NCBI GenBank assembly: GCA_041082215.1
Contig: JBDOIF010000020.1
Location: 1-64,000 of the forward strand
Reading direction: 5' to 3'
Source: Anaerolineae bacterium
GTDB lineage: Bacteria > Chloroflexota > Anaerolineae > B4-G1 > DUEL01
Length of the DNA stretch: 64,000 bases
In this document: positions 1 through 64,000 of the stretch, in pieces
Layout: every line of letters begins with the position of its first letter
Position numbering within the stretch: position 1 is the first letter of the stretch
Program-made: the position numbers and the translations under genes
Notes under the pieces: generated by a model
Seen by the model: only the letters and a program-made list of their open reading frames with translations
What the model was told of the DNA's origin: nothing
Database searches by the model: none

Positions 1-116
1 GCCCAGAGCCCCATGCTGGGCTGGCGGCCCCGCTGCCAGAGGTACAGATAAGCTGCGATGAGGATGAGGAGAGAGACCGCGGAGGTAAGGAAGGTGCCGA
101 TGATCAGGTCCGTCAT
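1..116 (-). CDS. 5' part of a membrane protein (runs off window start)
   Basis: ATG at 116 overlaps the dNK stop (ATGA); reads MTDLIIGTFLTSAVSLLILIAAYLYLWQRGRQPSMGLW, hydrophobic. Confidence 0.6.
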   Translation of the reverse strand, partial: MTDLIIGTFLTSAVSLLILIAAYLYLWQRGRQPSMGLW

Positions 117-937
117 TGCCCCTGCGCCCCCTTATCCAGCCGCTCCAAACAGGCCCTGGAGGCTGCCAGCGCTTCCCGGAAGGCAGGAGAGACGCCGTCG
201 GGATCGGTGGCCAGAGCGGCCCCCATTGCCCCCACCGCCCGCGTCAGCGCCAGGAACGATTCCACCAGCGGCCATCGGCGAGGATGGGCAGCCGGGGATT
301 CCCTCATCGCCCTCTCGATCCGCGCCTGCACCTCTGCCCCGCTGAGCGCCGCCCGGATCCGACCCTCCACGTAGTCCAGGTCCTGCGGGTTGAGGACGAA
401 ATCCAGCCCGTTGGTGTCTATCACCAGCAGCGGGGTCGCGTCGTAGCTGGCGAAGTGGCGTTCGTAGGCCTGACGAACGCTCTCGATATAGGCCGGGTCC
501 ATCCCCCGCTCATAGGGCCGGTCTCTCATCGCAATGCGGGCCATCAGCACCTCCAGGTCGGCCCGCAGATAGACCACCAGGTCGGGCAGGACCACCTTTT
601 CTGCCAGCGCCTGGTGGACCCGTTCGTACATCATCAGCTCGTCCCCCTTCAGGTTAAGGTGAGCAAATAGCCGGTCCTTGGCAAAGGTGTAATCGGTGAT
701 GAGGGGGCGATGGTCCAGCCGGACCGCCTGTTGTTGTCGGTACCGGCTGAGGAGGAAGAACATCTGAGTCTGAAAGGCGTACCGCTCCCGGTCGGCGTAA
801 AAGTCGGAGAGGAAGGGGTTCTCCTCAAAGACCTCAAGCAACAACTCGGCGTCAAAGCGGGGCCGTAAGAGGCGGGCCAGCGTGGTCTTGCCGACGCCGA
901 TGACCCCTTCAATGGCCAGATAAAAGGGTCGGCTCAC
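113..937 (-). CDS. deoxynucleoside kinase with C-terminal helical extension
   Basis: IEGVIGVGKTT P-loop, FQTQMFFL, DYTFAKD, RDRPYE lid; SD AAGGAGG. Confidence 0.9.
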   Translation of the reverse strand: MSRPFYLAIEGVIGVGKTTLARLLRPRFDAELLLEVFEENPFLSDFYADRERYAFQTQMFFLLSRYRQQQAVRLDHRPLITDYTFAKDRLFAHLNLKGDELMMYERVHQALAEKVVLPDLVVYLRADLEVLMARIAMRDRPYERGMDPAYIESVRQAYERHFASYDATPLLVIDTNGLDFVLNPQDLDYVEGRIRAALSGAEVQARIERAMRESPAAHPRRWPLVESFLALTRAVGAMGAALATDPDGVSPAFREALAASRACLERLDKGAQGQ

Positions 938-1042
938 GACACCTCCTTACAGATATAGCATCTCTTCCTGACCGTCCATTATGCAAGGATACTTCGGGAG
1001 GGGAGAAAAGTCAAGATTTTGGGGCCTGATCAAAAGCCAGGT

Positions 1043-1071
1043 TTGCACAGGGGCCAGAAATGTGGTAAAAT
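1043..1071 (+). promoter_or_regulatory. sigma70 promoter of rpsO
   Basis: TTGCAC-17-TAAAAT with extended TG. Confidence 0.7.
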
Positions 1072-1085
1072 AAAATCGTTGGAAG

Positions 1086-1120
1086 ACCCGGCGGGGCGAG
1101 TCGGTATGCCCCGCCTGTGT
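1086..1120 (+). promoter_or_regulatory. putative S15 autoregulatory leader hairpin
   Basis: GGCGGGGC-gagtcggtat-GCCCCGCC stem in the rpsO 5' UTR. Confidence 0.45.
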
Positions 1121-1134
1121 GTGAAAGGAGTTGG

Positions 1135-1404
1135 ATGGGGCTGAGCAAGAGCGAGAAACAGCAGATCATCCGGGAGTACGGCCGTTCGCCAGAGGACACC
1201 GGCTCGCCGGAGGTTCAGATCGCCTTGCTGACGACGCGCATCAACCAACTGACCGAGCATCTTAAGGCCCATAAGCACGACGAACATTCACGGCGTGGGC
1301 TTCTCAAGATGGTCGGTCAACGCCGCCGACACCTGACCTACCTCAGCCGTAAGGACCCCGAACGCTATAAGGACCTCATCCGGCGGCTGGGGCTGCGGAA
1401 GTAG
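1135..1404 (+). CDS. rpsO: 30S ribosomal protein S15
   Basis: [38 protein letters not shown] before ATG 1135. Confidence 0.98.
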
Positions 1405-1491
1405 CAGAAGGCGGCTGCAGCGCAGGGAGAGCGGGCCTGTCCCTCCTGCCTGCGCTCTGGATAAAAGAGATTCTTCCGGGGGCCGGCACGG

Positions 1492-1553
1492 GGTTTGGAA
1501 TTGGGACATGCTCCGTAGGGATTAACTTGCGGATTATGTCCCAGTTTCTAACC
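1492..1553 (+). promoter_or_regulatory. long hairpin in pnp leader, probable RNase III site
   Basis: TTGGAATTGGGACAT..TCCGTA pairs with TGCGGA..ATGTCCCAGTTTCTAA between rpsO and pnp. Confidence 0.55.
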
Positions 1554-1586
1554 TCCGCGCCGGACTCCGGGCACGGAGGTAAAACT

Positions 1587-3740
1587 ATGCCTGTTTATAC
1601 ATTCGAAGCCACTCTGGGGGGGCACAAGCTCACCCTGGAGACGGGCAGGCTGGCCCAACAGGCCGGCGGCGCGGTGACCATCCGCTGCGGCGACACGGTG
1701 TTGCTCGCCACGGCGACGATGTCGGCTCAGGAGCGGGAAGGGACCGACTTCTTCCCGCTGACGGTTGACTTCGAGGAGCGGCTCTACGCTGCCGGTCGCA
1801 TCCCCGGCTCCTTCTTCCGCCGGGAAGGGCGGCCGCCCGAACACGCCATCCTCGTCGGCCGGCTCACCGACCGCCCCCTTCGCCCCCTTTTCCCTAAGGA
1901 CCTGCGGCACGAGGTGCAGGTCATCATCACATCGCTTTCCCAGGACGAGCTCCATCAGGCCGACATCCTCTCCATCATCGGCGCATCCGCCGCCCTCACC
2001 ATCTCCGACATCCCCTTCGGCGAGCCGGTGGGAGCAGTGCGGGTGGGTTATATTGATGGCGAGCTCGTGGTCAACCCTACTACCGTGGAGATGGAGCGCA
2101 GCCTGCTGGACCTGCGGATCGCCGGTACAGCCGACGCGATCCTCATGGTCGAGGCGGGCGCCAACGAGATCACCGAAGAGGTGATGCTGGAAGCGCTCCG
2201 AAAAGGGCATGAAGCGATCCAGGACGTCATTGCCGTCCAGGAGGAGATGCGGAAGACGGTGGGGAAGCCCAAACGGGCCTATGCCGCCCGCGTTGTCCCC
2301 GAAGAATGGGTCGCCCGGGTGCAGGAACAGATAGGGGACCGGCTGCTCGCGGCCCTGTACGACGCCCCCGATAAAGCCTCCCGCAATGCGGCGCTGGAGG
2401 CGCTCCAGACAGAGCTGGCCGAAACGTTCGGCGAAGAGGCCGACCCTGCCCTCCTCCGGGAAGCCTTCGACGAAATAACCCGGGCGCTGGTCCGGCGGCG
2501 GATCCTGGATGAGGGGATACGGGTGGACGGGCGGGACCCTTACACCATCCGTCCCCTTTCTGCCGAGGTGGGGCTTCTCCCCCGCACCCACGGCTCCGGC
2601 CTCTTCACCCGCGGAGAGACCCAGGTGCTTTCTGTGACTACGCTGGGCACCCCCCGCGAGGAGCAGACGCTGGACGATCTCTCGCCGGAGGAGACGAAGC
2701 GATATATCCACCACTACAACTTCCCTCCCTACTCCACCGGAGAGACCAGCCCGCTGCGCGGGCCGAAGCGACGGGAGATCGGTCACGGGGCGCTGGCGGA
2801 GCGGGCACTGCAGCCTGTTATCCCGCCGGAAACGGACTTCCCCTACACCATCCGCGTCGTCAGCGAGGTCCTTTCCTCCAACGGCTCCACCTCGATGGCC
2901 TCTGTCTGCGGCTCCACGCTCTCCCTGATGGATGCGGGCGTGCCTATCCGAACCCCCGTCGCCGGGATCGCGATGGGGCTGGTGATGGAAGGGGAGCGGT
3001 ACAGGGTGCTCACCGACATCCTGGGGATGGAAGACCACCTGGGCGATATGGACTTCAAGGTGGCCGGGACGGAGCAGGGCATCACCGCCCTTCAGATGGA
3101 CATCAAGGTTAAGGGAGTCTCGGACCGGGTGATGGCGGAGGCGCTGGGGCAGGCCCGTCAGGCCCGGCTGAAGATCCTGGATGTGATCCGGGGGACGATC
3201 CCGGAGCCCCGCCCGGAGCTATCCCCCCATGCCCCGCGCATGCTGATCCTCCATGTGGACCCGGACAAGCTGGGGGCGGTCATCGGCACCGGCGGCAAGA
3301 CGGTCCGCTCCATTCAGGAAGAGTGCGATGTCCGGGTGGATATCGAGGACGATGGCACGATCTACATCGCCTCGACCAACGGTCCGGCTGCCGAACGGGC
3401 ACGGGAGATGATCGAACGGCTCACCATCGAGCCGGAGGTCGGTCAGATCTACGTTGGCCGTGTGGTCCGCATCACCGACTTCGGCGCCTTTGTGGAGCTG
3501 AAGCCGGGAACCGACGGCATGGTCCATATCTCCCAGCTTTCCGACCGGCCCGTGACCAGCGTCCGGGATGTGGTGGATATCAACGACGAGATCATGGTGA
3601 TGGTGACCGACATTGACCGGGAGGGGAAAATCCGCCTCTCCCGACGGGCGGTGCTGGAGGGGTGGACGCCGGAGGAGGCCCGGGCACAGGACCGACCGGC
3701 GAGCCGCAGTCGGGAAGGGCGACCGCCCCGCCGACGGTAA
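1587..3740 (+). CDS. pnp: polyribonucleotide nucleotidyltransferase
   Basis: FFPLTVDF, FFRREGRP, RREIGHG, SNGSTSMAS, GDMDFKVAG, KH and S1 domains. Confidence 0.98.
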   Translation: MPVYTFEATLGGHKLTLETGRLAQQAGGAVTIRCGDTVLLATATMSAQEREGTDFFPLTVDFEERLYAAGRIPGSFFRREGRPPEHAILVGRLTDRPLRPLFPKDLRHEVQVIITSLSQDELHQADILSIIGASAALTISDIPFGEPVGAVRVGYIDGELVVNPTTVEMERSLLDLRIAGTADAILMVEAGANEITEEVMLEALRKGHEAIQDVIAVQEEMRKTVGKPKRAYAARVVPEEWVARVQEQIGDRLLAALYDAPDKASRNAALEALQTELAETFGEEADPALLREAFDEITRALVRRRILDEGIRVDGRDPYTIRPLSAEVGLLPRTHGSGLFTRGETQVLSVTTLGTPREEQTLDDLSPEETKRYIHHYNFPPYSTGETSPLRGPKRREIGHGALAERALQPVIPPETDFPYTIRVVSEVLSSNGSTSMASVCGSTLSLMDAGVPIRTPVAGIAMGLVMEGERYRVLTDILGMEDHLGDMDFKVAGTEQGITALQMDIKVKGVSDRVMAEALGQARQARLKILDVIRGTIPEPRPELSPHAPRMLILHVDPDKLGAVIGTGGKTVRSIQEECDVRVDIEDDGTIYIASTNGPAAERAREMIERLTIEPEVGQIYVGRVVRITDFGAFVELKPGTDGMVHISQLSDRPVTSVRDVVDINDEIMVMVTDIDREGKIRLSRRAVLEGWTPEEARAQDRPASRSREGRPPRRR

Positions 3741-3779
3741 CCGGGCAGCCCGACCCCGTTCGAGCAGCGGAGCAAAGGG

Positions 3780-4364
3780 ATGGAGAACCTGCCGGAACCG
3801 ACCCCGGTCGAACAGGAAGAGAAGATGCCCAGCCTGGGAGCCAGCGCTGGGCGTTTCCTTCTGAGGGCCCTGCGAGAGCTGGTGAGCACCGTCCTGCCCG
3901 CCGTCCTCATCGCCGCGCTGATCAACCTCTTCCTCGCCCAGGCGACGGTGGTGCAGGGGCAGAGCATGGAGCCGACCCTTCACAACAACGAGCGGGTGAT
4001 CGTCGAGAAGGTCACCTACCGGTTTCTCCACGGCCCACGGCGGGGCGATGTGGTCATCCTCCAGTTGCCGGGCCAGGAAGAGTTCCTCATCAAGCGGGTG
4101 GTGGCGCTCCCAGGAGAGACGGTGGCCGTGCAGAGCGGACAGGTCTATATCAACGGCGAACCACTGGAGGAGCCTTGGGCCATCCGACAGGGCGGGCCGG
4201 ACTACCCGCCGACGGAAGTGCCGCCGCTCCACATCTTCGTCCTCGGAGATAACCGGGGCCACTCCAACGACTCCCGTTCCTTCGGCCCTGTTCCGGTTGA
4301 GCAGGTCGTGGGGCGGGCGTGGCTGATCTACTGGCCGCCGGAGGAGATCGGGCCGGTCCATTAG
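3780..4364 (+). CDS. lepB: signal peptidase I
   Basis: GQSMEPT, IKRVVALPG, GDNRGHSNDSR. Confidence 0.95.
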   Translation: MENLPEPTPVEQEEKMPSLGASAGRFLLRALRELVSTVLPAVLIAALINLFLAQATVVQGQSMEPTLHNNERVIVEKVTYRFLHGPRRGDVVILQLPGQEEFLIKRVVALPGETVAVQSGQVYINGEPLEEPWAIRQGGPDYPPTEVPPLHIFVLGDNRGHSNDSRSFGPVPVEQVVGRAWLIYWPPEEIGPVH

Positions 4365-4390
4365 AAACAAGGCTCACGTGGTGAATCGGG

Positions 4391-5587
4391 ATGGAGGCGC
4401 AGGCATCTCCCCCCTGGGGTCGTGTCACCAAAGTCACCGTCACGCTGGTCATCCTGGCGGGACTGGGGGCGCTCATCTATAGCTTCCGCGAGGCCCTCCC
4501 CCCCCTGATCGTGGCCTTCCTTATCGCCTACATCCTGACCCCCGTCGTGGACAGGATCAACGCCCGTACCCACCTCCCCCGTACCCTGATCACCCTGCTC
4601 ATCTATCTGGCCGTCCTGGTGGCTGTCGTCCTGGCGGTAGGGCTGCTGACACCTCTGTTCGTGCGGCAGGTCGCCGAGTTTCAGGTGGACGTGCAGGCGG
4701 TGACGGCGGCCATCCGATCCTTCCTGAACCGCCAGTACGTGATCGGGGGGTTCAGGGTGGACCTCTCCCAGTTCTACGATGAACTGCAACGGGAGCTGAG
4801 AGGGGTGATCCGTCCGGCTGTCAGCCAGACACTCGCCCTGGCGATGCAGGCCGTCACCACCGTCGTTTGGGGCATCTTCATTTTTGTCATCTCTTTCTAC
4901 CTCATTAAGGATGGCGCGAAACTGAGCGCGCAGGTGGAACTGTGGATTCCCCCTCACCTCCGCTCCGACTACCAGAAGCTGCGGGGCGAGATCGGACAGG
5001 TGTGGCGTCAGTTCCTCCGCGGCCAGTTGCTGGTGGGGCTGGCGATGGGAGGCTCCATCCTGGTGCTGATGGGGGCGGTGGGTCTGCCCAACGTGATCGT
5101 CCTCTCCCTCCTGGCGGTGGTGCTGGAGTTCCTGCCCAGCCTGGGCCACACCATCTGGCTGCTCATCGCTGTGCCGATGGCGCTGATCCGGGGCTCCCTC
5201 TGGCTTCCCCTGCCCAACTTCTGGTTCGCTGTGCTGGTTCTCCTCATCCATGCAGTGCTGGAGCAGGTGGACCTGAATTTCTACATCCCCCGCCTGGTCG
5301 GTCGGCGGGTCCATCTCCACCCCCTGGTGGTCATCGTAGGCATTATTGTAGGGGGGATCCTGGCCGGGGTGATGGGCATCTTCCTCGCCGCTCCCATCAT
5401 CTCCTCCCTGCGCGTGCTGGCCAAATACGTCTACTGCAAGCTGCTCGACCTGCCCCCATGGCCTCAGCAGGAGGAGGGACAGCCGCCGGTGGAGAGCCTT
5501 TCCGCTCCCGGATGGTTCCAGGCAGTGTGGGCCCGGGTGGAGGAACGGGTGCGAGGAGAGAACGAGGCAGGAGAAAAGGCCCTATGA
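4391..5587 (+). CDS. AI-2E family transporter
   Basis: AYILTPVV, LHPLVVIVGIIVGG, GIFLAAP; polytopic. Confidence 0.9.
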   Translation: MEAQASPPWGRVTKVTVTLVILAGLGALIYSFREALPPLIVAFLIAYILTPVVDRINARTHLPRTLITLLIYLAVLVAVVLAVGLLTPLFVRQVAEFQVDVQAVTAAIRSFLNRQYVIGGFRVDLSQFYDELQRELRGVIRPAVSQTLALAMQAVTTVVWGIFIFVISFYLIKDGAKLSAQVELWIPPHLRSDYQKLRGEIGQVWRQFLRGQLLVGLAMGGSILVLMGAVGLPNVIVLSLLAVVLEFLPSLGHTIWLLIAVPMALIRGSLWLPLPNFWFAVLVLLIHAVLEQVDLNFYIPRLVGRRVHLHPLVVIVGIIVGGILAGVMGIFLAAPIISSLRVLAKYVYCKLLDLPPWPQQEEGQPPVESLSAPGWFQAVWARVEERVRGENEAGEKAL

Positions 5588-7602
5588 GTAAGACGGCGAC
5601 CACCGGCTGGAGTCCGGCGACCAAACGGATCACGGCGCTGGTCCTTCTGACCCTCCTCGCCCTCGCCCTCTACCGCTTCCGGGGGGTCCTGCCCCCCCTG
5701 ATCCTGGCCTTCCTGGTGGCCTTCATCCTGGACCCGGTGGCAGACCTCCTGGAAAAGCGGGCCCGCCTGTCCCGCACTCTGGCGACGGCGCTGGTCTTCC
5801 TGGTGGTGATCCTTCTCCTTCTCTCTGCCCCTGCCCTCGTCATCCCCTCTGTAGTCCGCGCGGTCCGCTCCTTCAACCTCGACTTCCTTCAGATCTCAGC
5901 CGACCTGGAACGGCTGATACGGCAACCGATATGGGTGCTGGGCTTCGAGCTGGACCTCCGCGAGGTCTATCTCCAGATGCGGGATGCGCTCCAGGCCTTT
6001 GCCCGTACCGTGGCCGCAGGGACCTTCAACCTGGTCGTGGGCTTCGCTTCGACGCTCTTCTGGCTGGTCTTCATCTTTCTCTCTGCCTTCTACCTGACGC
6101 GGGACGCCGATCGGATCGTGGCCTGGCTGGACAATCTGGCCCCGCCCCCCTTTCAGGCGGACTTTGTCCGGCTCCGGCAGCGGATCACAGAAATATGGCA
6201 CGCCTTTCTGCGCGGCCAGCTCCTGATGGCCCTGCTTCTGGCGCTGATCACCACGACGGTGAACAGCGCCGTGGGGCTGCCCAATGGACTGGTTCTGGGG
6301 CTTCTGGCCGGAGCGATGGAGTTTGTCCCCACCATCGGGCCGGTCATCGCTGCCGTCCCCGCCGTGCTGGTCGCCTTCTTCGAAGGCTCCACCTGGTTAC
6401 CCCTGAGCAATTTCTGGTTCGCCGTGCTGGTGCTGGGGCTGTACCTCGTCATCCAGCAGATCGAGGGGAACGTCCTTCTCCCCCGGGTGATGGGACGGAG
6501 CCTGAATCTGCACCCCCTGGTCGTGCTGATCGCTGTGATCGCCGGCGGCAGCCTGGCCGGCATCCTGGGGGTGCTCCTGGCTGCCCCGACGGTGGCGACG
6601 CTGGCGACGCTGGGGCAGTACTTCCTCTGTCGGCTGACGGACCGGGAACCCTTCCCGGAGGCCGCCCCATCCCCCCCTCCCCGTCGAGGGTGGCTTCTGC
6701 GGGCCTGGGATCGGCTGCGGAAGCGGATTCTGGCCGGCCGCTGGGTCGTTCGGCCGGCCCGTGCGGAAGACCGGGCCGACGTGGAGGCGATCTGCGCTCA
6801 GATATGGGAGGGACACGATTACGTCCCCGAGGTCTGGGAGGCATGGCTGGCCGACCCATACGGCGAACTGACGGTGGTGACGCTGAGGGACCGGGTGGTG
6901 GCGCTGGGGAAGCTGACCCGCCTTGCGGACGAGGAGTGGTGGCTGGAAGGGCTGCGGGTGGACCCGGCCTACCGTCGGCTGGGGGTGGCTCGCCTCCTCC
7001 AGTCCCATCAGATCGCGCTGGCAGAGCAGGTGGGGCGGGGGGTGCTCCGGTTCGCCACCGGCTCTTTCAACCAGCCGGTCCATCGCAACGCGGCCCGCGA
7101 CGGGTTCCGCCGCGTGGCGGAGTTCGTAGCCTATGAGGCCGACCCGCTCCCCGGCCCCTGCCCCCTGCTTCCCCTCGGGCCGGATGACCTGGAGAGGGTA
7201 GGGGAGCTGATCGAAGGGTCACCCGTGCTTCAGGCGGCCGGCGGCCTGTACGAAATCCGCTGGCACTGGATGACACTCACCCGGGAGCGGCTGGCAGCCC
7301 ATCTGGAAGCAGGGGAGGTGTGGGGAGTGGAGATCGAGGGGAAGCTGGCTGCGGTGGCGATCGTGCCGGCCGAACCGCGCGGGGAGAAGCTGGCAGTGGG
7401 ATATGTGGACGGCTTGCCCGAAGGGATCACAGCTCTGACCTGGGGCCTGCGGGTCATGGCCGCTCAGCGGGGTTTCGAGGCCCTCCGCCTGCGCCCACCG
7501 GCCCATCAACCGCTCCTGGAGGCTCTGGAGGCCGCTGGCGCAGCCCGGCCCCACCGACATGCCCTGTGGATCTTTGAGCGGGGCCTTCGTGGGGCAAGCT
7601 GA
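5584..7602 (+). CDS. AI-2E family transporter fused to C-terminal GNAT acetyltransferase
   Basis: ATGA overlap start; AI-2E motifs (LHPLVVLIAVIAGG), then LRVDPAYRRLGVA acetyl-CoA motif, no internal stop. Confidence 0.85.
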   Translation: MSKTATTGWSPATKRITALVLLTLLALALYRFRGVLPPLILAFLVAFILDPVADLLEKRARLSRTLATALVFLVVILLLLSAPALVIPSVVRAVRSFNLDFLQISADLERLIRQPIWVLGFELDLREVYLQMRDALQAFARTVAAGTFNLVVGFASTLFWLVFIFLSAFYLTRDADRIVAWLDNLAPPPFQADFVRLRQRITEIWHAFLRGQLLMALLLALITTTVNSAVGLPNGLVLGLLAGAMEFVPTIGPVIAAVPAVLVAFFEGSTWLPLSNFWFAVLVLGLYLVIQQIEGNVLLPRVMGRSLNLHPLVVLIAVIAGGSLAGILGVLLAAPTVATLATLGQYFLCRLTDREPFPEAAPSPPPRRGWLLRAWDRLRKRILAGRWVVRPARAEDRADVEAICAQIWEGHDYVPEVWEAWLADPYGELTVVTLRDRVVALGKLTRLADEEWWLEGLRVDPAYRRLGVARLLQSHQIALAEQVGRGVLRFATGSFNQPVHRNAARDGFRRVAEFVAYEADPLPGPCPLLPLGPDDLERVGELIEGSPVLQAAGGLYEIRWHWMTLTRERLAAHLEAGEVWGVEIEGKLAAVAIVPAEPRGEKLAVGYVDGLPEGITALTWGLRVMAAQRGFEALRLRPPAHQPLLEALEAAGAARPHRHALWIFERGLRGAS

Positions 7603-7614
7603 AGCTTGCCCTAC
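7589..7614. repeat. GTAG-type REP palindrome
   Basis: gtggggcaagc-tgaa-gcttgccctac; similar copies at 49002 and 58739. Confidence 0.7.
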
Positions 7615-7630
7615 AATAGCGGGGAGGATT

Positions 7631-7798
7631 ATGGAAGAGATAGAAGTTCTGGCAGAGACGGAAGATTTCAGCATCTGGCGGGCCCGGGAGCCGGACGGGG
7701 AGATCACCTACCATCTGGAGTTCGGCAGCGTGACCGTCCATCTTTTTCAGGAAGAGTGGGATCAGTTCCTGACGCTGATGGAACAGGTGGAGAGATAG
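7631..7798 (+). CDS. small acidic hypothetical protein (55 aa)
   Basis: SD GGAGG, MEEIEVLAETEDFSIWRAREPDGEITYHLE. Confidence 0.7.
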   Translation: MEEIEVLAETEDFSIWRAREPDGEITYHLEFGSVTVHLFQEEWDQFLTLMEQVER

Positions 7799-7806
7799 GG
7801 GGAATA

Positions 7807-8460
7807 TTGCTCAGATCGAACGGCCACCCCCAGGGACTCCAGCAGTGGTATGATAAGCTGACCCCCAGGCTGGCCGAGGCGCGGGAGCGGCTGCGGGAGA
7901 TCGAGCCGCACAAGCTGACGCTCCGCACCGGCTGCACGCAGGGGCCGGACGGCGCATATCGCCTCACCTTCTTCTGGCGGGATTACCTGATCAGCCCGCC
8001 GGACTTCACCGTCCTTCGGGCAGATACGGGGGAGGAGCCTTCCTCGTTTTTCCAGGCCCTGATCCTTGTCTATATGGCCACTGGCGATGGCACCACCCCG
8101 TCCGGTCGCTGGGTCGCCTTCCACAGCCTCCCCGACGGGATGTTCTACGCCCAGGCCTTCCGCGGCTATGCGGAGGATCGGTTGGTGCGGGAGCTGGGGG
8201 AAACGGGGCTCGATGCCTTCCGGCAGGGAGCAGAGCGGCTGGGAGGCAGGCCGCTGGAGCTGGGGGATGCCGGGTTTGCCTTTCAGGTCCTGCCCCGCAT
8301 CCATCTGGCCGCCATCTACTGGCTGGGGGATGAGGACTTCCCCTCCCGGGCCTCGATCCTCTTCGAAGACAGCGCCTCCCACTACATGCCCACTGATGGT
8401 CTGGCGATCCTGGGCAGCCATCTTGTCGGCGCGATCCTGAAAGCGGCGAAGGAGCGGTAG
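7807..8460 (+). CDS. DUF3786-like protein
   Basis: WVAFHSLPDGMFY, LPRIHL, WLGDEDFPSRASILF pattern; start (TTG) approximate. Confidence 0.75.
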   Translation: MLRSNGHPQGLQQWYDKLTPRLAEARERLREIEPHKLTLRTGCTQGPDGAYRLTFFWRDYLISPPDFTVLRADTGEEPSSFFQALILVYMATGDGTTPSGRWVAFHSLPDGMFYAQAFRGYAEDRLVRELGETGLDAFRQGAERLGGRPLELGDAGFAFQVLPRIHLAAIYWLGDEDFPSRASILFEDSASHYMPTDGLAILGSHLVGAILKAAKER

Positions 8461-8514
8461 GCCCTGCGCCTGCTGTAAGGTAGCTGATTCGTGATATAAT
8501 GACCAACCACCGGT

Positions 8515-9333
8515 ATGCCAGGAGAGTGGCCAATGCTGCCGTGGGGGAAACTGCTCTCTTTTCTCACGTGGGGGGCTGTCGTTTTCTTCGGCGTAGCCGT
8601 CTTCGCGGTCGTCATCACCATCCTGCATTTCCGTCGGGCCCGCCTGGCCCCCTACTATATCCTCCGACAAATAGCCCTCCGCAAGGGGTCCCGCTCGCTG
8701 ACGGTGGCCGGGATCGCACTGCTGGTGGGATTGGTGCTGCTCTACCTCCGCTCCCATCCTCCTGCTGTCCTTCTTCGCCCCCCTACCCCCATGCCCTCGC
8801 CGACGGCTACCGGTGCGGCCGCATCAGCGACCTTCCCACCCACTGCAACCCTCCGCCCCCTTTTCACACCCCTCCCCTCGCCCACCCCCACCCGCCGTCC
8901 CACAGCCACTCCTCCCTTTATCCCCACCCCGACACCCCCTTACCCCCTTCCTGAGACCGCCCTTTCCCCCCTCCCCGGCGCAGTCGCCGCCGGGCCGGAG
9001 GCCCGGATCGCTTTCCTCACCTTTGCCCTGGGGGAGGAGAACGGGCAGCCGTTAAACCCCGGCGTCGAGTTCCAGCCGGGCGACTATCGGATCTACTTCT
9101 TCTTCGAGTACGAGGGAATGGCCCCGAACGTGGTGTGGACGTACGGCTGGTATCGGGACGGGGAGTACCTGGACGGCGCGACCCGCCTCTGGGTGCTGGG
9201 GGGAAAAGGGACGAACTACCTCTACTACAGGCCACCAGGCGGGTACAGGCCCGGCGTCTACGAGGTGAGAGTCTGGATCGAGGACCGCTTCCAGACCAGC
9301 GGCCAGTTCCTGATCCGACAGCCCCCTGAGTAG
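8515..9333 (+). CDS. membrane-anchored hypothetical protein with Pro/Thr linker and beta-rich C-domain
   Basis: two TM helices, PTPT repeats; start may be 8533. Confidence 0.75.
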   Translation: MPGEWPMLPWGKLLSFLTWGAVVFFGVAVFAVVITILHFRRARLAPYYILRQIALRKGSRSLTVAGIALLVGLVLLYLRSHPPAVLLRPPTPMPSPTATGAAASATFPPTATLRPLFTPLPSPTPTRRPTATPPFIPTPTPPYPLPETALSPLPGAVAAGPEARIAFLTFALGEENGQPLNPGVEFQPGDYRIYFFFEYEGMAPNVVWTYGWYRDGEYLDGATRLWVLGGKGTNYLYYRPPGGYRPGVYEVRVWIEDRFQTSGQFLIRQPPE

Positions 9334-9368
9334 CGGCGGTCCGCGATGGAAACCGCGCTGCGGTCCCA

Positions 9369-10028
9369 TCAGCGAGGGTAGAGCAGGAGGAGCGCCGAGA
9401 CTGCCGGCACGGTGAGGTTGTCTATTCCCCACGGAGAAAGGGCCTCGATCAGGGCCGCTCCCGCCGCTACCCTGAGCGCCACCCCTATCGCCGACCAGCC
9501 AGCGAAGGGAGTGGAGGGAAGGAGGAAGAGCGGGATCGCCGTTGCAATCCAGGCCACCACCAGAAAGGCGAGCGAACCTTCCAGCGAACGGGTGCTGCCC
9601 GGCACGCGGAAACGATGCCGTCCCCAGCGCTGGCCCACCACCGCCGCCAGCGCATCCCCCCAGGTCATCGGCATCAGCGCCGCCACCAGCAGCGGACGCT
9701 GATCCCACAACAGCCAGGTGAGGACGGAAAAAGAGATCGGGAAATAGATAGTGCCCAGGTTCCCCCGCTCCCCCGTCTCCATCGCCTGAAAGGTCCCCTT
9801 CCAGTAGGAAAAGGCATTGATAAAAATGAAGGAGACCGGCGGGATGAGGGCCATCGGGAGGTAGTGGAAGAGAAGGAGAAACCAGACGGTCATCCCGGCG
9901 GCGATGTGGACCACCTTACGGGTGAACTCAACCGGATAGCCCCGCCACCGTCGCAGTCCCTCCGTTGCGCCCAGTATCCCGAAGAGATAGACGTAAGAAA
10001 GCACCAGTATCGGCAGATCGGCTTTCAT
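9369..10028 (-). CDS. phytol/dolichol-kinase-like (CTP-transferase family) membrane protein
   Basis: RKVVHI, WGDALAAVVG, RSLEGS, IDNLTVP. Confidence 0.8.
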   Translation of the reverse strand: MKADLPILVLSYVYLFGILGATEGLRRWRGYPVEFTRKVVHIAAGMTVWFLLLFHYLPMALIPPVSFIFINAFSYWKGTFQAMETGERGNLGTIYFPISFSVLTWLLWDQRPLLVAALMPMTWGDALAAVVGQRWGRHRFRVPGSTRSLEGSLAFLVVAWIATAIPLFLLPSTPFAGWSAIGVALRVAAGAALIEALSPWGIDNLTVPAVSALLLLYPR

Positions 10029-10075
10029 CGGCCACTCCTTCCACCTCCGTTGAGGGAAACGGGGGTGCAGGCCCT

Positions 10076-11761
10076 TCAACCCCTTATCCGTACCGTCCAC
10101 GGCGGCAGCGCCCAGACCCGCTCCCTGGCTAAGGCCGCCATCGCCGTCAACCGCTCTTTCTCCGGGGCGTGAGGGGGCATCGGGAGCTGGAAGGGGCGGG
10201 GCGGCTCAACCGTCACCACCGGCAACCAGACGTCCGGCTCCAATCCCAGCAACCGCCTGGCCTCCCCCAGCGCTGCCTCGAATCCCCCCAGCCCATCCAC
10301 CAGGCCCCGCTCCAGCGCCTGCTGGCCGGTCCAGACCCGACCCCTGGCGAGTTCTTCCACCCGTTCGGGGTCCATTCCCCTCCCCTCGGCCACCCGCGCC
10401 TTGAACCGGCCGTAGGATTCCTCAAGTTGGGCCCGGATCACCTGTCGCTCCTCCTCGGAGAAGGGGAGGTGGTCGGCGTAGAGGCTGGCGTGGGCTCCCC
10501 GCTGGAGCACCTCCCGCCCCACCTTCAGCCGCTCGTAGAGACCAGCGGTCACAAACTTGCCGCCCCAGATGCCGATCGAACCGGTGAGTGTGGCCGGCTG
10601 GGCGATGATGCGGTTGGCAGCCACAGCGACATAGTAGCCGCCGGAGGTCGCCCGATTTCCCATCAGGGCCACCACCGGCTTCCGTTCCCGCAGCCGCCGC
10701 ACCTCCTGCCAGATCAGATCGGAGGCCAGAGCGGAGCCGCCGGGGGAGTCAACGTAAAGGACCACCGCCCCGATCCGCCGGTCCCGCTCCGCCGCCCGGA
10801 GGGCCTGGACCACGGTCTCGGAGCCGGCCAGTTGCTCGACGAAGGGAAGCGGCACCGGAAGCGGGGGAATACGGCGGGAAGGTCCAGCGACGATCATCCC
10901 CTCTACAGAGACCACGCCGATCGCCGGTCGGCGTCTCCAGCGGACCGGACGGCGGAGCCAGCGGCGGGCCTCCCCCCAGGGCAGCAACCTCTCCGCACCT
11001 ACCCGCTGCACCAGTTCATCCTCATAGGCCACCTCATCGGCCAGGCCGACCTCTACTGACTCCCGAGCGGACAGGGGCATACGGTCAATCAATGCCCTCA
11101 CCTGCTCCGGCTGGAGGCCCCGGCCTTCGGCAATTTGTGTCACCACCTCGTCGAAGAGGGAATCCAGGATTGCTTCCAGCATCTCCCGATGGGGACCGCT
11201 CATGCTGGAGCGGCGGAAGGTGTCGGGGCTTACCTTATATTCACGCAGGGCTTCGAAATCCGCCTCCACTCCGATCAGAGCAAGGGCGTCCTTAAGGAAC
11301 ACCGCCTCCGCCAGGAGGCCCGCTGCGAACAGGGCGCCGCTTTGCGGGAGGACCACCTGGTCGCAGGCAGAGGCCAGGTAGGTCGTCCAGGTATCCGCTT
11401 CGGGCAGCCAGCAGAGGACCCGCTTTCCCTGCTCCCGCAGCCTCTCGATCATCCCCCGCAGCGCCTGGACCGTGGCCGGTCCGGCGCTCAGGCGGCCCAC
11501 ACGCACCACCACCCCCTCCACCCGTCGGTCCTGTGCCAGCGCCTCGAGCACCTCCCGCAGCTCCTCCAGGCTGGGCTCGGCAGGGAAGAGAGGGAGCAGG
11601 CTGAGAGGAAAGGGGAGGCGGAAGGGGGGCTCCCGGCGTTCGGGGTAGGAGCCTTCCAGGCGGATCAGGACGTATCCCAGCTCCCGGCGGAGGAGGGATC
11701 GGAGGAAGTTGCCGGCCGTCCTGAAGAGGTTACGGACCCACATCTCTTCCGTTGTCCTCAT
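10076..11761 (-). CDS. sppA: signal peptide peptidase SppA (two S49 domains)
   Basis: DSPGGS, ATSGGYY, TGSIG, GRVWTG, EYK. Confidence 0.9.
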   Translation of the reverse strand: MRTTEEMWVRNLFRTAGNFLRSLLRRELGYVLIRLEGSYPERREPPFRLPFPLSLLPLFPAEPSLEELREVLEALAQDRRVEGVVVRVGRLSAGPATVQALRGMIERLREQGKRVLCWLPEADTWTTYLASACDQVVLPQSGALFAAGLLAEAVFLKDALALIGVEADFEALREYKVSPDTFRRSSMSGPHREMLEAILDSLFDEVVTQIAEGRGLQPEQVRALIDRMPLSARESVEVGLADEVAYEDELVQRVGAERLLPWGEARRWLRRPVRWRRRPAIGVVSVEGMIVAGPSRRIPPLPVPLPFVEQLAGSETVVQALRAAERDRRIGAVVLYVDSPGGSALASDLIWQEVRRLRERKPVVALMGNRATSGGYYVAVAANRIIAQPATLTGSIGIWGGKFVTAGLYERLKVGREVLQRGAHASLYADHLPFSEEERQVIRAQLEESYGRFKARVAEGRGMDPERVEELARGRVWTGQQALERGLVDGLGGFEAALGEARRLLGLEPDVWLPVVTVEPPRPFQLPMPPHAPEKERLTAMAALARERVWALPPWTVRIRG

Positions 11762-12888
11762 TCTCCCGCCTGCCCGGCCAACCGCTCCAGGTCGGGCAGG
11801 GAGACGCGGGCGATGCGGATCTCTGAGGGGGAAAGCATCCCCAGAATCCACGGGTAGTCTCTACCGATGGGGCTGGTATAGTAACTGACGTAGAGCGTAT
11901 CCCCCTGCACCACGGCGCCGGCGTAGGAGGTGTCCCCTGCGCTGGGCAGGTCGGTGAGCCATACCAGCCCATCCTCCCGGACGAGGAAAAGGGCGGTCCG
12001 TTTGCGGCTGAAGATGCTCCCCAGCCGGGTGAGAGGGCCCCGCGGGCCAGGCTGGTAGCGGCCCACGGCATAGACCCGGCCCCGGTAGGAGAAGAGGGCG
12101 GGGCCGTCCAGCCGCGTGACATAGGAGCGGGTGGTGGACCAATCGGTGTAGGGGGGCGGGGCGGTACCGATAAGGGTGGCGGCGCGGGGGTCGCCGAGGA
12201 TGCTGTCGCTCCCTTCCAGCCGCGCCGTGCAGAGCAGCCGGCCGTCGGGCAGGAACTCGATGGCGGTCTCATCGTTCCGGTCCCCCTCGTGGATCAGCCC
12301 CACCTCCGTCCATCGCTCCCCATCGGTTGAGCGGAGAAGGATGGACCGTCCATGCTCCCGCCAGTAGGCAGGCGCATACCAGGTCTGACCATCTGCCGTC
12401 TTTGGCTGCCAGAACAACCACCCCTGAGGCTCCAGGTCCTGAAAGGGAGTCCAGTGCCGGCCGTCTTCACTAACGGAGAGGACGGTTCCGTAAGGTTCGG
12501 CGGTGAAGGCTGTGTTTTTCAGGGCATAGAGGAAGAGGCGGTCGCCGACGACGGCGAAATGGGGGTCACGGATGTCCTGTCCTTCCACCCCCAGCTCCGC
12601 CAGCCGTTCCCAGTGCACAGCATCGGTGGACCGCCAGACGATCAGGCGGGAGCGCTCGCTGGCGAAGTGCCAGGGTGAGGTGGCGTGGATCAGGTAGAAG
12701 GCGTCCTGCCAGTAGATGAGGTCGGTGTTGGAGTTGTGCGCTCCGTCGCTGACGGCGGCCCACGAGTCGGACACGACAGAGGGGTCCACCGCTGCTCGAT
12801 TGGGCCGCAGCGCCCACCACCCCAGCGTAGCGGCCAGGACGAGGAGCAGGCCGCCGACAAAGGCCCCGATACCCTTTAACACGCGCAT
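11758..12888 (-). CDS. membrane-anchored BNR-repeat (sialidase-like) beta-propeller protein
   Basis: N-terminal TM; Asp-box-like STDAVHW, SEDGRHW, STDGERW. Confidence 0.7.
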   Translation of the reverse strand: MRVLKGIGAFVGGLLLVLAATLGWWALRPNRAAVDPSVVSDSWAAVSDGAHNSNTDLIYWQDAFYLIHATSPWHFASERSRLIVWRSTDAVHWERLAELGVEGQDIRDPHFAVVGDRLFLYALKNTAFTAEPYGTVLSVSEDGRHWTPFQDLEPQGWLFWQPKTADGQTWYAPAYWREHGRSILLRSTDGERWTEVGLIHEGDRNDETAIEFLPDGRLLCTARLEGSDSILGDPRAATLIGTAPPPYTDWSTTRSYVTRLDGPALFSYRGRVYAVGRYQPGPRGPLTRLGSIFSRKRTALFLVREDGLVWLTDLPSAGDTSYAGAVVQGDTLYVSYYTSPIGRDYPWILGMLSPSEIRIARVSLPDLERLAGQAGE

Positions 12889-12960
12889 CTCCCCTCCTGG
12901 TCTGAAAATGTGGTGAGACCTGAAGGCATCCTCCGCGCCTGCGTGGTAAGCAATGACCGT

Positions 12961-13638
12961 TTACCGCAGAGGCGCAGGGGGTTCCTGATCTGAAGAAGGG
13001 GCCTGCAGGACCAGCCGGCGGCAGAGCGCCACGCCAGCCACACCGTCCGTCGTCCAGTAGTCCGCACCTACGTACCGGCAGACCTCCTCGGTCAACTGGC
13101 CGCCGCCGATGATGACCGGCCTATCGTAGCCGTGGGACCGCAGGAGCGCGATCGTCTCCCGCATAGCTTGGAAAGAGCTGGTCAGCAGACAGGAGAGGCC
13201 GATCAGGTGGGGGTGAAACTCTCCGGCCCGCTCGGCGAAAGCGGCCGGAGGGACGTCCACACCCAGGTCCTCCACCACAAAGTTATGACAGCGCAGGAGC
13301 ATATGGACGATGTTCTTCCCCAGGTCGTGGATGTCCCCTGCGACGGTGCCGAGGAGGATCCGGCCGGAGGCGGTGCCTGAGACCTGCTCTTCGATAACTG
13401 GCTGGACCATTTCCATGACCTGGCGGAAGATTTCTCCTCCCATGATGAGCCCGGCCAGATAGTACTGGTGTTGCTCATAGCGCAGGCCCACCTGTCGCAG
13501 TCCCTCCTGGCAATCTTTGACAATGGCCAGCGGGTCTTCTCCGGCCTGCAGGCGCTGGGATACGAGCGTCAGGGCCGCTTCCTCCTGCAGATCGGCCACC
13601 GCTGAGATCAGCTTTTTGCTCGCGTGCGAGTTGGTCAT
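12961..13638 (-). CDS. cobalamin-binding corrinoid protein
   Basis: cap domain, GDIHDLGKNIV (DxHxxG), SCL, IIGGG. Confidence 0.9.
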   Translation of the reverse strand: MTNSHASKKLISAVADLQEEAALTLVSQRLQAGEDPLAIVKDCQEGLRQVGLRYEQHQYYLAGLIMGGEIFRQVMEMVQPVIEEQVSGTASGRILLGTVAGDIHDLGKNIVHMLLRCHNFVVEDLGVDVPPAAFAERAGEFHPHLIGLSCLLTSSFQAMRETIALLRSHGYDRPVIIGGGQLTEEVCRYVGADYWTTDGVAGVALCRRLVLQAPSSDQEPPAPLR

Positions 13639-14420
13639 ACCTGGCTTATCCTCTCTCCACGAATGCCGACCGCAGTGGTAAAGCGAAGACGGTCGCCGGG
13701 GCAGATGAACCATCCCCAACTGACAGGGCGATCCCTGAGGTCGTAAAAGATGTGTTCCAACCGGAAGGCGGGCGCACCGGCTCTGGATTCCAGCAGATTT
13801 GCCTCCTCGTCCGTTAAAACCGTTGCCTCGATCGCCAACTCTCCCCGCTTCAGTGTTGAGGAGCTTCCCCCGCTGAACAGGCCGTGGAGGGCCGTTACTT
13901 CCAGCTCGGCTTCCACAATCGGGCGGGTTGGGTCGTAGATCAGATACTCCCTGTGCAGGACGATAGGCTTTTCTTCCTGAAGGATCAGCCGACGGATAAA
14001 GACGGCCCGCTCGTTTGGCCGAATACCCAGCATCCGACCGATCCGCTCCGTAGCGGAGACGATGCGGGCTTCGAGAAGACGGACCGAGGCGTGCTCTCGA
14101 CCCCGGAACAGTCTCTGGAGGTTGTCGAGATTGAAACTGGCCGTCTCCAGGTCCAGTGGGCGGACGAAAGTCCCCCGCCCCTGCTCGGCGGTGACCAATC
14201 CCTGGTCAACCAGCAGGTTGACAGCTCGCCGGACGGTCATCGGACTGACGCCATACTGTCGGCACAGTTGGGACTCTGAAGGCAGTCGGTCGCCGGGGCG
14301 AAACCGGCCGGCCGCGATCTGCGCTCGCAGGATCTGGGCCAACTGTGCGTAGGCAGGCACATATGAACTGCGGTCTATGCTGCGAGTAGGCTCTTCGGCC
14401 AAAGGTTCTTCACCCCCCAC
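13635..14420 (-). CDS. GntR/HutC family transcriptional regulator (UTRA domain)
   Basis: LPSESQLCRQYGVSPMTVRRA, QGRGTFV. Confidence 0.9.
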   Translation of the reverse strand: MGGEEPLAEEPTRSIDRSSYVPAYAQLAQILRAQIAAGRFRPGDRLPSESQLCRQYGVSPMTVRRAVNLLVDQGLVTAEQGRGTFVRPLDLETASFNLDNLQRLFRGREHASVRLLEARIVSATERIGRMLGIRPNERAVFIRRLILQEEKPIVLHREYLIYDPTRPIVEAELEVTALHGLFSGGSSSTLKRGELAIEATVLTDEEANLLESRAGAPAFRLEHIFYDLRDRPVSWGWFICPGDRLRFTTAVGIRGERISQV

Positions 14421-14506
14421 AATTGCTCAGGCACAGAAATGGGGTTGGCCAGTTGTGTCTTTATTATACTGGACGTGGAGGACACGGAAAAGTGGCTTGG
14501 ATTTTG

Positions 14507-15556
14507 TTATGCCCCGCTTTCCAGCAGCCGCCGCGTCGCAGCCACCAGTCCGAAGCAGCCGGTGAGCATCATATCTCCATAAGGAGCAGCGAAATGATAG
14601 CCCAACCCGGCCGCCATATGCCGCTGCGGGCCGGTCACCGCCACGAAGTCAAAGCCCTTGCCCGGGGTGTAATCAGGGCTAATGTAAGCCCCGTGGCCGT
14701 TTTCGGCATAGACCTCCTCGTCGCTCAGCGCCCCTGCCCGTAACGTCTCCACCAGCCTGCGGAGTTTCTCCGGAGTTATCAGGACCGTGTGGTGCTCGAA
14801 CAGGCCCAGAATGCGCTCCCCCTTCAGAAGGACGCCGACCGTGTGCTGGTTGCCCACGTTGACCGCGATGAATCCCTCCTGCTGATGGGCCGCCGCTGCG
14901 GGGTCCTCCAGAATCCCCCAGAGGGCAGCGGGGCCGGTGTCCATCAGGATCGCCCCGGGCACATCCTGCTGAACCGCCAGCATACGGGTATAACAGGAGG
15001 GGACCTGGCGGTAGGCCAGGTGGATCATCTCCCCCCCGCTCCGGACAAACTCCTGCCACAGTTGGAAGCGGAAGCGGCGATTGGAGCCTTCCAGGCACTC
15101 ACCGTGGTCCTGCACAGCCACTGCGATCGTCTCCGGCAGCGTCACCCCAAAAGGGGCCAGCGCCCGGGCCAGTGTCTCCAGGTCCACGTCGCGGGTATAG
15201 AGGGTGACCAGGTCCGCTGCCTTCGGCGGCTCCTCAACGATGGTGTAGCCCTGCTCCCGCACCTGGTCCAGATTATCCCGGATCGTCAGCGCGGCGCGGG
15301 GGGTAATGTAGACGGGAAGGCCAGCTCTCAGGTGTCGCTTCAGCGCGCTGACGACCGGACCGCCTCCCATCAGGTTGCCGGTGAGGAAGAGCGGCCGTCC
15401 CTCCTGTGTGGCCTGCTTCACCTGCCGGGCCAGCACTGTGGTCCAGGACGGGAGCACCAGTTTGACGTTGTTCTCCATCGGCTGCCCGGCCTCCCAGAGC
15501 AGGATGTCCTGCGTGCCGGCACCGACGTCAATGGCGAGGATACGGTCTACGCTCAT
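14507..15556 (-). CDS. DUF1786-like protein (ASKHA-type fold suspected)
   Basis: AIDVGAGTQD, VAVQDHG, SNRRFRF, MDTG, NVGNQHT, FEHHT. Confidence 0.75.
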   Translation of the reverse strand: MSVDRILAIDVGAGTQDILLWEAGQPMENNVKLVLPSWTTVLARQVKQATQEGRPLFLTGNLMGGGPVVSALKRHLRAGLPVYITPRAALTIRDNLDQVREQGYTIVEEPPKAADLVTLYTRDVDLETLARALAPFGVTLPETIAVAVQDHGECLEGSNRRFRFQLWQEFVRSGGEMIHLAYRQVPSCYTRMLAVQQDVPGAILMDTGPAALWGILEDPAAAAHQQEGFIAVNVGNQHTVGVLLKGERILGLFEHHTVLITPEKLRRLVETLRAGALSDEEVYAENGHGAYISPDYTPGKGFDFVAVTGPQRHMAAGLGYHFAAPYGDMMLTGCFGLVAATRRLLESGA

Positions 15557-15566
15557 ATCCCTGTTC

Positions 15567-16073
15567 TCAGGCGAGGTCTCTTTCGTGGTGGTGCTCCGTA
15601 TCCACCCCGCGTGCCATCCGGACGGCGTGGGGGAGGATGGGGGAGAGGACCTCCATCCCCTCCCGCACTGCCCTGGGGCTGCCCGGCAGATTGACGATCA
15701 GGGTCTGGCCGCGCAGGCCGGCCGTGCCCCGGGAAAGGACGGCCAGCGGTGTGCGGCGGTACCCTTGCGTCCGGAGGAGCTCCGCCAGCCCCGGCGCCTC
15801 CCGGTCCAGCACCGCCCGCGTCGCCTCCGGGGTCTGGTCGCGGGGCGTCAGACCGGTCCCCCCCGTCGTCAAAACCAGGTCCAGCTTCATCTGATCGGCC
15901 AGGTAGATCAGGATCTGCTGGATCTGCTCCGGCTCGTCGGGGACGACGGTTTGAAAGGCCACTTCAGCCCCGATTTGACGGAGGAGATCGGCCAGTATCG
16001 GGCCGCTTACATCCTCCCGCTCTCCGGCGGCCCCCTTATCGCTTATGGTCACCACAGCAGCTCGGATCTCCAT
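15567..16073 (-). CDS. molybdopterin adenylyltransferase MogA/MoaB family
   Basis: TISD, TTGGTG, RDQTPEA, NLPGSP. Confidence 0.93.
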   Translation of the reverse strand: MEIRAAVVTISDKGAAGEREDVSGPILADLLRQIGAEVAFQTVVPDEPEQIQQILIYLADQMKLDLVLTTGGTGLTPRDQTPEATRAVLDREAPGLAELLRTQGYRRTPLAVLSRGTAGLRGQTLIVNLPGSPRAVREGMEVLSPILPHAVRMARGVDTEHHHERDLA

Positions 16074-16192
16074 GTCCCCCCTGCCCGCCCTTCTGTGCTC
16101 TCCGTGTCCGGTTGATGAGAGCGAACAGAATGGCGAAAGTCCTGCTCAATTATACCATAGTCCCGCGTCATGTCAGGACGGGCCTTCCCATT

Positions 16193-16385
16193 GGGCATAT
16201 TTCAATTTCGGGGCGAGTGGCCCTCTCGCCCGCCGGTGGATCGCAAATCCCACGAATGGGCCGAATACAGCGAACAGGAGGGATACCTGCTCCATTCGCG
16301 GTATTCGTTTCCATTCGCGCCATTCGTGTTTCCCCAGGTCCGGCCCGGGCCAGGGACATCTCGCCCCCAGACTGGAATGCACCTC
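16193..16385 (+). mobile_element. ~190-bp MITE-like element, copy 1
   Basis: ~24-bp imperfect TIRs, flanking near-direct repeat TTCCCATT/TTTCCATT; copies at 31877 and 41468. Confidence 0.8.
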
Positions 16386-16452
16386 TTTCCATTGGGTAAC
16401 ATTTTGGGGTTGTGGTATAATTTTTTCACCCCCGAAATAGTAAGGAGAGAAA

Positions 16453-17304
16453 ATGGTTCCGCCAGTTGATCCTGTTGCATTGCACATTGGACCCATAGCC
16501 GTTCACTGGTATGGCATCCTTATCGTCACCGGCGTGTTGCTGGGCGCCGTCTATGCCGCCCGCCAGGCCCCGCGCAAGGGGATATCGCCCGACCACATCT
16601 GGAATGGCCTGACGGTATGTGTGGTCCTGGGAATCATCGGCGCCCGCCTCTACCATGTCTTCTCCAGCCCCCAGGGCGGAGGACTGGGCTGGTCCTGGTA
16701 CCGGGAGCATCCGGAGGACATCATCAAAATCTGGCAGGGTGGTCTGGGCATCTACGGCGCGATCATCGGCGGGGTGCTGGGCGTGGTGCTGTATGCCCGT
16801 TACCACAAGCTCTCCATCTTTACCCTGCTGGACCTGGGCGGGCCGGGCCTGGCGCTGGGGCAGGCCATAGGGCGCTGGGGCAACTTCATCAACCAGGAAC
16901 TCTACGGCCCTCCCACTGGCTCCTCCTGGTGGGGGGTCCGCATTGACGCCGACCACCGTCTGGCGATGTACCCCATCAGCCGTTATCCGGAGGAGACCCT
17001 CTTTCATCCCACTTTTCTCTATGAATCCATCTGGTGCCTGGCCCTCTTCATCGTTCTGGCCCTGCTTGCCCGGAAGAAAGAGGCGTGGCTGAGGCCCGGA
17101 GACATCTTCGCCGGATATGTGATCGGGTACTCCCTCGGACGCTTCTGGATCGAGTTCTTCCGCCCGGATGCCTGGATGGTGGGGCCGCTGGCAGCCGCCC
17201 AATGGGTGGGGCTGGCCCTGATCGCCGCCGGAGGGCTGTTTCTGTTTCTCCGCCACTGGGGTCCCGAGCCATCCCCTCCCGCCCCTCCAACGGAAACGTC
17301 CTGA
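16453..17304 (+). CDS. lgt: prolipoprotein diacylglyceryl transferase
   Basis: HWYG, GARLYHV, IGRWGNFINQELYG, HPTFLYES. Confidence 0.97.
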   Translation: MVPPVDPVALHIGPIAVHWYGILIVTGVLLGAVYAARQAPRKGISPDHIWNGLTVCVVLGIIGARLYHVFSSPQGGGLGWSWYREHPEDIIKIWQGGLGIYGAIIGGVLGVVLYARYHKLSIFTLLDLGGPGLALGQAIGRWGNFINQELYGPPTGSSWWGVRIDADHRLAMYPISRYPEETLFHPTFLYESIWCLALFIVLALLARKKEAWLRPGDIFAGYVIGYSLGRFWIEFFRPDAWMVGPLAAAQWVGLALIAAGGLFLFLRHWGPEPSPPAPPTETS

Positions 17305-17325
17305 AAAAGCATCAGGGAGGTCTAT

Positions 17326-18033
17326 ATGAGCCGCGCCGCCGCTCTGTACCGACTGCAGCAGCTCGACCTTGAGGAGGAAAAAGGCCGCCGTCGGCTGAGC
17401 GAGATCGCTGCCTGCCTGGGGGAGACCTCCGCTCTGCGTCGAGCACGGGAGCGAGCCGAGGAGACCGTTGCGGAAGTGCAACGGTGGGCCGTCCGTCAGC
17501 GGGACCTGGAGCTGGAAGTGGAGGGGATCAAGGGCGAGATCGCCGCCGCTGAAAGGAGGCTGTACGACGGCGGGTTGCGCAACCCCAAGGAGTTGAGCGA
17601 TCTCCAGGCTAAGGTCGCTTCCCTGCATCGCCTCCTTGAGAAGAAAGAGGAGGAACTTCTGGAGGCGATGATCGCCCGGGAGGAAGCCGCGGCGGCGCGG
17701 GAGGAGGCTCGAGCTCGTCTGGAGGAGGTGCAGGCGGCCTGGTCGAACGACCAGGCCGCGCTGCAGAAGGAAAAAGAAGGGCTGGAATCGCGGCTGGGAG
17801 AGATCGCCCGGGAACGGGAAGCCCTCCTGCCCCGGATTCCGGCCGACGACCTGGCAACCTACCGGGCCCTGCGACGGACAAAGGGAGGGACGGCTGTGGC
17901 CGTGATGCGGGCCGGCGCCTGCACCGCCTGCGGGATGGAGGTCCCCTCCGGGCGAATGGAGCGAGCCCGGGAGGCAGGCCTTTTCTTCTGTGGCAACTGC
18001 GAGCGGATTCTGGTGCCGGAGGGAGAGATGTAA
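17326..18033 (+). CDS. coiled-coil protein with C4 zinc ribbon (DUF164-like)
   Basis: LQQLD start, long coiled coil, CTAC..CGNC. Confidence 0.88.
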   Translation: MSRAAALYRLQQLDLEEEKGRRRLSEIAACLGETSALRRARERAEETVAEVQRWAVRQRDLELEVEGIKGEIAAAERRLYDGGLRNPKELSDLQAKVASLHRLLEKKEEELLEAMIAREEAAAAREEARARLEEVQAAWSNDQAALQKEKEGLESRLGEIAREREALLPRIPADDLATYRALRRTKGGTAVAVMRAGACTACGMEVPSGRMERAREAGLFFCGNCERILVPEGEM

Positions 18034-18055
18034 CCCTGCCCTCTGCAGTGCATAT

Positions 18056-18089
18056 AAAGAGCCACGGCCCCCGGGGGAGGGGCCGTGGC
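18056..18089 (-). terminator. intrinsic terminator
   Basis: 11-bp stem GCCACGGCCCC/GGGGCCGTGGC followed by TCTTT on minus strand. Confidence 0.7.
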
Positions 18090-18157
18090 CTGCGAAAGGA
18101 GGGTAACCACAAACAGCCTCTGATGTGGAACAGGGGGCGGGGACCTGTCCCAGCATC
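18056..18157 (-). ncRNA. putative sRNA with C-rich loops and anti-SD segment
   Basis: TTGACG-18-TAGAAT promoter (18193-18164), 5' hairpin, CCCUCCUUUC, terminator; no credible ORF. Confidence 0.6.
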
Positions 18158-18283
18158 GCCCTTATTCTACAACGAGGAGGGGGCTACCGTCAATGGGAAA
18201 AAAGTACTAGGGGTTCACACGAGACGGGCCAGGCCCCAAGCATCGTGGGGCAGCTCGCCGATCTCCCGGCTCCCGGCGATCTC

Positions 18284-18350
18284 CGCAACGGGATTGAAAC
18301 GGTTTCGTAAGCTTTCCATTATTGACAGACCCCTTGACTTGGCATACAAT
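18284..18350 (+). promoter_or_regulatory. promoter with three 11-bp-spaced boxes upstream
   Basis: TTGACA(18322)-17-TACAAT; gcaac/gaaac/gtaag at 18285/18296/18307. Confidence 0.7.
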
Positions 18351-18482
18351 GAGGTTGTTCTAACCATATTCTTACCTGAGCTTCGCAACCCCACGAGATA
18401 GGGGAAACCGCTATCCTGTCCTTTGCAGGGTTTCGGGAGAGACCGCCCGCTTCCCTGGAAACAGCAACTGAAAGGTGAGGAA

Positions 18483-19193
18483 TTGAGCGATCAAGAGCGG
18501 GTCCTGGTAATAGACGATGACGAAGGGCTGGCGCGTCTGATGCGCCTCCAGTTGGAACGATCCGGATACGCGGTGCAGACGGCCGCGAGCGGCCTTGAGG
18601 GAATTCGCCTGGCCCGTGAGTGGGAACCTCATCTGATCCTCCTCGATGTCCTGATGCCGGACGTGAGCGGCTGGGACGTCTATAAGGAGTTGCGGAGATT
18701 TACCGACGTACCGGTCTGCTTCACCACAGCGCTGGGAGAGGACCACCACGTCTTTCAGGGCCTCGATCTGGGAGCCGATGATTACATCATCAAACCCTTC
18801 AGCTACAGGGAGCTGGTCGCACGGGTGCGGGCGGCTCTCCACCGCTACCGCCGCCTGACCGAAGACGCGCCACTGGAGATTGGCCCGGTACGGGTTGACC
18901 CCCGCACCCGCCGCGTCTGGCTGCACGACCGCCCCATCCATATGACCCCTACCGAATTCCGGCTGCTGCACACCCTGGCCCGGCGGGCCGGCGGCGTGGT
19001 GACCCACGAAGAGCTCCTCCGCCAGGTCTGGGGGGCCGATCCGGATCTGGAAAAGAAGCGGGACAGTCTGAAACTCTATATCTGGTACCTGCGCCGCAAG
19101 CTGGAAAAGGACCCCACCCATCCACGGCTGCTCGTCAGCCACCGAGGTGTAGGCTACAGGCTGATCGCCCCCAGTGACGAGGAATCCCGGTGA
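18483..19193 (+). CDS. OmpR-family response regulator
   Basis: VIDDD, LLDVLMP, GADDYIIKPF, wHTH TPTEFRLL..RGVGY; TTG start after AAGGTGAGG. Confidence 0.93.
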   Translation: MSDQERVLVIDDDEGLARLMRLQLERSGYAVQTAASGLEGIRLAREWEPHLILLDVLMPDVSGWDVYKELRRFTDVPVCFTTALGEDHHVFQGLDLGADDYIIKPFSYRELVARVRAALHRYRRLTEDAPLEIGPVRVDPRTRRVWLHDRPIHMTPTEFRLLHTLARRAGGVVTHEELLRQVWGADPDLEKKRDSLKLYIWYLRRKLEKDPTHPRLLVSHRGVGYRLIAPSDEESR

Positions 19194-21571
19194 CCGGCTG
19201 GCATTTTGACCCTCTCTCTGCCCTGATCGGCGCAGCAGTAGCCCTCGCCCTCGTCGGCCTGGGCTACTCGTTTCGCGAGCCGCTCCTGCGCGGCTGGGAG
19301 GAGACACGGGCGGCGTTCCGCCGTGCCCTCGGGCGGATCACCGCGGGCGTGGAGGAGCGGTATCGGGAACAGGTGATCGTCTGGGCTCAAAGGGCCCACG
19401 CACTGGCCGCAATCGGCCCCCTCGATGCCTTTTTCCTCCCTCCTCGTCTGCTCCCTCCTCCCCCTCATCCCGACCCGGGCCAGGAGGAGCCGCTGGCACG
19501 GGAGGCCATCCCCCTGGGGATCGCCCTCAAAGGCCACCCCTGTCTTCTGCTGACAGGCCCGCTGGCCTCCGGCCGGACCACGCTCCTGGCCTACCTCGCC
19601 CTGACCCACGCCCGCCGGGAGGCGGTCCGCTCCCTGGGGCTTCCCGCCGAACGGCTCCCCATCTACCTTCACCTGGGAGACCTGGAGGAGGACCTTCAGG
19701 GTGACGGGGGGTTGAACGGCCTGGAACGACTGGTCCAGGAGGCAATCGCCTTCGTCGGCGGGCCATCGGCTGCCAGAGGGGTGGTCCGCCAGCATCTTCA
19801 AGGAGGGACAGCGCTGGTCCTGGTGGACGGGTGGGATGAGCTATCCCCCCAGGCAAAGGATCGGGCAGCGGAGTGGCTGACGGCGCTTGTCGGTGCGCTC
19901 CCGGGCAACCTGTGGGTCGTGGCGACAGGTGCACGGGGGTATGGTCCGCTGGCCAGGGCTGGTTTCGTGCCGCTCCGTCTGGAGGGGTGGGACCGACCGC
20001 AGGTGGAGGCGTTTTTCAGGCGGGGCGCCGACGTCCTCGCCGCGCCTGAGGCCGAACAGCCCCCTCCCGCCCCTCCCCGCGCCACCGACCTCCTGGAGAA
20101 ACGGCTGAAATGGGGGCCCTCGCCGCTGGAGATCGCGCTGGCCTCCTGGCTCCTCCTGACGGCCGGAGAGGTCCCGGAGACCCGGAGGGAACTCTTCTCT
20201 CAGGCTCTGGACCGGCTGGCGGGCCCCGAAATGGACGGAGTCCATGTCGCCGAGGTCGCCCACCAGGCCCTCGGCGAGCTGGCAAGGCATGCCTACGAGG
20301 AGAACCGGCTCCTTTTTTCTGAAGAAGAAGTAAAGGCGGCAGTGGAAGCAGCCCTTCCCCCGTCGGAACAACGCCCGCCCCGGCTCCTTTCCCAGGTTCT
20401 GAAGCGCCTGACCGGGCCTGGCGGGCCTCTTTCCCCGCGGGGAAAGGGCCGATATGCCTTTTCCCATCTCCTCTGGTGGGCCTGGCAGGTGGCCCACCAG
20501 GCGCACCTCCTTTCCCCTGTGGCCCTTGTCGAACGCCTGGACGACCCCCGCTGGCTGCCGGTAGTGGATTTCTACGCTGAGGAGGGACAGATGGAGCCGG
20601 TGGTGGAGGCCTGGCTTTCCAGGCCCGACGATTTTTGGCGGACGCGGTTGCGTACTGCTGCCCGCTGGGTCTCCCTCGCTCCCCCCAACATACCGTGGCG
20701 GAACGGGGTGATGGCCCTCCTGGCCCGCACCTTCCTCACCCCCATGCTGCCCGCCGAGGTCCGCAATCGGATCGGGGAGTCCCTGGTCCGCACTTCCGAT
20801 CCGGGCGTGGTGCTCTTTCTCCAGCAGGCCATGCAACACCCTCGCGAGCGGGTCCGCGCCGCCGCTGCGCGGGCGATCGGTCTGCTTGGCGAGAGGGCTG
20901 ACCCCTCTTTGCTGGCGCGTGCACTCGACGACCCCCACGAGATTGTGCGGGTGGCTGCGGTTCAGGCACTGGGAGGGGTGGGAACGCCCGGAGCGATCCG
21001 CCAGCTTGCGATCGCGTTGACGGAAGGGGAGGACTCCCTGCGGATAGAGGCCGCCCGCGGGCTGGCCCTCGCTGGCGAGGAAGGGTGGGAGGTCCTGCGA
21101 GAAGCAGTCGAAGCAGAGGATTTCTTGACCCGCCGTGCCGCCGCTTTCGGCCTGGCCGAGGTCAAAGCCCCCTGGGCGCGGCCGCTCCTGGAGCGGCTCA
21201 TCCGGGAGGACAGAGAGTGGATTGTCCGTTCGGCGGCCTCTGCCGCGCTGGCCGCCTTTGAACAGGCGCGGCCCGCCTCCATTGCTGCCCCGCCGGACCC
21301 CTCCCACGCGGGCTGGCTGATCGCCTGGGCGGCCGAGCGAGGAGAGGGGGTCGGTACGGGAGAAGCGGCCTTTGACGCCCTCCTGAAGGCGTTGGTGGAG
21401 GGAGAACCTCCCATCCGCCGGGCAGCGGTCCACATGCTGGGGCTGGTCGGTCGCCCCGAGCACGCCGCTGCCCTCCGTCAGGCCGTGGATGACCCCGAGC
21501 CGGAGGTCGCCCAGATGGCGCTCTGGGCGCTGGAGGAGCTCTCCTCCCGCTACGACCTCTACGTCCAGTAA
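19190..21571 (+). CDS. membrane-anchored NACHT-like NTPase with HEAT repeats
   Basis: N-terminal TM; GPLASGRTT, LVLVDGWDE; VRAAAARAIG-type repeats. Confidence 0.8.
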   Translation: MTGWHFDPLSALIGAAVALALVGLGYSFREPLLRGWEETRAAFRRALGRITAGVEERYREQVIVWAQRAHALAAIGPLDAFFLPPRLLPPPPHPDPGQEEPLAREAIPLGIALKGHPCLLLTGPLASGRTTLLAYLALTHARREAVRSLGLPAERLPIYLHLGDLEEDLQGDGGLNGLERLVQEAIAFVGGPSAARGVVRQHLQGGTALVLVDGWDELSPQAKDRAAEWLTALVGALPGNLWVVATGARGYGPLARAGFVPLRLEGWDRPQVEAFFRRGADVLAAPEAEQPPPAPPRATDLLEKRLKWGPSPLEIALASWLLLTAGEVPETRRELFSQALDRLAGPEMDGVHVAEVAHQALGELARHAYEENRLLFSEEEVKAAVEAALPPSEQRPPRLLSQVLKRLTGPGGPLSPRGKGRYAFSHLLWWAWQVAHQAHLLSPVALVERLDDPRWLPVVDFYAEEGQMEPVVEAWLSRPDDFWRTRLRTAARWVSLAPPNIPWRNGVMALLARTFLTPMLPAEVRNRIGESLVRTSDPGVVLFLQQAMQHPRERVRAAAARAIGLLGERADPSLLARALDDPHEIVRVAAVQALGGVGTPGAIRQLAIALTEGEDSLRIEAARGLALAGEEGWEVLREAVEAEDFLTRRAAAFGLAEVKAPWARPLLERLIREDREWIVRSAASAALAAFEQARPASIAAPPDPSHAGWLIAWAAERGEGVGTGEAAFDALLKALVEGEPPIRRAAVHMLGLVGRPEHAAALRQAVDDPEPEVAQMALWALEELSSRYDLYVQ

Positions 21572-21659
21572 GAGCCTGTACGAAAACCGTCGCAGGACAG
21601 CCTTTCCAGGCTGTCCGGGCAGGCTAGAAAGCCTGCTCTACGACTTTTCGTATAGACTC
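21572..21659. mobile_element. 88-bp MITE with TAA target duplication
   Basis: TAA|GAGCCTGTACGAAAA...TTTTCGTATAGACTC|TAA (13/15 TIR match). Confidence 0.8.
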
Positions 21660-21820
21660 TAACAGGATTTACCCTCATCACACAGCCCCACAAGATAACT
21701 ATTCACTCCATGGTTTCACCCTTCCCTCAGCTTCACGTCTCCCCCTTTTCGAGTTATAATTGCCCCCAGCCTGGCCTCCTGAAAGCCAGCTCCATTTCCT
21801 ATCCTGAGGAGTCTATCGCG

Positions 21821-23833
21821 ATGGACGAGAAACTGGATCAACTCTGCATCAACACCATCCGCACTCTGGCGATGGATGGCGTCCAGAAGGCCCGCTCCGG
21901 CCATCCCGGCATGCCGATGGGAGCGGCCGATATGGCCTATGTCCTGTGGACCCGTTTCCTGAAGCACAACCCTGCCGATCCAGGCTGGCCGGATCGGGAT
22001 CGGTTCGTCCTCTCAGCGGGGCATGGCTCGATGCTGCTCTACAGCCTGCTCCATCTCACCGGATACGACCTGCCCCTGGAGGAGCTGATGAACTTCCGTC
22101 AATGGGGCAGCCGCACGCCGGGCCACCCGGAGCACGGCCTTACCCCCGGCGTGGAGATGACGACGGGGCCGCTGGGACAGGGGTTCGCTACTGGCGTGGG
22201 GATGGCCATCGCCGAGCGGTTCCTGGCTGCCACCTTCAACCGGCCCGGTTACCCTATCTTCGACCACTATACCTACGCCATCGTCTCCGACGGCGACCTG
22301 ATGGAAGGGATCAGCCACGAGGCGGCCTCGCTGGCCGGCCATCTGGGGCTGGGTAAATTGATCTATCTTTACGATGACAACGACATCTCCATCGAAGGCT
22401 CCACCGATCTGACCTTCACCGAAGATGTAGCGGCCCGCTTCCGGGCCTACGGCTGGCATGTCCAGGCGGTGGACGGGTACGACCTGCAGGGGATTGAGGG
22501 GGCGATCCGCGCCGCGCAGGCGGAGAAGGAGCGTCCTTCTCTCATCATCTGCCGCACCCACATCGCCTATGGCAGCCCCAACAAACAGGACGACGCCTCT
22601 GCCCACGGTGCGCCGCTGGGGGAGGAAGAGGTCCGGCTCACCAAAGAAGCCCTCGGCTGGCCGGCGGACGCCCGGTTCCTGATCCCGCCGGAGGCGCTGG
22701 CGGTCTTCCGGCAGGCACTGGAAAGGGGGAAAGACGCTCAGGCCCGCTGGCAGGCAATGTTCGACCGGTACGCCCGGGAATATCCGCAGGAGGCAGCGCT
22801 TCTCCGGCGGTTGTGGGCAGGCGAGCTGCCGGAGGGATGGGAGAAGGCCCTGCCGACGTTCTCCCCTGCGGACGGCTCCCTGGCCACCCGCGTAGCGTCC
22901 GGCAAGGTGCTGAACAGCATCGCTTCGGCCCTGCCCACCCTCATCGGCGGCTCCGCCGACCTGGCCCCTTCCAACGTGACCCTGCTTGCCGGCTACGACG
23001 ATTTTCAGCGGCAGACCCCCGCCGGGCGGAACCTCCGCTTCGGCGTGCGGGAGCATGGGATGGGAGCGATCCTCAACGGGCTGGCCCTTCACGGGGGAAT
23101 CTTTCCCTACGGCGGCACCTTCCTGGTCTTCTCCGACTACATGCGCCCATCGGTCCGGCTGGCAGCGATGATGCACCTGCCGGTGGTCTATGTCTGGAGC
23201 CACGACTCGGTCTGGATCGGGGAGGACGGGCCGACCCATCAGCCGGTGGAGCACCTGGCGGCACTCCGGGCGATTCCCAACCTGGTCCTTATCCGCCCCT
23301 GCGATGCCAACGAGACGGCCGTCGCCTGGAAGGTGGCCCTGAACCGGCGGGACGGTCCCACAGGACTGCTCCTTACCCGCCAGTCGGTGCCGACCCTGGA
23401 TCGGAGCGATAAGGGGAGCGCGGAGAACCTGGCCCGAGGGGCCTACGTCCTCCGGGAGGCCCCTGGCGGCTCGCCGATGGTCATCCTCATCGCCTCAGGC
23501 TCTGAAGTGCATCTGGCGCTGGAGGCACAGGAGGCACTGGCAGCGCGGGGGATTCGCGCCCGGGTGGTCTCGATGCCCAGTTGGGAGCTTTTTGACGCCC
23601 AGCCGCAGGCGTACCGGGATGAGGTGCTGCCCCCGTCCACCCCTGCCCGGCTGGCGATCGAGGCCGGCGTGGCCCAGGGATGGGAAAGGTACGTGGGGCC
23701 GGCGGGGGACGTGATGAGCATCGAACGGCTCGGCGCTTCTGCTCCAACCAAAGTGCTGATGGAGAAATTCGGCTTCACCCCGCAGGCGGTGGTGGAGCGG
23801 GCGCTGCGGCTCCTGGAGCAGCAGAGCAGGTAA
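21821..23833 (+). CDS. tkt: transketolase
   Basis: [35 protein letters not shown]. Confidence 0.98.
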
Positions 23834-23841
23834 CGGGCCGA

Positions 23842-24657
23842 ATGGGGGAGAATAGACCGCCTATCCGTCAGAGCAGATATATCCTGTACCGTCGGGGTGC
23901 TGAGCAGCCTGTGGAGGGAGCCGTACCGGTCGAGGAGCAGATCGCCCTTTATGTCAACGGCGCCGTACTGGTCGGATTGATGTGCACCCCTGTGCTGGTG
24001 GAGGAGCTGGCGCTGGGCTTCCTCTACAACGAGGGGCTGATCGAAGGGATGGAGGAGGTGGCCGAAGTGCGGCTCTGCGGCTCCGGCCAGTGCGTGGATG
24101 TGTGGTTGTATAAGGATATCGAGCAACCGCTGATGCGGACCGTCACCTCCGGCTGCTCTGGAGGGACCACCTTCGAGAGCCTGCGGGAGGCCCACCACCC
24201 GGTTGCCTCCAACCTCCAGATCACACCGGCACAGGTCTTCGATCTGATTGAGCGGCTCCAGGAATCGGCCACTCTCTACCACCAGGCCCGCGGCATCCAC
24301 GCCTCCGGGCTGGCTGGGGGGAACGGGTTGGTCTGTGTGGCAGAGGATGTGGGCCGGCACAACACGGTGGATAAACTGGCCGGCGTCTGCCTCCGGCAGG
24401 GCCTCCCGATGAAGGACCACATCCTGGTCACCTCAGGCCGGGTCAGTTCGGAGATGCTGGGAAAGGCCGCGCGGATGGAGGTGCCGGTGGTGATCTCCCG
24501 TACTTCCCCTACCTCCCTCTCGGTCGAGCTGGCCCGCGCCTGGGGGATCACTCTCATCGGCTACGCCCGACGCCCGGTCTTTCATATCTATGCTGGTGAG
24601 CACCGCGTCGTGGGGACAACGGAACCGGAGGCCGAAGAGAGACGTCCTCATAAATAG
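23842..24657 (+). CDS. fdhD: formate dehydrogenase accessory sulfurtransferase
   Basis: SGCSGG, EDVGRHNTVDK, SGRVSSEM. Confidence 0.9.
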   Translation: MGENRPPIRQSRYILYRRGAEQPVEGAVPVEEQIALYVNGAVLVGLMCTPVLVEELALGFLYNEGLIEGMEEVAEVRLCGSGQCVDVWLYKDIEQPLMRTVTSGCSGGTTFESLREAHHPVASNLQITPAQVFDLIERLQESATLYHQARGIHASGLAGGNGLVCVAEDVGRHNTVDKLAGVCLRQGLPMKDHILVTSGRVSSEMLGKAARMEVPVVISRTSPTSLSVELARAWGITLIGYARRPVFHIYAGEHRVVGTTEPEAEERRPHK

Positions 24658-24659
24658 AA

Positions 24660-24738
24660 AACATCGCAGAGATACGGAGGACGCGGAGAAACCTCTTAAG
24701 CCTTATCTCCTCCGTGCCCTCCGCGTCTCTGTGGTTAA
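24660..24738. repeat. short-period palindromic repeat (cagag/ctctg family)
   Basis: cgcagagatacggaggacgcggag ... ctccgtgccctccgcgtctctgtggt. Confidence 0.7.
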
Positions 24739-24753
24739 AAAGAGGAGCAGGAG

Positions 24754-25470
24754 ATGAAGGCTATAAGTGCTATCGGTTTGCTGATCGGGTTGCTGGTGTT
24801 GCTGGTCGGGTGTGGCCCGACCAGCGGTGTGGAGGGGCGGGAGGCGGACATCCGGGGCATCATCGCCGACATCTCACCAGCGACGCCGGAAGGGATTCAG
24901 GGGGGAGTCGTCGGAGCTGTGCTGATCGAGGGAGCGATCGAAGAGGATACGACATTCGATAGGGCGTATGTGACGGTCACAGATAAGACCGATATCTACC
25001 GGCAGGATGGCGAAAGGCTGCGCCCGGCCTCCTTTGCCGACCTGGCGATCGGGCTTCGTGTGCAGGCCCGCTTCACCGGCCCGGTCGCCGAGTCCTACCC
25101 TGTACAGGCTACGGCGAGTGAGATCGTCATCCTGGAACCGACAGAGGTCCCGGTGCTGGGCAATGAGGAAAGCCCGCTGCCGGAGCCGGGGATCAGCCCC
25201 CTCCCCCAGCGGTCGGCGGACATCGCGGACGCGGCAGTGAGTTACCTGGCCGGTCGGCTGGGGGTCTCCCCGGACGGAATCTCCCTCCTCTCGCTGGAGC
25301 CGGTCCAGTGGCCGGACACCAGCCTGGGTTGCCCCGAGCCGGGGATGATGTACGCCCAGGTGATCGTCCCCGGCTACCGGGTAGTACTGGAAGTTGAGGG
25401 AGCACGGTATGAGGTCCATACCGACGAGACAGGGCAGCGAATGGTCAGTTGTGGAGGAGGAAGCGAGTAG
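24754..25470 (+). CDS. lipoprotein (DUF3221-like domain plus WPDxSLGCP domain)
   Basis: lipobox LVGC; GPVAESYPVQ; WPDTSLGCPEPGMMYAQVIVPGY. Confidence 0.75.
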   Translation: MKAISAIGLLIGLLVLLVGCGPTSGVEGREADIRGIIADISPATPEGIQGGVVGAVLIEGAIEEDTTFDRAYVTVTDKTDIYRQDGERLRPASFADLAIGLRVQARFTGPVAESYPVQATASEIVILEPTEVPVLGNEESPLPEPGISPLPQRSADIADAAVSYLAGRLGVSPDGISLLSLEPVQWPDTSLGCPEPGMMYAQVIVPGYRVVLEVEGARYEVHTDETGQRMVSCGGGSE

Positions 25471-25484
25471 GGGAGGCCCAACCG

Positions 25485-26399
25485 ATGGATGTGCGGACAG
25501 CCATCCGGATGCGGCGCAGCACCCGCCGTTACAGCGAGCAACCCATCCCTCCTGAACTTCTGACCCATCTGCTGACCTTTGCATGGGAAGCGGAGCACCT
25601 CTCCCGGCCCGGTGTCCGCGTGGCGATGGTCTCAGGCCGGGAGCGGGTGGCCCGCGTGCTGGCCCGCTACGCGGGGATCTACGGGCTGGTACAGGGAGCT
25701 CCTCATCTTTTGGTGGGTCTCGTGCCGGATGAGACGGAGCCATCCCTGCTGGACCTGGGGTACGTACTGGAGCAGGTGGTGCTGGAGGCGACCCGGCTGG
25801 GGGTGGCCTCCTGCTGGATAACCGGCTCCTACCGGCCGGATCAGGCGGTCCGCGAGGTGGAGCTGCGGGAGGGTGAGGCCGTAGCTGCGGTCGTCGCGCT
25901 GGGGTACCCCCGGACGGACCGGCGGGCCCGGTTCCACGACGAGGCGATCCGTCGGCTGGCGGCCGCCCATCAGCGCAGGCCCCTGGAGGCGCTGGTCTTC
26001 TTGGACCGGTGGGGGCAGCCCTGGAGGCCAGAGGAGGCCGATCCGGTGCTGGTCGAGGTGCTGGAATGTGCCCGACTGGCTCCCTCGGCTGTCAACCGGC
26101 AGCCCTGGCGATTCGTGATAAGGGGGCAGGAGCTGCACCTGGCACTGGTTGACCCGGCCCCCATAGACGGGGGGATCGTGATGGCCCACGTTGCATTGGC
26201 GGCCGGGGAGCTGGGGCAGAAGGGCCGGTGGGCCGTTCGCTGGGCCGATCGGGCGCTATCGGCTGAGCTGGGGCTGCCCTCCTCTGTCCTGCCGGTAGGG
26301 ACTTTCTGGCCTGCGTTCTCTGAGGGCGTATCTGAAAGTTCGGCGGAAGACGCCTTCCAGACCAAAACAGCCGCGAATTCTCTGCGAAAATGCCCGTAG
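25485..26399 (+). CDS. tandem-domain nitroreductase family protein
   Basis: RRSTRRY, LAPSAVNRQPWRF. Confidence 0.85.
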   Translation: MDVRTAIRMRRSTRRYSEQPIPPELLTHLLTFAWEAEHLSRPGVRVAMVSGRERVARVLARYAGIYGLVQGAPHLLVGLVPDETEPSLLDLGYVLEQVVLEATRLGVASCWITGSYRPDQAVREVELREGEAVAAVVALGYPRTDRRARFHDEAIRRLAAAHQRRPLEALVFLDRWGQPWRPEEADPVLVEVLECARLAPSAVNRQPWRFVIRGQELHLALVDPAPIDGGIVMAHVALAAGELGQKGRWAVRWADRALSAELGLPSSVLPVGTFWPAFSEGVSESSAEDAFQTKTAANSLRKCP

Positions 26400-26444
26400 T
26401 CAGGGCTTGTCCCTTTTCCCGAAACTCCGTATAATGAAGATGCA

Positions 26445-28157
26445 ATGGAACAGGAAGGGATCAAGGGACGGACAGAGAAGGGGGCGTTGTCGCCTGGAGG
26501 AAGCTCCGACTCGGTCCCCAAGGTGCTGATCGCCGACGACGACCCCCAAATGGTCAGCCTCATCCGTGAGGTGCTCCTGCTCAATCAGTGGGAGGTCCTG
26601 GAAGCCCGCTCCGGCTCGGAAACCCTTGAGGTCCTGCGGCGGGAGAGCGTCAACGGCCACCCGGTGGACGTACTCCTGCTGGACATTTTGATGCCGGGCA
26701 TGAGCGGCTATGAAGTGATCTCCCACGTCAAGTCCGATCCCACCCTATCCAATACCTCGATCCTGGTGACGACGGCCCTCACCTCCGTGAGCGACAAGGC
26801 GATGGGGTTGGGGATGGGGGCGGATGATTACCTGACCAAGCCGTTCGACCCCCGCGAACTGCTCGCCCGCGTCCAGGTCATCATGCGCATCCGCCGCACC
26901 GAGCAGGCGCTGCGCCAGCGAAACCGGGAGCTGGCCGCCCTTTACGAGATCAGCCGTACCATCATCTCCAGCCTCGACCTGGACGAGGTGCTGGTGGCCA
27001 CAATGCAGGGCATCCGCGAAATCCTCCAGGTAGAAGCAGGTTCCCTGGTGCTGGTGGAGGAAGAAACAGGGGAACTGGTTTTCCGCAAAACCCTCAGCCC
27101 CCAGCAGGGGTGGATCACCGGTCGGACCCTTCAGCCCGGCGAGGGGATCGTAGGGCATGTCGTCGCCTCCGGTCGGCCCTATCTGGTCAACGACGTGACG
27201 AACGACCCCCTTTTCCTCCCCCAGGTGGATGGCGGTGCGGGGTTCGATGTCCGTGCCGTCCTCTGCGTCCCCCTTATCGTCCGGGACCGGGTCATCGGTG
27301 CGATTCAGTTGATCAACAAGCTGGACGGCGCTTTCACCGAGGCGGACCTGGACCTGCTCCAGACGATGGCAGGCTCGGTGGCGGTGGCGGTGGAGAACGC
27401 CCAGCTCTACGCCGAGCTGGCCGACTTCGCCCACGAGGTGGAGCGTTCCCAGGCCCAGCTTGTCCAGGCGGAGAAGATGGCCGCCATCGGGCGGCTGGCT
27501 GCCTCCATCGCCCATGAGATCAATAACCCGCTTCAGGCTATCCACAACAGCCTCCACCTGGCCTTGCTCGACCAGCTGCCACAAGAGCGGCGGCACCAGT
27601 ACCTGGTGATGGCCCAGGAAGAGGTAAAGCGACTGATCGAGATCGTCCAGCGTATGCTGGATTTTTACCGCCCGTCCAAAGGGGGCGTCGTCCTCACCGA
27701 CATCAACCAGGTGGTCCAGAACGTCCTGAGCATTGCCGAGAAGCGGTTCCAGCACGGCCACATCCATGTCTACACCCGCCTGGCGGAGGACCTCCCGCCC
27801 ATCCCGGCCGTCCCTGACCAGCTAGCCCAGGTCTTCCTGAACATCGCTATCAACGCCGTCGAGGCGATGCCGGATGGGGGGGACCTGCGGGTGGGCACGC
27901 TGCTTTCCGAGGACGGGGAATGGGTGCTGGTGGCCTTCCGGGACTCCGGCCCGGGCCTGTCGCCGGAACAGATCGCCAATATTTTCGAACCTTTCTACAC
28001 CACCAAACCGAGCGGCACCGGGCTGGGGCTGGCGATCAGCTACGGCATCGTCGAACGACACGGGGGGACCATCGAGGTCTCCAGCCAGGCCGGCCAGGGG
28101 GCCACATTCATCGTGCGGCTGCCCGTGCACCCGGCCCGGACACAGACGGAGGGATGA
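26445..28157 (+). CDS. hybrid sensor kinase REC-GAF-HisKA-HATPase
   Basis: LLDILMP, GAF (LCVPL..IGAIQLINK), AHEINNPL, DSGPG, GTGLGL; promoter TTGTCC-17-TATAAT at 26407. Confidence 0.93.
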   Translation: MEQEGIKGRTEKGALSPGGSSDSVPKVLIADDDPQMVSLIREVLLLNQWEVLEARSGSETLEVLRRESVNGHPVDVLLLDILMPGMSGYEVISHVKSDPTLSNTSILVTTALTSVSDKAMGLGMGADDYLTKPFDPRELLARVQVIMRIRRTEQALRQRNRELAALYEISRTIISSLDLDEVLVATMQGIREILQVEAGSLVLVEEETGELVFRKTLSPQQGWITGRTLQPGEGIVGHVVASGRPYLVNDVTNDPLFLPQVDGGAGFDVRAVLCVPLIVRDRVIGAIQLINKLDGAFTEADLDLLQTMAGSVAVAVENAQLYAELADFAHEVERSQAQLVQAEKMAAIGRLAASIAHEINNPLQAIHNSLHLALLDQLPQERRHQYLVMAQEEVKRLIEIVQRMLDFYRPSKGGVVLTDINQVVQNVLSIAEKRFQHGHIHVYTRLAEDLPPIPAVPDQLAQVFLNIAINAVEAMPDGGDLRVGTLLSEDGEWVLVAFRDSGPGLSPEQIANIFEPFYTTKPSGTGLGLAISYGIVERHGGTIEVSSQAGQGATFIVRLPVHPARTQTEG

Positions 28158-28160
28158 GGG

Positions 28161-28997
28161 ATGGGAGCAACGAAATCTCCACGGATCCTGGTAGTAGACG
28201 ACGAAGCTACAACCCGTATATCGCTGGCTGAGGTGCTCCGGCTCGAAGGGTACGATGTAACCGTCGCCGCAAGCGGCGAGGAGGCGCTGGGGATCATCGC
28301 CTCCCAGTCTCCCTTCGACCTGATGGTGCTGGACCTGAAGATGCCGGGGATGGATGGCCTTCAGTTGACAGAGACCGTGCAGCGGCGCTCCCCCGACACG
28401 GTCATCATCCTCCTCACCGCTTTTGGCACGCTGGAGACCGCCATCCAGGCCATCCGACGGGGCGCCCACGACTACCTGCTGAAGCCATGCCCGATCCCTC
28501 AAATCCTGGATAGCGTGCGTAAGGGACTGACCAAACGTCGCCAGGAACAGCACCGCCGGGAGCTGGTCTCCCGCCTGGAGCATACCCTCTACGAGCTGGT
28601 GGCAGTGGAGCGGACGGAAGAACCCCCTGCTTCCCCCACCCTTCCGATGGAAGAGGACGTCCTCCAGGTCCAGGATGTGCGGCTGGACCGGGAACGGCAT
28701 CTCGTCACTATCGGCAGCCGGCCGGTGAACCTGACCCCCACCGAGTTCAAGTTGCTGGCCTGTCTGATGGAGAACCCCGACCAGGTCTGTAGCCCCCAGC
28801 AACTGGTCCGTCGTGCCCAGGGGTATGAGGCGGACCCGTGGGGGGCACGCGCCATTGTCCGGGTCCATATCCGCCGCCTGCGGCGAAAGCTGGAGCCGGA
28901 CCCGATGCGGCCCCGCTACATCATCAACGTCCGCGGGGTAGGCTACATGTTCCCATCCATCCCCTGCGAAGGGGATGAAGAAGAAGAGTCCTCTTAA
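28161..28997 (+). CDS. response regulator (REC, coiled linker, OmpR-type wHTH)
   Basis: VVDDE, LDLKMP, DYLLKP, TPTEFKLL, VRGVGY. Confidence 0.92.
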   Translation: MGATKSPRILVVDDEATTRISLAEVLRLEGYDVTVAASGEEALGIIASQSPFDLMVLDLKMPGMDGLQLTETVQRRSPDTVIILLTAFGTLETAIQAIRRGAHDYLLKPCPIPQILDSVRKGLTKRRQEQHRRELVSRLEHTLYELVAVERTEEPPASPTLPMEEDVLQVQDVRLDRERHLVTIGSRPVNLTPTEFKLLACLMENPDQVCSPQQLVRRAQGYEADPWGARAIVRVHIRRLRRKLEPDPMRPRYIINVRGVGYMFPSIPCEGDEEEESS

Positions 28998-29048
28998 CCA
29001 AACCGTAACGGCTTCGCAACCCCTTTCCCCCTCTTCTTATGGTATTCT
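28993..29048 (+). promoter_or_regulatory. triple 11-bp-period box plus extended -10
   Basis: ttaac/gtaac/gcaac at 28994/29005/29016; TGgTATTCT. Confidence 0.6.
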
Positions 29049-29138
29049 TAAGGCCGGGCGGAGGCTCTCTGTTTCCTCATCCCGCTGCCCCGGGCTCACT
29101 GCCCCCGACGTCATACACCGCCCCCATGGATCGAGCGA

Positions 29139-29966
29139 ATGAGCGTGTCAACTCATCTGAAGTGGATATTGATTGTAGACGACGAAAAGCGGGTCACTTC
29201 CTCCCTTGAGGAGACTCTGAAGGCTATGGGGAAAGGGCTCGCCGTGGTCAGTGTCGGCTCGGCAGAGGAAGCGCTGGACGAAATGGCCCGCCGTCCCTTC
29301 GACCTGCTGGTGACCGACCTGCGGATGCCGGGGATGGACGGACTGGAGCTGATGCGTCGGGCGAAGGCTATCTATCCCCAAACCCGGGCCATCCTTATCA
29401 CCGCTTATGGATCGGAGGAGGTGGAGGAGGAAGTGCGCCGCCTGCAGCCAGCCCTCTATCTGACCAAACCGTTTCTGGTGGGGGATTTTGCACAGGCGGT
29501 GGAGCGGGCGCTGGAGATGGAACCAGCACCGGTTCAGGAGGACTCCTCCCCCCCTCTGTCCGGGCAAATCGACGCTGTACATCGTGCCCTGACCGCACTG
29601 CGACGGGACACCGGCGCTCAGTGCGCGATGCTGGCCGACCCGGAAGGACGGCTGATCGCCCAGGTGGGCGCGGCCGACGACCTGCCCCTGGAGGAGTTCC
29701 TGCCTATCCTGGCCGAGGAGGTAAGTATCAGCAACCGCGTGGGCTCTCTGATAGGGGAAGGGCCTGGCGTGAGCCTGCACCACTATGAGGGGAAGCGCTA
29801 CCAGCTCTACACGGCGATCCTTCCCGATACCTTCCTGTTGACAGTGCTGAGCCGGCAGCCCTCTCCCCGCCGCTTCGGGACAGCATGGCTTTTCCTCCGG
29901 CGCGCTTTGCGGGAGCTACGGGCGCTGATGCCGACAGGTTACGTGAAGGGAGAAACTGAACCGTGA
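29139..29966 (+). CDS. response regulator with roadblock/MglB-like output domain
   Basis: REC (TDLRMP, KPF) followed by GAQCAMLADPEGRLIAQ..YEGKRYQLY. Confidence 0.75.
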   Translation: MSVSTHLKWILIVDDEKRVTSSLEETLKAMGKGLAVVSVGSAEEALDEMARRPFDLLVTDLRMPGMDGLELMRRAKAIYPQTRAILITAYGSEEVEEEVRRLQPALYLTKPFLVGDFAQAVERALEMEPAPVQEDSSPPLSGQIDAVHRALTALRRDTGAQCAMLADPEGRLIAQVGAADDLPLEEFLPILAEEVSISNRVGSLIGEGPGVSLHHYEGKRYQLYTAILPDTFLLTVLSRQPSPRRFGTAWLFLRRALRELRALMPTGYVKGETEP

Positions 29967-30142
29967 GCGATCTGCCTCAGAAGGATGAAGAGGGCCTGTC
30001 CGGCTGGCGGTTCCGGACAGGAGGAGGGGAAGGGAAGGTTCAACCCTGGTCGCTCCGGTGGGGATCGCAGGTTCAACGACTCCGCCGGGTGCTGCGCCGG
30101 GCCCTGTGGTTCAGCCGCCACACACGGAAAGAAGGGGATTAG
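29963..30142 (+). CDS. small hypothetical protein (59 aa)
   Basis: GTGA overlap, SD AAGGGAG; MSDLPQKDEEGLSGW..QRLRRVLRRALWFSRHTRKEGD. Confidence 0.4.
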   Translation: MSDLPQKDEEGLSGWRFRTGGGEGKVQPWSLRWGSQVQRLRRVLRRALWFSRHTRKEGD

Positions 30143-30150
30143 CAGACACT

Positions 30151-31704
30151 CTACCGGCGCAGCCCCAGAAGCTCAAAGGCAGGCTCCGGCCGCTTCCGCC
30201 CTTTGACCCTGAGAGCCCCCACTGGCCGGGCATCCACTTTCTCCCGCACCATCTGGTATGCCCACTGGGAGAGAAGAGTCTGGCCTGGCTGGGCATGCTC
30301 CTGCAACCGTTGCCCCAGGTTGACCGCGTCCCCCACGACAGTGAAGGACATCATCTGAGCTGTGCCGATGTTGCCCACCACCGCTTCCCCCACACTGATG
30401 CCGACGCCGAACTCCAGGCGGTGTTCAGGGGGCAGGTCGAGATTGGCACGGGCGACATCCTGATGGAGCTTCAGCGCCGACCGCACCGCCCGTAGGGGGA
30501 AGTCCGGCTGGGGAAGGGGGGCGTTGAAGAAGGCCATCACCGCGTCCCCCATAAACTTGTCCAGCGTCCCCTCCTCAGCCAGCACCGCGTCGGCCGCCAC
30601 CGCCAGGTGACGGTTCAGCACTTCCACCAGGGTCTCCGGATCAGTGCGGGCAGAGTAGGTGCTGAAACCACGGATGTCGGCGAAAAGGACCGCCACCAGT
30701 TGGCGGGTGCCGCCCAGAGCCACTTTCTCGGGGCTGGCCAGCAGCCGTTCCACCACGGTGGGGGCAACGTACCGTTCGAAAAGCCCCCGGATGATCTGTT
30801 TTTCCCGTTCCTTGGTCTCCTCCACGGTGCGCAACAGCCGGGCGTTCTCCAGAGCGATGGCCGCATAATCGGCCAGCGCCAGAAGCAGCAGCCGCTCATG
30901 TTCGGTGAGGGGCCGCCCGCTCACCCGGTTGCTCACTCCCAGCACGCCGATCACCCGCCCGCCGACCTTCAGGGGCACAAAAAGCATCGCCCCGCTGTCC
31001 GTCGCGTCCCCTTTCTGGACCGTCTCCATCGCCAGTTCCTGGGCGCTGCGCCGTGCCAGATGGCGTACCTCCCCGGCTACCCTCTGCCGGTACTGCTCCC
31101 GCTCCAGCCGGCCGGTCCTCTCGTCCACGAGCATCAGCATGGCCTCCTCCACGTCCACGACGTAGAAGACGGCATCCAGAATCCGCTCCAGGAGCTGGTC
31201 CCGCGAAAGGAGGGAAGTGACCGACTTTCCCACCCGATAGAGCGTGTCCAGCTCCCGCACCCGGCGGCGCAGTTGCTGATTGGCGATGGCCAGGTTGCGG
31301 GTCAGGGCCTCCTTATCCCGCCGCAGGCGGACCTCGGTGAGGGCGCGGTCTATGGCAGAGGACATCTCCTCGGCGGTGAAGGGTTTGATCAGGTAATCCC
31401 TCACCCCCTTGCGAAAGACCTCGACGGCGATCGCCTCAGAGCCGTGCCCTGTCATCAGGATCACGGGGATGTCCATCCGCTGGGCGCGCAGGCCGTCCAG
31501 AACCTGAAGGCCGTTCATACGGGGCATTTCCACGTCGAGGAGGATCAGGTCGGGGGAGGCGGCCAGCGCCAGCTCCATGCCCTCGGCACCGTTGGAGGCC
31601 TCGATGACGGCAAACCCCCTCCGGCTCATCAGCGCCTGGGCGACGAACTCCCGCAGGGGGTGACTGTCGTCTATCACCAGTACACAGACTTCCTGTTCCT
31701 TCAT
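30151..31704 (-). CDS. class III adenylate/guanylate cyclase, REC-GAF-CYC
   Basis: FADIRGF, DKFMGDAVMA, GDAVNLGQRL. Confidence 0.92.
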   Translation of the reverse strand: MKEQEVCVLVIDDSHPLREFVAQALMSRRGFAVIEASNGAEGMELALAASPDLILLDVEMPRMNGLQVLDGLRAQRMDIPVILMTGHGSEAIAVEVFRKGVRDYLIKPFTAEEMSSAIDRALTEVRLRRDKEALTRNLAIANQQLRRRVRELDTLYRVGKSVTSLLSRDQLLERILDAVFYVVDVEEAMLMLVDERTGRLEREQYRQRVAGEVRHLARRSAQELAMETVQKGDATDSGAMLFVPLKVGGRVIGVLGVSNRVSGRPLTEHERLLLLALADYAAIALENARLLRTVEETKEREKQIIRGLFERYVAPTVVERLLASPEKVALGGTRQLVAVLFADIRGFSTYSARTDPETLVEVLNRHLAVAADAVLAEEGTLDKFMGDAVMAFFNAPLPQPDFPLRAVRSALKLHQDVARANLDLPPEHRLEFGVGISVGEAVVGNIGTAQMMSFTVVGDAVNLGQRLQEHAQPGQTLLSQWAYQMVREKVDARPVGALRVKGRKRPEPAFELLGLRR

Positions 31705-31778
31705 CCCGCCCTCCTTGACGACAGAACAGAGGAGCAAGCCGGAGAGAAGGATTGGACGATGCAGGCCCGATAAACTTT

Positions 31779-31835
31779 ATCATACTCTACCTTGGCTATA
31801 GAGGCAATTACGGAGGGGTTACGGTTCGATGACGG
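31779..31835 (-). promoter_or_regulatory. cyclase promoter with triple 11-bp-period box
   Basis: minus strand: cgtcat/cgtaac/cgtaat then TTGCCT-17-TATGAT. Confidence 0.6.
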
Positions 31836-31876
31836 GCCAGGGACACGGGCCACCTCCGCCTCGAACACCCACGAGG

Positions 31877-32070
31877 GAGGTGTATTTCAGTTTGGGGGCG
31901 AGATGTCCCCCGCCCGGGCCGGAATCCGGGGAAACACGAATGGCGCGAATGGGAACGAATACCGCGAATGGGGCAGGTATCCCCCCTGTTCGCCGTATTC
32001 GAGCCATTCGTGGGATTCGCGATCCACCGGCGGGCGAGGGGACCACTCGCCCCGAAATTGAAATACGCCC
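31877..32070 (-). mobile_element. ~190-bp MITE-like element, copy 2
   Basis: TIRs AGGTGTATTTCAGTTTGGGGGCGAG / CTCGCCCCGAAATTGAAATACGCCC; CACGAGGG repeated on both flanks. Confidence 0.85.
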
Positions 32071-32085
32071 CACGAGGGCGATGGC

Positions 32086-32133
32086 TTGACAGAGAAGAAA
32101 AGACGTGGTAAAATCATACCGACCGGTCGGTAT
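32086..32133 (+). promoter_or_regulatory. tetR promoter and operator
   Basis: TTGACA-17-TAAAAT followed by perfect 18-bp palindrome ATACCGACCGGTCGGTAT (32116-32133). Confidence 0.85.
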
Positions 32134-32156
32134 CGAAATTAAAAAGGAGGAAGAGG

Positions 32157-32753
32157 ATGCCCCCCTATCAAAGAGGTGAGGAGACCCGGGCCCGGATCCT
32201 GCGGGCGGCGGAGGCGTGCTTTGCCCGCAACGGCTACGACGCCACCGGCGTGGCCGAAATCTGCCGCCAGGCTGGCGTCACCAAAGGGGCCTTTTACCAC
32301 CACTTCCCCAGCAAGCAGGCGGTCTTCCTGGAGCTGCTGGAACAGTGGCTGGCGGAGCTGGACGGGCAGGTAGCGGCCATCCGCGCCGGGGCAGAGACAG
32401 TCCCGGAGGGGCTGATCCAGATGGCCGGGATGTTCCGCATGATCTTCCGCGAGGCCAGCGGCCGCCTGCCGATCTTCCTGGAGTTCTGGAACAGAGCCGC
32501 CCGCGACCCGGCCGTCTGGCAGGCCACCATCGCCCCCTACCGCCGCTATCGGGCCTTCTTCACCGGCATCGTCGAGGCCGGCATCGCCGATGGCTCCCTC
32601 CGTTCTGTGGACCCGGAGATCGCTGCGGGCGTCCTTGTCTCCCTGGCCGTCGGCCTGATCATGCAGGGGCTGATGGACCCCCACGGAGCCGATTGGGGAC
32701 GGGTCGCTCAGGAAGGTGTGCGCATCCTCCTGGAGGGATTGAAAAACCCGTAG
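32157..32753 (+). CDS. TetR/AcrR family regulator
   Basis: ICRQAGVTKGAFYHHFPSK HTH. Confidence 0.93.
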   Translation: MPPYQRGEETRARILRAAEACFARNGYDATGVAEICRQAGVTKGAFYHHFPSKQAVFLELLEQWLAELDGQVAAIRAGAETVPEGLIQMAGMFRMIFREASGRLPIFLEFWNRAARDPAVWQATIAPYRRYRAFFTGIVEAGIADGSLRSVDPEIAAGVLVSLAVGLIMQGLMDPHGADWGRVAQEGVRILLEGLKNP

Positions 32754-32775
32754 CGCAGGATTGAATTTGCGCTAC
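32750..32775 (+). repeat. GTAG-type REP
   Basis: gtagcgcagga-ttga-atttgcgctac; related copy at 34688-34711. Confidence 0.6.
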
Positions 32776-32867
32776 GGAGCATATTCGGACCGGAGCCACA
32801 GAGTGCGTAGAGATCCCTCGTCGTTCCTCTGTGCCCTCTGTGTCTCTGTGGTGAGAAAGGAGTAAAG

Positions 32868-34661
32868 ATGAGAGTGCTGGTAACTGGAGCCTTTGGAAAC
32901 GTGGGCACAAGCACTGTGGAGGCACTGATTGAGCAGGGCCATCATGTCCGCTGCTTCGACCTGAAGACGCGGGCGAACGAGCGGGCGGCCCGGAAACTGC
33001 GACAGCGGTATGGGGACCGGGTGGAGGTGGTCTGGGGGGACCTGCGCCGCCGGGAGGACCTGGAGGCGGCGGTGGAGGGCCAGGATGTGGTGATCCACCT
33101 GGCCTTCATCATCCCCAAGCTCTCCGCCACCGGCATCGAGTCGGAGGCCCGGCCCGACTGGGCGCGGGAGATCAACGTAGGGGGCACACGGAACCTTATC
33201 GCCGCGATGAAGGGGCAACCGCATCCTCCCCGCCTGATCTTCGCTTCCTCCTACCATATCTTCGGACGGACCCAGGACCAGCCCCCACCCCGCACCGTCG
33301 CCGACCCTGTCCAGCCCATCGAGCACTACTCCCGCCACAAGGTGGAGTGCGAGGAGATGATCAGGGCCTCCGGCCTGGAATGGGCCATCCTCCGGCTTGC
33401 GGCGACGTTGCCGCTGGCGCTCAAGCTGGACCGGGCGATGTTCGATATACCGCCGGACAACCGGATGGAGTTCTCCCACACGCGGGATGTGGGGCTGGCC
33501 TTCGCCAACGCCGTCAGCAGCCAGGAGGTGTGGGGCAAGGTGTTGCTCATCGGCGGCGGCCCCCGCTGCCAGCTCCACTACCGGGAGATCGTAGGGCGCG
33601 TCCTGGAGGCGCTGGGGATCGGAATGCTGCCGGAGGAGGCTTTCAGCACCGTCCCCTTCCCCACCGATTGGGTGGACACGAGCGAGAGCCAGCGGATCCT
33701 GCGCTACCAGCAGCGGGACTTCGACGACTATGTGCGGGAGATGGCGGCGCTGATGGGGATCCGGCGATACCTGACGCGGCTGTTCCGCCCCCTGGTCCGC
33801 CGATGGCTGCTGAACCGCTCGCCCTACTACCGGGAGCGACGGGCGCTGGCACAGTGGCGGGGGCAGGTGGCGATGGTGACCGGCGCCTCCAGCGGCATCG
33901 GCGCAGAAACTGCCCGACTGCTGGCCCGTAAGGGGCTGCGGGTTGCCCTGGTGGCAAGGCGGAGGGAACGGCTGGAACGGCTGGCCGCCGAGATCCGGGA
34001 TGCAGGCGGCGAGGCGATAGTCGTCGTCGCCGATCTGGCCGACGAGCGGGAGCGGGTCAGGGCCTTCGAGGCAGTGCGCGCGGCCTGTGGCGGAGTGGAC
34101 CTGGTGGTCAACAGTGCTGGCTTGGGCTGGTACGGCTTCGGCGCCGATATGCCCTGGTCACTGGCCCAGCAGATGGTCCAGGTCAATGTTTCTGCCGTCG
34201 TCCATCTGACGCTGCTGGCCCTTTCGGAAATGAAGGCCCGGGGTCGGGGGCACGTCATCAACATCGGTTCGGTGGCGGGTAGCCTGCCCAGCCAGGGAGT
34301 GGCCCTCTACAGCGCCACCAAATCTTTCCTGGACGCCTTCACCACCGGCCTCCACCGGGAGCTGCGGGGGACGGGCGTCCACGTGAGCGTGGTCCGCTCC
34401 GGGCCGGTCGCCACCGAATTCTACGAGGTGGCCGCCAAACAGAAGAGCGGGCTGCCGGTCCCGGCGGAGCGGCTGGCGGTGAAGCCGACCGCTGTGGCCA
34501 ACTGCATCTGGAGCCTGCTCAAGCGGCCCCGCCGGATCGCTTACGTCCCCCGGTGGCTCTCCTTCGTCCCGTGGGTGGAGCCCTCCCTGGGCTGGCTGCT
34601 GGACCTCATCGGTGCGCCGCTGCTGCGACGGCAGTTGGAGCCAGCCCGCCGGACCGGATAG
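32868..34661 (+). CDS. fused extended-SDR (epimerase-like) plus classical SDR oxidoreductase
   Basis: TGAFGNVG/YSRHK and TGASSGIG/NSAG/YSATK. Confidence 0.9.
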   Translation: MRVLVTGAFGNVGTSTVEALIEQGHHVRCFDLKTRANERAARKLRQRYGDRVEVVWGDLRRREDLEAAVEGQDVVIHLAFIIPKLSATGIESEARPDWAREINVGGTRNLIAAMKGQPHPPRLIFASSYHIFGRTQDQPPPRTVADPVQPIEHYSRHKVECEEMIRASGLEWAILRLAATLPLALKLDRAMFDIPPDNRMEFSHTRDVGLAFANAVSSQEVWGKVLLIGGGPRCQLHYREIVGRVLEALGIGMLPEEAFSTVPFPTDWVDTSESQRILRYQQRDFDDYVREMAALMGIRRYLTRLFRPLVRRWLLNRSPYYRERRALAQWRGQVAMVTGASSGIGAETARLLARKGLRVALVARRRERLERLAAEIRDAGGEAIVVVADLADERERVRAFEAVRAACGGVDLVVNSAGLGWYGFGADMPWSLAQQMVQVNVSAVVHLTLLALSEMKARGRGHVINIGSVAGSLPSQGVALYSATKSFLDAFTTGLHRELRGTGVHVSVVRSGPVATEFYEVAAKQKSGLPVPAERLAVKPTAVANCIWSLLKRPRRIAYVPRWLSFVPWVEPSLGWLLDLIGAPLLRRQLEPARRTG

Positions 34662-34707
34662 GTACGGGGCACCTGCACTACAGGTTAGCAGCGCAGATTA
34701 ATTTGCG

Positions 34708-36189
34708 CTACATCCCGGCCAGCCAGCGGGCGGCAGCTTCGTGGGCCAGGGCACGGAAGTGACCCCACCCGGCCCACGCCGGCGGCACCCCCCGCAGCTC
34801 ATCCGCCACCCGGGGGAGGTCCTCCGGAGGGACCCAGCGGAAGCCGGTGATGCGTTCGGCATGATCGTTGACCGCTGGCTCTCCTTCCACCTCCCCCAGC
34901 ACCAGCCACGAGTGGAAGAAGACCCGCCGCCCATCCTCCCGCAGGCGATAGGTCAGCAGGCCCAGGGGACGGAGGTCTCGGGGAGAGAGGCCTGTCTCCT
35001 CCTCCGTCTCCCGGCGGGCTGCTTCCATCACCCCTTCCCGGAGGCGGATGCCGCCGGTAGGCAGGCGGAAGAGTCCGGTGGAGTAGAAGGCCTTGGTGTG
35101 GAGGAGCAGGTTGCCGTCAGCGCGGCGCAGGAGCAGGACCACCTCCCCGGCCCGGTTTCTGAGCCGCACCTGCCGGGTAACTTCTTTGAAGAACCGGCGG
35201 CCCACCGAGCTGGAATAATGAAGATGGGGAAGGGGGCCGAAACGAGCCTCCACCGCCGCCCGCTGCCGGCGACAGGCCCCGGCGACGGTAGCAGGTCGGC
35301 GGGATGCGGTCCAGAGGGGGATAAGGCTGAGAAGGAGGACAGCCGTCGCCAGCAACCCCCCTTCCGGCCCGAAGCTCCCGCCGGTCCACAGGGCCGGCCC
35401 GCCGGTCCCTAAAGACAACAGCCCTGCCCAGCTCACCCCGCTCACCGGCATCCCCAGGAGCGGCCCCTGGGCCAGGTTCCAGGCGAAATGGTAGCCGACC
35501 GCGAGCCAGAGTGTGCCAGTCCGTTCCACTGCCAGGGCGAAGACCGCCCCCGCCAGACCGATATTGACGAGAGCCAGCCAGGTGAGGTGGGGATTGAGGG
35601 CGTGGAAGAGGGCGAAAAGCAGGGAAGTGACCACCACGCCAACGGCGGGGCCGCGCCAGGTGGTAAGGGCGCGGAGGAGATAGCCGCGAAAAGCCACCTC
35701 TTCTGCTGCGGCAAGGGGGAGAAGAGCGAGGGCGTCCAGCACGAAAGCGGCGAGGGACCCCTCGCCCGGCCTCAGGGCGGCCCAGCCCACAGCAAGCCGG
35801 ACCCCGCTGATGGCTATCATCGTCCCCACCCCCAGGCCGATCCCTACCCCCAAATCCTGTCCCCCTCTGGCCGGGTCCAGTCCCATCGTCTCCACCGGCT
35901 CCCGGTCCAGAAAGCGGCCCAGGAGGAGGGCCAGCCCCAGGGCAGCACCCAGACGTGTAAGCCCTGTAGCCAGGAGGAAGAGGGAGGGAAGCTGGCCGGA
36001 TGTCATCCTGTTCAGAGCCTCCATCGGCGGGTGGCCGGTAAGAAGGAGCATGGCAACGTAAGCCAGCGCGATCAACAGGTCGAAAGCCAGCTCCGCCGCC
36101 AGCAGCCCGATCAGGTAGAGAAGCACCCGCCACAGAGGGTGGAGGCGGTCTCCCAGAAGAAAGAGACGTTGCCATCCTTTTCGTCGCAT
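34708..36189 (-). CDS. CPBP (CAAX/Abi) intramembrane protease fused to NUDIX hydrolase
   Basis: EEVAFR, FALFH, HFAWN; Nudix box GGIRLREGVMEAARRETEEETGL. Confidence 0.85.
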   Translation of the reverse strand: MRRKGWQRLFLLGDRLHPLWRVLLYLIGLLAAELAFDLLIALAYVAMLLLTGHPPMEALNRMTSGQLPSLFLLATGLTRLGAALGLALLLGRFLDREPVETMGLDPARGGQDLGVGIGLGVGTMIAISGVRLAVGWAALRPGEGSLAAFVLDALALLPLAAAEEVAFRGYLLRALTTWRGPAVGVVVTSLLFALFHALNPHLTWLALVNIGLAGAVFALAVERTGTLWLAVGYHFAWNLAQGPLLGMPVSGVSWAGLLSLGTGGPALWTGGSFGPEGGLLATAVLLLSLIPLWTASRRPATVAGACRRQRAAVEARFGPLPHLHYSSSVGRRFFKEVTRQVRLRNRAGEVVLLLRRADGNLLLHTKAFYSTGLFRLPTGGIRLREGVMEAARRETEEETGLSPRDLRPLGLLTYRLREDGRRVFFHSWLVLGEVEGEPAVNDHAERITGFRWVPPEDLPRVADELRGVPPAWAGWGHFRALAHEAAARWLAGM

Positions 36190-36417
36190 AAGGGCCCCTT
36201 CAGTTCAGATAGGATGATCGGCACGACATGTGGTTTGTATCACAGAGAGAGAGAGGTGTCAAACGTCGCAGCTCAGGGGAGGGATACGCCGATTGACGCT
36301 CCCCTGCCGCTGTGCTATACTGTTTTTCATCAAGACAGAGAGGTGCGAAGACTTTTCACACTTTACCGCCGAGGCGCAGAGGGTGCGGAGGTTTCCGGGT
36401 CTGAAAAAGGAGGAGAG

Positions 36418-37548
36418 ATGCACAGGGATCGTGGATCGGCACGGGGTTGGGCGTTTGCTGGTGGAGCACTGCTTCTGGCTGCACTGGCCTGTAGCTTCCC
36501 CGTCAGAAGGGCTCCCACTCCTACCATCTCTCTGGAGGCAGCCGAAGGGATAACCCCTTCGGTCCCCTCAGGAACTCCGCAGACGGTGACGCCGGCGGTA
36601 GAGGTCACCACTGAAGCGGGCTGCACCCTGAACGGAGCCTACGTGGCCGATGTAACGGTGCCGGATAACACCCCATTCCCGCCAGGCGAAGCCTTTGTCA
36701 AGACCTGGCGGCTGCGCAACACGGGCACGTGTGCCTGGGAGGCGGGGACTGCGCTCGTCTTCATCTCTGGCAGCTCGATGGGTGGGCCAACGGCGGTGCC
36801 GGTAGCGGCGGCAGCGCCTGGCACCACCACCGACGTCAGCGTGAACCTGGTCGCCCCTCCGGCCCCTGGCACCTACAGGGGGAACTGGCAACTTCAGGCC
36901 CCCGACGGCACCCGCTTCGGGTCGGTCGTCTACGTGCAGATCGTAGTGGTGGAGCCGGTCACCGAGACCCCCACATCCACTTCCACCCCTACCCGCACCC
37001 CCACCCCAGGCTTCTGTGTGGGGCCAGACCCTATCCTGGGGCCGATCTTCACCTACGCTGGATCCCAGGGGCTGAACCTGGGCTGCCCCACCGGTGCGGC
37101 GTTCTCTGTCTACGGGGCCTTCCAGGAGTTCTGGGCCAATGTGGACAATCCCAACCCTCACCTGCACTTCCGCAGCCTGATGATCTGGCGTGGGGACGAA
37201 AGGGAGATTTACGTCCTGGACGGTGAGGATACCGATGCCTCCAGGGGGAATTTTCTGGCCTACACCGACTTCTGGGAAGAGGGTATGCCCGAGGTGCACC
37301 CGGATTGTGCCGGGACAGCCCCGCCAGCGGGCTACCAGCTCCCTATCCGGGGCTTCGGCAAGGTCTGGTGTGAGAACAGGCTCTGGGAGTGGGTGGGCTG
37401 GCCCGCCGAACATGAGACGGAAGCTACCCTCCTGATCCAGCCGACGGAGTATGGGCTGCTGATGCGGGCGACCACGACCCACGTCGGTTACCTTCTGGCC
37501 CTGGACTATCGGGCGATGCGGGGAGTCACGACCATGGTTGCCCCGTAG
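36418..37548 (+). CDS. lipoprotein with NBR1-Ig-like domain
   Basis: lipobox ALAC; DVTVPDNT..FVKTWRLRNTGTCAW; promoter TTGACG-17-TATACT at 36293. Confidence 0.8.
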   Translation: MHRDRGSARGWAFAGGALLLAALACSFPVRRAPTPTISLEAAEGITPSVPSGTPQTVTPAVEVTTEAGCTLNGAYVADVTVPDNTPFPPGEAFVKTWRLRNTGTCAWEAGTALVFISGSSMGGPTAVPVAAAAPGTTTDVSVNLVAPPAPGTYRGNWQLQAPDGTRFGSVVYVQIVVVEPVTETPTSTSTPTRTPTPGFCVGPDPILGPIFTYAGSQGLNLGCPTGAAFSVYGAFQEFWANVDNPNPHLHFRSLMIWRGDEREIYVLDGEDTDASRGNFLAYTDFWEEGMPEVHPDCAGTAPPAGYQLPIRGFGKVWCENRLWEWVGWPAEHETEATLLIQPTEYGLLMRATTTHVGYLLALDYRAMRGVTTMVAP

Positions 37549-37561
37549 TACGTACTGCCAT

Positions 37562-38026
37562 ATGCCCCTACTGATTGATGGCCACAACCTGATCGGTCGC
37601 CTGGCCGATCTGAGCCTGGAGGACCCGGAGGACGAGGCGAGGCTGGTGGAGCGGGTGCGGCGGTACTGCTGGCGTCACCGCTGTCAGGCAATCGTCGTAT
37701 TCGATGCTGGCCTCCCTGGCGGCCCCGCCCCCCACCTCTCGGGCGGGTCGGTCCGGGTGGTGTTCGCCTCACCCGGCACCACCGCCGATGCTCTCATTCG
37801 GCACCACATCCGCCAGACGCGCGACCCCCGGGGCCTCATTGTCGTCTCCTCGGATCGGGCAGTACAGGAGGCAGCCCGCTCGCGAGGGGCGCGGGCCGTC
37901 CCGGCGGAGCAGTTTGCGGCGGAACTGGCTCCCCCCAGGCCGACGGAAGAGCCACCGGAAAAGCCCGGCTCCGTCGGCGACGTCGAGGAGTGGCTGCGGC
38001 TGTTCGAGAAAGGCGGAACTCCGTGA
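37562..38026 (+). CDS. YacP-like NYN domain ribonuclease
   Basis: LIDGHN, VVFD, TADALI, VVSSD. Confidence 0.85.
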   Translation: MPLLIDGHNLIGRLADLSLEDPEDEARLVERVRRYCWRHRCQAIVVFDAGLPGGPAPHLSGGSVRVVFASPGTTADALIRHHIRQTRDPRGLIVVSSDRAVQEAARSRGARAVPAEQFAAELAPPRPTEEPPEKPGSVGDVEEWLRLFEKGGTP

Positions 38027-38034
38027 AAATCGGC

Positions 38035-38063
38035 TTGCCCTTTACCGCCGGGTGTGGTATAAT
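38035..38063 (+). promoter_or_regulatory. aspS promoter
   Basis: TTGCCC-17-TATAAT with extended TG. Confidence 0.8.
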
Positions 38064-38080
38064 TTTATTTGAGGTTTGAA

Positions 38081-38167
38081 ATGCGTAGCTACGCCTGGGC
38101 CTGCGACCAGCAGAATAACCGGGCCGTCCCCCCCGTGGGGCGGCAGCGGTCGCTGCCGCGTGGCTAG
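38081..38167 (+). CDS. putative leader peptide (28 aa, DQQNN)
   Basis: SD GAGGT; MRSYAWACDQQNNRAVPPVGRQRSLPRG*. Confidence 0.5.
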   Translation: MRSYAWACDQQNNRAVPPVGRQRSLPRG

Positions 38168-38187
38168 CAGATAACACGGTAAGACCA

Positions 38188-38218
38188 GGCCGCCCCACTA
38201 AGGGGCGGCTTATTCTTT
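38188..38218 (+). terminator. attenuator terminator upstream of aspS
   Basis: GCCGCCCC-actaa-GGGGCGGC-TTATTCTTT. Confidence 0.75.
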
Positions 38219-38250
38219 AACTACATCCCGTTCGATGAGGAGGCTGCAAG

Positions 38251-40014
38251 ATGCTCAAATCCCATCACTGCGGCGAGCTGCGGGCAGAGCATATCGGGCA
38301 GACAGTCACCCTGGCAGGCTGGGTCAACCGGCAGCGGGACCACGGGGGGCTGGTCTTCATTGACCTGCGGGATCGGTCCGGGATCGCCCAGGTGGTCACC
38401 GATCCGGCCCACGCCGCCGACGCCCACGAAACAGCCGCCCGCGCACGACAGGAATACGTGCTCCAGGTCCGGGGTAGGGTGCGCCGTCGGCCGGAGGGGC
38501 TGATCAACCCTTCCATCCCCACCGGCGAGATCGAGGTCCTGGCCGACGAGATCGTTGTCCTCAATCCGGCAAAGACCCCTCCCTTCTACATCTTCGAAGA
38601 GGCGCCGGTGGACGAGGCGCTGCGGCTGCGCTACCGGTATCTCGACCTGCGCAGGCAGCGTATGCAACGCAATCTGATCCTCCGCCACCGCGTGGTCAAG
38701 TTCATCCGCGACTTTCTTGATGCCCGGGGTTTTCTGGAAATCGAAACGCCCATCCTCTTCAAAAGTACACCGGAGGGAGCACGGGACTACCTGGTCCCCA
38801 GCCGCATTCACCCCGGCAAATTCTACGCCCTCCCTCAATCCCCCCAGCAACTGAAACAGCTCCTGATGGTGGCCGGATTCGAGCGGTACTTCCAGATCGC
38901 CCGCTGCTTCCGGGATGAGGACCTGCGCGGTGACCGGCAGCCGGAGTTCACCCAGTTGGATCTCGAGATGAGCTTCGTCGAACGGGAAGATGTGATCGCA
39001 CTGATCGAGGAGCTGATGACCGGCCTTGTCGAGGAGTGCAGCAATCGGCGACTGGTCACCAGGCCGTTCCCCCGCCTTACCTACGCCGAAGCGATGGACC
39101 GGTATGGTACAGACAAACCGGACCTGCGGTTTGGGATGGAGCTGGTGGACATCTCCGATCTGGTGACCGGTAGCGACTTCCGCGTCTTCCGCCAGGCGGT
39201 GGAGACAGGGGGACAGGTGAAGGGGCTTCGTGCCCCCGGTTGCGCCGCCTACAGCCGGCGGCAGACCGATGAACTCGCCGAGCTGGCGAAAAAGGAGGGG
39301 GCGTCGGGACTGGCCTGGCTTGCCCTGCCCGAAGGCGGCGACATCCGCTCCTCCTTTGCCAGATTTCTCTCCGACCAGGAGGTCGAGGCCATTCTCCGAC
39401 GGATGGCGGCAGAGCCGGGCGACCTGCTGCTGTTCGTCGCCGACCGGCGGCCGGCGGTCGCCGCGGCCCTCTCGGCCCTCCGCCTGGAGATGGGAGAGCG
39501 GCTGGGACTGCGCGATCCGGGTGTGCTGGCCTTCTGCTGGATCCTCGACTTCCCGCTCTTCGAATGGAACGAGGAGGAGAACCGGTGGGACCCCAGCCAC
39601 CACCTCTTCACCGCCCCTATGCCGGAGGACCTGCCGCTTCTGGATACAGACCCCGGCGCGGCGCGGGGGCAGCAGTATGACCTGGTCTGTAACGGCGAGG
39701 AGATCGCCGGAGGCTCAATCCGGATCCATCGGCGGGAGGTGCAGGAGAAGGTCTTCCAGCTTATCGGGCTCGACGTGGAGCAGGCGCGGGAACGGTTCGG
39801 CCATATGCTGGAGGCCTTCGAGTACGGCACGCCCCCGCACGGCGGCATCGCCTCCGGAATTGACCGCCTGGTGATGCTGCTGGCAGGCGAGAACAGCATC
39901 CGCGAAGTGATGGCTTTCCCCAAGACGGGGCAGGCGATTGACCTGATGGCCAACGCCCCCTCGCCGGTGGACCCGGAGCAACTGGCTGAGCTGCACATCC
40001 GGGTTTTGGAATAG
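38251..40014 (+). CDS. aspS: aspartate--tRNA ligase, probably non-discriminating (Asp/Asn)
   Basis: [31 protein letters not shown]. Confidence 0.97.
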
Positions 40015-40070
40015 GAGCAGATCGCAGGCCGTATGAAATACGGAATACGCAATACCTGGGAGGAGGAAAG

Positions 40071-41405
40071 ATGACTCATAAGGAACTGATCGCCCGTGTG
40101 CGCGAGGACGGTGTGCGGTTTATCAGCCTCCAGTTCACCGACATCCTCGGCACGATCAAGAGCGTCACCATCCCGGCTGGGCAACTGGAGGGGGCGCTGG
40201 AGGAAGGGGTGTGGTTTGACGGCTCCTCCATTGAGGGCTTCGCCCGCATCTACGAAAGCGACATGGTCCTTATCCCCGACCCGTCCACCTATCGGGTCCT
40301 GCCCTGGAGCGAACCGGAGCGCCGCCGGGCCCGCATCATCTGTAACGTCTATGGTCCAAACGGGCAGCCCTCTCCCAGCGACCCCCGTTCTGCCCTCAGG
40401 CGGGTGCTGGCCCGCGCCACGGAGAAGGGATATGTCTATAACGTAGGGCCGGAGCTGGAGTTCTTTCTCTTCAAACGGGACGGGATGCCCTCCCTTCACC
40501 CTGTGCCCCACGATGTGGGCGGCTACTTCGACTTCTCCCCCCGCGACGAGGCGCAGCAGGTGCGCAGCGAGATCATCCTGTCCCTGGAGGCGCTGGGCAT
40601 CCCGGTGGAGATGGGCCACCATGAGGTAGCCACCGGCCAGCATGAGATTGACTTCCACTACGCCGACGCGCTGACCAGCGCCGATAACGCCGTCACCTTC
40701 AAGTACACCGTGCGGGCTATCGCCGCCAGCCACGGCCTCTATGCCAGCTTTATGCCCAAGCCGATCTTCGGCATCAACGGCTCCGGAATGCACACCCACC
40801 AGAGCATTTTCGATGCCCGGGGCCACAATCTCTTCTACGATCCCGACGACGAGTACCATCTCTCTCGCCTGGCCTACAGCTTCATCGCCGGGCAGATGGT
40901 CCACGCCCGGGCGCTGGCAGCGGTGGTCGCGCCGACGGTGAACAGCTACAAGCGGCTCACACCTGGATACGAGGCCCCGGTCTATATCTGCTGGGCCCAT
41001 CTGAACCGGTCCGCCCTTATCCGCGTGCCGGCCAACCGTGCCGGTCGGGAGGGGGCCACCCGGATCGAGCTTCGCTGCCCCGACCCCAGCGCCAACCCCT
41101 ACCTGGCCTTCGCTGCGATGCTGGCAGCCGGGCTGGATGGGGTGGAGAGGGGGCTGACGCCTCCCCCACCGGTCAATGAGGATGTGTACGACTTCGACGA
41201 ACGGGAGCTTCGGGAGCGGGCCATCGGCGTGTTGCCCGCTACGCTGTCCGAGGCGCTGGATGAGCTGGAGAAGGATCCGGTGGTGCAGGAGGCCCTTGGA
41301 CCGGTGATCCTGGAGGCACTGCTGCGAGCGCGGCGGGCGGAGTGGGACGAGTACCGCATCCAGGTCACGCCGTGGGAACTGGAACGATACCTGGAAACGG
41401 CATAG
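40071..41405 (+). CDS. glnA: glutamine synthetase type I
   Basis: FDGSS, HHEVATGQHE, NGSGMHTH, NSYKRL, ELRCPD. Confidence 0.93.
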   Translation: MTHKELIARVREDGVRFISLQFTDILGTIKSVTIPAGQLEGALEEGVWFDGSSIEGFARIYESDMVLIPDPSTYRVLPWSEPERRRARIICNVYGPNGQPSPSDPRSALRRVLARATEKGYVYNVGPELEFFLFKRDGMPSLHPVPHDVGGYFDFSPRDEAQQVRSEIILSLEALGIPVEMGHHEVATGQHEIDFHYADALTSADNAVTFKYTVRAIAASHGLYASFMPKPIFGINGSGMHTHQSIFDARGHNLFYDPDDEYHLSRLAYSFIAGQMVHARALAAVVAPTVNSYKRLTPGYEAPVYICWAHLNRSALIRVPANRAGREGATRIELRCPDPSANPYLAFAAMLAAGLDGVERGLTPPPPVNEDVYDFDERELRERAIGVLPATLSEALDELEKDPVVQEALGPVILEALLRARRAEWDEYRIQVTPWELERYLETA

Positions 41406-41467
41406 CCCGCCGATTGACCGCCGCAACGGAGAGGCCGCAGAGGTCTCCGTGACCTCTGCGGTTCCTT

Positions 41468-41653
41468 TTTCAATTTCGGGGCGAGTGGTCCTCTCGCCCG
41501 CCGGTGGATCTCGAATCCCACGAATGGCCCGAATACAGCGAACAGGAGGGATCCCTGCCCCATTTGCAGTGTTCGTTCCCATTCGCGCCATTCGCGTTTC
41601 CCCAGGTCCGGCCCGGGCCAGGGACATCTCGCCCTCAAACTGAAATACACCTC
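41468..41653 (+). mobile_element. ~190-bp MITE-like element, copy 3 (left tip missing)
   Basis: near-identical to 16193-16385; right TIR intact. Confidence 0.8.
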
Positions 41654-41731
41654 TTTTTTACCCGAATTGCGCAAAACCCCTGCCGTGGGTATAATGGTTT
41701 CATCCCCTGCCATCCAGAGGAGACAGGACAT

Positions 41732-42682
41732 ATGCATCTGCGCTGGATATCCGCCCTGATGGGAGTACTGGTGCTGAGCTCCGCCTGCGGTCCCCTTTTG
41801 GCCCCGTCGGTCGCCCCGGCGGCGACACAGCCACAGCCCGCCTCCCAGACTGCCCCGACCGGCCCCGCCCCCACCCCTACACCGGACCGCCCGCTGGCGG
41901 CGGTGGTCAACGGCTGGCCTATCTATCTGGCTGACTACGAGCGGCAGGTGGCTCAGTATCAGGCGGCGATGACTGCCTCCGGGGAGGACCTGAACAGCCC
42001 GGAGGGGCAACAGCGCCTGCTGCGGGCGCGAGAGCAGATCCTGAACTGGATGATCGAGCAGGCGCTCATTGAACAGGCAGCCGCCCAGATGGGGATCACG
42101 GTCACCGATGAAGAGGTGGACGCCGCGCTGGCCCAGATCATCGAGGAAGTGGGCGGGGAAGGCCCCTTCCAGGCCCGCCTGGAGCAGGACGGGATGAGCC
42201 GCCAGGATGTGTGGAGGGAGCTTCGGGCAGAGCTGATCACCTCGGCTGTCATCGAACAGGTCGTTGCTTCCGTACCCACCACGGCTGAGCATGTCCGCGC
42301 CCGCCATATCCTGGTGGATACACGGGAGGAAGCAGAGCAGCTCCTGGCCCAGCTACAGGCAGGGGCGGATTTCGCCGAGCTGGCCCGTGCCTACTCTATG
42401 GACGAAAGCACACGGGAGGCCGGAGGAGACCTGGGGTTCTTCCCCCGGGGGGTTCTGCTCTCGCCAGAGGTGGAAGAGGCCGCCTTCAGCCTCCAGGCAG
42501 GGCAGATCAGTCCGGTCGTTCAGAGCTCCTTCGGCTTCCACATCGTCCAGGTGCTGGAGCGGGAGGAGCGTCCGCTGAGTCCAGAGAATCTGCAGATGCT
42601 GCGCGACAAGGCGGTCCAGAGCTGGGTCGAGTCCCTGTGGGCCCAGGCCGCTATCGAACGGTATGTGAACCTGAACCCGTAG
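41732..42682 (+). CDS. PrsA/SurA-like parvulin peptidylprolyl isomerase lipoprotein
   Basis: lipobox SSAC; RARHILV, FAELARAYS, GGDLG, GFHIV. Confidence 0.9.
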   Translation: MHLRWISALMGVLVLSSACGPLLAPSVAPAATQPQPASQTAPTGPAPTPTPDRPLAAVVNGWPIYLADYERQVAQYQAAMTASGEDLNSPEGQQRLLRAREQILNWMIEQALIEQAAAQMGITVTDEEVDAALAQIIEEVGGEGPFQARLEQDGMSRQDVWRELRAELITSAVIEQVVASVPTTAEHVRARHILVDTREEAEQLLAQLQAGADFAELARAYSMDESTREAGGDLGFFPRGVLLSPEVEEAAFSLQAGQISPVVQSSFGFHIVQVLEREERPLSPENLQMLRDKAVQSWVESLWAQAAIERYVNLNP

Positions 42683-42698
42683 CCCGGGAGGCAATCCG

Positions 42699-43409
42699 AT
42701 GGAGCGAAGGGGATCCTCGATTTTCGACCTGTTGAGCCTGTTACTGGTCGGACTGACCGGCATCACGCTTCTCTGTTATCTGAGCGTGCTGATCAACCCC
42801 TATCTCTTCTTCAATCCCTTTCCTCCACGACAGGAGAGCGCCCAGATCTCGCCAACGCCGACCAGAACGCCCGCGCTCCCGCCCACCTACACGCCGACCT
42901 TCACCCCCACCATCACCCCCACCGGCTCCCCCACCCCCACCCGCACGCCGACCAACACCCCCACCGTCACCCCCACCTGGCCCCCTACCCCCACCCCCAC
43001 CCCCCGGGCTACCCGCTCCCCCTATCCCTTCACCTGTGAGGTGGAGTACCGGCACCCGGAATACGACCACTGGTCGGGGGTAGCAGGCTATATCCAGGAC
43101 CTGGACGGGAATCCTCTCCCTGGCTACCACGTCCGTGTCGAGTGCCCCAGCGTGGGGGCCTTCACCCACCGGGCAGGGGATAGCGAGCGGTACAATATGA
43201 TGTACGGGAGCGAGGCAGCCTGGGAGCAGGCGTGCAACCCCGCCAGCTATCAGGCGATGGAGATCCGGGTCCAGCTATACAACGACCGCCCCGGCGCCGA
43301 TGGCAACTACCGGACGGTATCCGACCTCCTGATCGTGAACCTGCCCGGCTATGCCAGTGGGTCGTTGGGGTTCATCGTTTGCACGCTGAACTGGGAGGAC
43401 TGGCGGTAG
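42699..43409 (+). CDS. membrane-anchored Pro/Thr-linker hypothetical protein
   Basis: TM, NPFPP, long PT repeat, GYIQDLDGNPLPG. Confidence 0.75.
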   Translation: MERRGSSIFDLLSLLLVGLTGITLLCYLSVLINPYLFFNPFPPRQESAQISPTPTRTPALPPTYTPTFTPTITPTGSPTPTRTPTNTPTVTPTWPPTPTPTPRATRSPYPFTCEVEYRHPEYDHWSGVAGYIQDLDGNPLPGYHVRVECPSVGAFTHRAGDSERYNMMYGSEAAWEQACNPASYQAMEIRVQLYNDRPGADGNYRTVSDLLIVNLPGYASGSLGFIVCTLNWEDWR

Positions 43410-43416
43410 GCAGTTC

Positions 43417-44046
43417 GTGTCGGGGCAAAGAGGTGGAGGCTCGAAAAAGAGGTGGAGCGACCGACTGGCGAACGGGCTGACCTGGCTCCTGCTGGCGGCA
43501 ACAGGGGGGGTGCTGGCTCTCTTCGCAACCATCGCCGTCAACCCCGCTGTTCCCTTCAACCCCTATCCCCCCACCACTCCGACGCCCCTTCCATCGCCCA
43601 CCCCTTCCCCGCGGGTTACGGCCACGGCTACGCCGACCAGGCTGCTTTTCGTCACCCCCACCCCCCTCCGACCTGCCACACTGACCCCCACTCCGGAGCC
43701 GACAACGCCCTTCTCCGCCACCGTGGAGTTGGGGTCGGAGGCACGGGGGCTGGATTGCGACCGGCCGCTCCTGGCAGGCACCGTCACCGACCGGGAAGGG
43801 GAACCCCTGACAGGATACCCTGTCCACGCCTGGGGACCGGGGAGGGAAGTGATCGTCCTCTCCGGCTCCGCCCCCGACTTTGGCCCCTCAGGGTGGGAGG
43901 TGGAAGTGGAAAAGGAAGAGGTCTGGTTTGTCCAGCTTCACCTTCCCAACCCCCGCCAGGTTTACCCTCCCCTCTCCGCCATCGTCCGCATCCGGCTCCC
44001 TGCGGCCTGCCCTCAGGCTATGGTCTACTTCCAGCAACGACCGTGA
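43417..44046 (+). CDS. membrane-anchored Pro/Thr-linker protein, paralog of previous gene
   Basis: TM, NPYPP, PT repeat, GTVTDREGEPLTG. Confidence 0.7.
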   Translation: MSGQRGGGSKKRWSDRLANGLTWLLLAATGGVLALFATIAVNPAVPFNPYPPTTPTPLPSPTPSPRVTATATPTRLLFVTPTPLRPATLTPTPEPTTPFSATVELGSEARGLDCDRPLLAGTVTDREGEPLTGYPVHAWGPGREVIVLSGSAPDFGPSGWEVEVEKEEVWFVQLHLPNPRQVYPPLSAIVRIRLPAACPQAMVYFQQRP

Positions 44047-44065
44047 TCAGCGAAAGGAGGCTCCC

Positions 44066-44800
44066 GTGACTCAGGCGAGAACGACGACCGGCGTACCCGG
44101 TCTGGACGAAATGCTGGGTGGGGGATTCCTGCCGGGGTCCGCCGTCCTGGTGCGCGGCGCCCCGGGGACCGGCAAGACTTCGCTGGGTATGCAGTTTCTG
44201 ATCCACGGGGCGACCCAGAAGGGGGAGACGGGGCTTTTGATCAGCTTTGAGGAATTCCCGGCATCCCTCTACAGAGACGCGGCCTCCCTGGGATGGGAGC
44301 TTGAGCCGCTGGAGCGGGAGGGGACACTTCATATCCTCTTCACCTCGCCCGAGGTGTTCCTGACCGGGCTGGAGGCACCCAACAGCCCTCTCAACCGTCT
44401 CCTCCGGGAGGGGAATGTGCGCCGGGTGGTCCTGGACAGCATCTCCCACTTCAACCGCCTCACGGCTGACCCCTTCGAGCTCCGCCACATCTACACCCGC
44501 GTCATCAACGGGCTCCGTCGGGAAGAGGTGACCAGCCTGCTTCTGGGCGAGGAGGCGCAACGGGAGGCCACCCGAACCGATAGGGGAGGGCTTTCGTTCG
44601 TTGTGGACACCGTCCTTCTCCTCCGATACGTCGAGGTGGAAAGCGCGATCGAGCGGGTCATCGTCGTCCTCAAGATGCGCGGCTCCGACCACGCCAAGGA
44701 GATCCGCCGATATGAGATCCGCCGGGGCGGGCTGGTGGTCGGCGAGGCCTTCGAGGGCCGCCACGGCCTCCTCAGGGGCATCGCCTACCGTACCCCCTAG
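44066..44800 (+). CDS. single-domain KaiC/RAD55-like ATPase
   Basis: TGVPGLDEML, GAPGTGKT, SFEE, VLDS, KMRGS; SD AAAGGAGG. Confidence 0.88.
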   Translation: MTQARTTTGVPGLDEMLGGGFLPGSAVLVRGAPGTGKTSLGMQFLIHGATQKGETGLLISFEEFPASLYRDAASLGWELEPLEREGTLHILFTSPEVFLTGLEAPNSPLNRLLREGNVRRVVLDSISHFNRLTADPFELRHIYTRVINGLRREEVTSLLLGEEAQREATRTDRGGLSFVVDTVLLLRYVEVESAIERVIVVLKMRGSDHAKEIRRYEIRRGGLVVGEAFEGRHGLLRGIAYRTP

Positions 44801-44830
44801 CCTTCCCCCAACAGGAGATGCGGGTGACCC

Positions 44831-45688
44831 GTGGGCACGCTCTACCTTGTGGGAACCCCCATTGGCAATCTGGAAGACATCACCTTACGCGCGATTCGGG
44901 TCCTGGAGACGGTAGCCATCATCGCTGCCGAAGACACCCGTCGCGCGCGGGTGTTGCTGGACCGGTACGGCATCGCCACGCCGGTGACCAGTTATTTTGA
45001 GGGAAATAAAGAACGTAAACTGGGGAGGCTGCTGGCGGCGCTGGAGGAGGGGGACGTGGCCATGATCTCCGAGGCGGGGATGCCCGGCCTCTCCGACCCC
45101 GGCTACGAGCTGGTCCGGGCGGCGCTGGAGTGCGGCCATCCGGTGGTGCCGGTCCCTGGCCCTTCGGCGCCGATCGCTGCGCTGGTCGTCTCCGGCCTCC
45201 CCACCGACCGATTCCTGTACCTGGGCTTCCTTCCCCGCCAGCCATCCCGACGGCGCGCGCTCCTGGAGCAGGTGGCGGGGCTGCCCTGGACGCTGGTGGC
45301 CTTCGAGGCCCCCCACCGATTGCGGGAATCCCTGGCCGATATGGAGGGGGCGCTGGGCGGAGAGCGGCCCGTCGCCATTTGCCGGGAGCTGACCAAGCAG
45401 TTCGAGGAGGTGTGGCGGGGCACGCTCTCCCAGGCACGCCTCCACTTTGCCGACCAGGAACCCCGAGGGGAGTTCACCCTCGTCGTCGGCGGAGCGGAGG
45501 GGGAGGTATGGGACCCGGAGCAGGTACGGGCCGCGCTGAAGGAACGGCTGGCCAAAGGATTCTCTCTGTCCGACGCAGCCCACGAGGTAGCCGTCCTCTC
45601 CGGCTGGAGCCGAAAGCTGGTGTATCGGCTGGGCCTGCGGGAGGGGTATAGGGAGGGGACGCGGAGACGCGGAGACGCGGAGAGATGA
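44831..45688 (+). CDS. rsmI: 16S rRNA C1402 2'-O-methyltransferase
   Basis: TPIGNLEDIT, AEDTR, SDPG, EAPHR, RELTK. Confidence 0.95.
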   Translation: MGTLYLVGTPIGNLEDITLRAIRVLETVAIIAAEDTRRARVLLDRYGIATPVTSYFEGNKERKLGRLLAALEEGDVAMISEAGMPGLSDPGYELVRAALECGHPVVPVPGPSAPIAALVVSGLPTDRFLYLGFLPRQPSRRRALLEQVAGLPWTLVAFEAPHRLRESLADMEGALGGERPVAICRELTKQFEEVWRGTLSQARLHFADQEPRGEFTLVVGGAEGEVWDPEQVRAALKERLAKGFSLSDAAHEVAVLSGWSRKLVYRLGLREGYREGTRRRGDAER

Positions 45689-45787
45689 AACCACTGAGAC
45701 GCAGAGGACGCAGAGAAACAAAAAGAAAGCCTTTGAATTCTTCCTGGACCTCTGTGCCCTCTGTGTCTCTGTGTCTCTGTGGTAAAC
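45656..45787. repeat. 8-9-nt-period palindromic repeat cluster
   Basis: (gacgcgga)x3, gacgcagag units, inverted ctctgtg units. Confidence 0.75.
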
Positions 45788-45803
45788 AAGCGAAAGGAAA
45801 GAG

Positions 45804-46868
45804 ATGCACAAATTGGATAATAGGGCAACTTACGAGGAGCTGGACCCGGCAGGGATGCGGGAACGGATCGCGGAGCTTCCTCAGCAGTGCAGGGACGCCT
45901 GGGAACTGAGCAGGCGGCTGGACCTGCCCCCCGCATTCCGCAAAGTGCAGGCCGTGGCCGTCCTGGGGATGGGCGGCTCGGCCATCGGCGGGGCGCTGCT
46001 GGCCGGCCTGGTGGCCGATGAGTGCCCCGTGCCCATCCTCTCCGTAGGCGGCTACGACCTGCCAGCCTGTGTGGGGCCGGATTCGCTGGTGGTCGCCTCC
46101 AGCTACTCCGGCAACACCGAGGAGACCCTTTCCGCTCTCGACCAGGCGCTGGCCCGGGGGTGTCCGGTGGTGGCAGTTGCCACAGGGGGAAAGCTGGCTG
46201 CGATCGCGGAAGAAAGGGGTTTTCCTCTCCTCCGCTTCGACTACCGCTCCACCCCCCGGGCCGCCCTGGGCTACTCCTTTACCCTGCTTCTGGGGCTTCT
46301 CTGCCGCCTGGGCTTCCTGCGGGATTACGGCCCGGACCTGGAAGAAGCGGTGGAGGTGATGGAGGCCTGGCAGAAGGAGATCCTCCCCCAGGTCCCCACG
46401 CCGAGGAACCCGGCCAAGCGGCTGGCCGGGCAACTGGTGGACCGGTTGCCGGTGGTCTACGGAGCGGGGTTTCTGGCTCCCGTCGCCCGGCGATGGAAAG
46501 GACAGTTCAACGAGAACGGAAAGAACTGGGCCTTCTGGGAGGAGCTGCCGGAGCTGAACCACAACGCCGTGGTCGGTTACGGGCTGCCCGAAGGGGTTCG
46601 GGAGCGGGTCGCAGTGCTGATGCTTCGCTCCTCCTTCGACCATCCCCGCATCCAGGCTCGCTGGGAGGCGACGCAGGAGCTGCTGCTCCAGGAGGGGGTG
46701 ATGATGGATGTGGTATGGGGGCGAGGGGAGAGCCGCCTGGCACAGATGCTCTCCCTGATCCACTTCGGGGATCACGTCAGTCTCTATCTGGCGATGCTGA
46801 ACGGGGCCGACCCCACGCCGGTACCCCCCATTGACCGGTTGAAGCAACGGCTGGCAGAGGCGCTATAG
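45804..46868 (+). CDS. bifunctional phosphoglucose/phosphomannose isomerase
   Basis: GMGGS, SYSGNTEET, NENGK, PELNHN. Confidence 0.92.
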   Translation: MHKLDNRATYEELDPAGMRERIAELPQQCRDAWELSRRLDLPPAFRKVQAVAVLGMGGSAIGGALLAGLVADECPVPILSVGGYDLPACVGPDSLVVASSYSGNTEETLSALDQALARGCPVVAVATGGKLAAIAEERGFPLLRFDYRSTPRAALGYSFTLLLGLLCRLGFLRDYGPDLEEAVEVMEAWQKEILPQVPTPRNPAKRLAGQLVDRLPVVYGAGFLAPVARRWKGQFNENGKNWAFWEELPELNHNAVVGYGLPEGVRERVAVLMLRSSFDHPRIQARWEATQELLLQEGVMMDVVWGRGESRLAQMLSLIHFGDHVSLYLAMLNGADPTPVPPIDRLKQRLAEAL

Positions 46869-46875
46869 AAACGAT

Positions 46876-46941
46876 GACGCGGAGACACGGGGACATGGGG
46901 AGCGGTCTCCGCTTCCCCGCGTCTCCGTATCTCCGCGTCTT
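46876..46941. repeat. 8-nt-period palindrome between convergent genes
   Basis: gacgcggagacacggggacatgggga ... tccccgcgtctccgtatctccgcgtc. Confidence 0.7.
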
Positions 46942-46950
46942 CTCATCTTC

Positions 46951-48051
46951 TCAGCGGATCGCCTTCTCCGTCTCCCGGTCGAAGATGTGCATCCGGTCCA
47001 TATTGAGGGCGGCGGAGATGGTGGTCCCGACGCGGGCTCTGGTCCGGGGGTCGAAGCGGCCCAGGAACTCGTGGTGGGCCGTTTCCAGATGGACGATCAC
47101 CTCATTCCCCATCAGCTCCGTCACCGTCACCTGTGCATCCACATGGGCCGCTGCGATGCCCGGCGGGGCGTACTCCGGGTCGTGTACGTCCTCCGGACGG
47201 ATACCGAAGACGATCTCTTTGCCGAGGTGGGGCCGATAGGTCCCCTGGCGGCCCTGAGGGATGGGGAGGATGAAGTCGCCCGTGTCCACACAGACCTTGC
47301 CGTCCCACTCCACCAGTTTAGCGTTGAAGAAGTTCATCGCCGGGCTGCCGATAAAGCCTGCCACAAACAGGTTGGCCGGGTAGTCGTACAGGTTCTGAGG
47401 TGTGTCAACCTGCTGAAGGATCCCCGCGTTCATCACCGCGATGCGGGTGCCCATCGTCATCGCCTCCACCTGGTCGTGGGTTACATAAATGAAGGTTGTG
47501 CCCAGCCGCTGGTGAAGCTTGCTGATCTCGGCGCGGGCCTGCACCCGCAGCTTGGCGTCCAGGTTGGATAGGGGCTCGTCCATCAGGAAGACCGCCGGCT
47601 CCCGGACGATGGCCCGGCCCACCGCCACCCGCTGCCGCTGCCCGCCGGAAAGCTGCTTCGGCTTCCGGTCCAGCAGCTCCTCGATCCCCAGAATACGGGC
47701 CGCCTCCCGCACCCGGCGGTCAATTTCCTTCTTGGGGACCTTGCGCAGCTTCAGGCCGAAGGCCATGTTTTCGTAGACGCTCATATGGGGGTAAAGGGCA
47801 TAGGACTGGAAGACCATCGCGATGTCCCGGTCCTTGGGCGGCACATCGTTGACCAGCCGGTCGCCGATGTAGATCTTCCCTTCGGTGACCTCTTCCAGCC
47901 CGGCCAGGAGCCGCAGGGAGGTCGTCTTCCCGCAGCCCGAGGGGCCGACGAAGACCAGGAATTCCTTATCTGCGATCTGGATATCCAGGTCGTGAACGGC
48001 CACCACATCCCCGAACCGTTTGGTTACATGCTCGTACGTTACGCTTGCCAT
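46951..48051 (-). CDS. sugar ABC transporter ATP-binding subunit (MsmX/UgpC-like)
   Basis: GPSGCGKT, LSGGQRQR, MDEPLSNLD. Confidence 0.95.
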   Translation of the reverse strand: MASVTYEHVTKRFGDVVAVHDLDIQIADKEFLVFVGPSGCGKTTSLRLLAGLEEVTEGKIYIGDRLVNDVPPKDRDIAMVFQSYALYPHMSVYENMAFGLKLRKVPKKEIDRRVREAARILGIEELLDRKPKQLSGGQRQRVAVGRAIVREPAVFLMDEPLSNLDAKLRVQARAEISKLHQRLGTTFIYVTHDQVEAMTMGTRIAVMNAGILQQVDTPQNLYDYPANLFVAGFIGSPAMNFFNAKLVEWDGKVCVDTGDFILPIPQGRQGTYRPHLGKEIVFGIRPEDVHDPEYAPPGIAAAHVDAQVTVTELMGNEVIVHLETAHHEFLGRFDPRTRARVGTTISAALNMDRMHIFDRETEKAIR

Positions 48052-48127
48052 CGTCTCCTCCTCACGTCTTCAAACTCACGTCTTCAAATAAGCCAGGAAA
48101 CACGCAACACGCAGCACGGATTACTCC

Positions 48128-48880
48128 TCACGCCAGCACCACCCGCACCCCCGCCTCGGCCAGGTCCCAGAGCGGGGCGGAATCCGCCTCGCGGCCGGTG
48201 ACGACGACATCGGCCTCGGAGACGGGGCCAACGTAGGCGGCGGCCACACGGCCCACCCGCTCCGGCGCGACCAACACGATGACCTGCCCGCCCAGGGACA
48301 GGAGAAGCCGGGCCAGCTCCGCCTGGGGGAGGCTGTCGTCGGTGAGGCCCGCTACGGCGCTCACGCCGCTCAGCTCCAGGAAGACGCGGTCGGCCCGCAG
48401 CTCCTCCAGCGCCGCCAGGGTGAGCCTGCCCGCAAGCCCCTGCTCCTCCCGCTCCAACTGGCCGCCGGTGAGGATCAGGGTGTGGAGGGTGTGCTCGGCG
48501 ATTTCCTGGGCGACAGCCAATCCATTGGTGACGACCGTTAGCTGTTTTCGCCCCGCCAGCGCCCGTGCAAGCCCGAGGGAGAAAAGGCCAGGGCTGAGGA
48601 AGACCGTCTCCCCCTCCTGCACCATCCCCGCCGCCGCCCGCCCGATGCGGGCAGGCAGGGTATTGGCAGAGGCCGTCGCTGCCTCCCCGCCCGCAACCAG
48701 TGCGCCACCCCGCGCCCGCCGGGCCAGCCCCTGGGAAACCAGCCACCCCAGGTCCCGCCGGATAGTAGGGGCGGAGACGCCGAAACGGGCCGCCAGCTCT
48801 CCTACCCCTACCGCCCCTTCCCGTTGCAGAAGCTGGGCAATCTCCGCCCGCCGCTGGACCGTCCCTCTTTCCCTTTCCAT
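48128..48880 (-). CDS. DeoR/GlpR family regulator
   Basis: FGVSAPTIRRDL, VVTN; promoter TTGACA-17-TAGCCT (48921-48893). Confidence 0.9.
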   Translation of the reverse strand: MERERGTVQRRAEIAQLLQREGAVGVGELAARFGVSAPTIRRDLGWLVSQGLARRARGGALVAGGEAATASANTLPARIGRAAAGMVQEGETVFLSPGLFSLGLARALAGRKQLTVVTNGLAVAQEIAEHTLHTLILTGGQLEREEQGLAGRLTLAALEELRADRVFLELSGVSAVAGLTDDSLPQAELARLLLSLGGQVIVLVAPERVGRVAAAYVGPVSEADVVVTGREADSAPLWDLAEAGVRVVLA

Positions 48881-49001
48881 AACCGCCGCCTAAGGCTACC
48901 ACAGAACGCGCATTTTGTCAAGCGTTTCCGTTCCAAAAACGATCGCTTTGTTTCGTAATAGGTCCCGGAATGCTCGAACAGGTGCCCGATGCGAAGCGGC
49001 T

Positions 49002-49059
49002 GTAGGACAAGCTTTAGCTTGCCCTACAAAGAAAAGGGACAAGCTAAAGCTTGTCCTAC
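49002..49059. repeat. inverted REP doublet (REPIN-like)
   Basis: gtaggacaagctttagcttgccctac + gggacaagctaaagcttgtcctac. Confidence 0.75.
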
Positions 49060-49119
49060 AAAGAAAAGCGCCCTGGAGGAGAGGGCGCTTCGGCCTGGAG
49101 AACCAGGGGAAAAGCGGGG

Positions 49120-49602
49120 CTACTCTTCTTCCTCCGGCCTGAATACCGGCTCCACATCCACGATGGTGCTCGCCGGGCTGGCCCCGCTGGAGGGACGGGC
49201 CTTCGGAGGCTCTAACTGCGGCGGCTCGATGTCGGCATGCATCATCGTCTGCCCCCTCAGGTAGGCCCCCTCGTTGAGCAAAAGCGAATTGATCGTCAGA
49301 TCTCCCCACACCCGACCGGTCTCCAGAATTTCCACCCGGTTGCCGGTGATATTCCCTTTGACCGCGCCGGAGATGGAGATATTGTTGGCCTTGATGTCGG
49401 CGATCACCTTGGCCGACTCGCCGATCACCAGATTCCCCGTGGTCTCGATATTGCCTTCGAACAGCCCGTCAATGCGAATGCCGCCCTCGGAGATGATCTC
49501 CCCCCGAAAGTGGGCGTTGGGACCGATCACCGTCTCGATCCGGGCGGAGGGGACGGGGACAGCGGCTGCCGCAGGTTCCGCTTTCTTCTCTTTACCAAAC
49601 AC
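49120..49602 (-). CDS. bactofilin (polymer-forming cytoskeletal protein)
   Basis: TVIG, IRIDG, ISGAVKGNI, VWGDL. Confidence 0.92.
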   Translation of the reverse strand: MFGKEKKAEPAAAAVPVPSARIETVIGPNAHFRGEIISEGGIRIDGLFEGNIETTGNLVIGESAKVIADIKANNISISGAVKGNITGNRVEILETGRVWGDLTINSLLLNEGAYLRGQTMMHADIEPPQLEPPKARPSSGASPASTIVDVEPVFRPEEEE

Positions 49603-49784
49603 GATATGCCTCCTTAAAACGGGACTTGTGCCGCTCTACTCGCTCTGACCACAGCGACACAGAGGATACGGAGGGTTGCTGAGGATTCAATCCCACTCAG
49701 TATTTCCCTGCGCCCTCCATTCCTCTGCGGTTCTTGACCCGCCGCAGGTATGCATCTCGTCGGACGGAGATCCAGGATACCCGG

Positions 49785-49813
49785 AATATAGACCGACCGG
49801 CCGGTTTTGTCAA
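49785..49813 (-). promoter_or_regulatory. promoter with TetR-like operator in its spacer
   Basis: TTGACA-17-TATATT; spacer holds ACCGACCGGCCGGT. Confidence 0.65.
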
Positions 49814-50298
49814 CTCGCCCCCACCATCTGCCGCGCCTGCTCCAGGGCCTGCTTTTCCTCGTCGCTCAGGCTGTAGGGAGAGGTCCACGCCGCCAGCGGC
49901 TTGCCGTAGACCCGCGTCCCTTCCCGTGAGTAGAGGGCGGAGAGCACAACCCCATTGCCGCTTCCGTCCACCAGCGCCAGGGCGAAGCTCTGGTCGCCGC
50001 CCGTGTCCTGAAAAGCCCGAAAACGGACCATGCCGATGCCCTGGACGGAGTGGCCCAGCGTCGCCTCCAGTTGACGGGCCAGCTTTTCCAGCCTGCCCAC
50101 CCGGTCCTGCATACCGTCGAACCGGATCATCAACGCCTCCGCACTGGCCTGCCCCTCCGCCCCCTCGACACCGCCGAGCAGCCGCTCGTACCGGTCCTGC
50201 AGCCGCCGCTGACGGGTCTGCAGGTCGAACTGCCAGACGATGTTGAGCAGGGAGAGGACCGTCACGGCGATGATCCAGATCAGTTGAGTCGTCTCCAT
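49810..50298 (-). CDS. DUF4446-like protein
   Basis: TM, coiled coil, VRFRAFQDTGGDQSFALAL, YSLSDEE. Confidence 0.8.
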   Translation of the reverse strand: METTQLIWIIAVTVLSLLNIVWQFDLQTRQRRLQDRYERLLGGVEGAEGQASAEALMIRFDGMQDRVGRLEKLARQLEATLGHSVQGIGMVRFRAFQDTGGDQSFALALVDGSGNGVVLSALYSREGTRVYGKPLAAWTSPYSLSDEEKQALEQARQMVGAS

Positions 50299-50312
50299 AC
50301 TGCCACCCCCTC

Positions 50313-52673
50313 TCACGGCGCTTCCACCCGTACCGGCCCCAGGATCACCCGGTCGCCGGCCAGGCTCCCTGCCAAGTCTACCACAGGAAGGCGACGAAGG
50401 GAAGTCATCCCGTACATCCCCACCTCCACCCAGTAATCGCCCGGCGGCAGGTCGGCAGGGAGGACCAGCCGGTACGGATCGGTGTAGGTCTGACCGGGCA
50501 GCCATTTGGGGAACCACAGGTACGTGGGGGCGGCGCCGCCCAGGGGGGTGTAGTCGTGGCCGGTGACGTACCGGCCTGCCCCGTCCAGCAGGTGGATGAA
50601 GACGGTGTAGCTGTCCCGCGGAGGGGCGAGGGCACGCCAGGTGAGGGTGAGGTGGAGGGGATCCCCCGGCCTTGCGGTCAGCGGCTCCTCCCACGGAGCC
50701 TGGCGCATCCGCCACCCCACCCGTGCCCGCGCCTCTACCAGCGCGATCTGGTTATCCAGATTCGCCAGCAGCTCCCTTAACGCCCGCTCTGAAGGACGGT
50801 CCGGGTTGGGCAGCACCGTGATCCTGGCCAGCTCCACCCGCGTCCCACCGACGGAAAGGGGAAGCTCCTCCCGTCCCCCCGTCAGGTCGGCGTAGCCCAG
50901 CCGGAGCGGATATTCTCCCGGCGGGAGGGTGAAGGGGACCGGGATCTCATACCGTTCTACCACCACCTCGCCGGGCAGCCACTGATTGGTGAGCAGCCGA
51001 CTGTCGGTGGTCCATCGGGCCTCGACCGGCCCCAGCTCCGCGAAGGGCATCCAGATCCCCTCCACCGGCTCCGGCGCGCTCTGGTAGAGCACCAGCACCA
51101 GCGGCTCTCCTGCCCGCACGGTGGTCGAAACCAGGTCGTAGCCCATGATGTGAATCCGACCGTCGGCCCAGAGGTCCAGCGGATAGGAGGGGGAAGCATC
51201 GCTCGCCGGCGGGGGGACCACGCGGTAGAACCGGCCCTCCGGCACCAGCCGGAAGCCCGCGTCCCTTACCGGCGGACGGTAGTCCGGCAGGTAGACCGGT
51301 CCCTCCTCGATATGGGCCCAGACCGATTCGGCCCACGGAGTGGCGGTGGAGACGTAGATCAGCTTCACATCCGTCTCATCGAGCCTCTCCCCCTCTGTGT
51401 AGGTATGGACCCAGAGGGGGGTCAGGTATTCCCAGGCCGAAAGGAGCACCGCCCCCTCCCCCTGCCCGTCGAACCGCCGGTACACCGAGGCTACCCACTC
51501 CTCGGCATCGGCAAAATCCCGCAGGGAGATCCCCCGCGAGAGGTTGAGGCCGGCCTGAAGGAAGGGCCAGGGGAGGAGTAGGAGGAGCGTCCAATGGGAC
51601 AATAACCAATGACCAGTAAGGCGGGGGAGGCGGGCCGCGAGGGCGATGACGGCCGCGCCGCCGACGCCGGCCAGAAGGGCAAAAGCGGCGAGGGGCAGCA
51701 GCAGGTAGGCCATCACATCCTGCACGGTGTTCAGGGTGAAGCTCAGGTGGCCCAGGAGGAACAGGCCCAGCAGGAGGGCGGGGCGGGGAGCGCGACGGAT
51801 CAGCTCGACCATCCCCAGGAGGATGAGCAGGAGGGTGGGGAGGGGAAACTGCAGGCGGAGGATGGACCAGAGGACAGTTGCGCGGTCAGGCTGGTCGGCC
51901 AGGCCGAAATGAAAGAGATTGACCCGCAGCCCCCGGGCGGTGACGTGGCGAAGAAACCCCTCCCAGGTGTTCATATCCGTCGGGCCAAAGGGGGCCGTCG
52001 GGCTGCGCAGTGGGTAGTAGAGAAAGGGGGCCAGCCCCAGGAGCAGGCAGCCGGTCAGTAACAAAAGGAGCTTCCCCTGCCGCAGGATGCGGGGCCGGAC
52101 GACCAGGATGAAGAGGATGTAGGCTGGAACCCCCATCAGAGTGATTGGATGATGGGTGACGGCCAGCCCCAGGGTCAGCACAAGGGCCGCCAGCCATCGG
52201 TCCCGTCCGGTGCGGTGCCAGCGAGCCAGAAGCCACAGGTGGGTGGCGGCCAGCGCCGCGCTGACGATGTGGGCGTTGGCGTGGATGGCATGTTGCCAGA
52301 AGTCGGGCGCGGCGGCGAGGGAAAGGGAGGATAGGGAGCAAAAAGCGGGAAGCAGGAGGGGGGAGACGGAAGACGGAAGACGGGAGGAGAGGATAAGCTC
52401 CCGGGTAGTGAGATAGACGGCAGTGGCGGCCCAGGCACCGACGGCGGCGGCGAGGAGGTTGGTACGAAAGGCTACGCTCCCCACCGGAACCAGACACTGC
52501 CATAGCCGGGCCAGCAGGGTGTAGAAGGCGTAGCCCGGCGGGTGGGCGATGCCCAGGATGGCCGGTACGAACTGGTACTCAGAGGGATCGCCAAAAAGAG
52601 TGCCGGGAGCGGCAGTGGCGGCGTAGAGGGCAAAAAGAGCCAGGTAGAGAAGAAGGGGAATGGCAGACCTCAC
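50313..52673 (-). CDS. DUF2723/TMEM260-like GT-C glycosyltransferase
   Basis: GDPSEY, AHPPGY, many TMs, C-terminal Ig-like domains (DSYTVFIHL); start approximate. Confidence 0.8.
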   Translation of the reverse strand: MRSAIPLLLYLALFALYAATAAPGTLFGDPSEYQFVPAILGIAHPPGYAFYTLLARLWQCLVPVGSVAFRTNLLAAAVGAWAATAVYLTTRELILSSRLPSSVSPLLLPAFCSLSSLSLAAAPDFWQHAIHANAHIVSAALAATHLWLLARWHRTGRDRWLAALVLTLGLAVTHHPITLMGVPAYILFILVVRPRILRQGKLLLLLTGCLLLGLAPFLYYPLRSPTAPFGPTDMNTWEGFLRHVTARGLRVNLFHFGLADQPDRATVLWSILRLQFPLPTLLLILLGMVELIRRAPRPALLLGLFLLGHLSFTLNTVQDVMAYLLLPLAAFALLAGVGGAAVIALAARLPRLTGHWLLSHWTLLLLLPWPFLQAGLNLSRGISLRDFADAEEWVASVYRRFDGQGEGAVLLSAWEYLTPLWVHTYTEGERLDETDVKLIYVSTATPWAESVWAHIEEGPVYLPDYRPPVRDAGFRLVPEGRFYRVVPPPASDASPSYPLDLWADGRIHIMGYDLVSTTVRAGEPLVLVLYQSAPEPVEGIWMPFAELGPVEARWTTDSRLLTNQWLPGEVVVERYEIPVPFTLPPGEYPLRLGYADLTGGREELPLSVGGTRVELARITVLPNPDRPSERALRELLANLDNQIALVEARARVGWRMRQAPWEEPLTARPGDPLHLTLTWRALAPPRDSYTVFIHLLDGAGRYVTGHDYTPLGGAAPTYLWFPKWLPGQTYTDPYRLVLPADLPPGDYWVEVGMYGMTSLRRLPVVDLAGSLAGDRVILGPVRVEAP

Positions 52674-52763
52674 CCCTACCCCCCTACCGGAAGGGGGTGA
52701 GGGGGATGGGGTGAGGTCAGAGGCCGACGATGAGCGTTCGTGTCCAAACTCTTGTCCGAACCC
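52665..52763 (-). repeat. partial copy of the 57505 element
   Basis: ggacacgaacgctcatcgtcggcctctgacctcacc shared with 57509-57545. Confidence 0.65.
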
Positions 52764-52839
52764 CACAGGTTCCTTGTCGGATTCTCGATTTATGGTATAA
52801 TTTTCTTTTGCCTGCATGTAAGAAGCCTGAGGTGATAAG

Positions 52840-53193
52840 ATGAACCTGGTTGAATCGCTGGATCGGCAACTGGAACGCAACCCCGGTATCCCGGACCTGC
52901 GACCGGGTGACGCGGTGCGGGTCCATGCTCGCATCGTCGAAGGAGATCGAGAGCGGGTGCAGGTCTTTCAGGGGACGGTTATCCGCGTGCGGGGGAGTGG
53001 GGCTGGGGCCAGTTTCACCGTGCGCCGCATCGCTGCCCATGGGATCGGCGTTGAGCGGACTTTTCCCCTCTATTCCCCCTGGGTTGAAAGAGTCGAGATC
53101 ACTCGCCGGGCCAAGGTTCGACGAGGACGATTGTACTTCCTTCGCAGTCGGCAGGGCAAAGCAGCCCGCCTGAAGGAGAAACGAACTCAATAG
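52840..53193 (+). CDS. rplS: 50S ribosomal protein L19
   Basis: RPGDAVRVH, EGDRERVQ, GVERTFP, KVRR. Confidence 0.97.
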   Translation: MNLVESLDRQLERNPGIPDLRPGDAVRVHARIVEGDRERVQVFQGTVIRVRGSGAGASFTVRRIAAHGIGVERTFPLYSPWVERVEITRRAKVRRGRLYFLRSRQGKAARLKEKRTQ

Positions 53194-53248
53194 GATACAG
53201 GTCGGTGCTCACCGTCTGCTGGCGCTGCCCGGACGGCTCCGAACCGAC

Positions 53249-53500
53249 TCAGCCCGTAGTGGGCTCTTTCGGTTCCTGGAGGACGACCGGGCGGCCCTGT
53301 TTGAAAGCCTCCAGTTGTGCTTCCAGCTCAGCCCGCTTGGCGGCCGCGGCCTGCTGCCCTTTTTCGATCAGCCCCTGGACCTGGGTACGGATGCGCTGTC
53401 GCAGCTCCGGCCCGGCATACGGCGTCAGCAGCAGGCCGACCACCCCGCCGACCAGCGCACCGCAGATCAGGCCAGCCAGAAAAGCGAAGAGCTTACGCAT
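53249..53500 (-). CDS. YtxH-like protein
   Basis: FLAGLICGALVG..LLLTPYAGPELR. Confidence 0.8.
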   Translation of the reverse strand: MRKLFAFLAGLICGALVGGVVGLLLTPYAGPELRQRIRTQVQGLIEKGQQAAAAKRAELEAQLEAFKQGRPVVLQEPKEPTTG

Positions 53501-53656
53501 ACCGACCTCCCTGTTCTTCTCCCCATAGTCCCAGCCAAGTAGGGTCATTATACCCGGATCATCCCGCTTTGCAAGTTCTGCCCGGGACTTTTCCTGTTGT
53601 CGTTCCGCTCTGTCTGGGCTATAATGGCTCATAATGGCCGCTAGAGGGGGGTGGCG

Positions 53657-54070
53657 ATGATTGAATTGCTCTCCATACTGGTCCTCACGTTCTCCCTGAC
53701 CCTGATCCTGTTGGGGCTGGTGACGGTGTGGCTGGAGCGGAAGCCGGGGCGATGGCAGGGGATCGCTATGAGCCTGCTGGGGCTGCTGGTGGGGGCGGGG
53801 TACGCCTTCCTGGGCAGCCGCTTCTCCCTCGCCCTTTTCGGTCGGCTCATCGTGCGGGTCAACCTGCCGGCCCTGATGGCGACGGCCCTCACCTACACCG
53901 TGGGGGTGCTGGCGGGTGCTGCGCTGGCCTTCGGCCTTTTCCTCTGGGCCACCGGCCGCTACCAGACCTGGCAGATTCGTCGTCGGTTGCTGGCGATGGC
54001 CTTCGTCACGGTCCTGGTGGTGGTCCTGCTGACCTTCGCCGCGGTCTGGCTCAGTCGTCTGCCGGGGTGA
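53657..54070 (+). CDS. 4-TM hypothetical membrane protein
   Basis: hydrophobic ORF with SD. Confidence 0.7.
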   Translation: MIELLSILVLTFSLTLILLGLVTVWLERKPGRWQGIAMSLLGLLVGAGYAFLGSRFSLALFGRLIVRVNLPALMATALTYTVGVLAGAALAFGLFLWATGRYQTWQIRRRLLAMAFVTVLVVVLLTFAAVWLSRLPG

Positions 54071-54078
54071 GGGAGACG

Positions 54079-54693
54079 ATGATTGGAGTCGAAGAGGCTC
54101 GCCGCTACTACGAGGGGGCAGAGACAAGCCACGACTTCGACCACGTGCTGCGGGTCCTGGCGCTGGCGGAGCGGATCGTCCGGGAGGAAGGAGGGGACCT
54201 GGAGGTGGTGCGGGCTGCCGCTCTTCTGCACGATTTAGGCCGGGCGGAGGAGCGATCCGGCGGGCGGGACCACGCCGCCGTCGCCGCAGAGCGGGCCCGG
54301 CAGATTCTCGAAGGCCATCCCTCCGATAAGATCGAGGCTGTAGCCCATGCCATCGCCGCCCACCGCTTTCGCCGCGGTCCCGCCCCGGCCACCCCCGAGG
54401 CCCGGGCCCTCTTCGATGCCGACAAGCTGGACGCGATAGGGGCCATCGGTGTGGCGCGGGCCTTTGCCCACGCCGGAGCCCGCGGCTGTTCCCTCTGGGT
54501 CCCCCTGGAGACGGCACGCGCAGAAGGGGAGGAAGCCGCCAACTATACCCCGGTCCACGAGTTCGTCGTCAAACTCTCCCGCCTGCGAGATGTGCTCACA
54601 ACCGAGACTGGCCGGGCCATCGCCAGAGAGCGCCACGCTTTTATGGAGGCTTTCTTTGCCCGGCTGGAGGCCGAGGTACGGGGAGAGCAGTAG
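54079..54693 (+). CDS. HD-domain hydrolase
   Basis: HDFDHVLRV, LLHD, DADKLDAIGA. Confidence 0.9.
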   Translation: MIGVEEARRYYEGAETSHDFDHVLRVLALAERIVREEGGDLEVVRAAALLHDLGRAEERSGGRDHAAVAAERARQILEGHPSDKIEAVAHAIAAHRFRRGPAPATPEARALFDADKLDAIGAIGVARAFAHAGARGCSLWVPLETARAEGEEAANYTPVHEFVVKLSRLRDVLTTETGRAIARERHAFMEAFFARLEAEVRGEQ

Positions 54694-54699
54694 AGACAG

Positions 54700-55758
54700 A
54701 TGGGGGAAGTACAAAGAAGGAAACCCTTATGGCGGCAGCTCGCCAATGGCCTGTCGGGGCTGGCCCTTTTTGTTATCTCCCTGGGGCTTATGAAAGAAGG
54801 GGCGGGAGGGCTGGCTCCACTGCTGCAGGGACACCTGGAGATCCGCAACGTCGCCGACAGCCTGGGCTTTGGCTGGCTGATGGCCTGCCTGGTTCTGAGC
54901 GGATCGCCAGTGGCGGCAGCAGCAGTGGCCCTCCTCAGTTCCCACGTGCTCTACCCCGCCCAGGCCTTCGCTATGATCACAGGCTCCCGCATGGGGGCCT
55001 CCTCTGTTGTGCTTCTGGTGGGTTTCATCTATGCCCTGCGGCAACATGAGCGCTGGACCGCGTTGACAGCCGGTGTGCTTTCCCTCCTGCTCACCAGCTC
55101 CATCCAGGCGATGGTCCTGCCCCTGGGGCTGGAGCTGATCCGCCGCGGATGGCTGAGCAACCCCTCCCTCCCCGTTCTGGAGGGGGCGGCGATCGGCGTG
55201 AACCGGTTCCTGGACCCCGTGCTCCACTTTCTGGCCGCCCTCTTTCCCAACTGGATGCTCTTTGTCGGCGGTGTGGGGCTGATCACGCTCAGCTTTCACC
55301 TCTTCGACCAGGCCCTGCCTTCCCTTCCGTTGCAGAAGACCGATTTCGGCCAGATCCCCCGCCTGGTCTACCGTCCTGAGGTGATGTTCCTCATGGGGTT
55401 GGTGGTCACTTTCCTCACCCTCTCCGTCTCCGTCTCGGTAGGCCTCCTGGTCCCTCTCTCCACCCGGAGGTACATCCGACGCGAGAACATCATCCCCTAC
55501 ATCCTGGGAGCCAACATTTCCACACTGGTAGATACCCTGGCCGCGGCGGCGCTCCTGGGGGACCCCCGTGCGGTGAGCGTGGTGGTAATCCATATGCTCT
55601 GCGCGGCGATGATCTCCCTCCCTCTGATCCTGCTGGCCTACCGTCCATATGAGCGGCTCATCTCCAACAGCCTGGAGTGGATCACCCGGTCTCGAAGAAA
55701 CTTCGCCGTTTTTCTCGGCGTAGCCTTTCTGCTTCCCGTCTTCCTGATCCTGTTGTAG
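54700..55758 (+). CDS. Na+/phosphate cotransporter-like membrane protein
   Basis: LSGS, GSRMGAS, LSVSVS, GANIST inverted-repeat motifs. Confidence 0.7.
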   Translation: MGEVQRRKPLWRQLANGLSGLALFVISLGLMKEGAGGLAPLLQGHLEIRNVADSLGFGWLMACLVLSGSPVAAAAVALLSSHVLYPAQAFAMITGSRMGASSVVLLVGFIYALRQHERWTALTAGVLSLLLTSSIQAMVLPLGLELIRRGWLSNPSLPVLEGAAIGVNRFLDPVLHFLAALFPNWMLFVGGVGLITLSFHLFDQALPSLPLQKTDFGQIPRLVYRPEVMFLMGLVVTFLTLSVSVSVGLLVPLSTRRYIRRENIIPYILGANISTLVDTLAAAALLGDPRAVSVVVIHMLCAAMISLPLILLAYRPYERLISNSLEWITRSRRNFAVFLGVAFLLPVFLILL

Positions 55759-55771
55759 GTGGGATAGGGCG

Positions 55772-56632
55772 ATGAGGGTCCTGCTTTGCACAAACGGTTC
55801 TCCACATACGGTCCGGGCTTTGCAAACAGGTTCACGTGTCGCACAGGCGACAGCCGCCACTGTGGACATCCTGGTCGTGCTCAAGGACGGCCAGGAGGAG
55901 CAGGCTGCTCTTCCGGCCCAGGCCGTCGCTTCCGATCTGGAGGCTATCGGAGTGCCGGTCACCCTGCTCCACCGGAGCGGCCGGCTGGCCGAGGAGGTGG
56001 TCCGTCAGGCCAGAGCCGCTCCATACGACCTGGTCGTCATCGGCAGCCGGGGGCGACGGGGATTGGTGCGGCTGATTCTGGGTTCGGTCGCCCTCCACGT
56101 CACCGAGCACGTCCCCGCCTCGGTCCTGGTTGTCAAGGGCCGGGTGGGTGAACTGAAAAAGCTTCTGGTCTGCTCGGCTGCCGGACCGGCCAGTGAACTC
56201 ACCACCCGTTTCGCCAGCCACCTGGCCCGGGCACTGGGGGCCTCCGTGACCCTCCTCCACGTGATGTCTCAACTGCCTCTGGCGGAGGAGGCGGTGCTGG
56301 AGGACCTGGAGGCATCGGCGGCAGCTCTGATCCAGCGCGGTTCACGAGAGGGGGTCCACCTGGCTCAGATGCTGGCCCTTCTGGAGGCGGAGGGTGTAGC
56401 CGGGCGGGCCATCGTCCGTCACGGACTGGTGCTGGATGAGATCCTGGAGGAGGGCCGAGAGGGGGACTACGACCTCCTGGTGACCGGAGCACACATCACC
56501 CCCGGCCTGAACGCCTGGCTTGTGGACGACCTGAGCGCCGATATTCTGCTGGCCGCCGATCGGCCGGTTCTGGTCGTCCGCCAGCTACCCGCCAAGCTGG
56601 AGCCGCAACCAGCTCAGAATCAGGTCGGATAG
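55772..56632 (+). CDS. tandem universal stress protein
   Basis: DLVVIGSRG..LGSV, PVLVV; two domains. Confidence 0.88.
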   Translation: MRVLLCTNGSPHTVRALQTGSRVAQATAATVDILVVLKDGQEEQAALPAQAVASDLEAIGVPVTLLHRSGRLAEEVVRQARAAPYDLVVIGSRGRRGLVRLILGSVALHVTEHVPASVLVVKGRVGELKKLLVCSAAGPASELTTRFASHLARALGASVTLLHVMSQLPLAEEAVLEDLEASAAALIQRGSREGVHLAQMLALLEAEGVAGRAIVRHGLVLDEILEEGREGDYDLLVTGAHITPGLNAWLVDDLSADILLAADRPVLVVRQLPAKLEPQPAQNQVG

Positions 56633-57367
56633 GTCCGGCTGCGGGCCGAACATGTGGGTCCCGTGGCCTGCGCTGGGGTAAAGGGTGAGCACGTGCGGTC
56701 CCTGGGCGAGCCCGTCCAGCCTCTGGGCCGATTCGGCGGCATAGGCGTCGTCCTGACTGGCAACGATGAGGATCGGCCGTTCGCCGTAGGCGACGATCGC
56801 CTCCTCCGTCCGCACGCCCCGGTAATCCAGCCCGGGGGAGAGGAGGACGACGGCCCGCACCCGGGGTTCGGCGGCCGCCGCCACCAGCGCCAGGTTGGCC
56901 CCGATGCTGGCCCCGACGATCGCCGTCTGCTCCGGGTCCACCTCAGGCTGAGCGACCAGCGTCGCCCAGGCCCGGGCCACGTCGTCGGGCATGGCGGCCC
57001 AATCCGGCTCCCCTCCGCTTTCCCCATGCCCGCGCAGGTCAAGCGCCAGCACCGCGTACCCCTCCTCCTGCAGCCGCGTGGCGAAGGGGGCCCAGTCTTC
57101 CTTCTGTCGGCCCATCATATGGAGGAGCAGTACTCCCGGCGCAGGCGGTGTGGACGGAGGATAGAAGGCCCCCACCAGCGTCACCCCGTCGGCAGTGGTG
57201 AACGAAAGAAGCCTGTAATGGGTGGAGGAAACAGGGGTGGCCGTCGGGGTGGTGGTGACACGCTCTCCGGCGGCGGATGGGACCGAAGGGGAGGCCCCAC
57301 TCCCCCCACAGGCAGCCAGCAAAAAGACCGGAAGCATCAACCAGCAGAACACAGGAAGCGATCTCAA
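56585..57367 (-). CDS. alpha/beta hydrolase lipoprotein
   Basis: lipobox LAAC; DLRGHGES, GASIG, AGHGT. Confidence 0.88.
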   Translation of the reverse strand: MRSLPVFCWLMLPVFLLAACGGSGASPSVPSAAGERVTTTPTATPVSSTHYRLLSFTTADGVTLVGAFYPPSTPPAPGVLLLHMMGRQKEDWAPFATRLQEEGYAVLALDLRGHGESGGEPDWAAMPDDVARAWATLVAQPEVDPEQTAIVGASIGANLALVAAAAEPRVRAVVLLSPGLDYRGVRTEEAIVAYGERPILIVASQDDAYAAESAQRLDGLAQGPHVLTLYPSAGHGTHMFGPQPDLSDLILSWLRLQLGG

Positions 57368-57504
57368 GCTCTACCTCGCTGAGAGGAACTGCGCAATTTC
57401 ATCGGTTCTCACCACGGAAGCACAGAGGACACGGAGAAACGGGACTTTCCGCTTTAGTTTACCACAATCAGGGCGGAGCGGCCAGCGGTTGACCACGGAC
57501 ATTA

Positions 57505-57649
57505 GTTCGGACACAAACGCTCATCGGCCGCTTCTGACCTCACCTCATCCCCCTCACCCCACCCCCTGGCCCCCTCCCCTCGCCCGCCGCGCGAGAGAGG
57601 GGAGGGGGTAGGGGGAAGGGTGAGGGTCGCTTTCCTACCCTGTCTGAAC
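57505..57649 (+). repeat. C-rich/G-rich palindromic element with short terminal inverted repeats
   Basis: GTTCGGACA...TGTCTGAAC enclosing ccctcacc...ggtgaggg arms. Confidence 0.6.
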
Positions 57650-57704
57650 CCTTGTACGAAGCCCAGGTTGACACCCTCCCCCAGCCGCAATATACTCCCC
57701 AACG

Positions 57705-58742
57705 ATGGGAGCGATCGAATGTCTTAAGGAAGCGGCTCGCCACCTGGGATTCGACCTGCTGGGCGTCGCCCCGGCCAGCCTGCCCCCCGCCCATCTGCAG
57801 GCCTACCGGGAATGGCTGGCCCGTGGAGAGCATGGGGAGATGGCCTATATGGCCCGCCCCGACCGGGTAGCCCGACGGGAGGACCCCGCCCGTATCCTGC
57901 CGGGGGTCCGCTCCGTGCTCTGCGTGGCGGTCAACTACTACCCGGGGCCATCCCCAGAACCCCCCGACCATCGGCTAAGGGGCCGGGTCTCCGCCTATGC
58001 CTGGGGGATGGACTATCACGACTGGGTGCTGCCGCGCCTGGAGGAGCTGGCCGCCGTGGTCCGGGATGAAACGGGGGGAGAGATCCGTTACCGGGCCTAT
58101 GTGGACACCGGCCCGGTGCTGGAGCGGGCCTTTGCCGCCCGGGCGGGGCTGGGCTTCATCGGCAAGAACACCTGTCTGATCCACCCCCGGCTGGGCTCGT
58201 GGTTGTTCCTGGGGGAGCTGCTGGTGGACGCGATGCTTCCACCCACTGGCCCGCCGCTCCCCTCCCGCTGCGGCACCTGCACCCGCTGTCTGGAGGCCTG
58301 CCCCACCGGTGCGCTGGTGGCCCCCTACCGGCTGGATGCGCGCCGCTGCATTTCTTATTTGACTATAGAATATAAAGGTCCCATCCCCCTCGAGCTGCGG
58401 CCCCTGATGGGGAACTGGATCTACGGCTGCGACCTCTGCCAGAGGGTCTGTCCCTGGCAGCGTTTCGCCCGGCCCACGGAGGCGGGAGCGTTCCGGGCCG
58501 CCTCGCCGGATCGGGCCGTGCCCCCGCTTCTGGAGCTGATAGAGCTGGACGAGGCGGGCTTCCGGGAGCGGTTCGCGGAGAGCCCCATCCGTCGCATTGG
58601 CCGGGGGCGATTGCTGCGCAACGTGGCGGTGGCGCTGGGGAACCTGGGCGACCGGCGGGCCAGGTCGGCGCTGGTGCGGGCAGCAGAGGACCCTGATCCG
58701 CTGGTACAGGAGCACGCCGTCTGGGCGCTGGACCGCTTGTAG
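57705..58742 (+). CDS. queG: epoxyqueuosine reductase
   Basis: YVDTGPVLER, GKNT, CGTCTRCLEACPT, GCDLCQRVCP. Confidence 0.95.
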   Translation: MGAIECLKEAARHLGFDLLGVAPASLPPAHLQAYREWLARGEHGEMAYMARPDRVARREDPARILPGVRSVLCVAVNYYPGPSPEPPDHRLRGRVSAYAWGMDYHDWVLPRLEELAAVVRDETGGEIRYRAYVDTGPVLERAFAARAGLGFIGKNTCLIHPRLGSWLFLGELLVDAMLPPTGPPLPSRCGTCTRCLEACPTGALVAPYRLDARRCISYLTIEYKGPIPLELRPLMGNWIYGCDLCQRVCPWQRFARPTEAGAFRAASPDRAVPPLLELIELDEAGFRERFAESPIRRIGRGRLLRNVAVALGNLGDRRARSALVRAAEDPDPLVQEHAVWALDRL

Positions 58743-58770
58743 GGCGAGTTTAAGCTTGCCCTCCAATATC

Positions 58771-59151
58771 CTACTCTACATAAACTTCCACTCGCTCGTT
58801 GTCCTCGGCGTCCACCACTTCCACGATCTTCCCCATCGCCCCCTCGGTGATCAGCTCCACGATCTCCTGCAGGTCCAGGCCCTCCATATCAGGGGCGAAC
58901 CGTTCGGCGATGCGCAGCCCGGCGCGCACCAGGCCGATGGGGACGGTCACATTGACCTTGCCGGCCCCAGAGGCCATATCTGTCACCTGGACACGGAGGT
59001 AGCGGTTCTCACCGCCCCCGCTGGGGACACCAGCGCCAGTGCGTCGCCTCCCTTCCAGCGCCCGCAACAGGGTCGCTGCCTCTTCCGCGGTGATCTTCCC
59101 ATCCTCCAGCATCTGCAAAATCTTCAGCCTTTCCTCGCTCGTCCCAGGCAT
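58771..59151 (-). CDS. SHOCT-like domain protein (YvlB-like)
   Basis: EERLKILQMLEDGKITAEEA. Confidence 0.85.
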   Translation of the reverse strand: MPGTSEERLKILQMLEDGKITAEEAATLLRALEGRRRTGAGVPSGGGENRYLRVQVTDMASGAGKVNVTVPIGLVRAGLRIAERFAPDMEGLDLQEIVELITEGAMGKIVEVVDAEDNERVEVYVE

Positions 59152-59161
59152 TGAAAACCTC

Positions 59162-59713
59162 CTATCCAAGGAACACTTCCACCTGTTCGCCTTTCTCCCC
59201 CTCATCCACTTCCACGATCACGGGGCGGCCCTGTCGGAGTTCTTCCCCCAGGGCCAGGAGCACCTCATCCACCCCCGTATCGCGCAGTTGGGGGACGAAA
59301 GGGCTGATGATGCGCAACAGCCACGCGAGAGGAGCCAGCGGGAGCGGCAGGGCGAGGGCGATCCGCTGACCGGACCGTTCCCGCACCCGCAGGGAGAGCC
59401 AGCGGGCCCCCCGTAGCCACCATCCCAGGGCCACGCCCAGCACGCCCAGGGCCACCAGCGGCCAGCCACAGACCAGCCAGCCGGTGGCCAATCCCCAGGT
59501 GTAGACCGCTGCCACCAGCATCGCGCCTCCTGCCAGGACCACCGCTCCCAGCCAGAAGGTGGCCTGCCAGATCAGGCGGACCAGCGCGGGGGAAGGGGCA
59601 GGGGTTGTGGGCCGTCGTTCTTCCTCTGCCAGCGCCTCCAATCGCCGCACCCCCTCGTCCACACTGATCTGGCCCGCCTCGATCTGCTCCAGAATCCGCC
59701 GCCTTTCCTCCAT
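59162..59713 (-). CDS. SHOCT-like domain membrane protein
   Basis: ERRRILEQIEAGQISVDEG plus two TMs. Confidence 0.8.
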   Translation of the reverse strand: MEERRRILEQIEAGQISVDEGVRRLEALAEEERRPTTPAPSPALVRLIWQATFWLGAVVLAGGAMLVAAVYTWGLATGWLVCGWPLVALGVLGVALGWWLRGARWLSLRVRERSGQRIALALPLPLAPLAWLLRIISPFVPQLRDTGVDEVLLALGEELRQGRPVIVEVDEGEKGEQVEVFLG

Positions 59714-59753
59714 CCCTACCTCCTGTCGCTCTTCCTGCTTCTTACTGCCCCCC

Positions 59754-61070
59754 TCATCCCTTCTCCCCCTGTGCCGGCGGATCCGGGGCAACGGGCACGG
59801 GAACAGGCGTGGGCGGAGCAGCCCCGGTTGTCCGCCTGTGGTTATCCTCTATGTGTACGATGGCCGGCACGAAGAAGGCGCCGGCCCCCATGAGTATGCA
59901 GGCCGTTCCTCCCACGAGATACCAGGCCCGCACCCCCACCCAATCCGCCACCGGCCCGGCGACCGCCATGCCCAGGGGGGAGAAGGCTGCGGCCATGCTC
60001 TGGATCACCGTGAAGACCCGCCCCTGCATCTCGGGAGCGACGCGGGCCTGGACGATGGCCAGGAACGGCCCGTTGGCGATGGGGTTCATCAGGCCTGCAA
60101 AGAGGACGGCTCCCACCGCCATCCAGAAGCAGGTGGCCGGGGCCAGGCCGATCAGCAAGGTGCCCAGGCCAATGCCGACGATCCCCATCAGCGAGGTCAG
60201 GACGCGACGCCGGAAGCCGCCCCAGGCGCTCAGGATCAACCCTCCCGCCACCACCCCCACCCCCCAGGCCGAATCCATCCAGCCCAGGTGGATCGCATCC
60301 CCGCCGAAGTGCCCGGTCACCAGGATCGGCAGCAGGGAGAAGGCCGGGTTGAGCAGGAAGTTGATCACCGTCGCCATGATGAGCACGCCGAACAGCCCTG
60401 GCCAGTCCCAGACATACCGCAGCCCCTCCCGCACATCCTGCCACAACGGCCGTCGTCGGACCCCCTCTGGACGGGCCGGGGGTTGGGGAATCTGAATGAA
60501 GAAGAGGGGGCCGATGGCCAGCGCCGCTGTCCCTACATCTATGGCGAGGATCCCCTGGATCGGCAGGAGGGAAAGGAGCAATGCCCCCAGGGGCGGGGCC
60601 ACGATGTTCAGCAAGCCGTTCAGCGTCTGGTTCATGCCGGCCACGCGGGAAAGGTGTTTCTCCGGGACCATCAGCGAGGTGGAGGCCTGCATTGCCGGCC
60701 AGTGGAACCCGCCCGCCGTGGAACGGATGAACATAATGGCGTAAATATGCCACACCCGTACTGCGCCGACGGCGAAGAGGTAGGCCAGCCCCAGCGTCGC
60801 CAGGGCGATGGTCCCGTCGGCCGCCATCATCGTCCGCCGCCGGTCCCACCGATCCACCAGCGCCCCGGCGAACGGCCCGATGACCACCATAGGGACCATC
60901 GCCGCCAGCGTCGCTGTCGCCAGAGCCGTGGCCGAGCCAGTGGTCCGGGTGATCCACCACACCAGGGCGAACTGGACCAGAGCGCTGCCCAGCAGCGAGA
61001 TCGCCTGCCCGCCCCAGATGGTGAAGAAGGGCGGGGCCCACTGCGCAGTCCCTTGTTTCGCCTTCCCCAT
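59754..61070 (-). CDS. MFS transporter (MefA/DHA3-like)
   Basis: GQAISLLGS, GALVDRWDRR, QGRVF. Confidence 0.9.
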   Translation of the reverse strand: MGKAKQGTAQWAPPFFTIWGGQAISLLGSALVQFALVWWITRTTGSATALATATLAAMVPMVVIGPFAGALVDRWDRRRTMMAADGTIALATLGLAYLFAVGAVRVWHIYAIMFIRSTAGGFHWPAMQASTSLMVPEKHLSRVAGMNQTLNGLLNIVAPPLGALLLSLLPIQGILAIDVGTAALAIGPLFFIQIPQPPARPEGVRRRPLWQDVREGLRYVWDWPGLFGVLIMATVINFLLNPAFSLLPILVTGHFGGDAIHLGWMDSAWGVGVVAGGLILSAWGGFRRRVLTSLMGIVGIGLGTLLIGLAPATCFWMAVGAVLFAGLMNPIANGPFLAIVQARVAPEMQGRVFTVIQSMAAAFSPLGMAVAGPVADWVGVRAWYLVGGTACILMGAGAFFVPAIVHIEDNHRRTTGAAPPTPVPVPVAPDPPAQGEKG

Positions 61071-62335
61071 CAACAACCTCCTGCCGGAAGTGTGCCCGGC
61101 TCGGCCACCGGCCTCTCCACCCGCCCGAAGAAGGCCTGCAGGAGCAGCGCCGCCGTCAGGTAGGTCGTCCCCGTCGCCAGGAAGAGGGGGGAGAAGCCGA
61201 CGCTCCGCTGGACCAGCCCGCTGATCCCCGGGCCGATCCCCTGCCCGATGGACCAGGCCAGCCCCAGCAGCGCCCCTCCCTTCCCCCGTTCCTCCTCCGG
61301 GATCTGCTCCATCGCGAAAGCAGTGTAGAGCGGCCCGGCCATATTCATCAACGTCCCCCGCAGCCAGAAGGCAGCGATCGCCACTGGCAGCACCGGCACG
61401 AAGCCCAGGACCAGCAGGAAAGGCAGGGAGGCCAGCTCGGTGACGACAACGGTCCGTACCTTCCCCCACCGCTCCGCCAGCATCGGCGCTGCCAGCGTCG
61501 CCAGCCCCATCAGGAGCTGGGAGACGGCGAAGGTCAGCCCCAGGAGGCTATCCGGGATGGCGAAGCGTCGTTTGAAGAAGACGTTGAGGTAGGGGATCAG
61601 AAGCCCCGCACCCAGGCCGATGACCAGCTCAGGCAGCAGGAGCTGGAACATCTTCCTCCGCATTGGGAGCGCGCGAAGTGAGGGGGCCCGTTGCCCCTCC
61701 TGCTTCGACAGGCGGGGACGCTGCCCTCGCACCATCAGCAGGGGAATAAATGAGAACGCCATCATCCCCTCAGCGGCCAGCAGCGTGACCCGGTAGGCGG
61801 CGGCGCTCTCCGGCGGCACCCGCAGCAGGCTGGCGAAGGCGGCCGGCAGCGGCCCGCCGATGGCGCTTCCGGCGAAGGCCACCAGCATAGAGAGGCCAGA
61901 CTGAAGGCTGAAAAGGGTGGGCCGCTCCTCCTCCGTGGCGTTCTCCGCCATAAAGGCCGGTCCGGTGGCCATATAGAGCGCATTCCCCGCCCCCAGCGCC
62001 ACCATCGCCACCACCAGCGGCCAGTCGGCCGGGGAGAGGATCGCCACCAGGCTGGCCACGGTGGAGATCAGGCCTCCCAGGAGAAGCGCCTGTTTGCGGC
62101 CCAGCCGGTCGGCCAGAATCCCCATCGGAAGGCCCAGCACGAGGACGGAGAGGCTCATCAGGGACATCAGAAGGCCCAGGAAGGCCTCGTCGTTCCCGCG
62201 GGCCAGGACGAAGAGGTTCAGGAAGAGCATGAAGATGCCGTTTCCTAACCCGCTGATGGCGGTCATCACCAGGAACAATTTGGCGTTGCGGCTCAGGCCC
62301 GCCATCCGTCGCACCTGTCGTGCCAGTGCGCTCAT
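61070..62335 (-). CDS. MFS transporter
   Basis: GILADRLGRK motif A; 12 TM. Confidence 0.9.
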   Translation of the reverse strand: MSALARQVRRMAGLSRNAKLFLVMTAISGLGNGIFMLFLNLFVLARGNDEAFLGLLMSLMSLSVLVLGLPMGILADRLGRKQALLLGGLISTVASLVAILSPADWPLVVAMVALGAGNALYMATGPAFMAENATEEERPTLFSLQSGLSMLVAFAGSAIGGPLPAAFASLLRVPPESAAAYRVTLLAAEGMMAFSFIPLLMVRGQRPRLSKQEGQRAPSLRALPMRRKMFQLLLPELVIGLGAGLLIPYLNVFFKRRFAIPDSLLGLTFAVSQLLMGLATLAAPMLAERWGKVRTVVVTELASLPFLLVLGFVPVLPVAIAAFWLRGTLMNMAGPLYTAFAMEQIPEEERGKGGALLGLAWSIGQGIGPGISGLVQRSVGFSPLFLATGTTYLTAALLLQAFFGRVERPVAEPGTLPAGGC

Positions 62336-63333
62336 CGAATCACCACCCTTTGTCCCAGGATCAGCCGCATCTGGACCAGACGGCGCAGCCTCTGGAATCC
62401 AGCGGCGGCGAAAGCTGGCTCCAGTGCTTCCATTGGGCCTGGCAGCATGGTCACTATCTCCCACAGACGATGATGGGAGAGGCGGGCCAGGCCGAACGCC
62501 GCGAGGCGGGGTCCCAGACCAGTTAACCGGTCAGTTCGGGCGAGCACCTCGATCCGGTGGTAGCGGGGGGACCAGTAACTGTACAGGCCCACTGCCCCCA
62601 TAACCCGTCCCTCCTCTATGGCCACCCACCAGTCCTCTCGTCCTCCTTCCAGCCAGGCAGACAGCTTCGCCTCCCACCCGGCCCGGTAGAGGGAGGGGCG
62701 GATCTCCAGCACCTCTCGATGGGGGCGGCTGAGCCCCTCCTGGGCCAGCTGGTACAGGAGGGTGCTCTCCGCCGCCCGGGCCCGCCGGATCGGCGGGGTG
62801 TGGGGGGGGCGAGGCTTCACCGACCAGGGAAGCCCTGCCGGGCGGGTCAGTTCCAGCAGTGTGCCCACCGACTCAAAGCCCATGCTCTCGTAGAGGCTCC
62901 GGGCGACGGGGTTATCCTCCCGCACCTCCAGCCCCACCCAGGAGCCACCCCGCCCGGCGGCCGTCTCCACCGCGGCCTCTATCAGCGCCCGGCCGATACC
63001 CCGTCCCCGCCACTCGGGGTGGACGGCGACGTTGCCGATCATCCACCCTCCAGGGGAGGCGGTCCGCCGCAGGGAGACGTTGCCCACAACCCGTCCCCCC
63101 TCCAGCCAGACAAAGCCAGGGGCGACCGACGTCCCGGTCTCCACCCCCCAGAGGAGGAAGCCCAGGCTCCCCCAGCGGGCCATCCGTCGCATCTGGCGCA
63201 GGGTATGGCGGGCTGCTGGCCCCAGCTCCCCGGCGAAGGAGAGGGCTATCAGCTCGGCCACAGGCCCCAGATGGCGGAGGGGGTCGAAAGGGACCAGTCC
63301 TTCGGACCGACGACGGGCGGCGGCAGCGACCAT
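62332..63333 (-). CDS. GNAT acetyltransferase
   Basis: VAVHPEWRGRGIG, NPVARSLYESMGF. Confidence 0.88.
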   Translation of the reverse strand: MVAAAARRRSEGLVPFDPLRHLGPVAELIALSFAGELGPAARHTLRQMRRMARWGSLGFLLWGVETGTSVAPGFVWLEGGRVVGNVSLRRTASPGGWMIGNVAVHPEWRGRGIGRALIEAAVETAAGRGGSWVGLEVREDNPVARSLYESMGFESVGTLLELTRPAGLPWSVKPRPPHTPPIRRARAAESTLLYQLAQEGLSRPHREVLEIRPSLYRAGWEAKLSAWLEGGREDWWVAIEEGRVMGAVGLYSYWSPRYHRIEVLARTDRLTGLGPRLAAFGLARLSHHRLWEIVTMLPGPMEALEPAFAAAGFQRLRRLVQMRLILGQRVVIR

Positions 63334-64000
63334 CAGGATCGGCCCTCCAGCGCCGCCAGCAGGTCGGCTGCCTGCTCGGGGGTGATCCTCCCCGCCTCGA
63401 CCAGGCGCAGTACCCGCATGCGCTCTTCATCGGAGACCGTCCCTCCGGTGGGGGCAGCCCGATAGCCGCTGGCGCGGCGCCAGCGCCGCTCCGCCCGCTC
63501 CGCCCGTATTCGGGCCTGCTCGGCCTCCCGTTCCGCTGCACGGCGGGCCTGCTCGGCCGCCCGCTCCGCCGCCCGGCGGGCCTGCTCCGTGGCCCTTTCC
63601 ACCCGCCGCCGGATCGCTTCGCTGTCCAGACGGCCCAGGCTCTCCTCCAGCCGGGCCTCCAGCTCCGCCATCGCCTCGGCGATCCGGGCTTCGATCTCCA
63701 CCCCCAGCCCTTCCAGCCCGGGCGCGAAGCTGAAGGTCACCTCTGGCTCCTCCTCCGGTTCCAGAGGCCGCAGGTAGACGTCCCCGCCGACCCGGGCCTC
63801 AAGGCTGGCCTCCCCCTCCCCTGCGATCCCCTGCACTTCTCCCTCCGCGCCTTCCTCCAGGACCAGTCCGGGGAGGGAGGAGCGGACCCGACCGCCGGAC
63901 TGCAGGGAGAGACGAAGGCTAACATCGGCGGGGAGATAGAGGAACAGGTCACTGCCAACCGTCAGCCGGTATGCTTTACCGGGAGGGAAGGGAGGCCCCA
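63333..64000 (-). CDS. 3' part of DUF4097-like/coiled-coil/SHOCT protein (start outside window)
   Basis: VGGD-type beta repeats, coiled coil, EERMRVLRLVEAGRITPEQA. Confidence 0.75.
   Translation of the reverse strand, partial: GPPFPPGKAYRLTVGSDLFLYLPADVSLRLSLQSGGRVRSSLPGLVLEEGAEGEVQGIAGEGEASLEARVGGDVYLRPLEPEEEPEVTFSFAPGLEGLGVEIEARIAEAMAELEARLEESLGRLDSEAIRRRVERATEQARRAAERAAEQARRAAEREAEQARIRAERAERRWRRASGYRAAPTGGTVSDEERMRVLRLVEAGRITPEQAADLLAALEGRS

Follow-up and report, generated by a model that had tools for sequence, protein, structure and literature searches.

A candidate leader-peptide attenuator with Asp and Asn codons upstream of aspS and glnA in Anaerolineae

Introduction

To our knowledge, nearly all cases of leader-peptide attenuation concern biosynthetic operons or pheST, in Proteobacteria and Actinobacteria. 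In Escherichia coli, pheST lies behind the pheM leader peptide, which is encoded by a short open reading frame (ORF) rich in cognate codons and is accompanied by alternative hairpins and an intrinsic terminator. The thr and ilv operons provide examples of multivalent leaders, in which the codons are mixed.

The locus described here resembles E. coli pheST in that an aminoacyl-tRNA synthetase operon follows a leader ORF of cognate codons, alternative hairpins and an intrinsic terminator. It lies in a 64,000-nucleotide stretch of DNA (hereafter the window) from a hot-spring Anaerolineae bacterium (genome label G000, hereafter the source genome). An earlier note on this DNA, made from the letters alone, had read the region upstream of aspS and glnA as a trp-style attenuator that works without a T-box and senses Asp, Gln and Asn. 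The core of that reading holds up in the conservation of the ORF, its codons and the RNA segments, and we conclude that the leader is very probably a ribosome-mediated transcription attenuator of the trp, his and pheST kind with a new specificity, Asp and Asn. Our searches of the open-access literature turned up neither a leader with Asp/Asn codons nor a case of aspS or glnA under leader-peptide control, and they yielded no leader peptide of any kind from Anaerolineae.

Results

Anatomy of the leader

All features are on the forward (+) strand and are given in window coordinates. The promoter (38035–38063) consists of a −35 element, TTGCCC (38035–38040), a 17-nt spacer and an extended −10 element, TGgTATAAT, with TATAAT at 38058–38063. 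With 10 of 12 hexamer matches plus the TG, it was the sole sigma-70-like site in 37000–42000, a region in which shuffled sequences gave a mean of 0.8. Relatives carry equivalent promoters 5′ of the leader, reading TTGCCA..TGaTATAAT or TTGACA..TGCTATACT. The upstream gene, NYN/YacP, has its stop codon at 38024–38026, and the promoter is situated between that stop and the leader, which speaks against the notion that the terminator simply belongs to NYN/YacP.

A Shine–Dalgarno (SD) sequence, GAGG (38071–38074), precedes the ATG at 38081 by 6 nt and opens a leader ORF of 28 codons, MRSYAWACDQQNNRAVPPVGRQRSLPRG (38081–38167), that ends in TAG at 38165–38167. Read directly in the sequence, its regulatory codons are GAC CAG CAG AAT AAC (38105–38119), encoding D-Q-Q-N-N. 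Behind them lies segment 1, GCCGTCCCC (38123–38131), a putative anti-antiterminator that can pair with segment 2, GTGGGGCGGC (38135–38144). Segment 2 is complementary to segment 3 as well, being the exact 10-nt reverse complement of GCCGCCCCAC at 38189–38198; the pairings that share segment 2 or segment 3 are mutually exclusive. A middle hairpin at 38140–38159 (CGGCAGC-GGTC-GCTGCCG) overlaps the 3′ end of segment 2, and the intrinsic terminator at 38187–38211 comprises segment 3, AGGCCGCCCC, the loop ACTAA and segment 4, GGGGCGGCTT, followed by ATTCTTTAAC. The promoter, SD sequence, ORF, segments, terminator and competing hairpin that the earlier note had listed were all recovered at these positions.

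The leader ORF and its Asp/Asn codons are conserved

Of 145 genomes from the same order, 39 matched a covariance model of the leader (R1), among them 21 of 25 in family f1 and 17 of 48 in f2. Family f3 had no match in its 71 genomes, and some close relatives also lacked the leader (G002/L016, L128 and L020). The ORF, including its run of Asp/Asn (D/N) codons, was present in 44 of the 45 homologous matches, the 45th being cut by a contig end. Among 41 distinct leader ORFs of 19–28 codons, all kept the start codon and all had an in-frame D/N run, which begins at codon 7–12. Within these runs, synonymous codons varied freely (AAT 57 and AAC 36; GAT 35 and GAC 29), and the flanking peptide varied too. 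An SD-like motif was found by regular expression before the chosen start in most relatives' leaders but not in all, several f2 leaders being without one. The Gly-Arg codons that span segment 2 read GGGCGG in 36 of 38 leaders, a sign of constraint on the RNA.

In a chance test on 6881 short ATG ORFs (18–34 aa, six frames, source genome), 41 (0.6%) had at least 3 D/N in 5 residues and 2 had at least 4; a single ORF had 5 of 5 D/N/Q, which is assumed to be the aspS leader. No further short ORF with D/N codons and a terminator stood out. When the source genome was scanned strictly for runs of a single amino acid accompanied by a terminator, not even the aspS leader was recovered, so the scan is uninformative on other leaders.

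Of the three amino acids that had been proposed to be sensed, Asp and Asn are supported by the D/N run in every leader, but Gln is not: just 9 of the 41 distinct leaders have Gln codons within or next to the run, so that Gln sensing is optional at best.

The folded leader is more stable than its shuffled versions (z = −2.4; 3 of 200 shuffles were as stable), and this stability, together with several conserved hairpins, would also suit an element that acts as RNA alone, for instance a riboswitch or a protein- or tRNA-bound leader, in which the short ORF is incidental. We regard this as very improbable: start codon, frame and D/N identity are kept across the 41 leaders while synonymous codons and flanks change, and the D/N run itself lies outside any conserved helix. 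No Rfam family matched the leader either, in 37500–38800 at E ≤ 10 or in the whole window at the gathering score, the best hits being to unrelated families at chance-level E values of 0.5–8. The search for a T-box or aspS motif that had been suggested earlier thus came back empty; as a positive control, the T-box model (RF00230) found an element 5′ of the ThrRS gene in the source genome (91.7 bits), and a second T-box match 5′ of the TrpRS gene was cut by the end of the stretch examined. The earlier note would have given up the attenuator if the ORF or codons were lost while the RNA structure was retained; across the 41 distinct leaders, both are kept together.

Alternative pairings in the leader RNA

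The antiterminator (2:3) pairs in 98.3% of alignment cells, compared with 39–70% when the segments are slid against each other. Two of its pairs show compensatory change, a level reached by 1 of 500 shuffles. In L040, a G-C pair has become A-U, and the matching U is also found in segment 1 of that leader. Across 37 leaders, the GGGCGG core of segment 2 shows little or no variation. Support for the terminator (3:4) is similar in kind, with pairing in 93% of cells over 37 leaders and 22 compensatory cells (0 of 500 shuffles). Covarying stems, for which the earlier note had advised a search, are therefore present in both 2:3 and 3:4.

Taken by itself, the 2:3 duplex of the window (−19.7 kcal/mol) is only moderately exceptional, as 5 of 200 dinucleotide shuffles reach it, and its evidential weight therefore rests on conservation; in 17 of the 41 leaders, mostly from the GC-rich genus g5, the duplex is no better than dinucleotide shuffles at p ≤ 0.05. 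The shuffle count for the window is what can be said for a chance arrangement, in which a terminator of NYN/YacP and GC-rich accidents mimic an attenuator. The comparative data (conserved ORF, D/N run and pairings) make such an arrangement unlikely and indeed contradict it, as the unit is conserved over several families and accompanies aspS beside different upstream genes; we give it next to no credence.

In the window, the 1:2 pairing appears in the minimum free energy fold and has an energy of −17.8 kcal/mol, and segment 1 begins 5 nt, or 6 nt by the start given in the earlier note, past the first base of the last Asn codon. Every leader allows some 1:2 pairing (−7 to −29 kcal/mol), and in 33 of 41 the distance from the first base of the last D/N codon to the start of segment 1 is 3–7 nt. 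The pairing that had been proposed earlier is predicted for the window, but its register is not conserved between lineages: it involves GCCGUCCC in the window, CCGCCC in g5, and CGGCC or CGCCCC in f2. By manual count, the g5 CCGCCC core starts ~16 nt past the A-site codon, outside the standard ribosome footprint. In most f2 leaders, segment 2 is followed by the stop codon at a distance of 5–7 nt; in g5, the stop codon is either 2 nt inside segment 2 or 19 nt beyond it. Segments 2 and 3 are 28–42 nt apart in 38 of 41 leaders.

The competing hairpin that the earlier note had marked as a complication is a conserved element. The 16 leaders of the f1 type keep it, and its stem has undergone both compensatory and wobble changes, one pair being C-G in 11, U-G in 4 and U-A in 1. 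A simple four-segment model does not account for this conserved, covarying hairpin.

Equilibrium folds with a ribosome footprint masked codon by codon were scored by terminator probability in the full leader and by segment-3 pairing in RNA cut after segment 3. They were noisy and showed no consistent switch, and in the full-leader folds the terminator picker also took outer stems. Because the attenuation decision is kinetic, we set masked-footprint folding aside as evidence.

The leader could instead govern the translation of aspS or the stability of its mRNA, through SD access, RNases or Rho. Such a role would accommodate the imperfect U-tract that the terminator has both in the window (UUAUUCUUUAAC) and in g5 (UCGCUUUAUAU), and the position of the aspS SD sequence (GAGGAGG, 38237–38243), only ~26 nt 3′ of the terminator hairpin. 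However, this SD sequence takes part in no conserved pairing, and 37 of 37 aligned leaders keep a GC-rich hairpin with a T-rich tail behind it, the stem of the hairpin showing the compensatory changes. The unit also stays intact where its spacing to the gene has changed: in L022 and L009, more than 250 nt separate the leader and its terminator from aspS, and in L036 and L039, a hairpin has been inserted between unit and gene. On balance, control other than by termination seems unlikely.

Genes behind the leader

In the window, the leader is followed by aspS (38251–40014), which encodes a bacterial-type aspartyl-tRNA synthetase (AspRS) of 587 aa with His31 and Gly83 (Pfam tRNA-synt_2, GAD and OB; NCBIfam NF001750, 868 bits), and by glnA (40071–41405), which encodes a type I glutamine synthetase (TIGR00653, 550 bits). 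The gap between them is 56 nt; as the earlier note had stated, it contains no visible terminator, and our scan found neither a terminator-like nor a promoter-like site there. The two genes are probably co-transcribed, and a terminator-like hairpin with a 13-pair stem followed by CCTTTTTCAA closes the unit at 41433–41463. In one metatranscriptome run, contigs covered 38255–38507 and parts of glnA at a depth of 1–3 and none covered the leader; the run is silent either way on expression and termination.

Directly 3′ of aspS, glnA was found in the source genome and in at least 15 of the 40 other relatives searched. In genus g2, glnA is located away from aspS, behind genes for a kinase and a Response_reg-ANTAR regulator, and the aspS leader still reads DDNDN. 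Since this leader keeps its Asn codons though glnA is elsewhere, the Asn codons belong with aspS itself.

Bacterial-type aspS is the gene behind 34 of the 45 forward R1 loci, and the gene of an archaeal-type Asp-tRNA(Asn) ligase (NF003483, 530 bits versus a cut-off of 353) is behind 3; the remainder precede glnA (1), NAD+ synthase (3) or a glutamate-synthase-like (GOGAT-like) gene (1), or lie at a contig edge (3). The peptide differs with the gene. Leaders of the archaeal-type ligase are the most Asn-rich (NNNDND, NHNDND and NNNDN), and the copies before stand-alone glnA, nadE and the GOGAT-like gene have only Asn codons (NN, NNNN and YNN) and lack Asp codons altogether. These Asn-only leaders and the adjacency of aspS and glnA support the connection with glutamine synthesis that had been drawn from the window alone.

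More distant Anaerolineae also have D/N leaders with terminators before aspS (L068, L071, L119, L177, L181, L184 and L193). A second model, R2, matched 54 of 151 genomes of the class, mostly as a bare terminator (model positions 121–156). Inspection of 10 full-length R2 loci identified four D/N leaders before aspS, those of L177, L181, L184 and L193, and one Met leader before the MetRS gene, the other five being spurious. Met-rich leaders precede MetRS genes in the class, and there is a possible Tyr leader before a TyrRS gene. The pattern GGGCGG N20-50 GCCGCCC N3-12 GGGCGG was discarded as unspecific, as it matched 142 of 401 genomes and its reversed control behaved similarly.

Specificity of AspRS and the meaning of the Asn codons

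The aspS product carries His31 in the motif RDHGG and Gly83 in PEG. These residues align with His and Gly in 4wj3, 5gro and 4rmf, which are deposited as Asp/Asn ligases, and E. coli AspRS (1c0a/1eqr) has Leu and Lys at the two positions, which are said to decide AspRS discrimination. The source genome encodes GatB (TIGR00133, 551 bits versus a cut-off of 314.8), and a passage in PMC6523644 describes non-discriminating AspRS as always accompanied by an amidotransferase. The source genome also contains AsnRS (NF003037, 550 bits), found in 35 of the 41 genomes searched including this one, as well as GlnRS and an AsnB-type synthetase (TIGR01536, 520 bits); AsnA was not found in it. With a non-discriminating AspRS, absence of AsnRS and/or asparagine synthetase is typical, though not obligatory. 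That the enzyme is non-discriminating, as the earlier note had annotated it, is therefore plausible from His31, Gly83 and GatCAB, but the presence of AsnRS, GlnRS and AsnB means that it need not be so. An AspRS that aminoacylates tRNA(Asp) as well as tRNA(Asn), and so feeds GatCAB, would fit the mix of Asp and Asn codons.

The same attenuator could also serve a discriminating AspRS. Its Asp codons would then report on AspRS and tRNA(Asp), and its Asn codons, with the occasional Gln codon, on the amide-nitrogen supply for the co-transcribed glnA, Asn being made by AsnB from Gln and charged by AsnRS. The enzymes that this requires are all encoded in the source genome, AsnRS is widespread among the relatives, glnA directly follows aspS in many of them, and the leaders of stand-alone glnA, nadE and the GOGAT-like gene dispense with Asp codons. 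However, glnA of g2 stands apart with an ANTAR-type leader of its own and the g2 aspS leader nonetheless keeps its Asn codons, the leaders of the archaeal-type aspartate-tRNA(Asn) ligase are the most Asn-rich of all, the residues at the two positions are those of solved Asp/Asn ligases and not those of E. coli, and GatB is retained despite GlnRS and AsnRS. A discriminating AspRS behind this leader is therefore possible but, in our judgement, rather doubtful.

Discussion

Most likely, the leader turns on aspS and glnA when charged Asp-tRNA or Asn-tRNA runs low. We infer ribosome stalling, read-through and the charged tRNA pools that matter from the arrangement of the leader, and envisage the following course. 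Transcription would start from the promoter at 38035–38063, and the 28-codon leader would be translated as it is made. With Asp-tRNA and Asn-tRNA plentiful, the ribosome would pass the D-(Q-Q)-N-N codons towards the stop codon; segment 2 would be under the ribosome, or re-paired with segment 1 or within the middle hairpin, so that 3:4 could pair and RNA polymerase would terminate at 38211–38220. With Asp-tRNA(Asp) or Asn-tRNA(Asn) scarce, the ribosome would stall on the run and mask segment 1, the freed segment 2 would pair with segment 3 as it emerges, and the blocked terminator would permit read-through into aspS and glnA. Without any translation, 1:2 and 3:4 would both form and lead to termination.

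On a wider and more tentative reading, which we hold to be somewhat less probable than its opposite, the leaders may form a translation-based nitrogen and aminoacyl-tRNA synthetase network in Anaerolineae. Leader Asn codons would read amide-nitrogen (glutamine) sufficiency through Asn-tRNA(Asn) and gate glnA, the GOGAT-like gene, glutamine-dependent NAD+ synthase and both AspRS types, with Asp codons only where AspRS is the target. Leader peptides, and not T-boxes, might also control several other aminoacyl-tRNA synthetase genes, and an aspS leader with both D and N would be an in-genome signature of an AspRS that charges tRNA(Asp) and tRNA(Asn). If the leader element is real, it would provide a first point of entry to the regulation of genes in a widespread, barely cultured class and would tie tRNA charging directly to nitrogen assimilation (glnA, GOGAT-like and NadE). 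It would also provide a sequence-only predictor of bacterial-type AspRS that serves tRNA(Asn), and, at ~150 nt, a small switch that responds to Asp and Asn and is amenable to reporter tests.

Several described systems share parts of this arrangement. Unlike the pheST leader, which is specific for Phe, the aspS leader carries codons for two amino acids, Asp and Asn, occurs in Chloroflexota and precedes an operon that includes glnA; the two have no sequence or Rfam relationship. With the trp, his, thr and ilv leaders, it would share the 1:2 / 2:3 / 3:4 logic, and it has in common with them the position of the codons just 5′ of segment 1 and a stop codon near segment 2, whereas those leaders serve biosynthetic operons in Proteobacteria and Actinobacteria, and the aspS leader has an additional conserved middle hairpin. 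T-boxes (RF00230) likewise sense tRNA charging and control aminoacyl-tRNA synthetase genes by a terminator/antiterminator switch, but they bind uncharged tRNA directly without translation, whereas the aspS leader has a conserved ORF. Within this bacterial family, the ANTAR-type antitermination 5′ of glnA in g2 also controls that gene by way of a terminator; it acts through a response regulator protein (PF03861, 73.6 bits), and the aspS leader would act through translation. As for the enzyme, the non-discriminating AspRS of Pseudomonas aeruginosa (4wj3) is of the same bacterial type and has His and Gly at the same two positions of the anticodon domain. A second example is the Bdellovibrio AspRS (PMC4206432); Bdellovibrio, Thermus and Deinococcus are described there as having GatCAB alongside AsnRS and GlnRS; the source genome shares this combination and has an AsnB-type asparagine synthetase as well.

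A candidate attenuator upstream of aspS–glnA

Reading positions 37700–38500 of the window bore out an earlier note, which had proposed a leader-peptide attenuator upstream of aspS–glnA: all of the claimed parts are present. Beyond the TGA stop codon (38024–38026) of an NYN/YacP gene (Pfam PF05991) lies a promoter with a −35 element TTGCCC (38035–38040), a 17-nt spacer and TGgTATAAT (TATAAT at 38058–38063), the only sigma-70-like site detected by a promoter scan of 37000–42000. It is followed by an SD sequence, GAGG (38071–38074), and a 28-codon leader ORF, MRSYAWACDQQNNRAVPPVGRQRSLPRG, which runs from ATG at 38081 to TAG at 38165–38167 and carries the regulatory codons GAC CAG CAG AAT AAC (38105–38119). 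The four RNA arms are segment 1 (GCCGTCCCC, 38123–38131), segment 2 (GTGGGGCGGC, 38135–38144), segment 3 (AGGCCGCCCC, 38187–38196) and segment 4 (GGGGCGGCTT, 38202–38211, then ATTCTTTAAC). Positions 38189–38198 are the exact reverse complement of segment 2, and the competing hairpin, CGGCAGC-GGTC-GCTGCCG, is found within 38140–38159. The U-tract is imperfect here and in the leaders of genus g5. Downstream, aspS (38251–40014, with SD GAGGAGG ahead) is separated from glnA (40071–41405) by the claimed 56-nt gap, which has no terminator-like or promoter-like site; a strong terminator-like hairpin lies 3′ of glnA (41433–41463).

The leader peptide contains Pro-Pro, as VPPV in the window (38126–38137) and PGPPE in g5, because segment 1 is C-rich. 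EF-P-dependent poly-proline pausing could alter ribosome timing on the leader, or Pro-Pro could be a by-product of RNA constraint. A 686-aa ORF at 35488–37548 with an Ig-like N_BRCA1_IG domain (PF16158, 103 bits) is unrelated to the leader.

From the window sequence alone, the case against chance is moderate. The leader folds somewhat more stably than shuffled sequences (z = −2.4), and its 2:3 duplex was equalled by 5 of 200 shuffles. Among 6881 short ATG ORFs (18–34 aa) in six frames of the window's own genome (G000), 41 had at least three D/N in five residues, two had at least four, and a single one had D/N/Q at five of five. Within the D/N-rich short ORFs of this genome that have a terminator, only the aspS leader combined an SD with a strong hairpin.

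Conservation of the leader in Anaerolineae

Comparison with relatives indicates that the aspS leader is a real, conserved regulatory element, and very probably an Asp/Asn-codon leader-peptide attenuator of aspS–glnA. The source organism is a hot-spring member of the Anaerolineae (Chloroflexota), known as a metagenome-assembled genome, and the nearest named AspRS loci, from 'Anaerolineae bacterium' assemblies, are 83–84% identical. A DNA search of G000 and 40 relatives matched the aspS 5′ region in 24 of the 41 genomes, with many matches reaching back into the leader. Sixteen of 20 extracted upstream regions shared the layout of promoter, SD, short ORF, GGGGCGG and terminator; two (L002 and L012) were truncated by contig ends, and the leader was absent from L016 and L020. 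A covariance model from these 16 leaders (R1), run with Infernal strict filters, gave matches in 39 of 145 genomes from the order: 21 of 25 in family f1, 17 of 48 in f2 and none of 71 in f3. Against 80 named AspRS loci across bacteria it gave six matches, all with AspRS at least 74% identical, of which five were labelled Anaerolineae or Anaerolineales and one was an 'uncultured bacterium' assembly.

More divergent leaders were also found. Inspecting 29 upstream regions by eye revealed three with terminators, in L068 (..KYNNNAP..), L071 (Anaerolineales, ..LLNNDNNNANASDN..) and L119 (Thermoflexales, ..TEDNNNTDNDDAR-stop). A second covariance model (R2) matched mostly bare terminators over 151 genomes of the class; nevertheless, 4 of the 10 full-length loci inspected, in families f12 and f21, had further D/N leaders before aspS: L177 (..INNNRDDNDNRG..), L193 (..LNSDDNDNRD..), L181 (..VVDNANDNNDEA-stop) and L184 (..VVDNANDNTDDEA-stop).

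In genus g2 (L011, L013, L036/L039), a long inverted repeat, CACCACGGAGACACAGAG...CTCTGTG..GTGGTG, is inserted between terminator and aspS, and L009/L022 (G014) carry approximately 250 nt of extra sequence there; the leader–terminator unit is intact in both. Short tandem repeats (GGGAGGCAGGAGGCAGG..., GGAAGCAGG...) lie directly upstream of the leader promoter in L006 and L017 (g5). In L073 and L075 (Anaerolineales, AspRS 64% identical), the aspS SD is closely preceded by a very short ORF that starts M-N-N-N, and no terminator is evident; these loci may represent a translational variant of leader-peptide control.

Paired RNA segments and selected codons

In an alignment of 37 leaders, the antiterminator (2:3) was paired in 98.3% of cells (39–70% in slid controls) and the terminator (3:4) in 93% (33–60%). 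The covariation expected of the proposed stems was found in both. Compensatory changes affected two pairs and five cells of 2:3, equalled by 1 of 500 shuffles, and 22 cells of 3:4, equalled by none of 500, although these shuffle counts overstate independence because the sequences are related. L040 has A in place of G at one position of segment 2, and segments 1 and 3 each carry the matching U, the pattern that a three-way switch would predict.

Counted from the first base of the final D/N codon, segment 1 starts after 3–7 nt in 33 of 41 leaders, and in 38 of 41 a gap of 28–42 nt separates the end of segment 2 from segment 3. Most f2 leaders stop 5–7 nt past segment 2, with UGA in the loop of a middle hairpin; g5 leaders stop 2 nt inside segment 2 (GGG CGG TAG) or 19 nt past it. 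Given this spacing, a ribosome at the leader stop would cover or abut segment 2, and one held at the D/N run would leave it free to pair, which is the trp-type arrangement.

Other features of the fold are less uniform. The 1:2 pairing has a lineage-specific register and ranges from −7 to −29 kcal/mol across the 41 leaders. A hand count places the CCGCCC core of g5 segment 1 some 16 nt beyond the A-site codon, farther than a standard footprint reaches, and opening of this core may depend on a putative outer stem. In 17 of 41 leaders, mostly GC-rich g5 ones, the 2:3 duplex failed to beat shuffles at p ≤ 0.05, and equilibrium folds with a masked ribosome footprint were uninformative. Both conservation and covariation are seen in the middle hairpin immediately 3′ of segment 2 (GGCAGC/GCUGCC to GGUAGC/GCUACC, the C-to-U change also making a TAG stop); this hairpin may act as a pause site for RNA polymerase, or may compete with the antiterminator and so limit it.

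The leader ORF and its supposed regulatory codons are likewise kept. An ORF runs through the D/N run in 44 of 45 loci with a forward R1 match, the 45th being truncated by a contig end, and the run persists across 41 distinct ORFs of 19–28 codons, beginning at codon 7–12. Its variants include DNN, DHNN, DQQNN, DDNDN, NDDD, DDD, DNDN, DSDNDN, DNDQN, DNQDN, DNDNDN and NNDTN; the remaining peptide is variable. Synonymous codons are mixed (AAT 57, AAC 36; GAT 35, GAC 29), and since AAC outnumbers AAT in the long open frames of G000 (19041 versus 7517), the Asn codon preferred in the leaders is the less common one by the measure of that genome. By contrast, 36 of 38 leaders spell the Gly-Arg pair over segment 2 as GGGCGG, the lack of synonymous drift that RNA constraint is expected to give. 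Selection acts on the leader as a reading frame, and on its hairpins at the RNA level.

The proposed sensing of Gln is less well supported. CAG occurs in the window's run, but across the 41 distinct leaders it lies in or beside the run in only nine (the window, L037, L040, L043, L045, L046, L050, L057 and L059); this is above expectation, yet the Gln codon is not conserved. Gln sensing would be at most an optional addition, sensible where glnA is co-transcribed.

Genes downstream of leader copies

Sorting the 45 R1 matches by downstream gene gave 34 bacterial-type aspS, three archaeal-type AspRS named aspartate–tRNA(Asn) ligase (NF003483, 530 bits, cut-off 353), one stand-alone glnA (TIGR00653, 556 bits), three glutamine-dependent NAD+ synthases (NF010588, 746 bits), one glutamate-synthase-like gene (PF01645, 362 bits) and three contig ends. 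All aspS leaders have Asp codons, usually with Asn too. Asn-only runs precede the stand-alone glnA (EKNN), NAD+ synthase (YTNNNN) and glutamate-synthase-like (VYNN) genes, in paralogous loci L051 (G015:C169:1600–1742, minus strand), L052 (G015:C29:2490–2653, minus), L053 (G020:C204), L054 (G016:C57) and L055 (G081:C47:4199–4354, plus); such copies occur in 4 of 14 g5 genomes searched, and in G081 the glutamate-synthase-like gene is followed by nadE. The archaeal-type AspRS leaders are Asn-rich (NNNDND, NHNDND, NNNDN; L042 and L056 in G056, L064 in G064), and at L056 bacterial-type aspS follows directly. On a bolder reading, Anaerolineae may have a regulon of nitrogen and aaRS genes based on Asn codons.

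The gene immediately after aspS is glnA in G000 and in at least 15 of the 40 other relatives searched, which belong to families f1 and f2. In g2 (L219 G013:C35, L220 G011:C7, L221 G001:C66), glnA is instead preceded by a HisKA_2 kinase and a Response_reg–ANTAR regulator, and has a promoter and a terminator-like leader of its own; this suggests that ANTAR-type antitermination takes over the role of the aspS leader. The g2 aspS leader run is DDNDN despite glnA being elsewhere.

Specificity of AspRS

On balance, we favour a non-discriminating AspRS in the window. Its His31 and Gly83 align with His/Gly in 4wj3, 5gro and 4rmf (solved, and deposited as Asp/Asn ligases) and are replaced by Leu/Lys in E. 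coli AspRS; these positions reportedly determine specificity. Also counted in favour are gatB in G000, alongside GlnRS and AsnRS, and the mixed Asp and Asn leader codons, even with glnA elsewhere. Bdellovibrio, Thermus and Deinococcus likewise combine an amidotransferase with GlnRS and AsnRS, and the bacterial-type AspRS of Bdellovibrio accepts tRNA(Asn), according to PMC4206432. Counted against it are AsnRS, which 35 of the 41 genomes searched possess (G000 included), and an AsnB-type synthetase in G000, because of which the indirect route is not forced.

T-boxes and other leaders

In keeping with the proposed control without a T-box, the window had no Rfam match at gathering score, T-box included, and 37500–38800 gave only chance-level matches (E 0.5–8) to unrelated families; T-box identity for the aspS leader was rejected, there being no RF00230 match. 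Elsewhere in G000, a T-box precedes ThrRS (L204, C23:21760–22120; 91.7 bits, just below the gathering score of 93), and a partial RF00230 match precedes TrpRS (L205, C97:22297–22657; 24.4 bits, its 5′ end clipped by the stretch taken). Thus, T-boxes and leader peptides coexist in G000.

MetRS is preceded by a Met-rich short ORF and a terminator in L186 (G179:C93:36453–36580, MKTSPALPMVTMTMSMSMEISLRARVARS-stop) and L203 (G000:C84:54484–54844, minus, ..PMMMRCLPRRSEEEAL-stop); the latter ORF directly follows a sigma-factor-like gene and lacks a visible promoter. Rfam matches neither region. These loci are a hint that leader peptides serve other aaRS genes of Anaerolineae too. Upstream of a TyrRS-like gene, L206 (G000:C51:6898–7258, minus) has a short ORF, MGVWSASAYIYTGGL-stop, with two Tyr codons, a possible promoter, hairpins and a T-tailed terminator, and no Rfam match; a Tyr leader here is suggestive only. 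On G000:C95 (minus, ORF start at reverse-strand 99767), MAKKTQKTTTTTTTTDKGGGKKKPGGKKKK has eight consecutive Thr codons, then a T-tailed hairpin; the gene about 165 nt downstream resembles a response regulator by eye.

Comparison with known systems

Searches of the open-access literature turned up neither an Asp/Asn leader nor any case of aspS or glnA being controlled by a leader peptide, and no work on such peptides in Anaerolineae; older comparative studies of aaRS attenuation published in Russian fall outside that scope. None of the terms sought occurs in PMC2965389, and passages of PMC4833913 likewise gave no Asp/Asn leader; in passages of PMC2659441, Shewanella aspS is listed only as a generic 'tRNA synthetase leader'.

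The aspS leader differs from the T-box, which the ThrRS gene of the same genome has, and most likely shares its mechanism with classical leader-peptide attenuators. Its closest parallel is E. coli pheST/pheM, likewise an aaRS operon under leader-peptide attenuation, and leaders that mix codons for different amino acids occur in thr and ilv. The leader-peptide mechanism is already known; the Asp/Asn specificity, the aspS and glnA targets and the Anaerolineae host would be new within the literature covered.
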